A stretch of DNA of 62,142 nt, the filler included, from Asterionella formosa (taxonomy: Eukaryota): assembly GCA_002256025.1 (NCBI GenBank). It is 18 parts of 18 records of this genome, joined end to end, with 100 filler letters (N's around TTAATTAATTAA, not from the genome) between each part and the next. Parts side by side here need not be neighbours in the genome. Positions count along the whole stretch, not along the records: positions 51,903 to 55,250 come from NKIB01014218.1; 17 more parts are not named here. One strand, written 5' to 3'. The stretch's first letter is position 1. Each line of letters opens with the position of its first letter. The notes under the pieces were generated by a model. It was not told the DNA's origin. It searched no databases and was given only the letters and a program-made list of their open reading frames with translations. Below are positions 1 to 62,142 of this stretch, piece after piece. Made by a program: the position numbers and the translations under genes.

Positions 1-339
1 AATTTTTTTTAATGCATCTTCAGAAAAAAATGGATTGTTACAGAGATACATTTCTCAGATATTTCTCAGTAATGGCAAATAAGTTAGCCATTTTAAACTA
101 TTCATCTTAAGTTCATTCAACTATTCATCTGAAGGTCAAGAACTATTTTTCTGTATTTGTGTCTCCACAAACATGTGTATTAGACTCAGCAAAAATAATG
201 GCAATGTGCACTTCAATTATACAATCTGGTGTCTGACCATGCATCATCATTACTGAAACAACAATGACAAATCGACTGGAAGAACCTGACAGTTGGGCTG
301 TCATTGACAATCTTGATTTAGAACATGAAATAAAATGAA

Positions 340-1520
340 ACAACAGAGCAATTGCAGTGTCATTTTTGGAGTCCTATGGACAAATCTCGAAGCCACCTGT
401 GATCAGCAAAATGGGATCATCAACAACTTTACTGGAATGATCATGTCACAAAGCTTCTCCATGAGAATAGGTGTCATTGCATGTCTCTTCAAGCTTTCAA
501 TCTTCCATTGCAGTTGATGCTGTCAAATAAAATGCAAGTTATGATTTATACAGCACTAATCAGCATATTTATCCTGAGTTGATCCTCACCATTGGCTTTT
601 GCTGGCTTGCAGGCGGAAACCTCATAGACATTTGTCACATCTATGGAGTTTCTTATCCATCTGTTTATGCAATCACTAAAACATCCCTTGATGCAGTGAA
701 CTCCTGCACAGCATTATCAATTAAATAAGCTGCAACAAACAATCAGAAACAAGCAGCGATGAATGGATTTCTTGAAAAAGGCGAGGAGCAACTATTTCAT
801 GGATGCATTGGTGCTATAAATGGGTATATACAGCCTATTGCCAAACCAAGAAAAAGGATTGTGATGGCTTCCCTCAAGCATATTGGTCTGGGCATTATGT
901 GTTGTATGGAATGAATGTTCAAGCTATTTGCAACAGTAATTGTTGTTGTGGCACCAGGAAAATATCCTGATCAGAAGGCATTTGAAAGAACACAGCTTTT
1001 TCAGATTGTATCCAAACTTTGTCCAGGACAATACATAGTAGGTGATGCTGCTTACACACTGGCTGACTGATTAAGTCCTCTGTCCCTTTGTTGGAAATCA
1101 AAGGGAATCATCAAAGAAAGATGCATACAACTTTTTCCTTGTACAACTACGCATTATAATTGAGATGATGTTTGGGTTGCTTACCAATAAATGGAGGATC
1201 CTGAGGACATCCTTGTCCTTCAGCCTGAAGAAACTAGTTGCTATTCTTTCTGGCCTGCTTGTGCCCGCTTACACAATTTTTGCCGACTTATGGATGATGA
1301 TAGAAATAAGGAATTTGGTGGTGGTTTTGAATTTCTTTCTAGTTTGGAGCTTGTTGATTCAATGCTCAATGCTCCTCTTGGTTTGGATTATTTTCCATCT
1401 TTCAGGAAATTGGATGTAGTACAAGGTACTTCACAAACTTGGCCAATTGCCATTCTTGATGTTGTCACCAACAATGGGTTTAGGCAGCCTCCAGCTAATT
1501 TGTTGTTGCGAACGACATGA
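340..1520 (+). pseudogene. PIF/Harbinger DDE transposase (DDE_Tnp_4-like), frameshifted
   Basis: Motifs across shifting frames: FHGCIGAINGY, AYWSGHY..YGMNVQAIC, YIVGDAAY, AYNFFL.QLRIIIEMMFGLLTNKWRIL, ACARLHNFC. Many stops and frameshifts. Confidence 0.85.
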
Positions 1521-1639
1521 ACTGACTGAAATAGGATTAATGTAGTAGCATACAAAGAATAACTGGAAGAAATTTGATTCCAAGGTAATAACAACTAAAA
1601 GTAGAAATATAGTAACAAACCTAATTATAATTAGATGCA

Positions 1640-2678
1640 TCCTCAGCTGTTTGTATGAGAGTTAGTACAGAATTCTTTGTCAGCAGTGCATCCATGGCTT
1701 CAAAAATGCAACAAAACTGACATTCAATTGATACTCTTTACCGTCACATTGGTGACACTTCATTGCTTGCTACTTCAGCCCAAGCTTCCTTTAACTTTTC
1801 GCAGTACATACTTACAACAGGTATCCAATAACTTGTCCCAAACTTCTTTATGGGGAAATTTCCTTGCATCCAGCTCACTCATAGTTGGTTTATTCCCAAG
1901 ATCCAAAACATCTTGATGATGTATCTCATCAAAGTAGACATTAATTTCTCAGTAGTATGTGCCTTGCCGCTTAACATATTTGACAGCAGTTGCAGCATTT
2001 CTTTTTTCTTATCCTTGGGAGGTTTTCCATGTTTCTTAATGATAATCTGGCATTTTTCAGAATCATCCAATAAAGTATCGGCAGGGACTGGAGATAAAAA
2101 AGCTGACAATTGGGAAGGGGATAATTCGGAATTTATGCTAGAATCATTGGCAATATCTTCTCTGGTGGCAGGAAGTGGCTTTGATAGTAGATGAGGAGAC
2201 TTCCTGGTTGAAGATTCAGGAGTAAAGAGATCTCCATTTGTTTTCAGATGCTTCTTTGGTTCTTTGGATGACCTTTTGTTGTACCCCATCATGTCTCGAA
2301 GGTCAATCATCTTTAACCAAGCAATTCTTAATGAGTGTAATATTTATCACCTTTGTTTTTTGTTTGTATCCAGAAACTTTAAAGTGAACACACATATATG
2401 AATAAGTTGTTGTAGGGATATCTGTTGAATGAGCATCTCTTTTATCATTGTCAATCTTCCCTCGCTGTCAATGAGAAAATCAGCAGAGGTGGTACTTGCA
2501 ACCCACAGATCATCCAGTTTTCTTGGTGCAGAGTAACTTTCACCATTGAGTATTCCTTGAAATTTCTTGTAGCACATTTATGCGAGAAACTTTGCTTTCC
2601 AGATGTGCCATTTAGCATCTGGCCCAGCCATCAAACGTTGCTTGGCAACCTCACAGATGTGTCTTTGTCACTTCCCAT
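1640..2678 (-). pseudogene. Degenerate Ty1/Copia gag
   Basis: ATG at 2678 just downstream of an LTR and PBS-position sequence. Reads MGSDKDTSVRLP..., WHIWKAKFLA.MCYKKFQGILNG (Copia gag N-terminus type) and a zinc-knuckle remnant KCHQCDG near 1750. Disrupted. Confidence 0.65.
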
Positions 2679-2721
2679 CGTTCCTGAATAGCCTGTGGCC
2701 TCAAAGCGTCGCTTTAAAGCG

Positions 2722-3099
2722 TGTTAAATGTTCACGTACTCCTTCCCGTCTGACGGGTATCCTCTTACGTAGGTCTTACCTGTTGTACCACTAGTTCTAT
2801 TATCTTTTGCTGCTAGTAGCCTTGGTGCTAGTTTTCGCTGTTGACCTTACTCTGTGGTCACTGTTTCTTAATTATAAGTTTAAACTAAAACTAAGTTTTA
2901 ATCCCATTCGTCGCACTTTGAGAACCTGCTCTTTGTGTTCCCTTTTCTTTGATGCAAACCTTCGTCTGATGATCTAAAACATCAATCTCATTAGCAAGCT
3001 TCTTGACATGTTCACGATTGACTCATTGGACTATACCGGGTAGTCGAGTCCACAATCCTTGTGACTCATTATAGCCATTGATGCTTTATATTCTTGACA
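2722..3099 (-). mobile_element. Copia 5' LTR (378 bp)
   Basis: Minus strand starts TGTCAAGAATAT and ends ACGGGAAGGAGTACGTGAACATTTAACA. Both ends match the 3' LTR at 22425-22830, and the interior matches 45213-45455. Confidence 0.8.
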
Positions 3100-3170
3100 T
3101 GTGTAGTGCTGGTATATATTACGAACGTACCCGAAAATAAATCAACTCTCAGCGCAACCTTTTATGGCCA

Positions 3171-3372
3171 TACATATAGTCGTAGCTGTGTACTGCACTG
3201 GTAGTTAACTAGCCCCTTCGACAAAGCTCGCGATGTACATATACCGGTACTTGAGTACAGGGTAGACTGGGTACCAGGTACCAGTACATATAGTCGTAGC
3301 TTTGTTGTGCACCGGCACCTTCGACAAAAAAGCTATGTAGCGATGTACCGGTACTCGTTTAGACTGGGTACC
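3171..3372. repeat. Diverged tandem duplication (about 100 nt x2)
   Basis: TACATATAGTCGTAGCT...CTTCGACAAA...GCGATGTAC...TAGACTGGGTACC occurs at 3171 and 3285 with different short indels. Confidence 0.8.
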
Positions 3373-3472
3373 NNNNNNNNNNNNNNNNNNNNNNNNNNNN
3401 NNNNNNNNNNNNNNNNTTAATTAATTAANNNNNNNNNNNNNNNNNNNNNNNNNNNNNNNNNNNNNNNNNNNN
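3373..3472. other. Artificial contig spacer (N-run + TTAATTAATTAA six-frame stop + N-run), first of 17
   Basis: Identical 100-nt spacers start at 3373, 6845, 10316, 13786, 17255, 20719, 24183, 27642, 31077, 34533, 37989, 41445, 44901, 48354, 51803, 55251 and 58698. The intervening contigs are about 3.33-3.37 kb, roughly size-sorted. 8533-8713 is a plain N gap without the linker. Confidence 0.98.
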
Positions 3473-4455
3473 CGCTTGGGAGTCGATGGGTCTTCAAGAA
3501 AAAGAAGGAACAAGACTTGACTACACGCTATAAGGCACGTGTGGTTGTCAAGGGATATGTTCAAATCCCCGGTGTTGATTTTACCGACTCGTTTGCACCT
3601 GTGGCTACGGATACAAGTATCAGAGTTGTCTTTGCAATCACCATGCACAAAAAGACATGGACTTTGGAGGTCATTGACGTCGAAGCATCCTTTCTTGAAG
3701 GAGACTTAGAGGAAGACATCTACCTTGAATGGCCTGAAGGCGTTGTTGAGTTTGGCTTTGAAGACAACAAGGTTGTCTCAGAAAATTGTATTCTTCTAAG
3801 TAAAGCCATGTATGGAACGGTGCAGGCTGCGCGACAGTGGTACAAGAAACTTGTGGAGCGTCTGATTCTCATTGGAATGAAACAGAGCAAAGTGGATCCA
3901 TGCATTTTCTTCTTGAAACGTGATTTGAAATTGGTTCTAATTGTTTGTATCTATGTTGATGACTGCATTGTTGCAGGAGAACAAGCCGATGTTGACTGGC
4001 TTAAGGCTGAAGCCAAGAAGCATTTCACCATAAAGGAACTCGGACCAATCAAGAAACATTTAGGAGTTTGGTATGACTGGGGAGAGGATGCTGATGGAAG
4101 ATTTCTTGAATCTACTATGGAGGATTTCGTTGAAGGAATTTTTGAAGACTATAAGAATCTCTTTGGACGTTATCCCGCAATTGCACCAACTCCCAGATTG
4201 CCAGGTGGAGCGATTTTCCTAAGCAAAAACCAACAAGTTGGATCAAGGACAAAGCATATTGATGTCAGATATCATTTCATACGTGAGAAGACTGAAGATG
4301 GATATGTTGTTGTGGTCTATGTACAAACATGTGAAAACCCTAGTGACCTGCTGTCAAAGAATGTAACTCAGAAGGTGTATGAATCCCATGCATATGATAT
4401 TTGCAATGGGACAATGGATTGTTGGAACTGGAACAGGGAGGATGTCAAGATTTAG
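3473..4455 (+). mobile_element. Ty1/Copia pol (RT fused to RNase H tail), internally deleted, 5'-truncated by contig end
   Basis: RYKARVVVKGYVQIPGVDFTDSFAPV, IDVEASFL, YVDD, then APTPRLPG joined directly to GAIFLSKNQQVGSRTKHIDVRYHF. PPT AACAGGGAGGA ends at 4442. Confidence 0.92.
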
Positions 4456-4904
4456 TACTGCGTGCATATTAGTTCAGTCGAACTAATCAATCTTGAATAA
4501 TATTCCAGCCAAAATCCCGTATTGAAATGCTGTGAGAATTTGAACAGCATTGATTGCCAAGAACTATATCAGCAAACCAAGGTAAATATTCGAATGGAGA
4601 ATGTTCTAAGTAATCAATATTTCAATGAAAGAAAGGTATATACGCAATGCAGATAGCATTGAATATTCACGATTGTTCTACTAAGTGAGTGGAGTTGAGT
4701 TGTCAGTTGAGAATTGAATGTCTTACAACACAATGAATATCTATATACAAATTTGGGAAGAGAACCTTAATAATTGGTCATGTGAACGATTACAAGATAG
4801 ATCAAATAAGCTCACAATAAGGTGGGATTAGAACAGAAGGTTTTAATACACTGAGCTTGTCTAGAAAGAGCTAGCATTGCAGTCAGACAGCAGAAGAATT
4901 TAAC
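4443..4904 (+). mobile_element. Copia 3' LTR (3' end uncertain)
   Basis: TGTCAAGA immediately follows the PPT. Candidate end ...ATTTAACA near 4904. Confidence 0.5.
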
Positions 4905-5301
4905 ATGCTTTCACATCGCGGTCGATATCTGTTCTGCAGGAGTACCTGGTACTTGGTACAGGTACATAGTACCTGTACTGATCTACCGGTAGCATCTTTT
5001 TCAAATCAGAATCGCTCGCAACCTGATGGTGGTTGGTACCGGTACCTTATACCAGGTCCATCAGGTGCCTTGTAATGCAGTACGGTAGGCTCGCTCTAGC
5101 ATGGAGCGGAGGCACTTTTCGGCTAATACCACCGTCGTACCGTAGTACGGTATAATATTCATACTAAGATATGCTTCTGGTCATAATATGTACACTATTG
5201 TAAATATATATTCCGGTATAAATATGATATATGTTAAAGAAAATACAATACCGTACAGCCATTCCTACACCAGGTACCTGTAGTCTAGTACCAGGTGTGT
5301 G

Positions 5302-5472
5302 TGTTGAGAGGGAGAAACGCTTGCAACGGATGCCAGCGGCAGCTACATTAACAAGGAACTGAGATTCTAAAGTAGTATTTAACTAGCTGTAGAGGGACCA
5401 GTACTCACGGGAATTAAGCACTTACAGGAATCTTGGTAGGATATACGGAGTAACCGGTATATGGTACCAACA
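5302..5472 (-). mobile_element. Copia 3' LTR (171 bp)
   Basis: Minus-strand PPT GAGGGGGG (5480-5473) followed by TGTTG...CAACA terminal inverted repeats. Confidence 0.7.
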
Positions 5473-5478
5473 CCCCCC

Positions 5479-6844
5479 TCAAGTGAGAAAATTCCCATGA
5501 GACGGGACAATAATATTGCGGAGGCGGAGAAAATGGGCATCATCTTTATGTTCTTTGGTGAACAGATCAGCAACATTGGTATCCCCTGGGAGGTGGGTGA
5601 CAAAGATTTCGGAAAAACGGTGAGCGTCGCGCACAGCCATGTTGCGGATATTAATATGCCGCATCTTTTTGTTAGCACAGTTGTGGGACCAGTCCACAGC
5701 ACCTCGGTTGTCATTCCAAAGAGGGGTGGGGAGAGTTACATCAGGCATGTGGAGGTCACTAAGGATATGGCGGATGAATTGGGTAACCTTGGTGCCCTCA
5801 TCTGCAGATTTGATTTCAGATTCGCAGGTACTGCGGCTCACACGAGGTTCACGAATGACATGCCAGGCAATGGGGCCACCTGTACGTGTACTGATGGAAC
5901 CAAGAAGGGAGCAACACTCGGCAAGAGAGATGATGTCGGTGGGGTTGGGTTTGGAAGCATCTTGGGGGCCCCAGTTGGCATCGGTGTAAGTGGTGAGAGT
6001 GGGAGTGTCCTTGGGCCAGCCAAAGGTGGTGGAGAGGTATGAGGAAGCAAATTGCGAGGTAAAGGCAATGCCATGATCGGCAGAGCCAGCCAGGTATCGT
6101 AACACATACTTGGCACCTAAAAGGTGAGCAGGGGTGGCATAGGAGTTGTGCTGAGCCAGGAGAGTGAGGGCCACAGAGACATCAGGACGTGTGCTGACAG
6201 CCAGCCAATTGAGAGCCCCAATGAGTGACTGGTATTGTGTAATAATGGCCGCGCGAGCTTTGGGGGAAAGTTCAGCACCATCAGGCACAATGCGGTCATA
6301 GACCAGGCCAGAGCGATAAGGGGTAGGGGCATGGCGACAATCCACCATATCAAACCGGTCAAGGAGATTGCGAAGGTAAGCCTCCTGGGATAAATGAACA
6401 CTGAGGTGACCAGTGGAAGCATTGGGGTGCCAGGCAAAGTAAATACCAAGGAACCATGAGATGGGACCCATGAAGTCAACACGGAGACGAGCCGCCACAG
6501 CGGCCTCAAACCACTGCTCAACCTCATCACTAACAGAGAAGTAGGCAAAGTCGTCCACATATATGCCCACATAAAGGGGAGGGGAACTAGGCATAGGAGA
6601 GCCAAAGAAAATGCAGGGTTCATGAGGGCACTGGGATAAGCCCAGGGACAGGAGAACGTCCCGGAAACAAGTGAACCAGTGGCGAGGGCTCCGACGGAGA
6701 CCATAGAGAGTTTTATGGAGGCGCCAGTAGGTACCAGGCTTGGAAATGGGGCAACCATAGGGCGGTTTAATGACAACCACCTCGTCTGGGGGTAGAACAG
6801 GATGGCAAAAGGCGTTCTTGCAGTCGCCCTGTTTCAAAAGGCGG
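5479..6844 (-). mobile_element. Ty1/Copia RT-RNase H (second lineage), open frame, 5'-truncated
   Basis: QGDCKNAF, LYGLRRSPRHW, YVDD, TRPDV, YTDANWG, SRSTCESE, NDNRGAV, NVADLFTK. It lies tail-to-tail with the element at 3473-4904. Confidence 0.93.
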
Positions 6845-6944
6845 NNNNNNNNNNNNNNNNNNNNNNNNNNNNNNNNNNNNNNNNNNNNTTAATTAATTAA
6901 NNNNNNNNNNNNNNNNNNNNNNNNNNNNNNNNNNNNNNNNNNNN

Positions 6945-7142
6945 TTCTTTTTTGTTTGGCTGTACTCGTTGGTGTTCTGGTTCCTCCAAGACTTCTTGAA
7001 AGTGATGGCTTTCAAGTGGATGTACTGGAAGGATTTCAACAAAATATCGAGCACTGGCGTGGTGATCATGCCCGAGTCCGCGTTGAAGATGATCACGGAG
7101 TTGGACAAAGCCATGAAAGAGGGAGTCCCTGCGCACCATTGA
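6945..7142 (+). CDS. C-terminal fragment of a plasma-membrane P-type H+-ATPase (putative)
   Basis: Open frame from the contig start: FFFVWLYSLVFWFLQDFLKVMAFKWMYW...HH*. WxYxxxxWFxQDxxKV resembles the last TM helix of algal P3A H+-ATPases. Missed by the ORF track. Confidence 0.6.
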   Translation, partial: FFFVWLYSLVFWFLQDFLKVMAFKWMYWKDFNKISSTGVVIMPESALKMITELDKAMKEGVPAHH

Positions 7143-7480
7143 TGAGTTTCAGTTCTCCTTTGAATTTATTTCACTGGATTGAATTTACGATACATGCATG
7201 TAATGAATGATAAGAGCCCCAATATAGTGATTGAGGTTTACATAGCAATTGCCATGAAGCCGAAAGTAGAGCGAATCTGGCAAATTCTATTCATAGTCAG
7301 CAATTCCAGTTATTGTCAGCAAATTTCTAGTCAAATGTAGTCATCAACTGGATCAGTAGTCGTAAAAAAGAGTCATTTTGAAAATATCAGTGCGTGGACT
7401 ATTAATTGATATATAAAATTAGTATGTTTATAGCCTATTCGTACTCCCCTTTTTCAAGGCAAGTATTTTATTGTGCTACT

Positions 7481-7690
7481 TGCCAACAAGACCTGCCTTC
7501 CCTAGTTTTGTTAGCGTAGGTTAGTCCCCAACCACCTTTCGCGAAAGGGGACCGTCTTAGCTGTGGTGTTAGGGGAAACTCCGACCGCCTAGGAAGGCCG
7601 CACAAGCTGCTTGTACGGGGGCAACCCACTATTTCTTGCACATCAGGCAAGACCATGCGAGATGGTAAAGAGTGCGGGAGTCGAACCTAA
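7481..7690. repeat. Dispersed hairpin-rich element (copy 1)
   Basis: Shares TGNCAACAAG...CTTCCCTAGTTTTGTTAG...TCCCCAACCAC.TTTCGCGAAAGG...CGTCTTAGC with 10227-10315. Confidence 0.7.
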
Positions 7691-7702
7691 CAATTGCTTC
7701 TC

Positions 7703-7777
7703 AAAAAAATTGCGGAAATCGAACCTCACAACCTGAGATCTAAGGCAACATGCTAAAACACTAAGCCATACTTCTGC
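7703..7777 (-). ncRNA. Degenerate tRNA-like Pol III unit (tRNA pseudogene or SINE head)
   Basis: Minus strand has an A-box-like TGGCTTAGTG, B-box GGTTCGATTTC and a T7 run. A second B-box, GGTTCGACTCCC, lies at about 7676-7687. No clean cloverleaf. Confidence 0.45.
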
Positions 7778-10226
7778 ATCAGAAATATAGATACTTACAG
7801 CTAGTAAATAAAATTAAAAATTAGATTTATTCACCAGATTTGGAGTGCTCATATCATTTCAGCTGAACATAATAATTCAGCTGAAATGACATACCAAGTC
7901 AAATGAAAAAATTGTTGATCAATCCTTTTTCTTATGAACAAAAATTTAGCTCAATCAATAACTTTTGAAACTTCCGGTATGCTAAGTAAAACGTTAGATC
8001 TAACGGGATTTTTATTCACAGATGTTGAAAAGAATATTTGAATAATGATTCACATTGGTGAAATCTTCTCAAGCAATTTTTGAGTGTCATGCGCATGATA
8101 ATAAATATCTTTTACTTGAGAGTTATAATTTTGATGAATTATCTGGATCTAAAATATAAAAGCCAAATGCTGTTTTATATCGGCCGGCCGGTCACTCAAA
8201 TTTTTGCCGGAAACTGAATACAACATGTCACTATGATAATTATAACAAGAATAGTCTACATGTCATAAATTATATATAATAAACGGTTGTTGGAGTAACA
8301 TAGACTATACCGCTAGATACTTAATGGTTGCAATCCTCAAAACAAGCAAGCATACCGTTGTTGTCTTCCTTCCTGTCATCGCCACTTTCGCAGTTCCGCA
8401 TTCCATGATCAAAGGCAAGTTATTGTTATTGTACTGTTATATCCTCCTTCATTTGTATGTAGATTATGGATCATGGTTCGAAGAAAAAGGGGTCTTCATC
8501 AATCTACTATGTTATGCTCAAGATGGCCATAGNNNNNNNNNNNNNNNNNNNNNNNNNNNNNNNNNNNNNNNNNNNNNNNNNNNNNNNNNNNNNNNNNNNN
8601 NNNNNNNNNNNNNNNNNNNNNNNNNNNNNNNNNNNNNNNNNNNNNNNNNNNNNNNNNNNNNNNNNNNNNNNNNNNNNNNNNNNNNNNNNNNNNNNNNNNN
8701 NNNNNNNNNNNNNACCACCTATGTAATATACATGGATCTGTCGCTAAGCGCAAGGCACATATTGGGCAATTAAGCCGGAGAAAATCATAGGACTGAAAAT
8801 GGCGCCCTAGAGAAATTTAAAGAATTGACACAATTGTTTCGCCCAGAGTGAGTACCAGATACTAGATTACCGGTAAGTCAAAAAATACAAGCATTGCAAA
8901 TAAAGTTTGTATGAAAATGTTATTACTTGTAATACAGTTATTATAATGGAAGCTGTAGCCAGAAGGAACGCAAGGCAGTAGAGCAAAACCAAAAGGGGGC
9001 ACCACTCAAGCTTGTCTTTGCGCAGCACTACTATTTCACCTCCTCTTAATAGCATTAGCACTGCCGTTTCACAAACTCTTTTAGAATCTTGATTAAAACT
9101 ATCAATACTATACCTAGGCAAGCAATCATGGTAAGTCATTGAGCAAAGCCAAAAGGGCGGGACACCATTCCAGCTTGGCTTTGGGAAGCATTCTTCCTTT
9201 TACCTCCACCTGGTAACAGCAGCGCTGCCAATTCACCAGCTATTTCACTAGCAATATACCTAAGCAACAAGTAATCATCTTTTAATGTATCTGAGAAAAA
9301 CAGGAGTGGAGATTAAAGTGGTGAGTTATTGTTGCATTAGAAATTACAAATCTATCATCACTTCAACATCGCATGCATGATTCTTACCTTTAATTTACTT
9401 CCATGTCGATGTACTATTTACACCATGGCATTCGCGGTTCATCATCACTGAATGGCATCAAGATAGAAAAGTAGATTGTTAGTGTATACAGAGAAAGGCT
9501 AAGAAATAAACAATACCAACATACCAAGAAAAGCGCCAACAATTAAGGTTTGAAAACAACACCCATTCTTGTTTGAATCTTGAATTTTCTTTCAGAAGAG
9601 GCTATAAATTAAAAAGGAGGTTGAGCTGAGAGGAGAAGAAGCTCAGAAAGAAGAAAAATCGCATCAAAATAACCATGCAGAGGCCATCATTGTCATACAT
9701 TGTGAGTTTTCCTTTCAGCATGATTTTTCAATTATGTGGTGCAAGATTGATGATGATAACATATGTAATTAATTAATTGATATTCACGCGGTCAATTATG
9801 CTCATTTCATAGTAATACAATGTACGAGACTACTCTAAAATGAACACACAAAAATAATGGTGCGGTCTGCAGTGTTGTCCGAGTCTACAACGAGGACCTC
9901 CAATTTTACCACCACCTTCAACTTCCATCAGTAATTAAATAGATACTAGTAGTAACATAAATAAATTATGTATGGATGTATTAATACTCAGGGTATGGTA
10001 CCCAAGGTAGCCCTCATGAGCGCTAGTACATGCTAAATTACAATTGTTTTGCTGTTTGACAGTTGATACCAACAAGACAAATGTGAAAAGCGGAAAAATA
10101 ATAATTGAATCGAAAAAGGGGACTCTTTATTTAATTTTGTGGTGAGACTAACGTAAAAATTGAGACTCACTTACTATGGCTTGCTTTCTAAGACCATGGA
10201 GTTACATGGAAATTCATTGGACAGCC

Positions 10227-10315
10227 TGACAACAAGTCCATGTGCTTCCCTAGTTTTGTTAGAGTAGGTGACTCCCCAACCACTTTTCGCGAAAGGTGAT
10301 CGTCTTAGCCACAGC
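10227..10315. repeat. Dispersed hairpin-rich element (copy 2, truncated by contig end)
   Basis: Same orientation and core sequence as 7481-7565. Confidence 0.7.
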
Positions 10316-10949
10316 NNNNNNNNNNNNNNNNNNNNNNNNNNNNNNNNNNNNNNNNNNNNTTAATTAATTAANNNNNNNNNNNNNNNNNNNNNNNNNNNNN
10401 NNNNNNNNNNNNNNNATCTACATACGACAAATTCTACACACGAGTATATGGAGAAACGGAATCCAGAATCAGCTTGGATGTAATGCTTGATGTCGAAATC
10501 GAGCATCACATCATCAGCATATCACTCACACCGAGAGCGATAAGCTGGTATTGGACCTGGTACCTGGTACCACGATGATACATGTCTCACCAGTGTACAT
10601 ACGGCATGTACTAGTAGGTATACTTTGTGAGGGAGTATAAGGTAATGTACTGGAACTGTGTTTGGATTAAAAATGGAACAGCAATAATTCATTTGGACAT
10701 TGTAACTGCATAAAATCATACACTATTCCTCTTAACTATTACCAGTGCTCTAGAATCCCATGGATAAATGCTTTTCCTCCTTGCAAAGGAGTAACATCAG
10801 CAATGTCAACAGTCTCCACTGAAGGATGGTGGCATATATAATGCTGATTGTTACCATAATTTACAACCATTTTGTCTACTACTGCAGAGTATACTCTTGC
10901 CATCCAAGGATCGAGAAGCTCATCATCACTGCTCATCCTCAAAACCTGT

Positions 10950-11130
10950 TAAAAAAGGGACAAAATCTCTTGTCTTGGTGATGGCCTTTAAACAACTAAT
11001 ATTTTCAACAGCTGCATTGAATTGACATAAATACATTCCAAGTGCAAAGATTAGACAAATAACCATTGGATTGGGATAAGCAGGCCTTGAGAATCTTGAC
11101 TGGTCACCTTTTAAATATTTATCCCTCAAA
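10950..11130 (-). pseudogene. Crypton-like tyrosine-recombinase remnant
   Basis: KGDQS...AYPNPMVICLIFALGMYL followed, after a frameshift, by LFKGHHQDKRF. Resembles the K.DQ...YANP..P.ICP..AL..Y...LF.G..Q..RF segment of stramenopile Crypton-type YR transposases. Confidence 0.4.
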
Positions 11131-13254
11131 AGTGCTTGTTTTTGATCATCACAACGGCCATTGCAATGGCCATCACTTACCTTCTCTTATCTTTGTTCCT
11201 TAATGTGATCTTGTGGATTGCTTGTTCACTGCTGGTTCAAGAATTGGAACTATGAGATGATGGTTCCTTGAGGGCACTCATTCCAATTTAGTTTTGAGCG
11301 ATTTTAACATTGGTTGTCAAGGCAAGGCAAAGCAAAGCAAACATTTTGAAATTACAAAGCAAAATGCACAGGACATTTGGTCTGAGAAGGAGGAATGAAC
11401 CATGAAAAGTTTGATGAACCTCAAAACTGCCAAGGAAGATAGTTAATGCTATAATATAATTAATAACATACATTAGTAAGTGGAAAGGATTAATAATTTC
11501 AATTATATCGCAGCATTATGAATCATATGTGGTTGAGAACAAGTATGTTCATTGCTTTGGTCCATCTTTCTTTGTCTACTTCGCAACAATTATATTAAAG
11601 TATGTATGGCCGATGGTGGAGACCAAAATGCAATGCATTCAAGATTTAGTTGCCTTTCTCTTTTCCTTCCTCCAAAGATGTTTACAAACAGAAATTATAG
11701 TGGTACATCAAATATGTTGAGCCCACTCAATTTCAGAAATGAATTTGCGTGGGTACATGTTCCTGTTTCAACAAACAATAAAGGAGGACCCACATTCCCC
11801 ATAACATCAATCTTGTATCCTTGATTGATGCAAGGCATTCTCTTGTCACCACGAAAATCAATCCTCTCAATTCCAAGACTCTCCTATCAATTGCATCATT
11901 TTAAATTACTTCGAAATGGATCAAATCCTTCTTGTACTTGTCGTTGAAACCTGTAGATATCTTTCTCCTTTCCTTGTTTTTTGGTTGAAACTTGTAGACA
12001 GAATTCACCACAGCAAGCTTTTGGCAATTCTGACAAATCGCCTCTTCATGTTCAGACATGGGCATTGGATTTATGCTGACGGGCAAGGATTACCTTCAGT
12101 GCCTTGCTTGTTAGTATTGTTACCATTTGTCATGTTTCTTTCTATTCGTTCTCCCTTCGTCACTGAAAATCAATTGCAAGTTTCCAACAAGCTCATGGAA
12201 CATGGAACGAATGGTACTACCTGTCACCAAGAACATCTGAGACTCAATGAGGATGGCATTGCTGGTCGATCATAGTTATAGCAAGGAGTTGATGGTGAAG
12301 ATCAAACAATGACAAACAGAGGTATCATCATGGTGAGTGTAGCAATCAAGTGTGAGGCTGTGGCTCCTCAGTGTATGTGGCATGTATTTGTCAAGAGATT
12401 CATGATGGTTTATTATTAACAAGTGGTATGTTCATTCATATATTTAATGAAGAGGAAATGAACGACATCAACTTGGACGACTCTACTTTTATGTATTCAA
12501 AACAAATATTGGGCTGTGCTAAAATTTACAAATGTAGAACCAGCTACCGGTACTGGTACAATGGGCCGTTGTGTACCTGATGTACTTTAAGGGGGCCACC
12601 AAGCCATAATTTGGATCGAAGTGCTTTATCCTACCGGTAGGTACATGGTATGGTATAGTACCAGGTACAACAGGGGCCCTATCGTGCATAGGTCGGTGAT
12701 TTTATACTGCAGTTAACTGCGAGCCATTTTTTGGCTTCCAGCAGTATACCAGTTATACTTCTACTAACGTGAGGCAGTATGGTATTGGGGAGTCCCACCA
12801 GTTATTATTACAGTTACTTTATTCCAATCCAACAGTATACTGGTATACTGATACTGGTAAATATTACGTACAGTATACTGATCAAGAACAATGCGAGCAA
12901 TGCGCCCGTACGCGAAAATTGGGCCCTCCTAGGTTTACTTGATGATTATAAATTATCAAGATAGGGCTATGCTTAGCATGGTTAATCATACAAGACATAA
13001 TGTAATCAGGTAATAGAAATGTTGTCCTTTCGAAGATATTGATACTATCTTATATCATAATACCTTCTGGTGACCTGAAATTGGTGGTTGTCATATAGGT
13101 AACAAGAAAAAAATTGCTATTGATGCTATCATAATATATTCAAAAGTAGTTCCCCCAGTGAGTTAATCTGTAAATTATCTTGAAAAAGTCTCATCTTCAT
13201 AATGCTATCAAAGAATCCGGAGTACAAGCATACCGTTACCAAAGAAGCGGTGGT

Positions 13255-13785
13255 GGGAACCTATCCTTTCAATTTTGTGTGTTTATGCTGCAACATTACA
13301 TGATGACCATTCTATGGTGTTAGTAATTGTTCAATTATGAGATACGGATACGATGTCATTCTATACTACTAGCCAGTCAATTGAGATGTGCAGCATCATG
13401 GAAGGGTCTCATAGTTGTGAAGTTATGGAATAACTTGTAATAGGAACCATTCATTTCAACATTGTGTGTTTATGCCGCTGCAACATGACATGATGACCAT
13501 TCTATGGCGTAAGTCATTTTTCCAATAATAAGATATGGATACAATCTCATTCTATACAGCCTCCCAGTCAATTGAGATGTCCAACATCATGGAAAAGGTC
13601 GCATAGTTGTAAGGTTAGGGAATATCCAGCAGTGGAAACCTATCATTTGAATTTTGTGTATTATTGCTGCAACTTGACATTATGACCATTCTATGATGTT
13701 GGTGACTGTTCCAATATCAAGATAAGGATACAATCTCGTTCTATACAGCCTCCCAGTCAATTGAGATGTCCAACATCATGGAAAG
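13255..13785. repeat. Tandem repeat, about 190-nt unit, at least 2.8 copies, runs off the contig
   Basis: GCTGCAAC..ATGACCATTCTATG...GGATAC...CCAGTCAATTGAGATGT.CA.CATCATGGAA recurs in units starting near 13268, 13455 and 13647. Confidence 0.85.
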
Positions 13786-13885
13786 NNNNNNNNNNNNNNN
13801 NNNNNNNNNNNNNNNNNNNNNNNNNNNNNTTAATTAATTAANNNNNNNNNNNNNNNNNNNNNNNNNNNNNNNNNNNNNNNNNNNN

Positions 13886-14380
13886 TATATGCATGCAATT
13901 CATGCACCTTCTGAGTTACATTCTTTGAAAGCAGGTCACTAGGATTTTCACATGTTTGTACATAGACCACAGCAACATAGTATCCATCTTCAGTCTTCTC
14001 ATGTATAAAATTATGATATCTGACATCAATATGCTTTGTCCTTGATCCAACTTGTTGGTTTTTGCTTAGGAAAATCGCTCCAGTGTTATCCTCAGCAATT
14101 ATTGCTGGCAGTTCCACATAGTAGACATCATCCAATAGATTTGTAACAAATGTAGAATCCTTGACACCGTCGCTTACGCTGAGATACTCAGCTTCTGTGC
14201 TTGATGTAGTTACAATGTTCTGTCCTTTGGATGACCAAGTCACCAAGGAGCGTGCTCCAATAGTTCCGAGATATGCACTTGAACTTTTGCGAGTATCAGG
14301 GTAAATTGCAATTGCACTGTCAACAACATCCATAGGGCGCATTTCTTTTGGGGTTTGCATCTTCAAATTGGATTGGGGGG
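13886..14380 (-). mobile_element. Copia RNase H fragment (same family as 3473-4455)
   Basis: DTRKSSS, WSSKGQNIVTTSSTEAEY, EDNTGAIFLSKNQQVGSRTKHIDVRYH; highly similar DNA to 4206-4395. Confidence 0.9.
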
Positions 14381-14402
14381 AAGGTGGAAGTGAAAGCACC
14401 AA

Positions 14403-14669
14403 TCATTGCGATGATAGAATGTAGAACATTCTGTAGCCACTAAAGATATAGAAACATAGAACCATTCTTGTATAAAGTTCTAAATTTTTCATATCGTGAT
14501 ATTTTCCATTGCTAACATTTTTTCCTGCTTTCGAAGGACACCATGTCTCAGAACAAAAGTCATGGCTGCCAAACAAGTGGTTGATTGGTGCCTTTGATGA
14601 TTCCATAAAATCAATCACCAATGATAGGTACCGGTTTTTAATCCATGCTCCATAACATCTTCTTTTCAA
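14403..14669 (-). pseudogene. Possible Mutator-like transposase remnant
   Basis: KAPINHLFGSHDFCSETWC resembles the H..G.H..C...WC motif of Mutator-like transposase domains. Short and interrupted by the Copia fragment. Confidence 0.35.
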
Positions 14670-15594
14670 GCGGAGACAATCTGACTTTGTTGGACGCTTG
14701 AGGGAGACCGGGCCATTGGATTTTTAAAAGGCAGGGCGGAGAAGTATGTGGACCTGCAAGGCATGTAACAAGAGCATTGAAGGGAGGCGGGGGAGGCATG
14801 CATCCTCACGAGCATTGAAGGGTGGCGGGAGACATGCATCAAGAGCATTGAGACAATTGAAAAAGGGAACATTGCATCTACAACGCTGATTACTGGTACA
14901 GTCTTGGCAAAAAAAACGCTAGTCAAATATGATCACCCAAACTAATAATTTGGGTGGCCCAATATGACGAATTTAGCTACGTACATAATTTAAGGGTATG
15001 ATACCACATAAAAAATATGATGCATCATACAATATATATGAACGGAGTGAACTAAAATAGTTTCGACAACTTCCATAATTATTTTAGAAACCCACATAAT
15101 TTTTGGGGCCAACTGACAATATTTTCTGGCAACACAAAGAAAAATTGTTCAGTAATAATATCTATAATACGGTACTTTTCTCTACAATTCGCAACATTTC
15201 CGTTCATAAATATTCTTCTCTCTGACTACCATTAATTCTGTTAGTTTATACCCATTTTATCTTTACTTTGATCACATTAATACCTCAAGGTTAAACAAAT
15301 ATATATGCTACTAGTCAAACAAATAATTATGTGTAACCAATCAACGTTTAAATTAAATGCTAGCTACAATCGCAAAATCAATCAAATTAATCGCTTCGCT
15401 ATATATTTTATATTGATACCTTCTATAGAAAATGATTCTCAAACCAATACGACAAGCAATGGATGTTCATTTTTGCAGCTGGATGCTGTAACGATTCGCA
15501 AGATTGCTTGGCTACTCATACTTTCAGGAGTCCCTGTTGCTTCTATCGGTAGATCATTTCATTGCAAATGATCCGGCTACTCACTCTCATTGCT

Positions 15595-16345
15595 CAGATT
15601 GATTGTCTGTTGTAGAAAGAGGGCAACATTTGCAGAGTGAGCGAGTTGATGAGAAACAAAAGTTCCGAAGCCATGATTTCGGTTCTGCTGTGCTCCTTAC
15701 CATGTTCCCCAATGTCCAACCCAGCCCTAATCAAATTGATTGTCTGCAATCAGTAAACAACGGTTGCAGACTGAGTTCATGGACAAACAATTGTTACAAA
15801 GGCATTGTTCTCGTTGTGCTTACCATGCCGCCTGATTCCAAACAAATCCCTTGCTCAACAGATTGATTGTTTGTACACATAGAACAGCATTTGCAGAGTA
15901 AGTTCGTGATCAACAATTAACAAGCACACAATCAAGCCTTTCTTCTAAAGATAGCAAGAAAACATTGCACTTGCTTACCATGTATATATTTTTCCCCTAT
16001 GCACCAGAGGAATCCTTTCAACAATGCAAATAAAAAATGATTGATAGCCTGCCTGACACAGGCAGAGGACGACGCATTTCATTATTCCCAAGGTTCCAGC
16101 CTGCCCTGCCAAAAACAGATTGATTGTCTGTAGAAAAAGAACAAGGTTCGCAGAGTAAGTTCGTGACTGACCACTTTTCCAATTCCAAACGGCACAAGTA
16201 GGAGGAAGAACGAAATGGAGCTAGAGGAACTACAACAGCAATAAAACATAGTTCTGAACACAAGACGAAGAAAAAGAGCGACGAAGCAGAGCAACAACAA
16301 AAAGAACAACAACAATGTTACAAAAGACCTGTTTCTATTTCCCAA
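15595..16345. repeat. Degenerate modular repeat (4 units)
   Basis: CAR ATTGATTGT starts at 15595, 15732, 15859 and 16116. Each is followed by GCAGA(G/C)T(A/G)AG and later CTTACCAT. Confidence 0.65.
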
Positions 16346-16439
16346 AATATTAACTGCTTACCATATATTTCTCAAACTTTCAGATGCATCCTTTCTGTGA
16401 TGACAAGGAGAAACAAAAAATGCCTGCCTGTTTCTTCCA

Positions 16440-17254
16440 CATCTAAGACGCCGTTTACGGCACTTTTTCGAATTTATGTCTAAAGTGACTTATTTATGCT
16501 ACCTTTTCTAAAATATTATGCTACTTTTTCCGGAATTTATTTGGGTCAAACCAGAATTTATGTGATCTAAAACAAAATTTATTTCACTTATCGCATAATT
16601 ATGTGATCAAACCAATAATTATGTGTGTTTGCAAAAATATTCACTGACCAACTAGCCGTTGCTACAGTATGATGGGAAAATTATGCTACTTCGCAGCAAT
16701 ATTACGCTGGTTTCACCAAATAAATAAATTAAGAGTCCCCAATATAGATTCAATTATTATTTTTTCTGCTTTCAAATTTTATTTGGTATCAACTGCCAAA
16801 GAATAATACATTGCTTTGTCGGCACTGATACCTGCATTAACGACTACACATATTGCCGGTACAATCAATAAATCAATTCTCACTTGATAAAGATCGATTT
16901 TCACATCTTTAGCTTCAACTCATCATGCTATTGTTTTAGCCGTTGTATTATTCATTTTTCAGCTACTGTGAAAGAGTCGAATTCCTTAGAAAGATTGTCA
17001 TCTTCAATTGTGCATTTCTAAATTAGCTACATAAAAATGGCGCCATCGGCGACTTTAATTTTCATCGTCAATTTTAGTGTTATTACAGTTATTCTTTTAC
17101 GATTGTATTGTCTATGTTTTGCTTGAAATATGTATCGAATAGGAAAGCGTCGCTCTCAGTTTTCGTAGAGATTTCCGCTATTTTCGTCATGGTCAAGGCT
17201 TAAACGACATGCTGCAGGATGCTCCAGCCGATCATGACGACTACACTGCAGTGT
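16440..17254 (+). mobile_element. Non-coding AT-rich element with CATCTAAG terminus
   Basis: Starts CATCTAAGACGCCGTTTACGGCAC. The first 200 nt match the reverse complements at 38089-38311 and 55351-55586. The distal part (ATTTTCGTCATGGTCAAGG core) matches about 24360-24560 and 45980-46170. Confidence 0.75.
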
Positions 17255-17574
17255 NNNNNNNNNNNNNNNNNNNNNNNNNNNNNNNNNNNNNNNNNNNNTT
17301 AATTAATTAANNNNNNNNNNNNNNNNNNNNNNNNNNNNNNNNNNNNNNNNNNNNAGAGCAAGGTTGGTGATACATTTGTTCATGATCAACATGAATGAAA
17401 GAAATATTGCCTTTTGCAGTAGACTTTAGTAGTCAAGAGTTCGTTTCGACTAATATATATATCGTCGATGATCAACACTACCAGCCCGAAGCCGACGAGC
17501 AGCACATTTGCTTTGCACAAACGAAAGAACATACGTTATCACTCAAATTAGTCCCGCTGATACTTAGCTAGTAA

Positions 17575-20532
17575 TTATGGTCCCGCCCCGTTGGATGCCA
17601 TTTGCCTTTTCTTTTGACGTGCACGGAATTGACTTCCATAGCCACCCCCACCAAACAAGTCTTCTTCGTCTGACGACTCGCCACCATTGTCTTGACGTTT
17701 GTTGGCGTTCCCATTCTTACCGGACGGTCGTTCTGCAGGAAGGGCGTCGTTTCGCAAAGATGTCAAAGCCATTTCAACCATGTGCGGTGGGGGCTTGCTC
17801 AAGATGGCAGCACGATGACGAGATGCAGGCAGGAGATTCAGGAGAGGGTGAAGCCATTCTGGCGCTTGTTGGATAGCGAGTTGGACAGCGCTAGACTGAG
17901 CAGGTTGATTGATTGTTCCGGAGCCTTGTTGGAGACGTTCTCTCGCGGACAGGTGCTTGGATCCACCTTCTCCATCCAAAGCAGCTTCAATCGATAGGCC
18001 GGACGCCGAGCGTCGTTGAAAGTTCAGTCGACGTTGATAGCAAGCATCACTCTGACCACCGGCATCCCAGTCATAGTCTCGACTAGTTAGCCTCGCTTGT
18101 CGTGCGCTACTTCCGTCCCCGTCTCCCCACAATCCCGTGACTTCCAAGACATTGATAAGACGAGTCATACCATTTACAATATTAGAGCTGACATCATAGC
18201 CCTCCACTCGCACGAGTTGTTCCGCAATCGTCGACTTGGTGGATCCTACAGCAACGCCCTGATCACCCATCCCCACGAGCCCACCAGTGGCTACATCTTC
18301 AACTTCTGCGCCCATAAGCGATGCATTGCGTTTCTGCTCCATCCTCCTCATCGAAACGAGGTTGGCAGGATCTGTTCCAGCTAAGAGAGACTCAAACCTC
18401 AAAGTCATATCCAAAAAGGCAGCAGCCGCAGCTGCATTGCCTTCGCTTGCTTCGCAAGCAGCTACCGCTCTTGTCAGCAATGCACGGAGGTTCTCCATAT
18501 CTCTTAATTCCATCAACAATTGAGCATATCGTAGCACATAAGGCGCTTTGGTCAAGAACGAGATATGCTTCCTGAGACCCAGCTCATAGACACGAGCCGC
18601 AATGGCTGGGAAATTATTCAATCGATGTTCCATTGTAGCATGGGAGGCATAAAGTTGCCAAGTAATAGGTCCAGGGATTAATTTGACTCCTGATTCATCG
18701 ATAGGAAAATCATCTCCACTCGAGTTATTTCCAGTAGTAGCCTGTACTGACTTGCCTGCCTTGCCAACTTCGGGATTTAATCGATTTGTCACCATATGAC
18801 GATTTCCACTGTCAGCAACTACTGCTTTTACTGTCACATCCTCACCAGCTTCGCTCTGTGTCACTTCTTGTTTCGTTTCCACAGTCGGGACTCCCTCAGC
18901 ATAATGGGCAGCCGCACCTTCCTTTAACACCCGGCGTGCATGAGAAAATACTGATCTAGCCTCCTGCATGCCCTTATACCGTCGGACGATTTGTTGATAA
19001 AGAACAAATCCAAGAGTATTAGGACTCCGTTCAAGAAAATTCTCCATCACCCCAATACAATCTGCAGGAGAGTCTGTATGACTTTCAATTAGTTGTACTT
19101 CCGCATATGCTAGGAGAGTACAGTCTGGGATGTGTTGCTGTCCCAGTTCAAGAACTGACACGGCATAGTCTAACTTGTTGTCTGACCCACTTTGCAGGAT
19201 TTCCCACGAACTCCACATGTGCCAGGCTTCCGGATGCCTTGTTAGGACACAAATCATTTCTTTGTAAGCTTGACGCACCCGTATTGTCAAGGCAGCGGAC
19301 TCAAGTCTTTCCGGATTCGTCCTTTCGTACGAACATCGTTTTTTCCACAAAGTCAATAATTGATTTTCTTCATCCATCTTGGCAGCATAGTCCTCGTCAG
19401 AAATATCCACAGGTGGAATTGCCAGTCGACCAATTTGCAAGTCTAAAACGTTGTAAACTCTATTTCTCTCCAAGTAAGTACTTCGAGCATGCTGGTATTT
19501 TGGTGTGTACTCTTGTAGAAGGGCCTGTGCCAAAGCTTCTGACTGCCCTCTCTCGAATGCTTCATATTCTTGGTATAACTGGTCCAAGCCAGTCATTGGA
19601 TGAGTCACCAGTCGCTGATAGATGGATCTCAGATTAATCATTTGTTGCTGAGCAAGGGCATGATCCACATTCATCGCTGGATTTAGGATCCAGGACTTGA
19701 CCCATTCCAGGTACTGTTTCCATAGCAGATGGTTTCCATTCACAAAGGATGCATGGTCGATAGCCACCTCGTACGCCTTTTTGGTCCATTCCCTCACAAA
19801 CTTGGCTTGGTTGTCCACCGGTAATGTTATTGCGTGTCTCAACGTATCCCGCACGCGTTTGCGTACAAAGAGCAACCAAAGTTCCACCGAAGACGTGCAC
19901 AAGCCTCCTATAGTGGAATCCAAAACTGGAGTACCGTCCATTTCCACTCCGAGAACGTTACGAAAGATGCGCTCCACCTTGGCCTCACATAGGGTCGCTC
20001 GTTGAGATGTGTCCATGCCGAAATCCATCAGGGGCCCATCCTCTTCGCCGACCCGAGCACTTTGTGCCAAGAGCATTTCAACGACCGTAACATAGTAGGA
20101 AGATGCGTATGGAAAGTAAGTCAAGAGCGCACCGTAGCAGCTTTCGATCCAGTCCAATTTGGCATGTGTGTCGGCATCAACGTTGTGAAGGAGTGGCTGA
20201 ATGTTTCGATAACACGCGCCAGCTTCAGTAATAAGCGCTTGCCATGCTTCAACATCTGAAGTGGGGCTATCTGTGACACGCTGAAGGGCGTTTCGGAAAC
20301 GCGCCGATGTAGCTCCCGTTTGATGGTGCGCGTATGGCGATGGCGTTATGATTTTGGAAATTAAATCGTCGGAGCCCTCGACAAATTGCATGGAAGGAGC
20401 CACAGGCATTATCTCGTCTTCTTCCATGGCATCTTCGCCACCCAGGAGGATGGGCTTGCCACTGGCGGGACCATAGTGGCCGTCTGCATCGTCCATGCTT
20501 TGGAAAAGACCGCTGTCGCTCGCGGAGCTCAT
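17575..20532 (-). CDS. CSTF3: Cleavage stimulation factor 77 kDa subunit (CstF-77/RNA14/Suf), HAT-repeat protein, 985 aa, single exon
   Basis: HAT repeats and Suf-type segments: LRSIYQRLVTHPMTGLDQLYQEYEAFE, LWKKRCSYERTNP, AARVYELGLRKH, C-terminal FRARQKKR. Confidence 0.85.
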   Translation of the reverse strand: MSSASDSGLFQSMDDADGHYGPASGKPILLGGEDAMEEDEIMPVAPSMQFVEGSDDLISKIITPSPYAHHQTGATSARFRNALQRVTDSPTSDVEAWQALITEAGACYRNIQPLLHNVDADTHAKLDWIESCYGALLTYFPYASSYYVTVVEMLLAQSARVGEEDGPLMDFGMDTSQRATLCEAKVERIFRNVLGVEMDGTPVLDSTIGGLCTSSVELWLLFVRKRVRDTLRHAITLPVDNQAKFVREWTKKAYEVAIDHASFVNGNHLLWKQYLEWVKSWILNPAMNVDHALAQQQMINLRSIYQRLVTHPMTGLDQLYQEYEAFERGQSEALAQALLQEYTPKYQHARSTYLERNRVYNVLDLQIGRLAIPPVDISDEDYAAKMDEENQLLTLWKKRCSYERTNPERLESAALTIRVRQAYKEMICVLTRHPEAWHMWSSWEILQSGSDNKLDYAVSVLELGQQHIPDCTLLAYAEVQLIESHTDSPADCIGVMENFLERSPNTLGFVLYQQIVRRYKGMQEARSVFSHARRVLKEGAAAHYAEGVPTVETKQEVTQSEAGEDVTVKAVVADSGNRHMVTNRLNPEVGKAGKSVQATTGNNSSGDDFPIDESGVKLIPGPITWQLYASHATMEHRLNNFPAIAARVYELGLRKHISFLTKAPYVLRYAQLLMELRDMENLRALLTRAVAACEASEGNAAAAAAFLDMTLRFESLLAGTDPANLVSMRRMEQKRNASLMGAEVEDVATGGLVGMGDQGVAVGSTKSTIAEQLVRVEGYDVSSNIVNGMTRLINVLEVTGLWGDGDGSSARQARLTSRDYDWDAGGQSDACYQRRLNFQRRSASGLSIEAALDGEGGSKHLSARERLQQGSGTINQPAQSSAVQLAIQQAPEWLHPLLNLLPASRHRAAILSKPPPHMVEMALTSLRNDALPAERPSGKNGNANKRQDNGGESSDEEDLFGGGGYGSQFRARQKKRQMASNGAGP

Positions 20533-20818
20533 CGTCGCGGTCGATCAAGTTGCAATTCAATAATGTGGCATGGGAGCTACTGGTATCCATGTATCATATA
20601 TACCGTTTTATCGAATTTAGCTCGTCCCTACGGTATTTTGAATGTATCACCACCATGCCGCTACGTGCTATTTGTCCCCTTGTGATTAAATAAATAAATA
20701 AGTGTATCATGTAATAATNNNNNNNNNNNNNNNNNNNNNNNNNNNNNNNNNNNNNNNNNNNNTTAATTAATTAANNNNNNNNNNNNNNNNNNNNNNNNNN
20801 NNNNNNNNNNNNNNNNNN

Positions 20819-22533
20819 TACCAACAAGCTACGATGAAGCAATGGCAAGACCAGACAAGAAAGAGTGGATCAAGGCGATCAACAAAAAATATGAAAACTT
20901 CCAGTCGAGAGGAGTGTGGAAAGTTGTCAAACGTGATACTGTTAAGAAGCGAACACTAAAAACGAGATGGGTGTTTCGAATTAAAGAAGATGTGTTAACC
21001 GGGAAGACCATTTACAAGGCAAGATTGGTCGTGAAGGGATATGAGCAAATCCCAGGTGTCGATTTTACTGAGACATTTGCTCCAGTTGCAAACGATGCGA
21101 CAATCAAAACGGTACTCGCAGTGACGATGTACAACGGTTGGCGAGCGGAGGCTATTGATGTGGAAGCAGCATTTCTAAATGCTGACGTCGATGAGGACAT
21201 TTATATTGAGCCCCCTCAAGGTTTGATCGGAGTCGATTCCGATACACATGTTTGCAAGCTTGTGAAGGCTATGTACGGGATAGTACAAGCTTCACGATGC
21301 TGGTCCACGACGTTTGCGAAATGTGTCACCAATAAACCAGGTATGACGAAGAGCAAGATCAACCCTATGTTATTTATGCACCGGAACAAGGATGGACAAA
21401 TTGATGGTCTACTTGTTAATTACGTGGATGACGGTATTGTATGTGGGACTCCAAGTGCAGTGGAGTATATGAAAAATGTTATCAAGGAAGATTTCAATAT
21501 TACCGAGCAGGGTATTCTACAGAAACACCTAGGAGTGGAATATCCTTGGAAAGAGGACAAGTATGGTGAATACTGGGAGGTGCAGATGCAGAAATTTCGT
21601 ATGCAACTTCTACACGAATACGAGAAGTTGACCGGTATGAAAATTAAGTCGTACGCAACGCCGGGTGTACCAGGAAAGACATTGAACAAGAATGACGGTG
21701 AAGTCATTATGGAAGGAGAATATCGAAAAATTGTGGGCAGGTTACTATGGTCTACAAAGAAGGAATCACCGGACTGTGCGAATGCGGTTCAGGAACTATC
21801 GGCTCATTTAAGCTGCCCAGGTGAAGAACAATGGCATGCAGTGGCAAGAGTCATTGGTTACCTATCCAATATGGTGGATAGAGTTCTCAAGTTGAGTAAG
21901 CCAAAAGAGTTAAGAGTCATTGCCTACGTGGACAGTGACTGGGCTGCTAATAAGGTTAACAGGAAGAGCACGACTGGCTATCTTGTTACTATTGGCGGGG
22001 CACTTATCAGTTGGCAGTCGAAGGGACAACAAACGGTTACGCTGTCCAGCACGGAAGCCGAGTATGTGGCGATGTCCCAGTGTGGACAAGAGATCAAGTT
22101 CATAGCAATGCTACTGGTACTGAATGAGGTTACTGCTGGTGGTAAGGTCATGTTACCAAGTATCCTACGAGAAGACAATACAGGAGCTATTTTTATCGCG
22201 AAGAATCAGCAAATCGGAACCAGGACAAAACATATTGATATTAAGTATCATCATGCAAAAGACATGATTGAGGATGAAGAATTGGAAGTCATTTTTATAA
22301 GGTCGGAAGATAATTTTGCGGACATTATGACCAAGAACGTGAAGGAACAGATTCATACGAGATTGTCCGAACTAGTTCAGAGTGGAACGATGTTACAGCC
22401 TCTTGAGCGTGGCAATGGGGAGGATGTCAAGAATATTAGCCGGAGTCAAAAGGATTGTGGACTCAATTGTAATCGAACGAGTCGAATATTGCATTGCCAC
22501 GTCAATCAGCTGTCTAACGAGATCAAAGATTGA
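20819..22533 (+). mobile_element. Ty1/Copia RT-RNase H, open frame, 5'-truncated
   Basis: YKARLVVKGYEQIPGVDF, IDVEAAFL, YVDD, YVDSDWA, TLSSTEAEY, RTKHIDIKYH, ADIMTK. PPT GGGGAGGA ends at 22424, and the frame runs on into the LTR. Confidence 0.95.
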
Positions 22534-22830
22534 AGATTTCTATGGAAATGTTAAGTGGAAACTCGAAGAGAGTCTTAGAATGACTTTGCAGGAAGCAAAG
22601 ATGCATGGAAAGGAAACATTTAGTTTAGCTTATAATTTAATTTGAGTTTTAGATTATCAACCGAGGAAACAGTGTGTTGATTGACAGGAAGGTCAATTAT
22701 TCTAACTAGCAGGAAGGCTAGAAGCAGAGACAAGAGAGAAAGTGAGTGGTACTAGGTAGTACTACGATCACGTAAGAGTCTACGTGAAGAGAGACCCAGC
22801 CCACGGGAAGGAGTACGGACCATTTCAACA
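22425..22830 (+). mobile_element. Copia 3' LTR (406 bp)
   Basis: TGTCAAGAATAT after the PPT; ends ACGGGAAGGAGTACGGACCATTTCAACA, homologous to the end of the LTR at 2722-3099. Confidence 0.8.
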
Positions 22831-23410
22831 CATCTATGAGTGCGGGCTGATGGAAAACTTAAAAGAAGGCATCCCCAAAGACTATGGGATGGCTCAGGAC
22901 TTCTATGACACAGCAAGACAAGTTTCTATGGATACACCAGAGAACCTGAAACAGAGAGAATGGACTCCAGAAATTCCATTGATTAAGAGACTGCTTCGGA
23001 TTGAGAACATTCATCTGCAAGAGGATGCAGCACAAACTATTGCAGGGTCGCAGTTTAGCTGGACCATTCTAGGTGAAGCTTTCCTCTTTGGTGCCACTGC
23101 ATTGCTTGCAAACACTGTCCAACCTAACCACTACGCATCATTACTGATTGTTATTTCCCTTATGGGCGTGTTTCTGGCTTTGTACTCATTTCTCCATGCT
23201 ATTGATACATGGAGCGAAATGAACCGAAACCGAGGACTTGTTCATGGTATGCTAAATTCAAAGTTTGCGGCATACAGAGCAATCATTGAACACATCAAAA
23301 TCAAGTCGCCACAAGATGGTGAAGAATATCAATTGGCAATGAAAGAGCAATTCAATGCTGTCAAGCAGGAATGTGGAATTAATTTATTATGTCGTGTTTT
23401 CTTCTTTTAA
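22831..23410 (+). CDS. Fragment of an uncharacterised membrane-protein gene abutting the LTR
   Basis: About 190 open codons starting right at the LTR end, with two hydrophobic helices (FSWTILGEAFLFGATALLA; LLIVISLMGVFLALYSFL). Probably a host gene disrupted by the Copia insertion. Confidence 0.45.
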
Positions 23411-23946
23411 TTTCACTTTTGTTCCTTGGCATCTGGGTTGCTCTTCTCATCTTTGAGGTTAAGTCCAAAATCGCAGGGTGCCGTTATTGGAATAAATCAC
23501 CATGCATGTTATGCAACACCGATTCTAAGGCCGATCATGAAAACTTTCTGTGCATGGCATGACCAGATTATATGTCAGTCTTTGCTTTGTTATCATTTCA
23601 ATTGTTACCTTCACTTCCTTGCAAAATTTATGATTCACACATGACAATCCTACCTCCATGATTTCCTGTTACTCTCCCTACTTCCCAATGTTACACACAA
23701 TTTGCTCAATTATCCCACAACCGCGGCCCTTTCTGAGCATATGCCTACTTGTGAAGAAAAACTAGCCAATACCAACTCCAGTTTATGGCTTTTCATTCAA
23801 TTTTCAATATGTTCATTTTGCATTATATTCAATTAAGCTTTTGTATGGATAAGTGATAAAGCACTTGATAACTAATAATAATACTGTACATATATTTCTA
23901 TATGATTCACGCCCATTTAGTTTAAGAATTGTTGGCTTTACATCTA

Positions 23947-24164
23947 CATCTAAGCCGCGTATTACGTGAAGTGACCATCACGTAAATAAGCCTAGTTGAT
24001 TTTGAATGCATCACATGAATTAGTTGAATACATCAAAATACGTAGTTGAACATGTCATCTAAGCCGCGTATTACGTGAAGTGACCATCACGTAAATAAGC
24101 CTAGTTGATTTTGAATGCATCACATGAATTAGTTGAATACATCAAAATACGTAGTTGAACATGT
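23947..24164 (+). repeat. Exact 109-nt tandem duplication beginning with a CATCTAAG-type terminus
   Basis: Units 23947-24055 and 24056-24164 are identical and start CATCTAAGCCGCG. A similar terminus occurs at 29870. Confidence 0.9.
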
Positions 24165-25031
24165 CTATATATTATCTGAATANNNNNNNNNNNNNNNNNN
24201 NNNNNNNNNNNNNNNNNNNNNNNNNNTTAATTAATTAANNNNNNNNNNNNNNNNNNNNNNNNNNNNNNNNNNNNNNNNNNNNATGTATTAATATGACAAT
24301 TATTTTCGTCTTGTGAAAAATGAGAGAGTTCTTCACCTCGCAAGAAAAACGCGACTTCATGTTGTTATCGGCGATCTCAATTTTCGTTGTCATTATTAAT
24401 GTTATTACTTTACTTCTTTTACGATTGTATTTTCCGTGTCGTTCTTAATACAGGTAGCAAGTAGCAAAGCGTCGTTCTCTATTTTCGTGGAGATAATTCG
24501 TATTTTCGTCATGGTCAAGGTTGCGACAACATCATGAAGGATTCGCCAGCTGCTCACAGGCACTACCTGTCGTCTCTTGTGTTTTGTATGTACAAAAGAA
24601 TCGCAAAATGGTAGCTAAATTATTATATAGTAGTGCCTACGAGGACAAAAAGAAATATAGCACGTTACTTTGTCTATGACAAGAAAATTATTGGGTGTTT
24701 GGTTCCACCTCGAGAAAAATGTACAGGGGGGTCCAGCAACCATGGGGGGGTCCAGGACAATGAAGTATACGGGTGGTTGGTTCAGGGTTTTGGCTAATAC
24801 TAGGCCTACGGGGTGGGGTCTACCGGTACCCAAAGGCAGGGCCCCATAATTGCACCCAGCCATAAGAATAGTACCTGGTACCTGGTAACGGTACCAGGTA
24901 TCAAAAATTGTTGTCTTCCATCGTCGTCCTCGACGAAAAACAGACGAGATGAGTCGATGTAATATACCGATACATATATGCATTTCTTACGACATAGATA
25001 AATCAGCAAACCCACAGAAAGAACCAAGACC

Positions 25032-26288
25032 ATGGTGGCGGAAAATGCGGACAGTTTGATGGTCAATCTGACTTTGACCGCAGTTCCAAATTCGGCGCGA
25101 GTTTCTTTATCTGTCTTGAAGTCCGATTCACCTTCTGATCTTCGCCGAAAGACTGCAGAAGCTACCAAGATTCCACTTGACACGTTGCGGCTCATCTTCC
25201 GCGGAAGACTCATTGGCGAGCAACTGGAAACGAATGTTGTCGATGAGTTTAAGCTGGAGGAAGGATGCGTCATTCATTGTATGGGAAAGCCAACCGAAAG
25301 TGCTCCTCATGCTGCTGCAACGACATCTCCAGCAGGACCTACTGTGACAATGACTAGTTCAACGTTTTTACCTCCAGCGGCAGGCGGAGGCGATCCTCTC
25401 CAAACGGCTTTGACGACTCTTCGTTCGTCGAATTCTGCCGCTGTTTTCGCAGCGGCTGTTTCTACTCTCGATAAGGTTCTGGCCAACATTACTTCTCATC
25501 CTCTGGAAGAAAAGTATCGCAAGCTTAAACGGGAGAATGCGGCTTTTCAACGTCGCCTTGGCGGACTTCGTGGTGGACACGATGCTATGCTAGCCGTTGG
25601 TTTTACAGTGGTAAGTACGGATGGAGACGAGTCATACGTGATTCAGCCTTCGCCTGAGGCTTGGCCCAAGTTGGTGTCAGCACAGGCCGTTATATCACAG
25701 GCTGTGAGAGATTCCCAATCAGCAGCTGGAGTAAGTGCTCCGCCTGTTTCAACAGCGAGGTCTCCCATGATGGGAATGCCTGGAATGGGGTCAGGGATAC
25801 CCGGAATGCCTCCTGGTGGTTTGACGCCAGAGATGCACGCTGCGGCTGCTCAAATGATGTCAGATCCGCATGCACTTCAAGGCATGTTGCAGGTACGCAA
25901 AACTTGAATCACTCGTCTAGGGCGTATTCCACGCTGGGCTAACGCATTTCATTCACAGAATCCCATGGTTCAAAATATGATTCGAAACGATCCCCGCTTC
26001 GCAAACAACCCCATGCTTCAACAGTCTATCGAGCAGCTTGCTAACAACCCAGAGATGATGAGCCAAATGAGTCAAATGATGAATGATCCAGCCATGCGGA
26101 GTCGGATGCAAGCCATGATGGGTGGGACGGGAGGAATGCCTGGTGGGGGTATTATGCCTCCAACTCAGCCATCCGCACAGCAAGTTCGTCAACAACGTAC
26201 CGACACTGCTGTTGAAATGTCTGACCAGGAAATGACGGAAGAAGAAATGCTCCAAGAAGCGATTCAAAGATCTTTGCGAGAATCTTAA
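25032..26288 (+). CDS. UBL-PUB-STI1-UIM ubiquitin-pathway adaptor (396 aa; exons 25032-25892, 25959-26288)
   Basis: UBL (LRLIFRGRLI...FKLEEGCVIH), PUB (KVLANITSHPLEEKYRKLKRENAAFQRRL...MLAVGF), STI1-like NPM/NNPEMM repeats, UIM (EEEMLQEAIQRSL). Phase-0 66-nt intron GTACGC...GCTAAC...CAG. Confidence 0.85.
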
Positions 26289-26398
26289 GTGATAAATCTT
26301 TAGTAGCAATTATGACGAGTAAACATTTAACGTACAATTACTGCTGCGATGGCGATGTGTGCTGTAGTCGATAGATTGAATTTTAATGCATGTATCAA

Positions 26399-27169
26399 TT
26401 ATGGAAAAGTTGCTGGAGTATTCCACAGACCTGGTGTACGCTCTCTGAACTCATTGATCGTGTCTATTGATATATCCACAGCTAGATCTTGATCGTTCGG
26501 GATATCCCCAGCCTTGGTTGCTTCCGAGGCTTTGGTGCCCACAGTTTTTCTTCCTTTGACAAGAACAGTTCTCATTCCTAGCTCCTTTGCTTTTCGAATA
26601 TTCTTCATGCTATCCTCAACCATGATGCATTCTTCCCCTTTCACACCAAACTTGTCGAATATCTTTTGAAAGGCCTCACGTTCAGGCTTGCAGTGCGGGA
26701 GGACATCGTCCACAGCAAAAAGTCCATCTTCGCCGAACAATTCCCACACCCCGAGCTCCTGTAAGACCCTTCTTACGTATTTTCGTGGCCCATTTGAAAA
26801 GGCAACAATCTGTAGAGGACATGCCTCCAGATCAGCTTTGAGTTGCAAGTTAGGACCCCCCAACAACTGAAAGTCTAGATTAGTGGCCCACCATTCGGCT
26901 AGATCTTCTACGTGAAAGCGTGGTGTCGGAGCCCCTTCGATAGCAGGTAATCTCCCTTCTTGTTCGGCGACAGTGAGTGCCTTTGAGGTGGAATGGTGAA
27001 GTTGAAAGTATTCATCGCGAACTACCTTGGCTTCTTCAATGGATGGAAACCCTAGCTTCGACACCATGAAGGTAAGAGAGCCTTGGCCATTTCTACTTGC
27101 AGTGAAACCAGTGCCAACGTCATACAAGGTATCGTCAACATCGAAGATGATGGTTGTAATGTTTGACAT
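26399..27169 (-). CDS. HAD-superfamily hydrolase, pyrimidine 5'-nucleotidase (SDT1-like)
   Basis: HAD motifs I (IIFDVDDTLY), II (FSNG), III (CKP) and IV (MVEDSMKNI). Confidence 0.88.
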   Translation of the reverse strand: MSNITTIIFDVDDTLYDVGTGFTASRNGQGSLTFMVSKLGFPSIEEAKVVRDEYFQLHHSTSKALTVAEQEGRLPAIEGAPTPRFHVEDLAEWWATNLDFQLLGGPNLQLKADLEACPLQIVAFSNGPRKYVRRVLQELGVWELFGEDGLFAVDDVLPHCKPEREAFQKIFDKFGVKGEECIMVEDSMKNIRKAKELGMRTVLVKGRKTVGTKASEATKAGDIPNDQDLAVDISIDTINEFRERTPGLWNTPATFP

Positions 27170-27260
27170 GTTCGAGACAAAGGAACAATTGCACCAGCAA
27201 AACTAAACCAGCGCAAGTCATCGAAGCCGAAACACTTACCGGTACTCCTAAATGCTGAAG

Positions 27261-27641
27261 GCAATTCCCGCTCCAGCTATCGTCTTGCCATTCGGGTACT
27301 TCTAAGTAATTTTTAGTCTCTAAGTAATTTTTATTTAAGGGCAATAAGGGGCACATCGAATTTTTCGGCAATAAAATTGCCGATTTTAGCATGACAACCA
27401 AAATAACGGTAATATGCATGAAGATGGTACAACAAGCGTAAAACACACGAGAATGATTGTAACATGCAACATCAATGAAAATTGAACATGATGTTTGGAG
27501 CAACCAAAGTATGCAATGCGATGTAATGAGTAGCATCAAATGAGAAATAGAAAAAATTGTTTTGGGTTAGAAATGAAATAAAAAATAAGAGTTCCAATGG
27601 AGACGTATGCATTGTGAATCATTGTAGTACTTACACACCAG
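27261..27641 (+). mobile_element. GCAATTCCCGC-TIR non-autonomous DNA transposon, left end
   Basis: Highly similar to 48731 onward, 50872 onward and the reverse complement at 41545-42061. Confidence 0.85.
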
Positions 27642-27741
27642 NNNNNNNNNNNNNNNNNNNNNNNNNNNNNNNNNNNNNNNNNNNNTTAATTAATTAANNN
27701 NNNNNNNNNNNNNNNNNNNNNNNNNNNNNNNNNNNNNNNNN

Positions 27742-28840
27742 ATGTCAGTGCCTTCTCCTGTGAGGTGCCAGGAGTTGAAAGTGCTGCTCCATTATCAAAC
27801 GAATTTTCAACAATGAATCCTACCCAATTTTCACTTGGGCTTGCTGATGGAGTTTCTGATGGATGTGGCGTGTTGAAAGATGGTTCTGGTTTCAGGAGCT
27901 GAATGGGAATAGCAATTACAGAAACTAAGATGCCAATTACCAAAAATAGCACCAAGGCAGTTCTAACTTGACGTCGACACTGGGCTTTTTCTTCTGCTTC
28001 TATGTCAACAAGGGAGGCACTGGCAAGTTCTGGATTAACCACAAGCTCAGCATTGAATAGTGTTGCAGGTTCCAGCTGGCCATGTTCACTCCTAATCTCA
28101 TTGGTGTCAAAGTCAACATTACCATTCACAAAGGAATAGTTCTGTGGAGATGTCCCTTGTCCCTGTACTGGAAACGCACCAGGAAGTGCCTGATGTGGTG
28201 GTGGTGCCATGACTTCTTGAATTGGAACTGTTGATGAGAGTACTGTGACAAAGATACCAGAAGAATGGTTGTCATCTTGAGGGAAATCTGGTATCTCTTG
28301 CGAGGTATTGGCTTTATTGTCTTCTTTTTCAACTTTTGCTGCCTTTGCAAATAGGGTTTCATTGCTGTAGTCAACAGACTTCTTGGAAACTTTAGGCACT
28401 GCCGCCAGATAATCCAATAAAGTAGCATCTTCCAACTCTTCCTCCTTTGCTTCTTCTGCAAAAGGGTGGTCATGATATTGGCCAGCGGTAGCAGGAGTAG
28501 CAGCAATTGCGTATGAACTTTTGTCCACACTGTCTTGCTTGTCTTGAGGATTAATGATGTTTGAATTAGACATGTTGGCAGAGATTGGAAATCTGCTGGA
28601 ATCTGGATCATCCTTTTCTGAAGATGTGGGTGCCAACTTCTTTTTCATTTGCACTGGCGCACAACTTCTCCCAGAAATAAGGCGCTTCTCTGCGAGGAAC
28701 GACGATACTTCCTCGTCACTATGAGTTCCTTCTTGGAAAGTCGACAAAGCAGGTGGCTTCTTCTCATCCAGGGTGTCGCTGGATTCCTTCTTCTTAGCTC
28801 CACCGTCATCGTTCTTCTTGTTATTGTTGCTTGACGACAT
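27742..28840 (-). CDS. N-terminal part of a diatom-type LRR receptor-like membrane protein (3'-truncated)
   Basis: Disordered N-terminus, PGAF.V.G and F.AELV motifs, single TM, P/S/T stalk, ENSFDNGAAL...SQ..A shared with the 39805 gene. First in-frame ATG at 28840. Confidence 0.75.
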
Positions 28841-30358
28841 GGTTTGCCTTCCTGTAAACGGTCTCGAAGGCGGAGAGAGAACGGAATTAAAAGACAATGA
28901 TTAATAATGACACAAAATCTAATATTCGTTCCTGACCATTCTACCCGGTATGCGTGTGAAAAGGCTTTTCGGTCAATATGGATGCACAAAAAATCACTCC
29001 CAAAAATATCGTCAAACCAGCGCACGCTTGAGTATTCAAAGGATATACTGTTGCCCGAATGTAAAAGCTCTCCAAATAGCATGCATAGAAGGAAAGAAGA
29101 TTGCATACACCAAAAAATTCCATGGGAACGACTTCCCTGGCACAAGTCATGATTATTTGCACAAACCGGAAATTTTCGAACAGAAACTTGAATAACAATT
29201 GCATACACCAAAATTCTATTAGAAATATTTGAAAGAAATGATCGACCTTGCCTGGCACAAGTCATGATAAGTAGCATATACCGTTAGATTTTTAACAGAC
29301 ACTTGAATATTAATAATTCTGTTGCAATAATTTGAAAACGATGACTAACCTGCCTTGCGCAAGTCATGAAGAGTTGATTGACATTTTTGACGAAATTCTA
29401 ACAAAGTTAACAAAGTAGTATTTTCTGCGTGGCTCTGGTAGTGTTCTACTCCGGACAGGTCAATACTGTCTGGTACCCCTCCCTTGCTTGACCATTGTGA
29501 AAACATGGTATAGAGAAAGGCAAAAATTCTACCCAGTAGTACAGGGGGCAGAATTTTTTTCACATTTTGGTAGAATATTCTACCAATGGGGCAATGGAAC
29601 CCTGCGGTATGCCATTGTATTGTCCAAGAAATTCTACCTTGTTCTGGAGTACTGGTACCGGTACCAGGCATATGAAGTGTAGCTGGTGACTTCTTTTGGG
29701 TATGACTCGTTCCTGTAACTGTGTAGCTTATTACCTTTTGATAGATCTATATTGTTAGACAAAGAAGACTATAGATAGAGATGTTTGTTTCTCTTTCCAT
29801 TTCTATATTCTTATTGTGAGTTTACTAATCTAGTTTAGGTTGTTCTGTTTGAGCAAACAAACAAACTATCATCTAAGCCGCGAAATACACCACTTTTCGA
29901 AATTTCGTCTACGTATGAGTGTTAATTATGTGGTAGCTACTTCACATGCATTGATGCCACTCTTCACGTAAAAAGATTACTTTTAACGGTTTCATGTGAA
30001 GTTTTAACTGTTTCATGTGAAGTTTTCACAATGAATTTTGAAAGAGAGACTGAATTAGTTTATGTTTCAAATAATTCATTTGAAAGTTAAACTAGTAAGA
30101 TCCTGCTCTTGAGGCTAATACATTCACAACACGCATTTTACTTAATAAAATAGTAAGGATATTTGTGGTGTCTAGTGTCATCCTCCATCTGAGATCAAAG
30201 TTTTACGGTGGTACACATCACATGATGAAGAACTCACACTTTCCGGTAAAAAAGCTCCCTCTTCCCAGTTTTCATGTTATCCTTCCTACACTATCACTCC
30301 AAGTGCTCCTGCCTCACTCCGTGCGGCCCCCTATTCCGGTCCACCTCAACATCTCTCC

Positions 30359-31076
30359 ATGTCTTCCCACAGTCCCGGCATGAGCCACCTTCAGGCCGAA
30401 CTTGCCCGCATGACTCCTTTTACTACCACAGTCCCTCCCCTTCGGTCCGCCACCTTCGGCTCTCCAGCTTACTATACTCCCGATGGTCCTCCTTCCATTC
30501 CTCCATACCACCAACCTGCCCATTCCTCCGGTCCGATCCCCTCCTTTGTTGATGGCTTCCCCCATCCCTTTCATCAGGGATACTCCGGCACGGACCGTTC
30601 CTGTGAACGGTCCCAGAAACGCTATTATGTGGTATACCGAGGGCGCCATCGTGGCATTTTTCACAGTTGGCCTCTTGCATGGGCCCTCACTGCTGGTTAC
30701 CGCTAGGGTACCCTACGGGGCCAGGTCGGTGGTTTCACTACTTTTTCTGATGCCGCTTCCGCCTATCTGCACCATGCAGGGGATGTCGATCCTTATGCTC
30801 TGTTTCCATTCCCCTTGGGGCCTTAGTAGACGTGGATCCCATTTCCTTTTATGCACATCTCTTCCATCAACCCCATGTCCCTTTTCCCCAACGTCCCCTC
30901 CCTATCCCCGCCGATGCCTCCCCCCTCGGCAGTGTGGAGCATGCTTCCTTTCATTCTCCTCGGTCCTCCCCTCAGCCGGACGCTTCCTCTCCCCCTCCGC
31001 CCCTCCCCCTTCAGTCTGCGGCGGACGACTCTTTTACAATTGTCTCATCCCACCTTCCAGATTCCCTGGCATCCTC
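30359..31076 (+). pseudogene. Pro-rich ORF with an RNase H1 N-terminal/Cauli_VI-like domain (probable retroelement ORF1), disrupted
   Basis: KRYYVVYRGRHRGIFHSW...TAGYR*GTLRGQVGGFTTFSDAASAYL, with an in-frame TAG at 30704-30706. C-rich composition resembles the Copia at 5479-6844. Confidence 0.6.
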
Positions 31077-31879
31077 NNNNNNNNNNNNNNNNNNNNNNNN
31101 NNNNNNNNNNNNNNNNNNNNTTAATTAATTAANNNNNNNNNNNNNNNNNNNNNNNNNNNNNNNNNNNNNNNNNNNNTCTGTTGTAGTATTTGTTTGGCTG
31201 ATCTTCTCCACCTCATGTCATGGCATCGCTGCATCATTACCGGTACCTGGTACCAGTAAATTGCTTTGAGCCACATTATTATATTGTTTTCCGACTAATT
31301 CTAGAATTATGCTAAAATCGATCCCCTCTTTCTCCATTTGGCATGATATTAGTTACCGGTAATTCATTAAGATGCATGAGAATTAGATCAATTTTTTACT
31401 TAATCATGTAATAACTGAGATCTATCCGTTTTAAAAGTGATGAAACCGCCACATTGATCAGAATTTTAACATACATGTACTTATTTTTATAGGCGACAGT
31501 TTGAAAATATTATATCGTTTTTTTCGGAGGAATGTAGTTGCATCGTTCTTATACTGGTGGTGTTCCCATTTTATGTTGTCGGTTCCATCAAAGACTCCTC
31601 GCATTTTTCGCAGCCAGTAGTCGTTGAGTCACTCGTTCTTAGACTGGCGGTCCTCCCATCATATCTTGTCATGTAATTGGAGCAACCTAAGGTTGAGGAA
31701 GTGGCGCCATTGCAGTTGCAACTGGTATTGCAGTGTCGCCATGCATTATGGTGTCATGATGGTATCTGGGAAGTAGAAATTGCTTCGTTGTTGGTAATGG
31801 ATGATTGCCTGCTCACTTGTACCATGTTGCCATTGTTTTCGTTTGCGTCACCACTGTTCACTCTGCAGGCTGTTTTTTA

Positions 31880-32900
31880 GTGTTCTAATTGCATAAACCT
31901 AGTTTGCAAGCGCCATGTGTGGTCTGCATATATTTTCCTATTCTCTCGCTCACTTTGCACTTCTTCCGCATGACTCTTCCTTTTCACCTGGTCATCGACC
32001 ACTTCAGGAACCAACAAGTACCTGCCTGCAGCAACATGAAGACCGGCTGTGTATGGTTTATTTCTTGCAATCGCCCTAAGTGCTGTTTCATTTCGTTGAT
32101 GGGCAAGTTTTTCCAGATTTATTCCATTTCTAGCATTCTCATGATTGCGATACTGTACAACCTGATCAACTAGGGTTCCAGTGATACCTTCTTGTCACAA
32201 CTTTAGTCGGGATGGGGGAATGAAAGAGAAAAACTGGTTGATTATTGTTTGCTTCTGTTTGTATATTCAATACTTGTCAGTTGCGTTTCCGGGTGGAGCT
32301 ACAAGTTGTAGTTCCATGGACCCAACCTTATTCAGCAACAGCTTTTTGGTTGTAGCGATATTGGCTTTCGAAACCAGATCAACAACATCATCCTTTTCAG
32401 CAGCAAATGCAGCATGGCGCCTTTCCTTTTTGAGTGTGTAAATCTCTCTTGCATTTCATGAGTTGGATCTTTAAGCTTGAATTTGTAGTCAGGGTCGAAG
32501 TTGATGAGGTATGTCCTGCCAACGACTTTGAATCATTTAGTGTCATAGTAGCATGTAATTGTAATAGTGAATTAGTTGCCTTTCCCGCCTGATTTAGCTT
32601 TTACAAATGGTACTGGACTATAGCTTTTTAGCCTAGCCAGTGTAGCCGCCTTCGATGCAACAATATTCGATATTGCACCATATAGTAGTTTGCCATTGTT
32701 ATTTGACTTCAATTTTCTAATGCCATAGTACTAACTATGTATTTTTTAAATAAGTGACACTACAGTCTTATCCAAAGAAATAGGCATCATCTTGTACTTT
32801 TGGATGGTTGAGGCTGTTTTCTTGCTGTAGGTTTCATCGTTTTTAAAGAGATGAATGCGATCTGCATCATTTTTTGGTATGTCGGAAGCAATTTCTGCTG
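31880..32900 (-). pseudogene. Degenerate transposase-like coding remnant (possibly pogo/DDE_1 family)
   Basis: Broken frames include EGITGTLVDQVVQYRNHENARNG...YTAGLHVAAGRY and YGAISNIV. No catalytic core is visible. Confidence 0.3.
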
Positions 32901-33364
32901 TGAATTACGGTCTATGACATGAAAATGTGGCTCCATTTTTTAGCCGTTAAGAAATATTGCATCCATATACTAAGAGTGACTAGTTGATTCAATTACTGCT
33001 ATAGTACATGGTCCATGGCGGTTAAACGCAACTTCATATATATTAGATATTAAGTTTTCAACACAAATGTATATGTGTATTTCCGGGAGATGCCGGCTCA
33101 ATAGTACAGTATAAAATATTTTTTGCCACTTTTGGGATGATCGCTATTTTCCGACACATTTATCTGATTATGTAAAACACAAGACCTAATCGACAACTAG
33201 ATATGTTGTATCCGGTGCAACATCAGGAACAACTTTGTCGTACTAAAAATAGTCATACCTAGAAAATTAGAAAACATCTATATATACACTGTGAATATTG
33301 TATCGTTAAGTGGCTCAAAGCCATTCGAAGTCTCTCAAAGAAGCCATTTTAAACTGGTCCCGTA

Positions 33365-34124
33365 CCGTAAAACCGGGTGTCTCGTATCCCCCCAGTTACC
33401 TGTACCCCCTTCGTACATCTGTCACAACACCCCCAAATATTTTTATGTCTACAGAAAAATTAAGAGCGTATTATTGTATTCTTACCGGTCACCATCATGA
33501 AACAACAATCAACAACAACACGAGTAATGGAAATTTGCGATGGCTTTATCCTTGGCCTGAGATCTTTTTCAACAGTCGAAGCTGCAACTTGCACACTTAT
33601 TATGGAGAGATTATCAAGCTAAATGCTAGAGGCTCAGGCAGTGCTGGCCTTGATGTTGTCAGCTTGCCGGAAGCGTTCACAGAATCATTTCGTCTGCTGC
33701 CTCAAGATTCAGAAATATTTCGTGTATGTCATAATTCTGGTCCAATAATCGTATAAGTGATGTGGTTGGCTTATTTTAATATCCATCACGATCCAAGTTG
33801 TAGAAACTACGCAAGCTAATACCGTTGTAAGATTATGTACAAATGTGTACACACTCTAGGAATTACTATTGATGCCATCAAAAAACTCGGGCGCACAAGT
33901 GCACCTAAAAAAGAAATTCTATTGATCATAAAAGCCAATTGAATCTACAACAATATATCTTTTAATGTTTCTATGTACGTTTTAGACTATGGAGAAAATG
34001 GTGGTGAAGATGGTTTGCTCATAATGTTGGATTATCAAAAAAGGTCCAATGTCTTGTACTCCCCTCTGAGTAAAATCAGTCATGGCTGTTTACATTGAGG
34101 GGTATGAGACACCAGGTTTTACCG
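33365..34124. mobile_element. Tc1/mariner-pogo-type MITE or deletion derivative (760 bp)
   Basis: Imperfect TIRs of about 27 nt: CCGTAAAACCGGGTGTCTCGTATCCCC and GGGGTATGAGACACCAGGTTTTACCG. Flanked by TA at 33363-33364 and 34125-34126. Confidence 0.8.
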
Positions 34125-37100
34125 TATTTCTACTGACTGGCTGAGAAGTACAATTTACTATGTGCGCCAGTACAGTATATGGTTGTTATGTGCTCTACAT
34201 ACAAGCAAGTTCGTTCTAGGAACATGATGTTTGCTGGTACAGATAGTACTAGTGGCATCATCATGGCTGACAATGATGATACGCCTATTTTAAACAGATA
34301 TATCACGAATTATATATCAATTGTTGTTTTCAGCAACTGATGTTGTAGGATATGTCTATTTGATGTACGACGGCTATGTACAAACTACTCGGGTTTTGAT
34401 CCGGCAAGAAATCATGGAGATATTGTTGTTGCAGTCGAGCACCATTTTGCTTCCACCGATTTTCTATTTTAGCTATTTTGCAATGAATATTAAAGCTAGG
34501 TGAACGTTTCTTTCACTACTTGCTAGTGACACNNNNNNNNNNNNNNNNNNNNNNNNNNNNNNNNNNNNNNNNNNNNTTAATTAATTAANNNNNNNNNNNN
34601 NNNNNNNNNNNNNNNNNNNNNNNNNNNNNNNNTATCTAAACTGCCCATCAAAAACTAATATGACTATGCATTTGTATATTGGTATTCTAGGATAGAAAAA
34701 CCTTCCGTTTTTCCAATTAGCTAGAGTGATAGCCTAGCTTTCTAATCAATCATACTAGCATTGACATGTAATCTATATTATTTTTCCTTCATTTGGAATC
34801 ATCTGCTACATCAAAATCATCAGTGGTGGATGACAGGTCGTGGGACAGTGGAGTACTGGAAGCACTTGAATTATTGAGATGCAATTGGATCACACCTAAT
34901 CCCTCCTTCATTTTTTCCATTAAACGACATTGCCTTTATTGGCGTGAAACCCTTCGTTAAATAGCACAACTCTCTTGGATACATTTTTGAAATTCTTCGG
35001 CTGATTAATCAACCATCGACACAGTAAACTGTTACACAATATACCCATGGCTGGCATGCAAGGGAAGAAGATATCGATACTAGCCAGGGACATGCAGCAG
35101 TCTGCCAACAATGAAACATCACGGTACACGAGGAACAATGCTGACTTGACGAAACTCGCATATCGCTATCGATTGTTGCTCTTGACAGCGCCAAAATAAT
35201 CCAACTTTGGTTCTGTCTGAAACCGACGATGAATCATCCTCGTTGGCTGATGCTCCTGCTGCTCCTGCTGCTCCTGCTCCTGCTCCTTCTGCGGGTCCTG
35301 CGCCCTGCTCCTGCTGCTCCTTCTCATGTAGCATCCTGCTTTGACAACAATGGATGACGATATCTTATTGGGATCGTCAAAGACTCGAAGGACAATATTT
35401 TATAGATAGCTGCCGGTGTTATTCAAAGGTTTTTGTACTGAAGTTTATTATTTGTCTACATCAAGAGAGTAAGGTAAATGTGTATTGTAAGCGTTTGTGG
35501 ATCAATGAAACAGTTGACGTTATGTTGCCGGCGCGAGCCACAATCTAAACCAATAGAAATGCTCCTTTTATTTGGCTACAGTCGGAGTCTAATCGACCAA
35601 ATACCAGATATTTGGTCGATAAGGGGGTCATCCTCGATCAAGACCAAAGCATATTTGGTCTTGGTCGATGCGGTGGCTAAAATATTTTTGCTTTTTCGAC
35701 CAACACAACGCATCATGACGTGTAATGACCCGCAACTTCAATTGGCTTGGTATTTTGTCGATGCGGTGGCGATGCTCTTAACTAGGCAATTCACAACCTA
35801 GCTACCGGTATAGGCGCGCTTTGTGCCACTGCATTGCCCTTTCCGGTAACATTTAAAACATATTTTAGCTATTTTATATGTTGGATGCGAAATCACCAAT
35901 TGCCCTTCTTCACAGAAACATTTTTTAAGTATTCCATATGCTCTGTTTTCGAACCAACTACCTTCGATTTTGTCAATAGCTTCTAGATTTGCCTGATGCT
36001 GAAGTGGACTGCCGTTTATATCAGGGAAATGGATTACTGATATCTATACAATAACCCCTCAATTGACTTGCTCCTGTTTACTTAAGGCAGGACAGTGGAT
36101 TGCCGAAATCGGAAGAGAGTAGGATGAGCCTCATGAAGCAGGTATGAAAAGATAGCTTTCTGTAAAGTGTCAATGGCAATTTCACTTTACAACGCCCGTA
36201 AGTGTCACCAAGCATATCTAGTCTTGTGCAAAATTTGTTCATTGATGACTCAATTACTGATTCCTTATCAAATGAAGGAGGCTGGTTGTTGGATAATTTG
36301 AGTCGCTGCTGGTGGGATTTCTATAATCACATAATACTTGCTGTTTCGTGATCGTGGCCCCAAAATTTTGGTTCCACTTTCTGTTGAATTCTAAAAGCCT
36401 TCCTGATCAAATCCTTCTCTTGATTTGACAGATAATAATTAATCAGATAATTATTCTTCAATAGAGATCTCAATCAGCCAGTCATTCAGTGTGAAAACTC
36501 AAAACATTATAGTAGGTCCAAGTTAGGCTTCCATCTCATCTCTGAACCTGTATTTTCGTCAGATATGACCAGCAATTAAATTTAACTATAATACTTTAAG
36601 ATGTTTTCTATGTGTCCTACTACAATATCTCAAATCAGATCTCGGCAGCAAGTTTTAGAGCTCATGTGTTGGCTTTTTCCATTGCTTTCTAAAATAGTAT
36701 TGTTTCTTTAAGTTATATGATCACAGTGCATTATTGCTTTTGCTAGATTCTTATCATTAATCGACAATGAAAAAGATCATGTTGCTCTTCAAGCGCTATC
36801 AATTTGAGTTGAGAAGCACACTACCCAGTTAGACAACAGGAATCAGTGAACTGTTCTCCTTGTTGTCTTGGTTGTTCACTGTGGTATGTTCTGTTGATTG
36901 TTGTTTGGTCGCTTCATGCAAATTACAATCATACCCATACTCTAACTCTTTTGTTGTCCACATTCAACATCAAGACGATGGCTGGCTTAATTTCCTCACA
37001 TTCCAATTATCCAAGGAGCCAGCATCACATTTTTCTTTCCAGTCGAAGCTGCAATATTTCTAATGCCTTGAATTGATTCCCAAGCTTTGGGGTGTTCTGT

Positions 37101-37833
37101 TGATTGTTGCATTTGTTTGCTTCCACTCATCTATTCTGAAACTCAATACCTTTTGTTATTTACTCCCGTTCACATTGTACCAGTCAAAAGCAGCTTGAGA
37201 CCACTATGTATGGTACTATATTACCCCGTTTTTGGACTTAAAATAAGAAAATTTGTTCAGATGACCCCAATTTAAACCCTTTTAGTAAAAGTCGACTATT
37301 GCATGCAAGTACAAGAATGAATCATTTTAACAATTTGAAGTACCTGGTACCAGTATGATATATCTTCCAACATGCATCGATTTTTTAAAGTCGTTTATTC
37401 GAATTGGTCATCTCGCAATCGATCTTTCTTTTACATACACAAACGGTACATAGAGGCAAAGAAAAGCCAACTTGCTTCGTCGACAGCACAGCATGTGTAC
37501 CAGTAAGTCCGTCCGATAATTAAAATAGCAGAACGACGACCACAACGATTTTGAGCGCGATACCGAGCAATGATTGTACATACGCATAAGCAGGCAAAGC
37601 AACCCGGCTGTAAATGACATCACAAACCCAACACGTACTTCTATTCAAATTGGATGCATTTTTAGCTACCGGGTATATGATATACCGGTATGGTAATATG
37701 ATGTTATTGACATGCCATGTACGCGCACTCTCATGAAAAAAAGAATTGCTGTACTAACTATCGGGTCTTGCGTATGGTTTGTCTCTTCATCAGCACATTT
37801 GCTTCCACGCCTCTTTATCGTGGCTCCGGCACC

Positions 37834-37940
37834 ATGTACCTTACGATCGTGACCGGTGCTCTTTTGGTAGCCTCAAGTGCCGCATTTTCAAGCCAAAATG
37901 CCTTTGCTGGCATGCCATCACGAGTGTTTACTACTTCCAG
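37834..37940 (+). CDS. First exon of a probable plastid-targeted protein
   Basis: MYLTIVTGALLVASSAAF-SSQNAFAGMPSRVFTTS is a signal peptide with an ASAF-like cleavage site and an S/T/R-rich transit peptide. Donor AG|GTGAGA at 37941; the contig ends in the intron. Confidence 0.65.
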
Positions 37941-38088
37941 GTGAGAAAGACCCATTCGCGAGAAACGCCGACGCGCCACACTTTTGTTNNNNNNNNNNNN
38001 NNNNNNNNNNNNNNNNNNNNNNNNNNNNNNNNTTAATTAATTAANNNNNNNNNNNNNNNNNNNNNNNNNNNNNNNNNNNNNNNNNNNN

Positions 38089-38311
38089 ATATATTGTCAC
38101 GAACACACATAATTATTGGTGTGATCACATAATTATTCGATAAGTGAAATAAATTTTTGTTTAACCCGAATAAATTAGGGAAAAAGTAGCATAATATTTC
38201 AAAAAAGTAACATAAAAATTTAGAAAAGTAACATAATATTTTAAAAAAGTAGCATAAATACGTCACTTTAGACATAAATTCGAAAAAGTGCCGTAAACGG
38301 CGTCTTAGATG
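38089..38311 (-). mobile_element. CATCTAAG-terminus element inserted into Copia gag
   Basis: Reverse complement of 16440-16640. It interrupts gag after RRVQTLLL. Confidence 0.8.
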
Positions 38312-38918
38312 CAAGTAACAGTGTTTGCACACGTCTCGTATCCGCAATGTAATACTGACCGTTAAGGGGGGCACGATGGATCATGCGCTCGTTGAATGAG
38401 CCATAATCGGCCTCAGCTTCGGGATCCTCCGCTTCTTTTACCACATAAGACAATGGTATGCCGCTAACGCCGGGAATGACAGCCAAGTAGTTGATAAAGG
38501 CCTTTTCCCACTCAGGCCACTTCCTCTCATCTTTGAATTTTTCCGGATCGGCAGCCTTGGAATTAGTAGCCACAAGATCTATGTCGGACTTCCTGATCTG
38601 CGCAAGGCTCAACGATTGATACAGAATCTCAACATTGAAATCGTTGTGGTCCGGAACATCGTTAACTCGATGACAATCCTGGACCCAATGCATAACGCCT
38701 GTCAATTTCTTTGTGCGTCCAAGTCCAAAAACAATCTTACCGTTTGCCATGCTACGCTTCGCAAATTCGTCCGCCATGTCACGAATGTCCTTTTCTACTA
38801 GATAACGGAAGTCCTCAAACTCGCTAATACCTGCTGCCATGATGTTCATACATTCGACAGCGACCTCAAAACCGATTGCCAACAGAACGTGGGCGACTCC
38901 GACCAAGTTATTCGCCAT
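38312..38918 (-). mobile_element. Diatom Copia (CoDi-type) gag, interrupted
   Basis: FGLGRTKKLTGVMHWVQD, KWPEWEKAFINYL..IPGVSGIPLSYVV, RAPLNG..Y.AD.RRV. Preceded by an LTR and PBS. Confidence 0.8.
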
Positions 38919-39043
38919 GATAATGAGTGGATTTGCTGGGAAAAGAGAATGATAGTATTTCGCAAACGCAAACGCATGTCGTCAGTGGATTCCCGCTGTA
39001 ACAAATAGTACTTGTGTGCAGGCAGCACAGTTACGCCAATGCC

Positions 39044-39159
39044 GTCGTTGAGTGATCAGTTCAACTCCGGCCACAATCGCTATCGCTCTCTGGTCGTCTG
39101 TGGTCGTTGAGTGATCAGTTCAACTCCGGCCACAATCGCTATTGCTCGCTGGTCGTCTG
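39044..39159. repeat. 59-nt tandem repeat x2 in the Copia leader
   Basis: GTCGTTGAGTGATCAGTTCAACTCCGGCCACAATCGCTAT at 39044 and 39103. Confidence 0.9.
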
Positions 39160-39382
39160 CGGATACCCGTCGGTACGACTCAAGTGCACACGGTCACCGA
39201 CGCCTGCGAATGATCATCATCATCCAAATTCGGTACGCACACATGACACTACATACTGAATATGAAAAATTCGTTACGAACACGTAACGCCAGACGCCTT
39301 GTCTCGATGGTTCGAATTCGACGCTCCTATTTGCTCGCACTGTACGCTCTTCTCCGATTCAAAGATAACTCAAGTGGTCATC

Positions 39383-39575
39383 GTTAGAGCGCTGGGTCTG
39401 ATAAACCGAAGAAATACGCTAGTGTGGTCGGCAGAACAACTTACATGGTGCAAAAGGAAAGAAAGATAAAGGTTATACACCTACGCCGTTCTAGCGCATT
39501 CGCTGCTCCAAGCTTGCACGCTGTACTATCGCTAAAACACTCTAATGGCTAGTTAGTCCCCTGTACCGTATGACA
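39383..39575 (-). mobile_element. Copia 5' LTR (about 39575-39407) plus PBS (39406-39383)
   Basis: Minus strand TGTCATACGG...TTCTTCG followed by GTTTATCAGACCCAGCGCTCTAAC, complementary to a tRNA-Ile-like D-loop/anticodon arm. LTR limits are approximate. Confidence 0.55.
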
Positions 39576-39804
39576 CGATACGTTCATCCACGCGCCCACA
39601 CTGCACTGCAATATTCGTTCACCCGTACATAGTATTTTCCACGATAAACGAATCTTCTTTTTGCAGACCTCCCTTGAGAATATTGCTTGCGAAGTTTTGC
39701 TTGTTCGTTTGATGCTTTGTTCTTTTCTTCTCCACACAATCTTGTCCTTGCCTTACTGTTGTGATTATTCTGCGCACTAAACACAATATACAACAAGCAG
39801 CAGT

Positions 39805-41444
39805 ATGAAAGAAGACAGCAAGGAAGTCAAGAAAGGCAGCCAATATGATCACGTAAGGTCAGTGAAACCTTCTGGCACTGCAAAACAGAAGAGCGATTAT
39901 GCCAGCAGGGTATCTTTTGCTGACGAAGCAAAGGAGGAAGAACGAGCTCGGGACTCTGAATCTTCACATGGAGAAGACATTAATGGAAAGGAATATGTTA
40001 ACCACAGGGCTGGACCAGCGCCTAACATTTTGCAGGAGGATTCTCCTGCGGTGGTGGAGCATGAAGAACCAGGAGCACCTCCACAAACACTTCCTGGAGC
40101 AGTCGCAGTGGGAGGGAGTGGTCATGCAAGGTCAAGTGCCGACGATGAATGGTCTTTGGAGGAGTCCCAGGGAATAAGTCAGCAACCACTCGCCATGCAT
40201 AGCATAGAGGGAGGCCAACATGAGGCCGTGAGTGCCATTCTAGTTGATGAATCTGCCCCTGATATTCCTGCAAGGGTAGCAATTGTCGATGCTGAAGCTG
40301 AAGCGAAGGCCCAACGTCGCCGTAGCATGATTAACATCATGGTATCTTGTGGACTCACAAGTCTTGTTGCGATTGTTGCTGCTGTAGTTGCAGTTGTGCT
40401 TACTCGGAACAAGTCAGGCAATGAGACATTGGCTCCTTTCACATCGAATCCAACATCAGTTCCTCCATCACCAAGTCCAACTTCTGTTTTGTTCCTCTTT
40501 TTATCTGAGAACTCGTTTGATAATGGGGCTGCACTTTTGACTGACGGCTCCCCACAGCAGCAGGCAATGATCTGGTTAGAAAGTGAGCAAGGTACTGCAG
40601 AAATCATGGATACTGAATTACTCCAAATCTATGCCTTGGTGACCCTTTATTATGCAACCTCTGGAAACCAGGGGTTCAACCAAGGTTATAATGACCAATT
40701 CAATAGCAGGTCTTCATGGCTATTTAGTATCAACAATTATTGTGAGTGGTTTGGATTGACTTGCAATGCAGATAAAAGCCAGCTCCTTAAAATGAATTTG
40801 ACAAGCTATACCTTAATGGGGTCCATTCCCCCGGAAATTGGCTATTTGTCAAACTTACTTGAATTAGACTTGCGCAAAAATACCTTAATTGGTTTCATTC
40901 CTTCAGAAATTGGCTATTTGTCAAATTTAGGTAAGTTAAACTTGGGCGAGAAGAAAAAACAAAATCATTCATAATTGCTCACTTATGAATTGAGAACATG
41001 TCATTTTATGGCAAAGAATTCCTTACCTTTTCATCAAATGCCATAGATGGATCACTACCTAGTGAACTGGGTCTACTGACAAGTATTACAGAGTTGTATT
41101 TATACAAGAACCAGCTTACTGGCCCAATTCCAAGGGAGCTTGCACAGTTGGCCAACATCACAATATTGGCATTGTATGACAACAAGTTGACCGGAACACT
41201 TCCAACAGAAATCATTGTTTTGTCTACTAACCTGTTAGCTTTGAATCTGGAAAATAATACATTGAAGGGAACACTTCCAACAGAGGTTGGATTATTGACA
41301 AATCTATTGTCTTTGATTGTCAGCTATAATAACTTCACTGGTACTATTCCTACAGAGATTGGATATTTGACAATTCTCACAGATTTTGAAGCAAATTCCA
41401 ATGATTTCAATGGCACACTTCCTACAGAGATTGGATATTTGACA
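39805..41444 (+). CDS. LRR receptor-like membrane protein (exons 39805-40930, 41017 to contig end; 3'-truncated)
   Basis: Single TM, stalk, SPQQQA..WL, QIYALVTLYYAT, CEWFGLTC cap, then plant-type LRRs (L.G.IP.EIG.L..L). The phase-1 86-nt intron GTAAGT...AAG restores the frame. Confidence 0.9.
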
Positions 41445-41544
41445 NNNNNNNNNNNNNNNNNNNNNNNNNNNNNNNNNNNNNNNNNNNNTTAATTAATTAA
41501 NNNNNNNNNNNNNNNNNNNNNNNNNNNNNNNNNNNNNNNNNNNN

Positions 41545-42061
41545 GCGATGCGCATGGTTGCAGAAACCAGACCATTTACGCTACATAACGATGTAGGTCA
41601 AGATTGGGTTCAGCTTTTCCCTTCTTATTTCGGTCTTCGATTGTGTGGTGATGGAAAGTCAATGTTGCCTGGTGTGTAAGTACTACAATGATTCACAATG
41701 CATACGTCTCCATTGGAACTCTTATTTTTTTTTTCATTTCTGACCCAAAACAATTTTTTCTTTTTCTCATTTGATGCTACTTATTACATCGCATTTCATA
41801 CTTTGGTTGCTCCAAACATGATGTTCAATTTTCGTTGATGTTGCATGTTACAATCATTCTCGTGTGTTTTACGCTTGTTGTACCATCTCTATGCATATTA
41901 CCGTTATTTTGGTTGTCATGCTAAAATCGGCAATTTTATTGCCGAAAAATTCGATGTGCCCCATATTGCCCTTAAATAAAAATTACTTAAGAAATTACTT
42001 AGAGACTAAAAATTACTTAGAAGTACCCGAATGGCAAGACGATAGCTGGAGCGGGAATTGC
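41545..42061 (-). mobile_element. GCAATTCCCGC-TIR element, left end (reverse orientation)
   Basis: Ends GACGATAGCTGGAGCGGGAATTGC followed by TAA; matches 27261 onward and 48731 onward. Confidence 0.85.
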
Positions 42062-42835
42062 TAATTTAAGTTTTGCTAAATTCATGACCGCAAGCAATTT
42101 GGAGAGTCCCAGACCAGGAGCCTACGAACAGACTTCCGAGCAGCTTCTATGCCTGCCTTGCGGCATGGTTTTGTGCATTTTCAATGGTAACCAGTTACTT
42201 CTTCGTCTGTGAGGTTCTGCCTTCGAACGTGGTGTCACTGTCAAAGTGAACGTTTACCTGGTACCTGGTACCAGGTACCAGGTACCGGGTACCCTGGTAC
42301 TGTACTCGGAGTACATAGCGGGTCTCGCAGCGGTATCAACATAGTATAGCTGTGCTGTACATATGAAGGAAGGCAGATTCGCCTGACTGAACGAAGGATT
42401 CCGGTGCACTCTCGCAAACACATTGCATCCACGTGCATTTCCAGTACCAGGTACCAGGGTCCCTGGTCCCTTGTTGCTTTGCATGATTCCTACTAGTGTG
42501 GCTGGCTGGCGTACCATTTTGATTATTTTACTGATATTGTGCACATACTGTATTACCCCTGGTACCAGATGTCCTACGACATTTCCAGTTCGTAGCGTAG
42601 TACATAGTGTCATTGAGGAGTGAGGCAACGAGAAGGCCATAAAATAGTCATGAAGGACTAAATTCGGTAATGCACAGTATTTGGTACTTTGTTTTTTCAT
42701 GAATTGTGCGATCAATCGAAACGTCAAGGACCACTCTTCGTTACCGGTACAAAAACCTTTATTTTACAGTGTGAAGCAGGCAGAGGGAGGAGACGAGATG
42801 GTAACGAGAGTGACGATTGAGAACAGAGATTGAAG

Positions 42836-44899
42836 ATGTCAATCAGGCTCAAAGTTAGCACTCTAGAATCACAGGACTATCGCGATTGCCGAACAGAAAA
42901 GGGTCTACAAGGTATCAGTCATATCGCAGTTAATTCCATGGACCAATCACTTCTCAGTGCACTCGAATCGTCTGGGGGTACATCAGGACAGCTTCGGAAA
43001 TCCGGTCGCAAAGAACGAGAGGAAGTGATAGTAGGGAGTCGTCGGGAGAGTGGAAGATCTGTCTCGACTCTCGATGTCGAAGGTCCTATGGTCGCACCTT
43101 TTCAGCAATTGCAAGCAGCTTCTAGCGCCACTAGGGAATTCTCGAAGATTTCTTCAACGGAGGAGCAATCTTATCATGTAGCTCCAAGAACAAGTCAGGA
43201 GGAGAAGAAGTCTATGTCTCCCGCAGCTCCAATACTTGATACTCACAATGGAGCAATGGGAAGGTTTTCGTTCACTGATGAAACTGACGAACATCAAAAT
43301 CCTATGTTTCACTTGGAATCTTTTGGTCGTGATGACAACGGCGCTCGTTGTTTGGAAGAAACAACTGAATGGCTGCTTCATGATGGTAACACAGAGAAGT
43401 CGTCAAAGATGCCGAGACCTGCTGCTCTTGACAATGGTATCAACGAACTTCCTTCGAGCGTGATGTCGCCCCCTTCTTCTCTCTACTACATTTCGCCATC
43501 ACCTCAGTTAAATGTCAGGGATGGCGACGAGGAGACGTTGAATTCGTCGGTTTCCTCTCAGCACTTTAGCAATGTCATGAACACCCCGCCAGGCTCCGCT
43601 AGCTTGTCAACGTCAAACGCAGGTTCGTTGCACCCGGTCCTTTACAGTGCCATTGGATCATTAGAGAAATGTTCTGCAACTAGCTTTGGAAAAGTGAGGA
43701 TTCAGCATAATGCAATGTCGAATCGAAATTTCGATCGCCCTGCAACTGCACAGACCTTGATACCCCCCAAGTCGAGACCGGCTTCGACGCGAACAACAAG
43801 GCACCTGCCAGATGCGACGAAAGCAACACTGATCAAGCCCTTGAAGATGGCATCTGAAATTGATCGATCAAAAAGAGTGGCAAATGTCAAGTTTCAGACG
43901 GCCGAGAACACAAAGAATGCAACACCAGGCGAGGATGCTTGCATCGCCGGAGCGAAGACAGAGCGTCGGAAGCCAAAAAAAGTAACTATTAAGGACTCTC
44001 TCAAGGGCGAATCCAAGTCAAGAAAGCCAGTAGAGATGTTTCGTCCATCATGTGATGCGTACACACCTCGAATGGAAAAGAAGAAAATTAAGTACAAGCC
44101 GGCGGAAATGCGGACACCGGTGCAAAAAATGTCTTCAACAATGGGAACGTTGGCTCGTCCGAATTTTCGAGATGCGCTGCGTCGGGTTGCTATGATTCTT
44201 CAACAACACATAACGAAGATAGAGCGGCGATTTGAACTTGCCGGAGCAAATTTTATAGGTGATGGCCTTTTTCAGACAGCTATGAGGGAAGCTTTCTCTG
44301 AAGACAAGTACTCCATTCCTCGATATAAATGCACGATGGTCAGAATTCCCATGGCCCGACCAGGAATGGTATATGGACTTAGAAAGCTGCGCCCGATATA
44401 CTCCGTTCCGTCGGAACAAGAAATATACGATTTCGGTCATAAGCTTTTCCAGTCGGTTCAGCTCTCTTCAGAGTGTTCAATTGTGTGTTTGATTTATGTG
44501 GAACGATTGATGGAAATCGCTAAAGTCCCGCTACTAGCAAGCACATGGAGACCGATCTTTATGTGCGGTTTGCTGTTGGCGTCAAAGGTATGGCAAGATC
44601 TGAGCTCGTGGAATATCGAGTTTGCAAGTGTTTACCCACAATTTTCGCTGGAAGCAATTAACAAGCTAGAGTTGGAGTTTCTGCGTATGGTGAAGTGGGA
44701 TTTGTACATATCGAGTAGCCTCTACGCTAAGTACTACTTTGCCCTTCGGTCACTGCTTGAGAAACAAGACTTTCGCATGCGCTACAATCGTATGGTTGGT
44801 GGTGTTGGAAGCGTCGATGTATCCGAGGCTCTGAAGGTTCAACAACGAAGTGAACGCGTGAAAGAGGAAGCGCTGATGCAACTGAGTCGAAGCATGTAG
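42836..44899 (+). CDS. Cyclin Y-like protein with a long low-complexity N-terminus (start ATG 42836 or 42938)
   Basis: Cyclin box QLSSECSIVCLIYVERL...WRPIFMCGLLLASKVWQD...INKLELEFL...ISSSLYAKYYFALR, typical of the CCNY family. Confidence 0.88.
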   Translation: MSIRLKVSTLESQDYRDCRTEKGLQGISHIAVNSMDQSLLSALESSGGTSGQLRKSGRKEREEVIVGSRRESGRSVSTLDVEGPMVAPFQQLQAASSATREFSKISSTEEQSYHVAPRTSQEEKKSMSPAAPILDTHNGAMGRFSFTDETDEHQNPMFHLESFGRDDNGARCLEETTEWLLHDGNTEKSSKMPRPAALDNGINELPSSVMSPPSSLYYISPSPQLNVRDGDEETLNSSVSSQHFSNVMNTPPGSASLSTSNAGSLHPVLYSAIGSLEKCSATSFGKVRIQHNAMSNRNFDRPATAQTLIPPKSRPASTRTTRHLPDATKATLIKPLKMASEIDRSKRVANVKFQTAENTKNATPGEDACIAGAKTERRKPKKVTIKDSLKGESKSRKPVEMFRPSCDAYTPRMEKKKIKYKPAEMRTPVQKMSSTMGTLARPNFRDALRRVAMILQQHITKIERRFELAGANFIGDGLFQTAMREAFSEDKYSIPRYKCTMVRIPMARPGMVYGLRKLRPIYSVPSEQEIYDFGHKLFQSVQLSSECSIVCLIYVERLMEIAKVPLLASTWRPIFMCGLLLASKVWQDLSSWNIEFASVYPQFSLEAINKLELEFLRMVKWDLYISSSLYAKYYFALRSLLEKQDFRMRYNRMVGGVGSVDVSEALKVQQRSERVKEEALMQLSRSM

Positions 44900-45212
44900 G
44901 NNNNNNNNNNNNNNNNNNNNNNNNNNNNNNNNNNNNNNNNNNNNTTAATTAATTAANNNNNNNNNNNNNNNNNNNNNNNNNNNNNNNNNNNNNNNNNNNN
45001 ACAAGCGGCGCGAGAAAGATCTTGACTAGTCATTCCAGGGCAGTACTTGAGAGCACTTGAGTAGGCACCATATATTTCAATCCTAACCTAAAGAAGGCGC
45101 TATATAAATGAAGTTAATTAACCTGCTCGTGTGCTAGGTTGAGAACAACTCTACCAAGAAGGAGCAAGACGCTAGGAAATGAGTGGGGTTCTTCAGAGCG
45201 GATGATACGGGT

Positions 45213-45455
45213 AGTATCAATGGCTATTATGAGTCACGAGAATTGTGGACTCGTTTATAGTCCGATGAATCCAAAGGAGCATTCCCATGTCAAGAAACTA
45301 GCTAAGAAGATTGATGTTTCAAATCAATCAGAAGAAGGTTTGCATCAGCGAAAAGGGAACGCGAAGAATAGGTTCTCAAAGTGTGTGATGAGTGGTATTG
45401 AAACTAGATTTAAGTTTAATCTTATAATTAAGAAACAGTGAGAATTGACAGAGTA
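45213..45455 (+). mobile_element. Copia LTR-related fragment
   Basis: Colinear with the reverse complement of about 2850-3085 (ATCAATGGCTAT..ATGAGTCAC..ATTGTGGACTCG; GAAGGTTTGCATC; CTTATAATTAAGAAACAGTGA). Confidence 0.75.
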
Positions 45456-45654
45456 CTGGTAGTAGGCTGGCTTTCTATTCCAAACTCCCTTAAGTAACTT
45501 TCTGTTATGTCAAATTATTATTCCTTAAATCCAAGTCGTGTTTCGCTCATCGAAGTCGTGTTCACCTCCTACTATTCTGTTAATGATGGTATTCACCAAC
45601 TGGAGGACGGTTTGCTTATAGGGTTCACCAATCAGTAACTTCTTGGCGTACTAG

Positions 45655-45820
45655 TAGGAAATTTCTAGTCATTGTCAGCAAATTCTAGTCAAGGTCACCA
45701 AATTCCAATCGTTGTCAGCAACTTCTAATCGTTTTCAGTAATTTCTATTCGTGGTATGTAGTCACAAACTGGATCAGTAATCATAAACAAAAGAGTCATT
45801 TTGAAAATGTCAATGCACTT
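45655..45820. repeat. About 20-nt minisatellite plus a conserved tail, dispersed family
   Basis: TTCTAGTCATTGTCAGCAAA-like units followed by AACTGGATCAGTA...AAAGAGTCATTTTGAAAAT. Also at about 7280-7390; units alone at about 46540-46650. Confidence 0.7.
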
Positions 45821-47327
45821 TTAGTTGATATTATTTAAATACAGAATCAAACAACAAATTTGATTCGACCTATAGATTACCGTGATGTAGAGTGTTGCAC
45901 ACTGTGAAAGTGTCAAATCTGCTCATATCACCATTCTTCTGAATTGCGCATCTATAAATTACATGAAAAGATGTTCTGTCAGCAACTTCCCTTTTCGTTG
46001 TCCAAATTAGTGTTATTAACAAAATTATTTTACGATTGCATTGTCTAGCTATGTCATGCTTAGTATATGTACCAAATAGCAAAGCATCGCTCGCTCTCAT
46101 TTTTCATGGAGATATTTGTTATTTTCGTCATGGTCAAGGCTTAGACGACATGATGATGCAGTATTCTCCAGTTTACTGTAGTGTTTTATACTTAAAAACA
46201 AATTGCAGCCTCTATACTAAATAATGATATACTAGCGTCGACAAGGGCTACTTTGGGCACCCTGAGCATATCATTTATCCCAGTCACAGTAAGTGATGTT
46301 TGATTTGTATCATGATATTGCAAATATAGCTGTACTAGGCAGGTACTACGACCCCTCCCCCCCTGTAGGCTGCCTGTTGCATCAGGCGTGATAATGACCG
46401 TGGCTGACCATTATTTATATAGTTATGATACATGTGTTCGTAGTTTTGGCAGGGCTAGCAGGAGGTTGTGGTTGTGTCTGTTCTTGCATATACTTCATAG
46501 GCATAAAGGTCATTCAGAAAATCTATTCATATTTGCAAGTTCTAATCTTTGACAGCGAATTCTAGTAATAATGAGCAATTTCTAGTAGTTCTAGTCAGGA
46601 AATTTTAGTCATTGTCAGGAAATCCTAGCCATTGTCAGCAGGTTCTAATTGTAGAAAAAGAAATTCCTATTTGTACTCCAAAGCTAATAGGCAGATGGTT
46701 TACTGAACTGGTTCATCAATTACCGGTAGCATATCTGAGTCATGTTCAGAGACTTATTCTGCAAATCATCATTGGTCAATACACAAGAAGAGTCACATTT
46801 TTCTAAATTACTTAAGGATTATTATTTCCATCAAAAGCTGGCCTATCTCGTCTGGCAGGATTGGGACACCATTATATGTAGTACCGGTAGTGAGTCGAAA
46901 TTGAAAAGGTGCGCATAAAACGTGCGCTGCCTGACCCTTCATTACGGTCTACACTGTACTACCCGGTATGTATCAGTTTACTGGCAATATATGGTAGCAC
47001 ACCGGTATCGTAGACTCACCGAATTTACCAGGTACTGATCCCTACATAGCACACACCTACCGTATTGTTTTTCTGCATGTACGGTACCTGGTACCTGGTA
47101 CCAGGTGAAGTATCTAACTAGAAGTAGTAGTATTTGTTGAATATATGAGCTTATTAATTAATCCTTATGTATAACTCATTTCCTGAACTGACATCAAAAG
47201 TATAGAATGGGTGTTAGTCGAGTTCTCTCATTATTGAATTCCGATATATTTGACATAACCCCAACTCTATATATATCTGTATCGATGTGCAGGATTGCTC
47301 ACTCTCCCACACTTGAGGGAAAACCTT

Positions 47328-48353
47328 TTACCTATGAAAAGGTTTGATACGACGAATATTAATTCGTTCGGTAATATGCATAGTGCGTTGAAAAGTAACT
47401 GTACCATTGGCATGTACTTGAATAATAGTATAAGGACCTCGTCCACGATCATCCAAAGTAGTAGGATTATCCAATAATATTAAAATCTCGTCACCCACTT
47501 TGTAATCATAAGATCGACGACGGAAATTTGCACGACGTAAACGTTCGTCAATTATCACCTGTCGACGTTGATGTATTAATTGTAAATCTGTAATCAAAGG
47601 AATATTTAATATCATATCACGTTGGAAAACCCATGCTCCTGGTGAAATACGTAATATACTATGAATAGTAGCTCGAGCTGCATATGACGCAGCTGCAAAA
47701 CATGTATCCACAATATTTTGGGCTTGAAATTCATTGATTGGAGGATGAGCCTTTAACATAACTCGTAGACTATTGCTGATAGATTGATGGAAACGTTCAC
47801 AGATAGCATTTGCTTGTGGATTCTTTACTGTGGTAGTCACATCTTTGATTCCATTCAATACTAACATGTGTAAGAAAGGAGCACCAGTAAATTCACCTCC
47901 ATTGTCATGTATACAACGTTCTGGACGGGGATATCTGGCTAACCAATCATTTTCAAATTTCATTGCAATATATTCTGATGTTTTATTGATGATACGTGAA
48001 ATTTCTGCTAAATTGGTGACTGTGTCAATACAAGTTAGAGCACGAAATTCAATCGTTTGAGCAGCCACTGTTATCTTCCATGGACCAATTAGATCTACTG
48101 CGACTTCTGACCATGGTAATAATAATGCATTCCTGGGTGGAAGTTCACCAAAACCAGTACCAGGTAATTTTGTACGTTGACATGCTTCACATACTCTTAC
48201 AATATGTTCCACTCTTGTTTTTAATATAGGGTGATAAAAATGTGTAGCAATTGTAGCATTTAATCTTGTCATACCCACATGAGCTAACATCTGATGATAC
48301 CAATTAATAATAGGATCCAATAATGATGTAGGAATAGCAATACGCCAAGTATC
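47328..48353 (-). mobile_element. Ty3/Gypsy integrase (pol C-terminus), 5'-truncated
   Basis: HHCC (WYHQMLAHVG...CEACQ), DDE (VDLIGP, HDNGGEF, QANAICER) and GPY motif. PPT-like GGGAGAG followed by TG at 47301. Confidence 0.93.
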
Positions 48354-48730
48354 NNNNNNNNNNNNNNNNNNNNNNNNNNNNNNNNNNNNNNNNNNNNTTA
48401 ATTAATTAANNNNNNNNNNNNNNNNNNNNNNNNNNNNNNNNNNNNNNNNNNNNAGAAGAGAAATGTACATGCGGTTAACATCCTACAACATCAAGAAAAA
48501 GGACGCAGCGCAGCACGAAGAATGATTGGTGGTGGTTTTGACAGTGGCGGACGAAGGTTAGGTGATGAGTACCTACCGGTAGTATGAAAGCTCAACATGA
48601 TACCCCCGGTACATAAAACTATCGTATATAAACTTTTTACATACACAACAGAGTGAAAATATGTTATTTCCACATTCCGATACTTAGCGGTAGTCCCCTT
48701 GTATGCTACTTTGGTACATTCAGTTTTTCA

Positions 48731-50678
48731 GCAATTCCCGCTCCAGGTACTATCGTCTTGCCATTCGGGTACTTCTAAGTAATTTTTAGGCTCTTGGTAA
48801 TTTCTTAAGTAATTTTTATTTATGGGCAATAAGGGGCACATCGAATTTTTCGGTATAAAAAATTGCCGATTTTAGCGTGACAACCAGAATAACGGTAATA
48901 TGCATAGAGATGGTACAACAAGCGTAAAACACACAAGAATGATTGTAACGTGCAACATCAATGAAAGTTGAACATGATGTTTGGAGAAACCAAAGTATGA
49001 AATGCGATGTAATAAGTTGCATCAAATGAGAAATAGAAAAAATTGTTTTGGGTTAGAAATGAAATAAAAAATAAGAGTTCCAATGGAGACGTATGCATTG
49101 TGAATCATTGTAGTACTTACACAGGCAACATTGACTTTCCATTGCCATACAATCGAAGACCAAAAGAAGAAGAAAAAAAGCTGAACCAAATTTAGACCTG
49201 CATCGTTATGTAGCGTTAATGGTCTGGTTGCTGCAACCATGCGCATCACTGTAGTAGCCTGACACCAGTAGCAGTATTTCCGCCACAGTCATTCCTCTCT
49301 GCCCACCAAACAGGCAACCCTGATCATTCCATTCTGAGCAAGCATGATCGCCACGCTGCTCCAGAACTATTGACTCTCTCTAGCTGAGTATTCGTCATGT
49401 AGCTTCTGATACGAACTTGTAGTAGAATTTTAGCAAAGCGCGTTAGTACAAGAAAAGCATTGCTTGGCGGCAATATTGACCTCATTGTCAATGACTATAC
49501 ATATCAACAAATACAATCAACAACGGCACAATACCACCACATCTTCAATGAGTAGTCATTGATAAATGCATTGGTTCTTATGTAGATATGTACAATCGAA
49601 ACAAAACGACAGTGTATAACGACAAACAACGATGGAAGCGATCAAAACAAACCATGGAAGCAATCAAATCGGAAAGTCGATAAATACAATCTACAATCCA
49701 CATTCAGTGTTTCACTGTTGTACTTACCGATCCGCTTCAACTAGCATAATAAGCAGCAGACTATGGGATCAAAGAAATACGAACGTTGCCTATTGCAAGC
49801 CCGAATAGAGCAAAGGCAGGCAAGATAGAGTGAGAACTATATTTGTGAGGACGAAATCGGGCATATGGTACTTGAAATCAATGAATATGTGAACAATATA
49901 ATTCAACATTTCAGGTCTCGTAAAAATAATACCGAGTCTACAGAGATAATATTATAACGTATTCAAAGTAAGCGTTAAAGCATAGCTTAAACCATGCATG
50001 GTTGTTTTTAGTACCACGTACGTATGTAGACTAGATGACTGCCGATACCGGTAGAATATCCGTTAAGCAACATTACATACATGACCGGAGCAAAACCTTG
50101 CCACCAACATCAGATGCATCGATATCATCGTTTATCCGACGAAATATGGACGATGCGACTACATGAATGCCTTGAGAAGACAAGCAATCTAACAACCAAC
50201 CGCATCCGTTAGACAACGAGTCGCTTCTGGTGTCAACGCGGAACTGATTTTGCTTCAAACCGGTCATGATGGACGATGATTGGCATGGTGAAAGGTGAAT
50301 TGCCGGAGTCCACTTTTCAGGAGACGAACAAAAACGAGGTGAATTCTAGATATAAATTATAAATTATCAAAATCTGTAGAGTATATAAGATGGTTTCCTT
50401 AAGTAGACCCCTTGCCGATTTTGGCTATTCCAGGGCTGGAAAACCGAGGGGCAATCGCCGTCTGTTGTCTTGCCAAAATGCGAACATATGAAATATACAA
50501 AATATATTTTAATGATGGGCAATATCGGACCCATTGCAATTTTCGAGGTGAAGATAGGAAATATATGAAATATATTTTAAATGATGGGCAATAATAGTAA
50601 GCAAAAAATCACATTTATGCTTTATTTGTGGGCAGTAGGTAAGCGAATGACGCGACGATAGCTAGAGCGGGAATTGCC
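48731..50678 (+). mobile_element. Complete non-autonomous TIR element (about 1.95 kb), PIF/Harbinger-like
   Basis: Left end GCAATTCCCGCTCCAG..CTATCGTC; right end GACGATAGCTAGAGCGGGAATTGCC. TCA on both flanks (48728-48730, 50679-50681). Confidence 0.8.
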
Positions 50679-50871
50679 TCAACAATACCCTTCTTGGCGG
50701 CTACTTGCCTTCTCGTATAAATGTGTACTTGACTGGGATGGCACTCGTAGGGTGACCTTCTTGCAGCAATGGGGGCGCCACTCGTACTGTCAACCTACTC
50801 GTGCCACCCAGCCTTGAACACATCATGTATACTTACAGGCAAGAGACCACCTCGGGCGTGTATTGCCTTCA

Positions 50872-51802
50872 GGAATTCCCGCTCCAGCAGGTACTATCGT
50901 CTGGCCATTCAGGTACTTCTAAGTAATTTTTAGGCTCTTTGTAATTTCTTAAGTAATTTTTATTCAGTGGCAATATGGGGCACATCGAATTTTTTGGTAT
51001 TAAAATTGCCGATTTTAGCATGACAACCAGAATGATGGTAATATGCATGGAGATGGTACAACAAGCGTAAAACACACAAGAATGATTGTAACGTGCAACA
51101 TCAATGAAAGTTGAACATGATGTTTGGAGAAACCAAAGTATGAAATGCGATGTAATAAGTTGTGTCAAATAAGAAATTGAAAAAATTGTTTTGGGTTAGA
51201 AATGAAATAAAAAAATAAGAGTTCCAATGGAGACGTAGCTATGCATTGTGAATCATTGTAGTACTTACACAGGCAACATCATTACCACACAATCGAAGAC
51301 TGAAAGAAGAAGAAAAAAAGCTGAACCAAATTTAGACCTGCATCGTTATGTAGCGTTAATGGTCTGGTTGCTGCAACCATGCACATCGCTGTAGTAGCCT
51401 GACACCAGTAGCAGTATTTCCGCCACAGTCATTCCTCTCTGCCCACCAAACAGGCAACCCTGATCATTCCATTCTGAGCAAGCATGATCGCCACGCTGCT
51501 CCAGCACTATTGACTCTCTCTAGCTGAGTATTTGTCATGTAGCTTCTGATACGAACTTGTAGTAGAATTGTAGCAAAGCGCGTTAGTACAAGAAAAGCAT
51601 TGCTTGGCGGCAATATTGACCTCATTGTCAATGACTATACATATCAACAAATACAATCAACAACGGCACAATACCACCACATCTTCAATGAGTAGTCATT
51701 GATAAATGCATTGGTTCTTATGTAGATAGATACAATCAAAACAAAACGACAGTGTGGAACGACAAACGACGATGGAAGCGATCAAAACGGACCATGGAAG
51801 CA
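50872..51802 (+). mobile_element. Second, tandem copy of the GCAATTCCCGC-TIR element (truncated by contig end)
   Basis: Colinear with about 48731-49660; preceded by TCA. Confidence 0.85.
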
Positions 51803-51902
51803 NNNNNNNNNNNNNNNNNNNNNNNNNNNNNNNNNNNNNNNNNNNNTTAATTAATTAANNNNNNNNNNNNNNNNNNNNNNNNNNNNNNNNNNNNNNNNNN
51901 NN

Positions 51903-52524
51903 AGATGATGTCGGCAAGATGGTTTGTCGCGCGATTTTGTGTGATATCTTTGCGCTCCTGAAAGAAGCGAATGTCTTGGATGCGTAGCAGTTTGGTGCGT
52001 CGTTCACCGTGGATGGTCAAGTATTCACATGAGCGCATCGCGAAGAAAAATGCTAAGATAATGAGTGGGCCCATGCAAGTGTCGACCGGTGTTGCGTGTT
52101 GAAAGTATAATTTTAAAATAAATTCGATTGTTAATGCTCGTTGATGTTTAACGGCTGGATCGGTATGTCGATAAGCGGAGAACTGGAGGCGTAGAATTCG
52201 GTGAGTCTTGCCGTGTATGTTTGTTGCGGGGTCAGGTCTGTCGTTCTCCACAAAGGTCGCCGATAGAGATGCGATGGTGTCCCGGACTGTCGCTGATGCC
52301 AGAGGAGTGTCTCGATGTGTACTGAACTCGGCCTGCCGGACGGCATGCGCGAATGCTCCGATGAGTCGAATGCGTTGTTCTGGTGAGAGGTTGGCGAGGA
52401 ATGGATCGGTGACATCACAAAATCCAATGGACGCAAGGAATTCGGTCCAGATTCGGAAGACGCGATTGAGCTTCGCCGTGGTGTTAGCTTGAAGTCCTTG
52501 GGAGCGCGCCCGATCTGCATCCAT
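51903..52524 (-). CDS. Tyrosine recombinase of a YR retrotransposon (3'-truncated)
   Basis: TIASLSATFVENDRPDP, DPAVKHQRAL, ILAFFFAMRSCEY (first catalytic Arg). Overlaps the last 394 nt of pol in another frame, as in DIRS/Ngaro elements. Confidence 0.88.
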
Positions 52525-54830
52525 AAGGTAAGCTTGGAGGCGATGTCGGTGGGGAGCGGCGAGATGGAGAAATTCGGGGGCATCTGGTGGGTGGCCGAGT
52601 GATGGATGAGGTGTGTTAGTTGTGCATTTGATAGATGATGGTCACGAGAGAGGGCATCGGCTATCACGTTGTCATCTCCTGGGATCCATTGGCTGTAGCT
52701 ACACGCCTGGGTTTGCTCGAGGATCGCGGCTAGCCAGCGAGAGATTGCTAAATGGGTCGATTTTTCTTGACCTTGAAACCGTGCGCCACCGCGGTGAAGC
52801 CAATAATCCGCCGTCGAGCTGTCCAGTTGGGAGAGAATGCAGTCGTCGGGTCTGATGTTACCGACTGCGGCTTCAGTTGCAATGGTGGTGATGGATGCAA
52901 GGTACTCCAGTAGGTTCAGCGACAGATGTCCCCGACATTCTGTTGGAATTTCGAATCGCCAGGCTCGGCCCGATGTGAGCGAGAACCCTCCGATTCCGTG
53001 TTGGCAGGCGTCGGCACGCAGGAGGATGGTGGGAACACGTAGTGTTAGTCGGTTTAGGCTGATTCCTTGGCTTGCGGTACGTAAGAAGGTGAGCCATTGC
53101 CGCAATTCTTCCTTTTGTAATTCCGATAATGGAATTCTTTTTCCGCTGACCCTTGCTCGCCGTTCGGCACGTCGGAGATGGCATAGAAAGGCACGAGCGG
53201 TTGGGATCACATACGAGGCATGGTTCAGTCGACCGATCGTGGTCGCTAATACTTCACAATCAACCGTGGGCAACTGTAGTATGCGGTCAATTTCCGCATT
53301 CCAGGACGTGAGTTTATCGTGGGGGAGGCGTAGTCGAAGGGTGCGTGTGTTCACCTCCCATCCTAAGATTATCTTGGATTCTTCTGGGGAGCCTTCTGCT
53401 GTCATTTTTTCGAACGCGAGTAGATCTTCACGTTGTAGGGGTTCGGATTCAGCTATAGGTCTGCCCAACAGATGTAGCATAAGCAGTGTAATTCGTGAAC
53501 CTTTCCATATAGCTGTCGGATTATCCAAGAAACACGTAAATAGATCGTCTAGATAACATTCAGTAAACGGTGCTAGGTCAGCGTCGATCGCTACTGTCGT
53601 GGGTTGTGCTGGTTCACAAGTTGACCTAGTGTTGAGGTACTTTGGCATGGTGACGTATTTTTGTTGGTGCGGGGATTCCAGTGTGGGCGTGGACTCCGAG
53701 TTCCATCGGTCGCAACGTGATAACAAATTGCACGTGTCGCATGCTAGTTCAGAGACATCGCTCCACATGCTTGGGTTTGGTGCCCCCCCGAAAGTCATCC
53801 GTAAAGCGAGAAGCGCTATGTCATCGATAATGACTACGGCCTGTGACGCTGTGAGACTCGATGTATGTAGGCGGCGATACGCGGCTTTAAAATCTAATTT
53901 AGTCATTAGAATTCGAGTGTCCGGATAGATTCTTCTTAGATCCACTATGTAGTGAATAAATCGTCTCAGTGCGGTGCCGTATCTACACGGTGTCAGCGAG
54001 TCAAATATGACACGTGCATTGACTGAAGTCCCTGGGGAGAACTCGAATGATTGGTCGTGGGTCAGCCGGTCTTTGGGTATTATTTCCCCGTGTGCGTTGA
54101 TCGTGGCTTGCGTCACTAGACCTATCGGCGCTACAACAGCGTGTGGTAGTAGGCGGATATTTTCCGGTGGGAGTGGGAGTTGCCAGCCTCTGTCGACTTC
54201 TTTGATTAGAAGTTTCGTAACTATTTCATGTTTAAGTTTCGCCGATGTGTGGTTGCCTCGCGCGACGGCGAGCTCCAAGTCGTGTAGCCTCTGCTCGTCC
54301 GGTAGAGGTTTGAGCGGGAATTCTACACCAGTCGTGATGAGAGTGACGAAACGTCCCCACAGCGGATGGTAGGATAGTAGAGGACGCAGTAGGTGTAATG
54401 CTCGGAATTCCGAACCTATACTGAGCGGGGAGTTGGCCTGGCTCGCAATTGCCTTGGTAATGTCTAGGTTGAACTGTACTAGTATCGCCCAGTTGTGGTT
54501 TGCCGCCTCCGTACTCCATTCGAAACGAAATGTCGGTGTGTTCATATGCGGTGATGGAGTATCTAGAATGCAATTGATGTGTCGGAGCAACTCGTTTTCC
54601 AAAGTATGGCGTGATGTGTGTTGTTCGATGGTGGGGCTGGCGGGGAGTGGGGCTATTCGTGCAAATTGCCGCGGAGTGTCGTGGTGGCGGTCGGGCGAGT
54701 TTGTGTCTGTGCTGTCTGGTACGCAAACATCTGTAGCTAGTATTGTGTCGTGATCTGTACAGTCGGAATCGCTACCACCGGTATGGTAGCTTGACTTACC
54801 AAGGATAGTTTCATTGTTAGGTTGTGGCAT
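52131..54830 (-). CDS. RT-RNase H of a DIRS/Ngaro-type retrotransposon (frame open upstream to 55160)
   Basis: RLTHDQS, KLDFKAAYRRL, MTFGGAPNP, YLDD, ILGW; RNase H ADAC..GIGG, NLLEYLAS, DSSTA, DNVIADALSR. No methyltransferase domain is visible. Confidence 0.92.
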   Translation of the reverse strand: MPQPNNETILGKSSYHTGGSDSDCTDHDTILATDVCVPDSTDTNSPDRHHDTPRQFARIAPLPASPTIEQHTSRHTLENELLRHINCILDTPSPHMNTPTFRFEWSTEAANHNWAILVQFNLDITKAIASQANSPLSIGSEFRALHLLRPLLSYHPLWGRFVTLITTGVEFPLKPLPDEQRLHDLELAVARGNHTSAKLKHEIVTKLLIKEVDRGWQLPLPPENIRLLPHAVVAPIGLVTQATINAHGEIIPKDRLTHDQSFEFSPGTSVNARVIFDSLTPCRYGTALRRFIHYIVDLRRIYPDTRILMTKLDFKAAYRRLHTSSLTASQAVVIIDDIALLALRMTFGGAPNPSMWSDVSELACDTCNLLSRCDRWNSESTPTLESPHQQKYVTMPKYLNTRSTCEPAQPTTVAIDADLAPFTECYLDDLFTCFLDNPTAIWKGSRITLLMLHLLGRPIAESEPLQREDLLAFEKMTAEGSPEESKIILGWEVNTRTLRLRLPHDKLTSWNAEIDRILQLPTVDCEVLATTIGRLNHASYVIPTARAFLCHLRRAERRARVSGKRIPLSELQKEELRQWLTFLRTASQGISLNRLTLRVPTILLRADACQHGIGGFSLTSGRAWRFEIPTECRGHLSLNLLEYLASITTIATEAAVGNIRPDDCILSQLDSSTADYWLHRGGARFQGQEKSTHLAISRWLAAILEQTQACSYSQWIPGDDNVIADALSRDHHLSNAQLTHLIHHSATHQMPPNFSISPLPTDIASKLTLWMQIGRAPKDFKLTPRRSSIASSESGPNSLRPLDFVMSPIHSSPTSHQNNAFDSSEHSRMPSGRPSSVHIETLLWHQRQSGTPSHLYRRPLWRTTDLTPQQTYTARLTEFYASSSPLIDIPIQPLNINEH

Positions 54831-55160
54831 CCGTGTGCTGGAGTGTAGCAGATGTGTGGGTCGTGCCAGGTACGGTGGTGGGTGCGGTAGTGGTGATATC
54901 GGTAGTGGCGGTAAGGCCGTTATCCTGATACAACGTGCTGAGTCCGTATTCTGATCTCGTATACGTGCGAAAAACTTCGTGCGTGATGTGGTTAATAATT
55001 TTGAGATATCGGATGGACGAATCTTTCCCGACTCGGTGATGGTAAGTTTTGGAATTGTCGTCGTCTCGATCTTGTGCGCTACTATTGACGATGAACCGCG
55101 ATAGACTGTTAAATGCCTCGTTACTGAATGCGTTACAGGGACTACCCGGGTGTGCCCTAG

Positions 55161-55250
55161 TCAATTTGATGTGTTCGAACTGCGTGGTGTGGTCGATGTC
55201 ACATCGCGAATGGCCTCGGTGAAAAATGTTGCAAATGCTTTTTTGTTGTC
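55161..55250 (-). CDS. Putative gag/ORF1 C-terminus of the YR retrotransposon
   Basis: DNKKAFATFFTEAIRDVTSTTPRSSNTSN* is in the same frame as pol. The stop TGA is at 55163-55161. Confidence 0.55.
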   Translation of the reverse strand, partial: DNKKAFATFFTEAIRDVTSTTPRSSNTSN

Positions 55251-55350
55251 NNNNNNNNNNNNNNNNNNNNNNNNNNNNNNNNNNNNNNNNNNNNTTAATT
55301 AATTAANNNNNNNNNNNNNNNNNNNNNNNNNNNNNNNNNNNNNNNNNNNN

Positions 55351-55586
55351 TTGTAGCGGAGCAGCATAATTTCGCTTTTATAATGTCGCAATGGCTAGTT
55401 GGTCAACATATATTGTCACGAACACACAAAATTATTGGTGTGATCACATAATTATTCGATAAGTGAAATAAATTTTTGTTTAACCCGAATAAATTAGGGA
55501 AAAAGTAACATAATATTTTTTAAGTAGCATAAATACGTCACTTTAGACATAAATTCGAAAAAGTGCCATAAACAGCGTCTTAGATG
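55351..55586 (-). mobile_element. CATCTAAG-terminus element inserted into a Copia RT
   Basis: Highly similar to 38089-38311; ends GCGTCTTAGATG. Confidence 0.8.
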
Positions 55587-58500
55587 TGAAAAAGAGTAAT
55601 CAAGTGTTATAGCCGATTAATCATGCTTATTTTCATGCATGACATTGACTTCACTAATTTCGTCGGAGGCATGTTTCTTTTTGATCAATTCCAAAAATTG
55701 ATCATTCACTTTGCTAACCAAGTGACTAGATGTTAAATCATCAACATGCCAAGTAACTGTGTGCTGTTTTCTATTAACAGTGCGATTTGCATTGCATGGA
55801 TCATAAGGATTGACCTTGAATCTAATTGACTCAATATCCTTCCGAAATTTCTTGTAATGACTGCAACATACCATATAGTTAGTGCCTTGGTGATTATCCT
55901 ACTAACATATAGGATCTTGCTGTTTCCTTCATGAAGTACATCTTCTTCGTAAGTCTCGGGGCTGAGTTCTATCAACGTATTGACAAGTAAACCTCAAATC
56001 TTCATGATGATTCTTTACCCTTCGTCCCTGCCGATATCCACTTGCAAAAATGCATTGGGTATATCTGCCATCATGACATGGCGTCTTTGTTTTGCGTCAA
56101 TTGTTGCTTTTATCATAAAAGATTCATTCATGATGGCGGTTAGACTAGCTGCCTTGCCACTTTTCATATATTCTCGTTGAGAACATCCATTGGCACAAGC
56201 TCTGCTTTTAATACTCTTTTCAACCAAGCGAATTGAACTTCCCATTGTGCGTCGCTTTTCAAGAATGGTTAGTTCTTCAACCCTAATTGGTTCAAATACA
56301 ACTCTTTTGTGTAGTTGTTTCATTTCCTTATCTGCAGCATCCCTTTCATGCAGACCAAATGTTTTGAGACTTTTTGTTAAGCTGTATGATTGAACAAAGT
56401 GAAATTTTTCTTTGTGGCAAGACATCGTATTAATATAGCACATTGTCATTGCAATCACTTTTGCAATTTGCATATTCTTATTTAATGTGTGCTTGAGTAT
56501 GCAAATGATGTTGGGCCATAGTCAGTTTTGTTGGCGGCCTTGAGACCCTTTCAGACCTTTTAATTCTTTTGTTTGTATCTCTGTCAACCTCAGTGCTTGG
56601 ATTGACTTCCTCTTCTATCATTGCTACTATTTCTTCAGTTTCATTATAGATTCATCGTCATCATCTTGTATTTCATCAGCATTCATTTCCACATTATCAT
56701 TGTTGTCACCCTCAGGTTTGGGGTCATCCTTTTGGATATTAACTTGTTTGGAATCTTCTGCTTCGCATATTTCATCCGGAGCCATCTCATCATATTCTCC
56801 TTCGAGCAGTTTGTCATTACTATTGTCATCACTAACTTGGTGTTGTTGATCGTTGTAATCTTTTTTTGTTCATCTTCAAATATTTTATTGTCATAATCTA
56901 CTCCTGTAATCCAAGCACTATCATAATATCGTTGTTCCATTCGATTAAATAGTATCTTGAGACCATCTGGCATTTTTTCCTGCTCAGCAAATGTGTGCAC
57001 TTGATTAATAATTGCCAGAGTAAGTGGTATGGGAGTAACTATGTGTCTAGTGATAAGCAAATTGGTTGGGAGGTGTAGTAACTTATGACCTCCTTGCACA
57101 TTGTCATTGTAGCATAGATAAATGAAATCTAGGCTGATTGGTGCATTGGTTTTTGAAAACACAGGTTCTTCATGTGCTTAGACATACAAGCCAAATGAAT
57201 ATTGGCAATGCCAAGCATAGTCCAGGTTTTGTTGTCTGTAATGAGGAGAAATCCCATTTTTCGCTGGAAAGAAATTCAGTTTCTTTGCAGATTCAGTGAC
57301 TAAAATCTTAATCATTAGCCGTAGCCGCAGCAAATGCTTTTTACTAGGTAATCGGTCATAGCTTGCGTGTGCGCGTTCTTTGATAAAATGATTGTATCAT
57401 TCTGCTTCAGGAAAATTTTCTTGTGTGTTTCCATAATTTGTATTGAATTGAAATTCATTGGCAAGTGATTCCCCCATCAAAGGAAGAAACTCGCTTTCCC
57501 AGTGGATCCTTTTTTAATTTTAATCCTCCAGTGTTGTAAACACAGAATACCTGAGTCAAAGCATTTCAATAGGCACCTGCTGTCTGACTCTTGACCCAGC
57601 ATTGCACTATGTTGATTGCCCATTCCTCTTTTGTGTTTATTTTTCTCGCAACATGACGGTGATTTGTGTCCTGCTCCTCCACATCAGTTACATTTTCCTT
57701 CTAGTTGTGCAAACGACAAGTTCACATCTTCTTCTTTTTTTCCTGCATCCTTTATTTCCCTCCCATTATTATGATCTCCTGGATTATTATGACAGCTGGT
57801 TTTAGTTGTTACATAGAACCTATGGTTTCTAAGAACATTGCTTGACTCAGTGATACTCTTTGTGTAGTGAACATTGCCAAGCGAATGTTGAGTATTGAGC
57901 CCGGTGAGAATTGATCCATATTTGGCCTTATCCGCATTGTCGATGTATAAGTAGACCTGGAATTTACTGAAAGCCTGTTCACGAAATTTATCTCATAGCT
58001 TGATATCCGTCTCATCATAGCCATCCTTGGCTTTGACAAACTTGGTTAGGATTATGGGTCCTCCAATATGTGACTTGAGCACATCTTGTGCCACATGAAA
58101 TCTCTTGGAATAATCTTTAGATTTTCTCCTTCCTTTTGCTTAATGGTTAAAAGCGTTCTCATTGCAACTAAAATGATCAATATTGAATATTTATTCTTCT
58201 GATGAATTATTGTGTTATTATTCAATTGTAATAAGAAATGTTAGCTATTCAGTTTTTCTCAATCTTAGTGTAATCCAATCTTGCTTCAATTTTTTCTTCA
58301 TGGCTTTGTTGCATCTTTCCCAGAACAATGGATATGCCTTGGTATTATTGTTTTCATAGGTCAGTACCCTTTTTCTATATGCATTGTTATTGGCCTTAAA
58401 CTTGATTTAAAATTGGCGATTCTCTACAGTGCATTCTTTGTCTGTTGGTGCAGAGCTTAGCCTCATTCTTGGCTTGCTTCCATGCCACTGTGTTCATTGG

Positions 58501-58697
58501 TTCAAACAACTTGAGCATGATTCCTATGTCATTGACATAATTGAATACTTTCTTGATGTAGTTGATCAGGTACTCTGTGGTAGTTTCATAAACAGATGCC
58601 TGCTTTGCTGATCTGAGGTAATAGTTGTAGTCATTGATAGACCTCATGTTGGTATGGGATGCATTATTGCTCCCTCCCGTGGCTTGTAACTTGCCCT
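55587..58697 (-). pseudogene. Highly degenerate Copia gag-pol
   Basis: gag DYNYYL.SAKQAS.YETTTEYLINYIKK; RT KSRACANG.SQR, MADIPNAFLQ, NPYDPC.AN, TVTWHVDDL. Many frameshifts and deletions. Confidence 0.85.
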
Positions 58698-59388
58698 NNN
58701 NNNNNNNNNNNNNNNNNNNNNNNNNNNNNNNNNNNNNNNNNTTAATTAATTAANNNNNNNNNNNNNNNNNNNNNNNNNNNNNNNNNNNNNNNNNNNNTTC
58801 TTCATCATTGTTATGATGATTTCATCCAACAACTCGAAACACAATGCTGGTCCTTGATCATACAAGGTGATGCAAATTGTCATTTATTATTTTGAACTGT
58901 CAGCATGTCCAATTGGAATTTGTCTTTCCACTTGAATTAATTAAGTCTTTGCCATGATGATAGAATTACATAGCAAATCAAAACCATATATATTTGCGCA
59001 TTTTGAACTATTTGGTGCAAAATAAATTGTTTTATTCAACTTTAAGAGGTATACCGGGTACCAGGTACTTCACTGAGATTATTGGTTATAGGATATGATT
59101 TGCTTTGGGACGAAATTTTCAAGGTAATACCGGCCTATTAAGCATCTTCGTCATCTTTGCTTTTGAAATCAATTCATTCTACCGGTACCAGGCATTGTGT
59201 TACCGGTAGTATCGTACATGCATATATTACGGAGATTTTTTCTACTTTACGCAATTTCTGTTAGTTACATTACTGACAGTTACTTTTATTGAGGTTGCAA
59301 CTGCCATTGACATTTCAATATCATCGTCATCAGTCCAACGCGGGAAGAATATAACAACAACAAACAAACTTGCAGCCGAATCCAAAGC

Positions 59389-61024
59389 ATGTGGGGCTAC
59401 TCGCAACACTCCGCTTCGCCTGCCAATACTGGCCCTGCGTCTCCTTCCGAGCAAGTACCGGGAGGCACGGACGATGTGCATTCTCTTATGCCTTCTGTCG
59501 AATCCATCTCACTCCGGATGCAGCACATGATTGATTTGCAATACGAGACCATAAGTTCAAGGAGCGTCGATACACAGGAGCCACCACTAGCAGTAGCAGC
59601 AGTGCGTAATATCACTTCATCACCACCGGACTACGATCCACCCATAACTGATTCTCCCGTTTTGAAAATAGCAAAAGCCGAGCAGAATGCATTTGCCAGA
59701 AATGGACGAAACATTTTGCCACCTGTTCGGAACTATCAAAGCATACCGTCGGATCCCGAAATGGGCAAGGGAAAGATCTTCTTTCCTTCGGATTATCCTA
59801 GACCAGCGACTCAAAATGAATTTAGTCATAACCTACAATCATCTCAGGATAATACTAGACGTAAAAATCAGCATTTCGGTGCCTCCGACCTTGAAAACGA
59901 CGATGAATTTGGAAATGCCCTTTTACATCATGCTCCTGTCAAGTCATCCTCCAGCTGCTGTTTATGGGCACCATTCTGCCAATTCTTCCGCTACGTTTAT
60001 GAAGCTGAAAATTTGCACCGAAGCTTTTGCTATAGTGCCATTGATGGCTTGTTGACTGGCGCTGGGATCATCGCCACCTTGTATGGCATGCACCTCTTGG
60101 AACCAAACTCTCCCATGGCTGTACAATTCTTGGCAATCATGATTTCATTTTGTGCGTGTACAACAGACGGTGTATGCATGGCGATCGGACACGTTTGGAG
60201 CACACAAGTGGTGTCGATGCAGTTGGCTGGAGACCGACGTGCCGAACGACTGGCCTTTGACACGGATCGTGCCCACGTCAAGGGTAAATTGGTGGATATG
60301 CTATTGACTCGGGGAATGCTAAAAATTGACGCCATGAGTATAGCTGACACGCTGGAAGGGTACCCCGATATATTTGTTAGTGCGCTGGTGGGGGAGGGAT
60401 ACAATATGTTTGTAGGCGGTGATGACAATGGCAATCTCAACAATGCTCCCAATGGATTTGGTGGAACGAATAGTGGTGGCGTTGACTATGGAGCGTTGGG
60501 ACAATTCAGGTCGTATGGACAATTCAATGAAATAGAACACGATCCAGAAGCAGCAGCCTTTACTGCGAGTACACAAGAAAGTCAGAAAGAAAGTATTGTC
60601 ATGTTTCTGGCATTTGCGTTGTTTGCTGCGGTGCCTGGGACTGCCTTTTTACTGATCGGAATGATGCTTGGGAACAACACTGAGGCAGTATCCGTTACAA
60701 GCATGTCCATCTTTTCGAATTCTATCATTATGCTATTGCTTGGAATCTGGAAAAGGTTAGTTCTTATGAGGCAGTCCATATATATCTGACATCAATGCGC
60801 GTATCCATGTTCCACTTACCCTAAAAATTCTGTAAACTACATACAGCAAATTTTATGATTCCAATTGGGTCATGTTTGGTATTGAGACAGTTGTTGTTTT
60901 GTTGATTTGTATCATGACAGCCTTCTTTCTTGGTGTTGCCTTGTCATCGTTGTTGCCAGAACAGGCACTACTAGCGTTAAAGGGTCTGACGCATGCCACC
61001 ACGGAGTCTCTTTACTATCCGTAG
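59389..61024 (+). CDS. VIT1/CCC1-family (vacuolar Fe/Mn transporter-like) protein (514 aa; exons 59389-60755, 60847-61024)
   Basis: RSFCYSAIDGLLT, DGVCMAIG, FALFAAVP, LLLGIWKSKF...WVMFGIET. The phase-2 91-nt intron GTTAGT...CAG adds the last TM helix. Confidence 0.8.
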
Positions 61025-61264
61025 CTGAGAAAGCGCTGCTATGGCCCGCTACACATTAAAGCCACGTTTCCAAGTCGAAAATAGTTTGGAATCCTTTTTC
61101 TTCTGTTCCAATACGAGTTGCTCTACAAGATTAATTTATATGTAGACAAACAGTACTGTGTCATTACTCTCCATTCTAGCACTAGCACCAATACGTGTTC
61201 GACCGAGAAAGTTGGGTGGTTCAAAACGTTTTTTTCTAAAATGCCAAGAATCTCTTGCTGTCAT

Positions 61265-62137
61265 CTACACTAGGCGTTCAAATGTTGTTCCATCCAAAAT
61301 CCCACCTCGCAACGTTCGTGCCACCAATCGTTCAAATTGTTTGACATCCTTTCTAAACAATTCTGCTGCCTCATGATTCAGTGGATCATCTGGATTTGGC
61401 TCATAAAACAAATAAATCAATCCATAAATCACAGCATTAATGTCCAAAACTGGTTTCCAATCTTCTCTCAATATATTCAAACATACTTTACCATCAAGAT
61501 TAATATTTGGATGATATATTTTGGTAACACATTCCACTTTCGGGGGTGAATGTGGGTAATGAGCAGGAATAGTAAATTGGAAATGATAAGTCGCTCCTCT
61601 CCAATAGCCAGTGTCAGGTGTGACGGACACTTTAAAAAATGTCAAGTCGTTGGGGTTGGGGAAGTCAATTTTGGCGACTTTGCCACCGTCGAGTTCTGCA
61701 ATGTCTATCAAATACAGAGCCAGCAATAATAACTTTTGAGTGTGAGAAACAGAACAAAACTAGAAAGAGGAGATTTTGACCATTTGCTCTACGTAGAAAA
61801 AGCGTAGGTTCCAGTATGTCTGATTCAATCCTGGGCTCCCATTGCAAAATGGTTGTCCCTCGCGAGCGTCACTGCCAATATGAGGGCTCGTTCCATCCAT
61901 CTCTTAATTTCTATTTCATAAATAAATAGAATGTGTATTGTACAGCGACGTACCCTTTTGAATTCTAATTTCTCCTGGAGTGCGTTTTTTGCCAGTCGAT
62001 TCCATTCCACTTTTCGTCTTCTTTTGTCCTCCAATTCCAAGCAGAGAAACCTTTCCTTCTGTATTCGCTGCTACTACTGGCTCTTCCAGCTTCTTGGCGG
62101 CTGCTTCAGCTTCACGTTTCTTCTTCAATGCGAGCAT
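61265..62137 (-). CDS. UBC12: NEDD8-conjugating enzyme Ubc12 (207 aa; exons 62137-61954, 61704-61265)
   Basis: MLALKKK N-terminal extension, GEIRIQKDIAELD across the splice, HPNINLDGKVCLNILREDWKPVL, EPNPDDPLNHEAA. 249-nt GT-AG intron. Confidence 0.93.
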
Positions 62138-62142
62138 TCCTC

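Follow-up and report, generated by a model that had tools for sequence, protein, structure and literature searches.

Fusion of Pol to Gag by stop codon readthrough is a textbook mode of expression for some retroviruses, and the Gag-Pol protein of totiviruses stays uncleaved. Among the retroelements that carry a tyrosine recombinase (YR), the Ngaro-like members of the DIRS order reportedly follow the order ORF1, reverse transcriptase/RNase H (RT/RH) and YR in the published classification. The expression of YR and DIRS-order elements is described in terms of separate or overlapping ORFs in excerpts of PMC3266345 and PMC7192593, and an excerpt of PMC3145265 reports DIRS/Ngaro-like elements from the stramenopile Ectocarpus. 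The excerpted text of PMC6681497 and PMC7192593 makes no mention of in-frame stop readthrough for Ngaro-like or DIRS elements, and literature searches brought up no report of it for tyrosine-recombinase retroelements.

Leaky UGA contexts such as UGA-CUAG and UGA-CGG have already been well studied in viruses and vertebrates. Type II readthrough, in which UGA is followed by CUA or CGG, is described for alphavirus replicase, tobravirus and coltivirus, as well as for the vertebrate genes OPRL1, OPRK1, AQP4 and MAPK10, and UGA-CUA(G), which had been put forward as a known leaky context, is documented as such in the same sources (excerpts of PMC3542737 and PMC4132726). In murine leukemia virus (MuLV, a gammaretrovirus with type III readthrough), one in-frame stop separates the structural and RT genes, composed of UAG-G and followed by a compact pseudoknot, while other retroviruses and totiviruses employ -1 frameshifting for Gag-Pol (excerpts of PMC3542737).

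The window considered here is a stretch of 62,142 nucleotides of the diatom Asterionella formosa, composed of contigs of ~3.4 kb that are joined by N44-TTAATTAATTAA-N44 linkers. The contig carrying the element is flanked by two N runs (51859-51902 and 55251-55294), TTAATTAATTAA being located between paired runs, and a search within the window revealed no second copy of the element. The features of this contig are as follows.

51903..55250, minus strand: retroelement fragment contig, containing the 3' end of ORF1, the pol gene and the first part of the recombinase ORF, with linkers on both sides
55164..55250, minus strand: final 29 codons of ORF1 (Gag-like in its position), truncated at the contig end and matching the ORF1 end of relatives L001 and L004 exactly
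55161..55163, minus strand: in-frame TGA separating ORF1 from pol and proposed to be read through, kept in L001, L004, L008, L013 and L012
55153..55160, minus strand: CTAGGGCA, immediately 3' of the stop, forming with TGA an 11-nt block unchanged in three lineages
54831..55160, minus strand: proline-rich linker of 110 sense codons from the stop to the first ATG, open in the pol frame
52131..54830, minus strand: pol as placed by gene callers, an ORF of 899 codons from ATG including the TAA stop, identical to protein P0002
52461..54599, minus strand: RT core and RNase H-like C-terminal part, assigned by AlphaFold model, Foldseek and invariant columns
51903..52641, minus strand: third ORF (tyrosine recombinase), 5' part, overlapping the end of pol in a different frame and truncated by the linker
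55096..55149, minus strand: candidate long-range stem of CCGGGUAG (55149-55142) and CUAUCGCGG (55104-55096), starting 11 nt past the stop and weakly indicated by RNAalifold

The frame that enters the contig at 55250 on the minus strand consists of 29 codons (DNKKAFATFFTEAIRDVTSTTPRSSNTSN) closing in AAT TGA, and the TGA at 55163-55161 is followed by CTAGGGCAC, so that the predicted junction of TGA with CTAGGG is present. The spacing had also been given exactly: 110 open codons without ATG lead, at an offset of 330 nt, to the ATG at 54830-54828 of the 899-codon pol ending at 52131. The window being assembled from short contigs, no more than 29 codons of ORF1 can be seen in it; the match is more than expected by chance, and the metagenome contigs L001 (100% identical) and L004 (99%) extend the upstream frame to 719 codons from stop to stop (1361-3517 and 1931-4087, respectively), in the pol frame. 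In both contigs, ORF1 (719 codons) and pol (1009 codons) occupy one frame with a single intervening stop, and this TGA, the only one in frame within approximately 1,700 codons, is the sole interruption of two otherwise intact genes. Another open frame of 141-155 codons crosses the junction (54817-55248 in the window, 3403-3870 in L001); it was rejected as an alternative gag because L008 and L012 lack it, and ORF1 lies in the pol frame throughout the clade of the window.

The protein products are those of a YR retroelement. Pfam assigned no domain to pol, RT and methyltransferase included, and a PDB sequence search returned a single weak RT row (E 0.37), while the AlphaFold model of the RT core (pLDDT 90.1, pTM 0.88) gave top Foldseek matches in the PDB to the RTs of MMLV, XMRV, foamy virus, Ty3 and CaMV (E 3e-11 to 2e-9). 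In the pol alignment the Y-x-D-D and D/E/D/D columns are invariant, including D717, E752, D780 and D835/D840 of the RNase H-like region, which is modeled as a beta-sheet with helices, and only a short, low-complexity stretch follows this region. By its modeled fold, pol is an LTR-retroelement-type reverse transcriptase. The recombinase ORF is complete in L004 (424 codons, 90-1361) and has invariant R203, R343 and Y374, in keeping with the R..HxxR..Y signature of tyrosine recombinases; 9 of 16 family members match Pfam Phage_integrase, in each case short of the curated cut-off (best E 1.1e-4), and comparison with the PDB yielded no sequence match and, in a profile search, spurious GFP rows alone. 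The assignment to a tyrosine-recombinase element is thereby upheld. The label of the upstream ORF as gag fared less well, since ORF1 offers a conserved C-terminal C-x6-G-x-C-x3-C-x5-H motif without a capsid fold or a CCHC zinc knuckle, Pfam matched neither ORF1 nor its C-termini, and its model (pLDDT 73) found nothing in the PDB by Foldseek at E <=0.001; because of the missing Gag fold and Pfam match, "Gag" is used here as a positional label. No protease gene or DDE integrase was seen in the element. In a search for terminal repeats, L004 showed a wrap-around repeat of 83 nt alone, which gives a unit of 6520 bp, and inverted repeats of at least 20 nt were absent; loose ends and joints concentrate at 1340-1511 of L001.

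The conservation of the junction across the family bears directly on the nature of the stop. TGA-CTAG occupies the same place, in frame with pol, in the homologs L008/L013 (65% pol identity) and L012 (58%), and the block TGACTAGGGCA is invariant in the three lineages L001/L004, L008/L013 and L012, in which the flanks share 26-51% identity at the protein level. Since the window itself has only a truncated copy, the stop might be suspected to be a nonsense mutation private to a defunct element; this is refuted, and its probability is negligible, as independent assemblies share the junction TGA, lineages with as little as 33% pol identity have it too, and neither ORF1 nor pol is otherwise disrupted. 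Each of the three outcomes that the original prediction had named as refuting it thus turned out in its favor within this clade. When all 79 loci were sorted by fixed rules, there were 18 with one in-frame stop (17 TGA, 1 TAG), 6 more in frame with a second in-frame stop 6-155 codons downstream, and 3 that retain the junction and shift frame later, the assignments of L058 and L005 being doubtful; L075, at first taken as a fused ORF, was withdrawn, its upstream DNA being too short. A pattern scan for the junction motif among viral contigs gave two matches, which were regarded as chance because neither shows similarity to ORF1 or pol.

Among the distinct in-frame junctions (n=23), 22 stops are TGA, one is TAG and none is TAA, whereas the pol ORFs of the same number end in 6 TGA, 6 TAG and 11 TAA (Fisher p 1.7e-6, a value that overstates independence because the 23 junctions, which were hand-picked, are related to each other). 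The ORF1 stops of the -1 clade described below are likewise mixed, with 3 TAG, 2 TAA and 1 TGA. The codon that follows the junction stop is most often CGG (five times), CTA (four) or CAA (three), and these match readthrough contexts of types II and I (excerpts of PMC3542737 and PMC4132726); C at position +4 occurs at 15 of 23 junctions and 9 of 23 pol ends, a difference that is not significant (p 0.14).

Coding conservation reaches both sides of the stop. Immediately past it, LG[HQ]xRV is conserved, and KFFARI and LPPLP are further linker motifs shared with L008, L012 and protein P0003. The linker dN/dS is approximately 0.5-0.7 in the comparison with L008 and 0.9 between L008 and L012, weakly below 1 in alignments that are poor, and Pfam found no match in the linker. 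RNA-library contigs from three studies traverse the stop colinearly without splicing: X15 (2590-3669), X16 (3183-4921, depth 87) and X17 (2595-4034) all run over positions 3518-3520 of L001. The sole nearby joint, from 3539 to 4562 with ends TC..GT in one X16 contig, begins after the stop, and no variant at the junction TGA is among those listed for these contigs. It could be supposed that splicing of a short intron or RNA editing eliminates the stop from a minor fraction of the transcripts, as RNA-library contigs may contain DNA and lose rare spliced or edited forms, so that minor RNA species could be missed; nevertheless, the colinear contigs, the position of the joint and the coding conservation that abuts the stop on both sides leave this explanation only a slim chance.

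The more serious competitor is that TGA acts as an ordinary terminator and that pol is made alone, via the ATG at 54830, a non-AUG codon or reinitiation, the shared frame being inherited baggage. This ATG opens an ORF of 899 codons and is where gene callers start, the identical 899-aa protein having been called in public data (P0002); separate or overlapping ORFs are described for YR retroelements (excerpts of PMC3266345 and PMC7192593), and the linker as a whole is poorly conserved. Against this, the shared frame with one stop recurs in at least 18 loci that show the junction, the strong TGA bias is confined to the junction, and LG[HQ]xRV is held right past the stop. In addition, the first in-frame ATG varies across lineages from 38 to 327 codons past the stop and, in three of them (L024, L027/28 and L060), lies 5-24 codons into the aligned core of pol. 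Taken together with the hairpin and the relatives described below, these observations make separate expression of pol unlikely, and programmed readthrough of the UGA is preferred.

The structural part of the original prediction requires more revision. The complementary segments proposed for a junction hairpin (GACTA/TAGTC, GGG/CCC) do exist, but their stability is at the level of shuffled sequences (42 nt, -7.5 kcal/mol, z +0.54; 107 nt, z +0.98) and the pairs are lost in L008 and L012, so that this local hairpin was rejected. The 60 nt past the stop show no excess structure in the lineage of the window (z +0.20), and the stem at 55096..55149, retained by RNAalifold on three sequences with one compensatory pair, has an energy no better than shuffles. 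The segment GGGCA was also considered as a 5' stem arm homologous to that of clade IV and was discarded, since L001, L008 and L012 have no complement of at least 5 nt at a distance of up to 260 nt. Covariation appears at a different hairpin in clade III, where a stem of 10 bp lies 7 nt beyond the stop, with 99% of cells paired and compensatory changes in four pairs, a score reached by 0 of 500 shuffles and accompanied by 30-51% in slid controls; RNAalifold recovers the same hairpin. Overall, the 60 nt past the stop fold better than windows internal to pol (mean z -0.84 vs -0.08, p 8e-4).

A UGA with a nearby hairpin is also the arrangement of selenocysteine redefinition elements, which the clade III junctions resemble, and the codon could thus specify selenocysteine or be a sense codon in the host. 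No SECIS was found, as a search with Rfam (4227 families, E up to 1) was empty on both strands of the 6.6-kb unit of L001; TGA terminates 6 of 23 pol ORFs, and a single in-frame TGA occurs in about 1,700 codons. Decoding of this kind is very improbable.

Relatives that join the two genes in other ways complete the comparison. In a sister clade, ORF1 and pol form a single ORF (L017/L018, P0023 and P0028), and in a fourth clade pol lies in the -1 frame behind GGAUUUU, followed by a spacer of 6-7 nt and a stem. The existence of fused and -1 relatives further argues against separate expression of pol, as does the covarying hairpin of clade III.

Compared with type II readthrough, the window has UGA followed by CUAG, as OPRL1 and Ross River virus have UGA_CUAGGC (excerpts of PMC3542737 and PMC4132726), five related junctions have UGA-CGG, the clade III stem-loop starts approximately 7-8 nt 3' of the stop, and the stop with its context is conserved at the nucleotide level in the element family; the differences are the diatom host, the retroelement gene and the lack of significant 3' structure in the clade of the window. 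The element resembles MuLV in its single in-frame stop before the RT gene, in the best match of its pol model to the MMLV and XMRV RTs and in a fusion that is proposed to set a low Pol:Gag ratio, but it differs from the UAG-G and pseudoknot of MuLV in having UGA-C and a linear context, and it lacks a visible protease or DDE integrase; integration would use the tyrosine recombinase. With Ngaro-like elements it shares three ORFs in the order ORF1, RT/RNase H and YR, an overlap of pol and YR (excerpts of PMC6681497 and PMC7192593) and the lack of a detected methyltransferase domain, and it differs in its very long ORF1 (~700 aa) and in an RT invisible to Pfam; judged by ORF order and domains, it would suit Ngaro-like elements better than DIRS1-like or PAT-like ones. 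The fourth clade recalls the -1 frameshift systems of retroviruses and totiviruses in its U-rich site, 6-7 nt spacer and stem (excerpts of PMC3542737), although GGAUUUU is not a canonical X_XXY_YYZ heptamer and the element in the window has no frameshift; the absence of a protease is common to totiviruses and the element family.

Based on these comparisons, the TGA at 55163-55161 is proposed to be a programmed readthrough stop that yields an ORF1-Pol fusion, with a probability of roughly 0.8. The Gag-Pol-type readthrough originally envisaged thus gains support from the conserved frame, the TGA bias, the leaky contexts, the covarying hairpin of clade III, the fused and -1 relatives and the unspliced RNA-library contigs, while readthrough itself, its frequency and the inserted residue are what we infer by comparison with known systems. 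The majority of ribosomes would terminate at the TGA and release ORF1, a protein of ~700 aa with the C-terminal Cys/His motif, whereas a minority, aided by the 3' context CUAGGGCA, would insert an amino acid at the UGA and traverse the 110-codon linker into the RT/RNase H gene, producing an ORF1-Pol fusion of ~1,700 aa. This fusion may remain uncleaved because no protease gene is seen. A broader reading, to which slightly better than even odds are given, is that this large and unannotated diatom YR retroelement family always makes an ORF1-Pol fusion and has switched the method several times, with UGA readthrough in three clades (type I, II or III contexts resembling those of viruses, and covarying hairpins of their own), a -1 shift at GGAUUUU with a stem in the fourth and plain fusion in a subclade, the fusion staying uncleaved.

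If readthrough takes place as proposed, the pol of this family is mis-annotated from an internal ATG, as in the 899-aa proteins of public data, and the junction shows a means by which a retroelement without a protease sets the ratio of ORF1 to Pol. The family would also be a clean case of alternation among readthrough, frameshift and fusion, and its junctions would offer compact, naturally tuned recoding signals for diatom genetics. Should the broader reading hold, it would be the first time that a recoding system is described in the DIRS order, providing a natural set of readthrough and frameshift signals for diatoms.

The window contains 35 runs of N, mostly paired 44-N runs flanking TTAATTAATTAA and spaced about 3.4 kb apart, and because of this N44-TTAATTAATTAA-N44 pattern it is not one chromosome stretch but a chain of small contigs, with features that cross such joins (window 1-62142) representing assembly artefacts. 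One of these contigs carries a tyrosine recombinase (YR) retroelement, read on the minus strand, in which the upstream frame, the stop, the open linker and the pol start are all present as originally predicted:

51903-55250, minus: contig with the candidate readthrough junction
Contig end to the stop, minus: upstream frame of 29 codons (…TSTTPRSSNTSN)
55163-55161, minus: TGA, followed by CTA GGG CAC… and a linker of 110 open codons without ATG, in the same frame as pol
54830-52131, minus: pol ORF of 899 codons, opening with the ATG at 54830
From 52641, minus: third ORF, in another frame than pol, overlapping the pol end and cut by the next join

No further copy of the element was found within the window. 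A 141-codon ORF in another frame (54817-55248, minus strand, frame +2) runs across the junction and ends shortly past the pol ATG; it is unconserved in the related loci L008 and L012 and is probably fortuitous. On a neighbouring contig, an LTR-retrotransposon integrase fragment (47328-48353, minus strand; Pfam Integrase_H2C2, E 1.9e-10, above the cut-off, with a weak rve match) has no relation to the YR element.

When the 1009-codon pol frame, taken from stop to stop, was searched against proteins, 50 relatives emerged among 8000 scored candidates, including one 899-aa protein identical to the pol of the window and another (P0003), 70% identical to the pol frame, whose called start lies within the linker and which aligns there (KFFARI, LPPLP). 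Three protein matches carry Fragilaria crotonensis names and an ESM Atlas neighbour cluster carries the label Bacillariophyta, so that a diatom host is plausible. A scan of metagenome contigs provided 79 related loci (L001-L079), of which L001 (100% identical) and L004 (99%) span the whole region, including the upstream part absent from the window; in both, the upstream frame extends to a 719-codon ORF (ORF1; 698 codons from its first ATG) that lies in the pol frame with a single TGA between them. An exact 83-nt repeat at the ends of L004 (1-83 and 6521-6603) delimits a unit of 6520 bp, and the two loci are circular permutations of this unit, in which ORF1, pol and the recombinase ORF are accompanied by about 0.6 kb of non-coding sequence. 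Immediately upstream of ORF1, at L001 1340-1511, contigs from both RNA and DNA terminate or branch; the termini or split repeats probably lie there.

The pol protein has no Pfam match, and the AlphaFold model of residues 188-900 (33-sequence alignment; pLDDT 90.1, pTM 0.88) finds its best PDB matches in the reverse transcriptases of MMLV, XMRV, foamy virus, Ty3 and CaMV (E 3e-11 to 2e-9); YxDD and a D/E/D/D set are invariant. For the third ORF, 9 of 16 members of the family give below-threshold matches to Pfam Phage_integrase (best E 1.1e-4). It retains an invariant Arg, Arg (in HxxR) and Tyr, and in all lineages examined it overlaps the pol 3' end in a different frame, by about 200-690 nt (window 51903-52641, minus strand, and 23 loci). 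ORF1 has neither a Pfam nor a fold match, and "Gag" is therefore a positional label only; it carries an invariant motif, C-x6-G-x-C-x3-C-x5-H, 35-60 residues before its end in 20 lineages. Its model (L001 1424-3517; pLDDT 73, pTM 0.40), combines a beta-rich N-terminus with a long helical region and matches no fold in the PDB; ORF1 may represent a novel type of structural protein in retroelements. Neither a protease nor a DDE integrase nor a methyltransferase was seen in the element, whose gene order would place it with the Ngaro-like elements within the DIRS order. Ectocarpus is reported to contain DIRS/Ngaro-like elements (PMC3145265).

The 11-mer TGACTAGGGCA, consisting of the TGA and its 3' context, is invariant in three lineages of the window's clade (window/L001/L004; L008/L013, 65% pol identity; L012, 58% pol identity), its flanks having diverged to 26-51% protein identity, and the peptide LG[HQ]xRV is retained directly after the stop. 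The junction layout of all 79 loci was sorted by rule.

Table. Junction layouts among the 79 loci
Single in-frame stop from ORF1 to pol: 18 loci (17 TGA, 1 TAG; doubtful L058 counted in)
In frame, extra stop before the pol core: 6 loci
Junction kept, pol core out of frame later: 4 loci (3 TGA, plus L074)
ORF1 overlapping pol, pol at -1: 8 loci
"+1" layout, doubtful: 1 locus (L005)
ORF1 in a different frame, gap before pol: 4 loci
Fused ORF1-pol: 2 loci
Upstream short or unclear: 18 loci
Open pol frame reaching the contig start, less than 2 kb upstream: 15 loci
Without N-terminal pol match: 3 loci

Stops and contexts were counted in 23 distinct, hand-picked junctions, a set from which near-identical L004, L013, L015 and L028 and doubtful L058 were removed, to which L033 and L072 were added (they show the hairpin of their clade, with just 17 and 7 codons upstream), and in which L049, L063, L079 and L077 were retained despite a second stop. 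These junctions hold 22 TGA, 1 TAG and no TAA, versus 6 TGA, 6 TAG and 11 TAA at the pol ends of 23 lineages (Fisher p 1.7e-6, which overstates independence because the lineages are related); the ORF1 stops of the -1 clade, in which pol lies in the -1 frame relative to ORF1, are 3 TAG, 2 TAA and 1 TGA. The codon after the junction stop is CGG in five cases, CTA in four and CAA in three (CAAUUA or CAAUCA), and a C at +4 occurs at 15/23 junctions versus 9/23 pol ends (p 0.14, not significant). Firth & Brierley (2012; PMC3542737) distinguish three readthrough contexts: type I, CARYYA; type II, UGA with CGG or CUA as the next codon, often accompanied by a stem-loop some 8 nt downstream of the stop; and type III, UAG-G plus structure, e.g. 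gammaretrovirus Gag-Pol (Table 5). In a quick tree built from 74 segments of pol, the in-frame stop appears in three of the four major clades, and the -1 layout sits in one well-supported clade. A second in-frame stop lies 56-155 codons past the first in L049 (4260 and 4431), L063 (671), L079 (462 and 930) and L077 (3685), lineages whose first stop has a CAAUUA or CAAUCA context; it could reflect decay or double readthrough.

Across the 23 junctions, the 60 nt past the stop fold more stably than 132 windows taken from inside pol (mean z -0.84 vs -0.08, Mann-Whitney p 8e-4). Clade III (10 sequences) has a 10-bp hairpin starting 7 nt past the stop, recovered identically by RNAalifold, with 99% of cells paired and compensatory changes at 4 pairs (12 cells); 0/500 shuffles reach the observed value, slid controls are 30-51% paired, and a 5'-arm Ser/Pro codon (UCG/CCG) covaries with a synonymous 3'-arm Arg codon (CGA/CGG). 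The same 60 nt in the window's lineage show no excess stability (z +0.20), and the local junction hairpin of the original prediction proved neither stable (z +0.54) nor conserved. RNAalifold on three sequences gives a weak long-range stem of CCGGGUAG with CUAUCGCGG, 11 nt past the stop, and GGGCA has no complement downstream. The signal in the window is most likely linear context, which fits the published sufficiency of UGA-CUAG plus about 12 nt for readthrough in vertebrate genes (Loughran et al. 2014; PMC4132726, who demonstrate UGA-CUAG readthrough in four mammalian genes).

The first in-frame ATG lies 38-327 codons past the stop, varying by lineage, and in L024, L027/L028 and L060 falls 5-24 codons inside the stretch aligned with the pol core, which is evidence against conservation of an internal start. 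The linker dN/dS of 0.5-0.7 against L008 gives weak support for coding.

L001:2900-4100 was found in 20 runs from 17 studies, six recorded as RNA, and in three metatranscriptome runs (three studies) contigs are colinear across the stop (L001 positions: X15, 2590-3669; X16, 3183-4921, depth about 87; X17, 2595-4034); none of the variants listed, which leave aside 59 further differences, alters the TGA, and the stop is not removed by any joint, though such contigs cannot prove transcription and rare forms can escape them. Rfam detected no SECIS and no other family on L001.

Other relatives reach the fusion differently. A fused sister subclade has an uninterrupted ORF1-pol ORF of 1,586-1,836 codons: L017 (3-5345) and L018 (328-5835) hold the ORF1 Cys/His motif and pol in a single ORF of 1781-1836 codons, ORF1 and Pol also share one ORF in the public proteins P0023 (1700 aa; 88-member cluster) and P0028 (1586 aa), and in P0022, P0033, P0047 and P0051 the C-terminus of ORF1 is joined to pol, although NCBI gene models among these proteins could contain predicted introns. 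In the overlap of the -1 clade, a conserved GGAUUUU is followed, after a spacer of 6-7 nt, by a stem GGG(G)CAG…CUGCCC(C) whose extensions vary and covary (L021 2764-2863; L025 6473-; L026 3526-; L038 2335-; L047 2168-; L074 2514-; also L023, L045 and L057). MFE z ranges from -0.9 to -4.8 in the six -1 lineages and is -1.6 or lower in 8 of the 11 windows folded in this clade; in several members the ORF1 stop immediately follows GGAUUUU, and the arrangement likely directs a -1 frameshift at a non-canonical slippery site.

Among openly readable papers, a literature search on readthrough by DIRS or Ngaro elements returned nothing relevant, so an earlier description elsewhere is possible; a term search of passages from PMC3266345, PMC7192593 and PMC6681497 gave no mention of readthrough. 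The in-frame UGA-CUAG is real, conserved and in a known leaky context, and its relatives show hallmark recoding signals together with alternative routes to the same ORF1-Pol fusion. On this comparative sequence evidence, the best explanation, with a probability of about 0.8, is that the element would produce its ORF1-Pol fusion by programmed readthrough.
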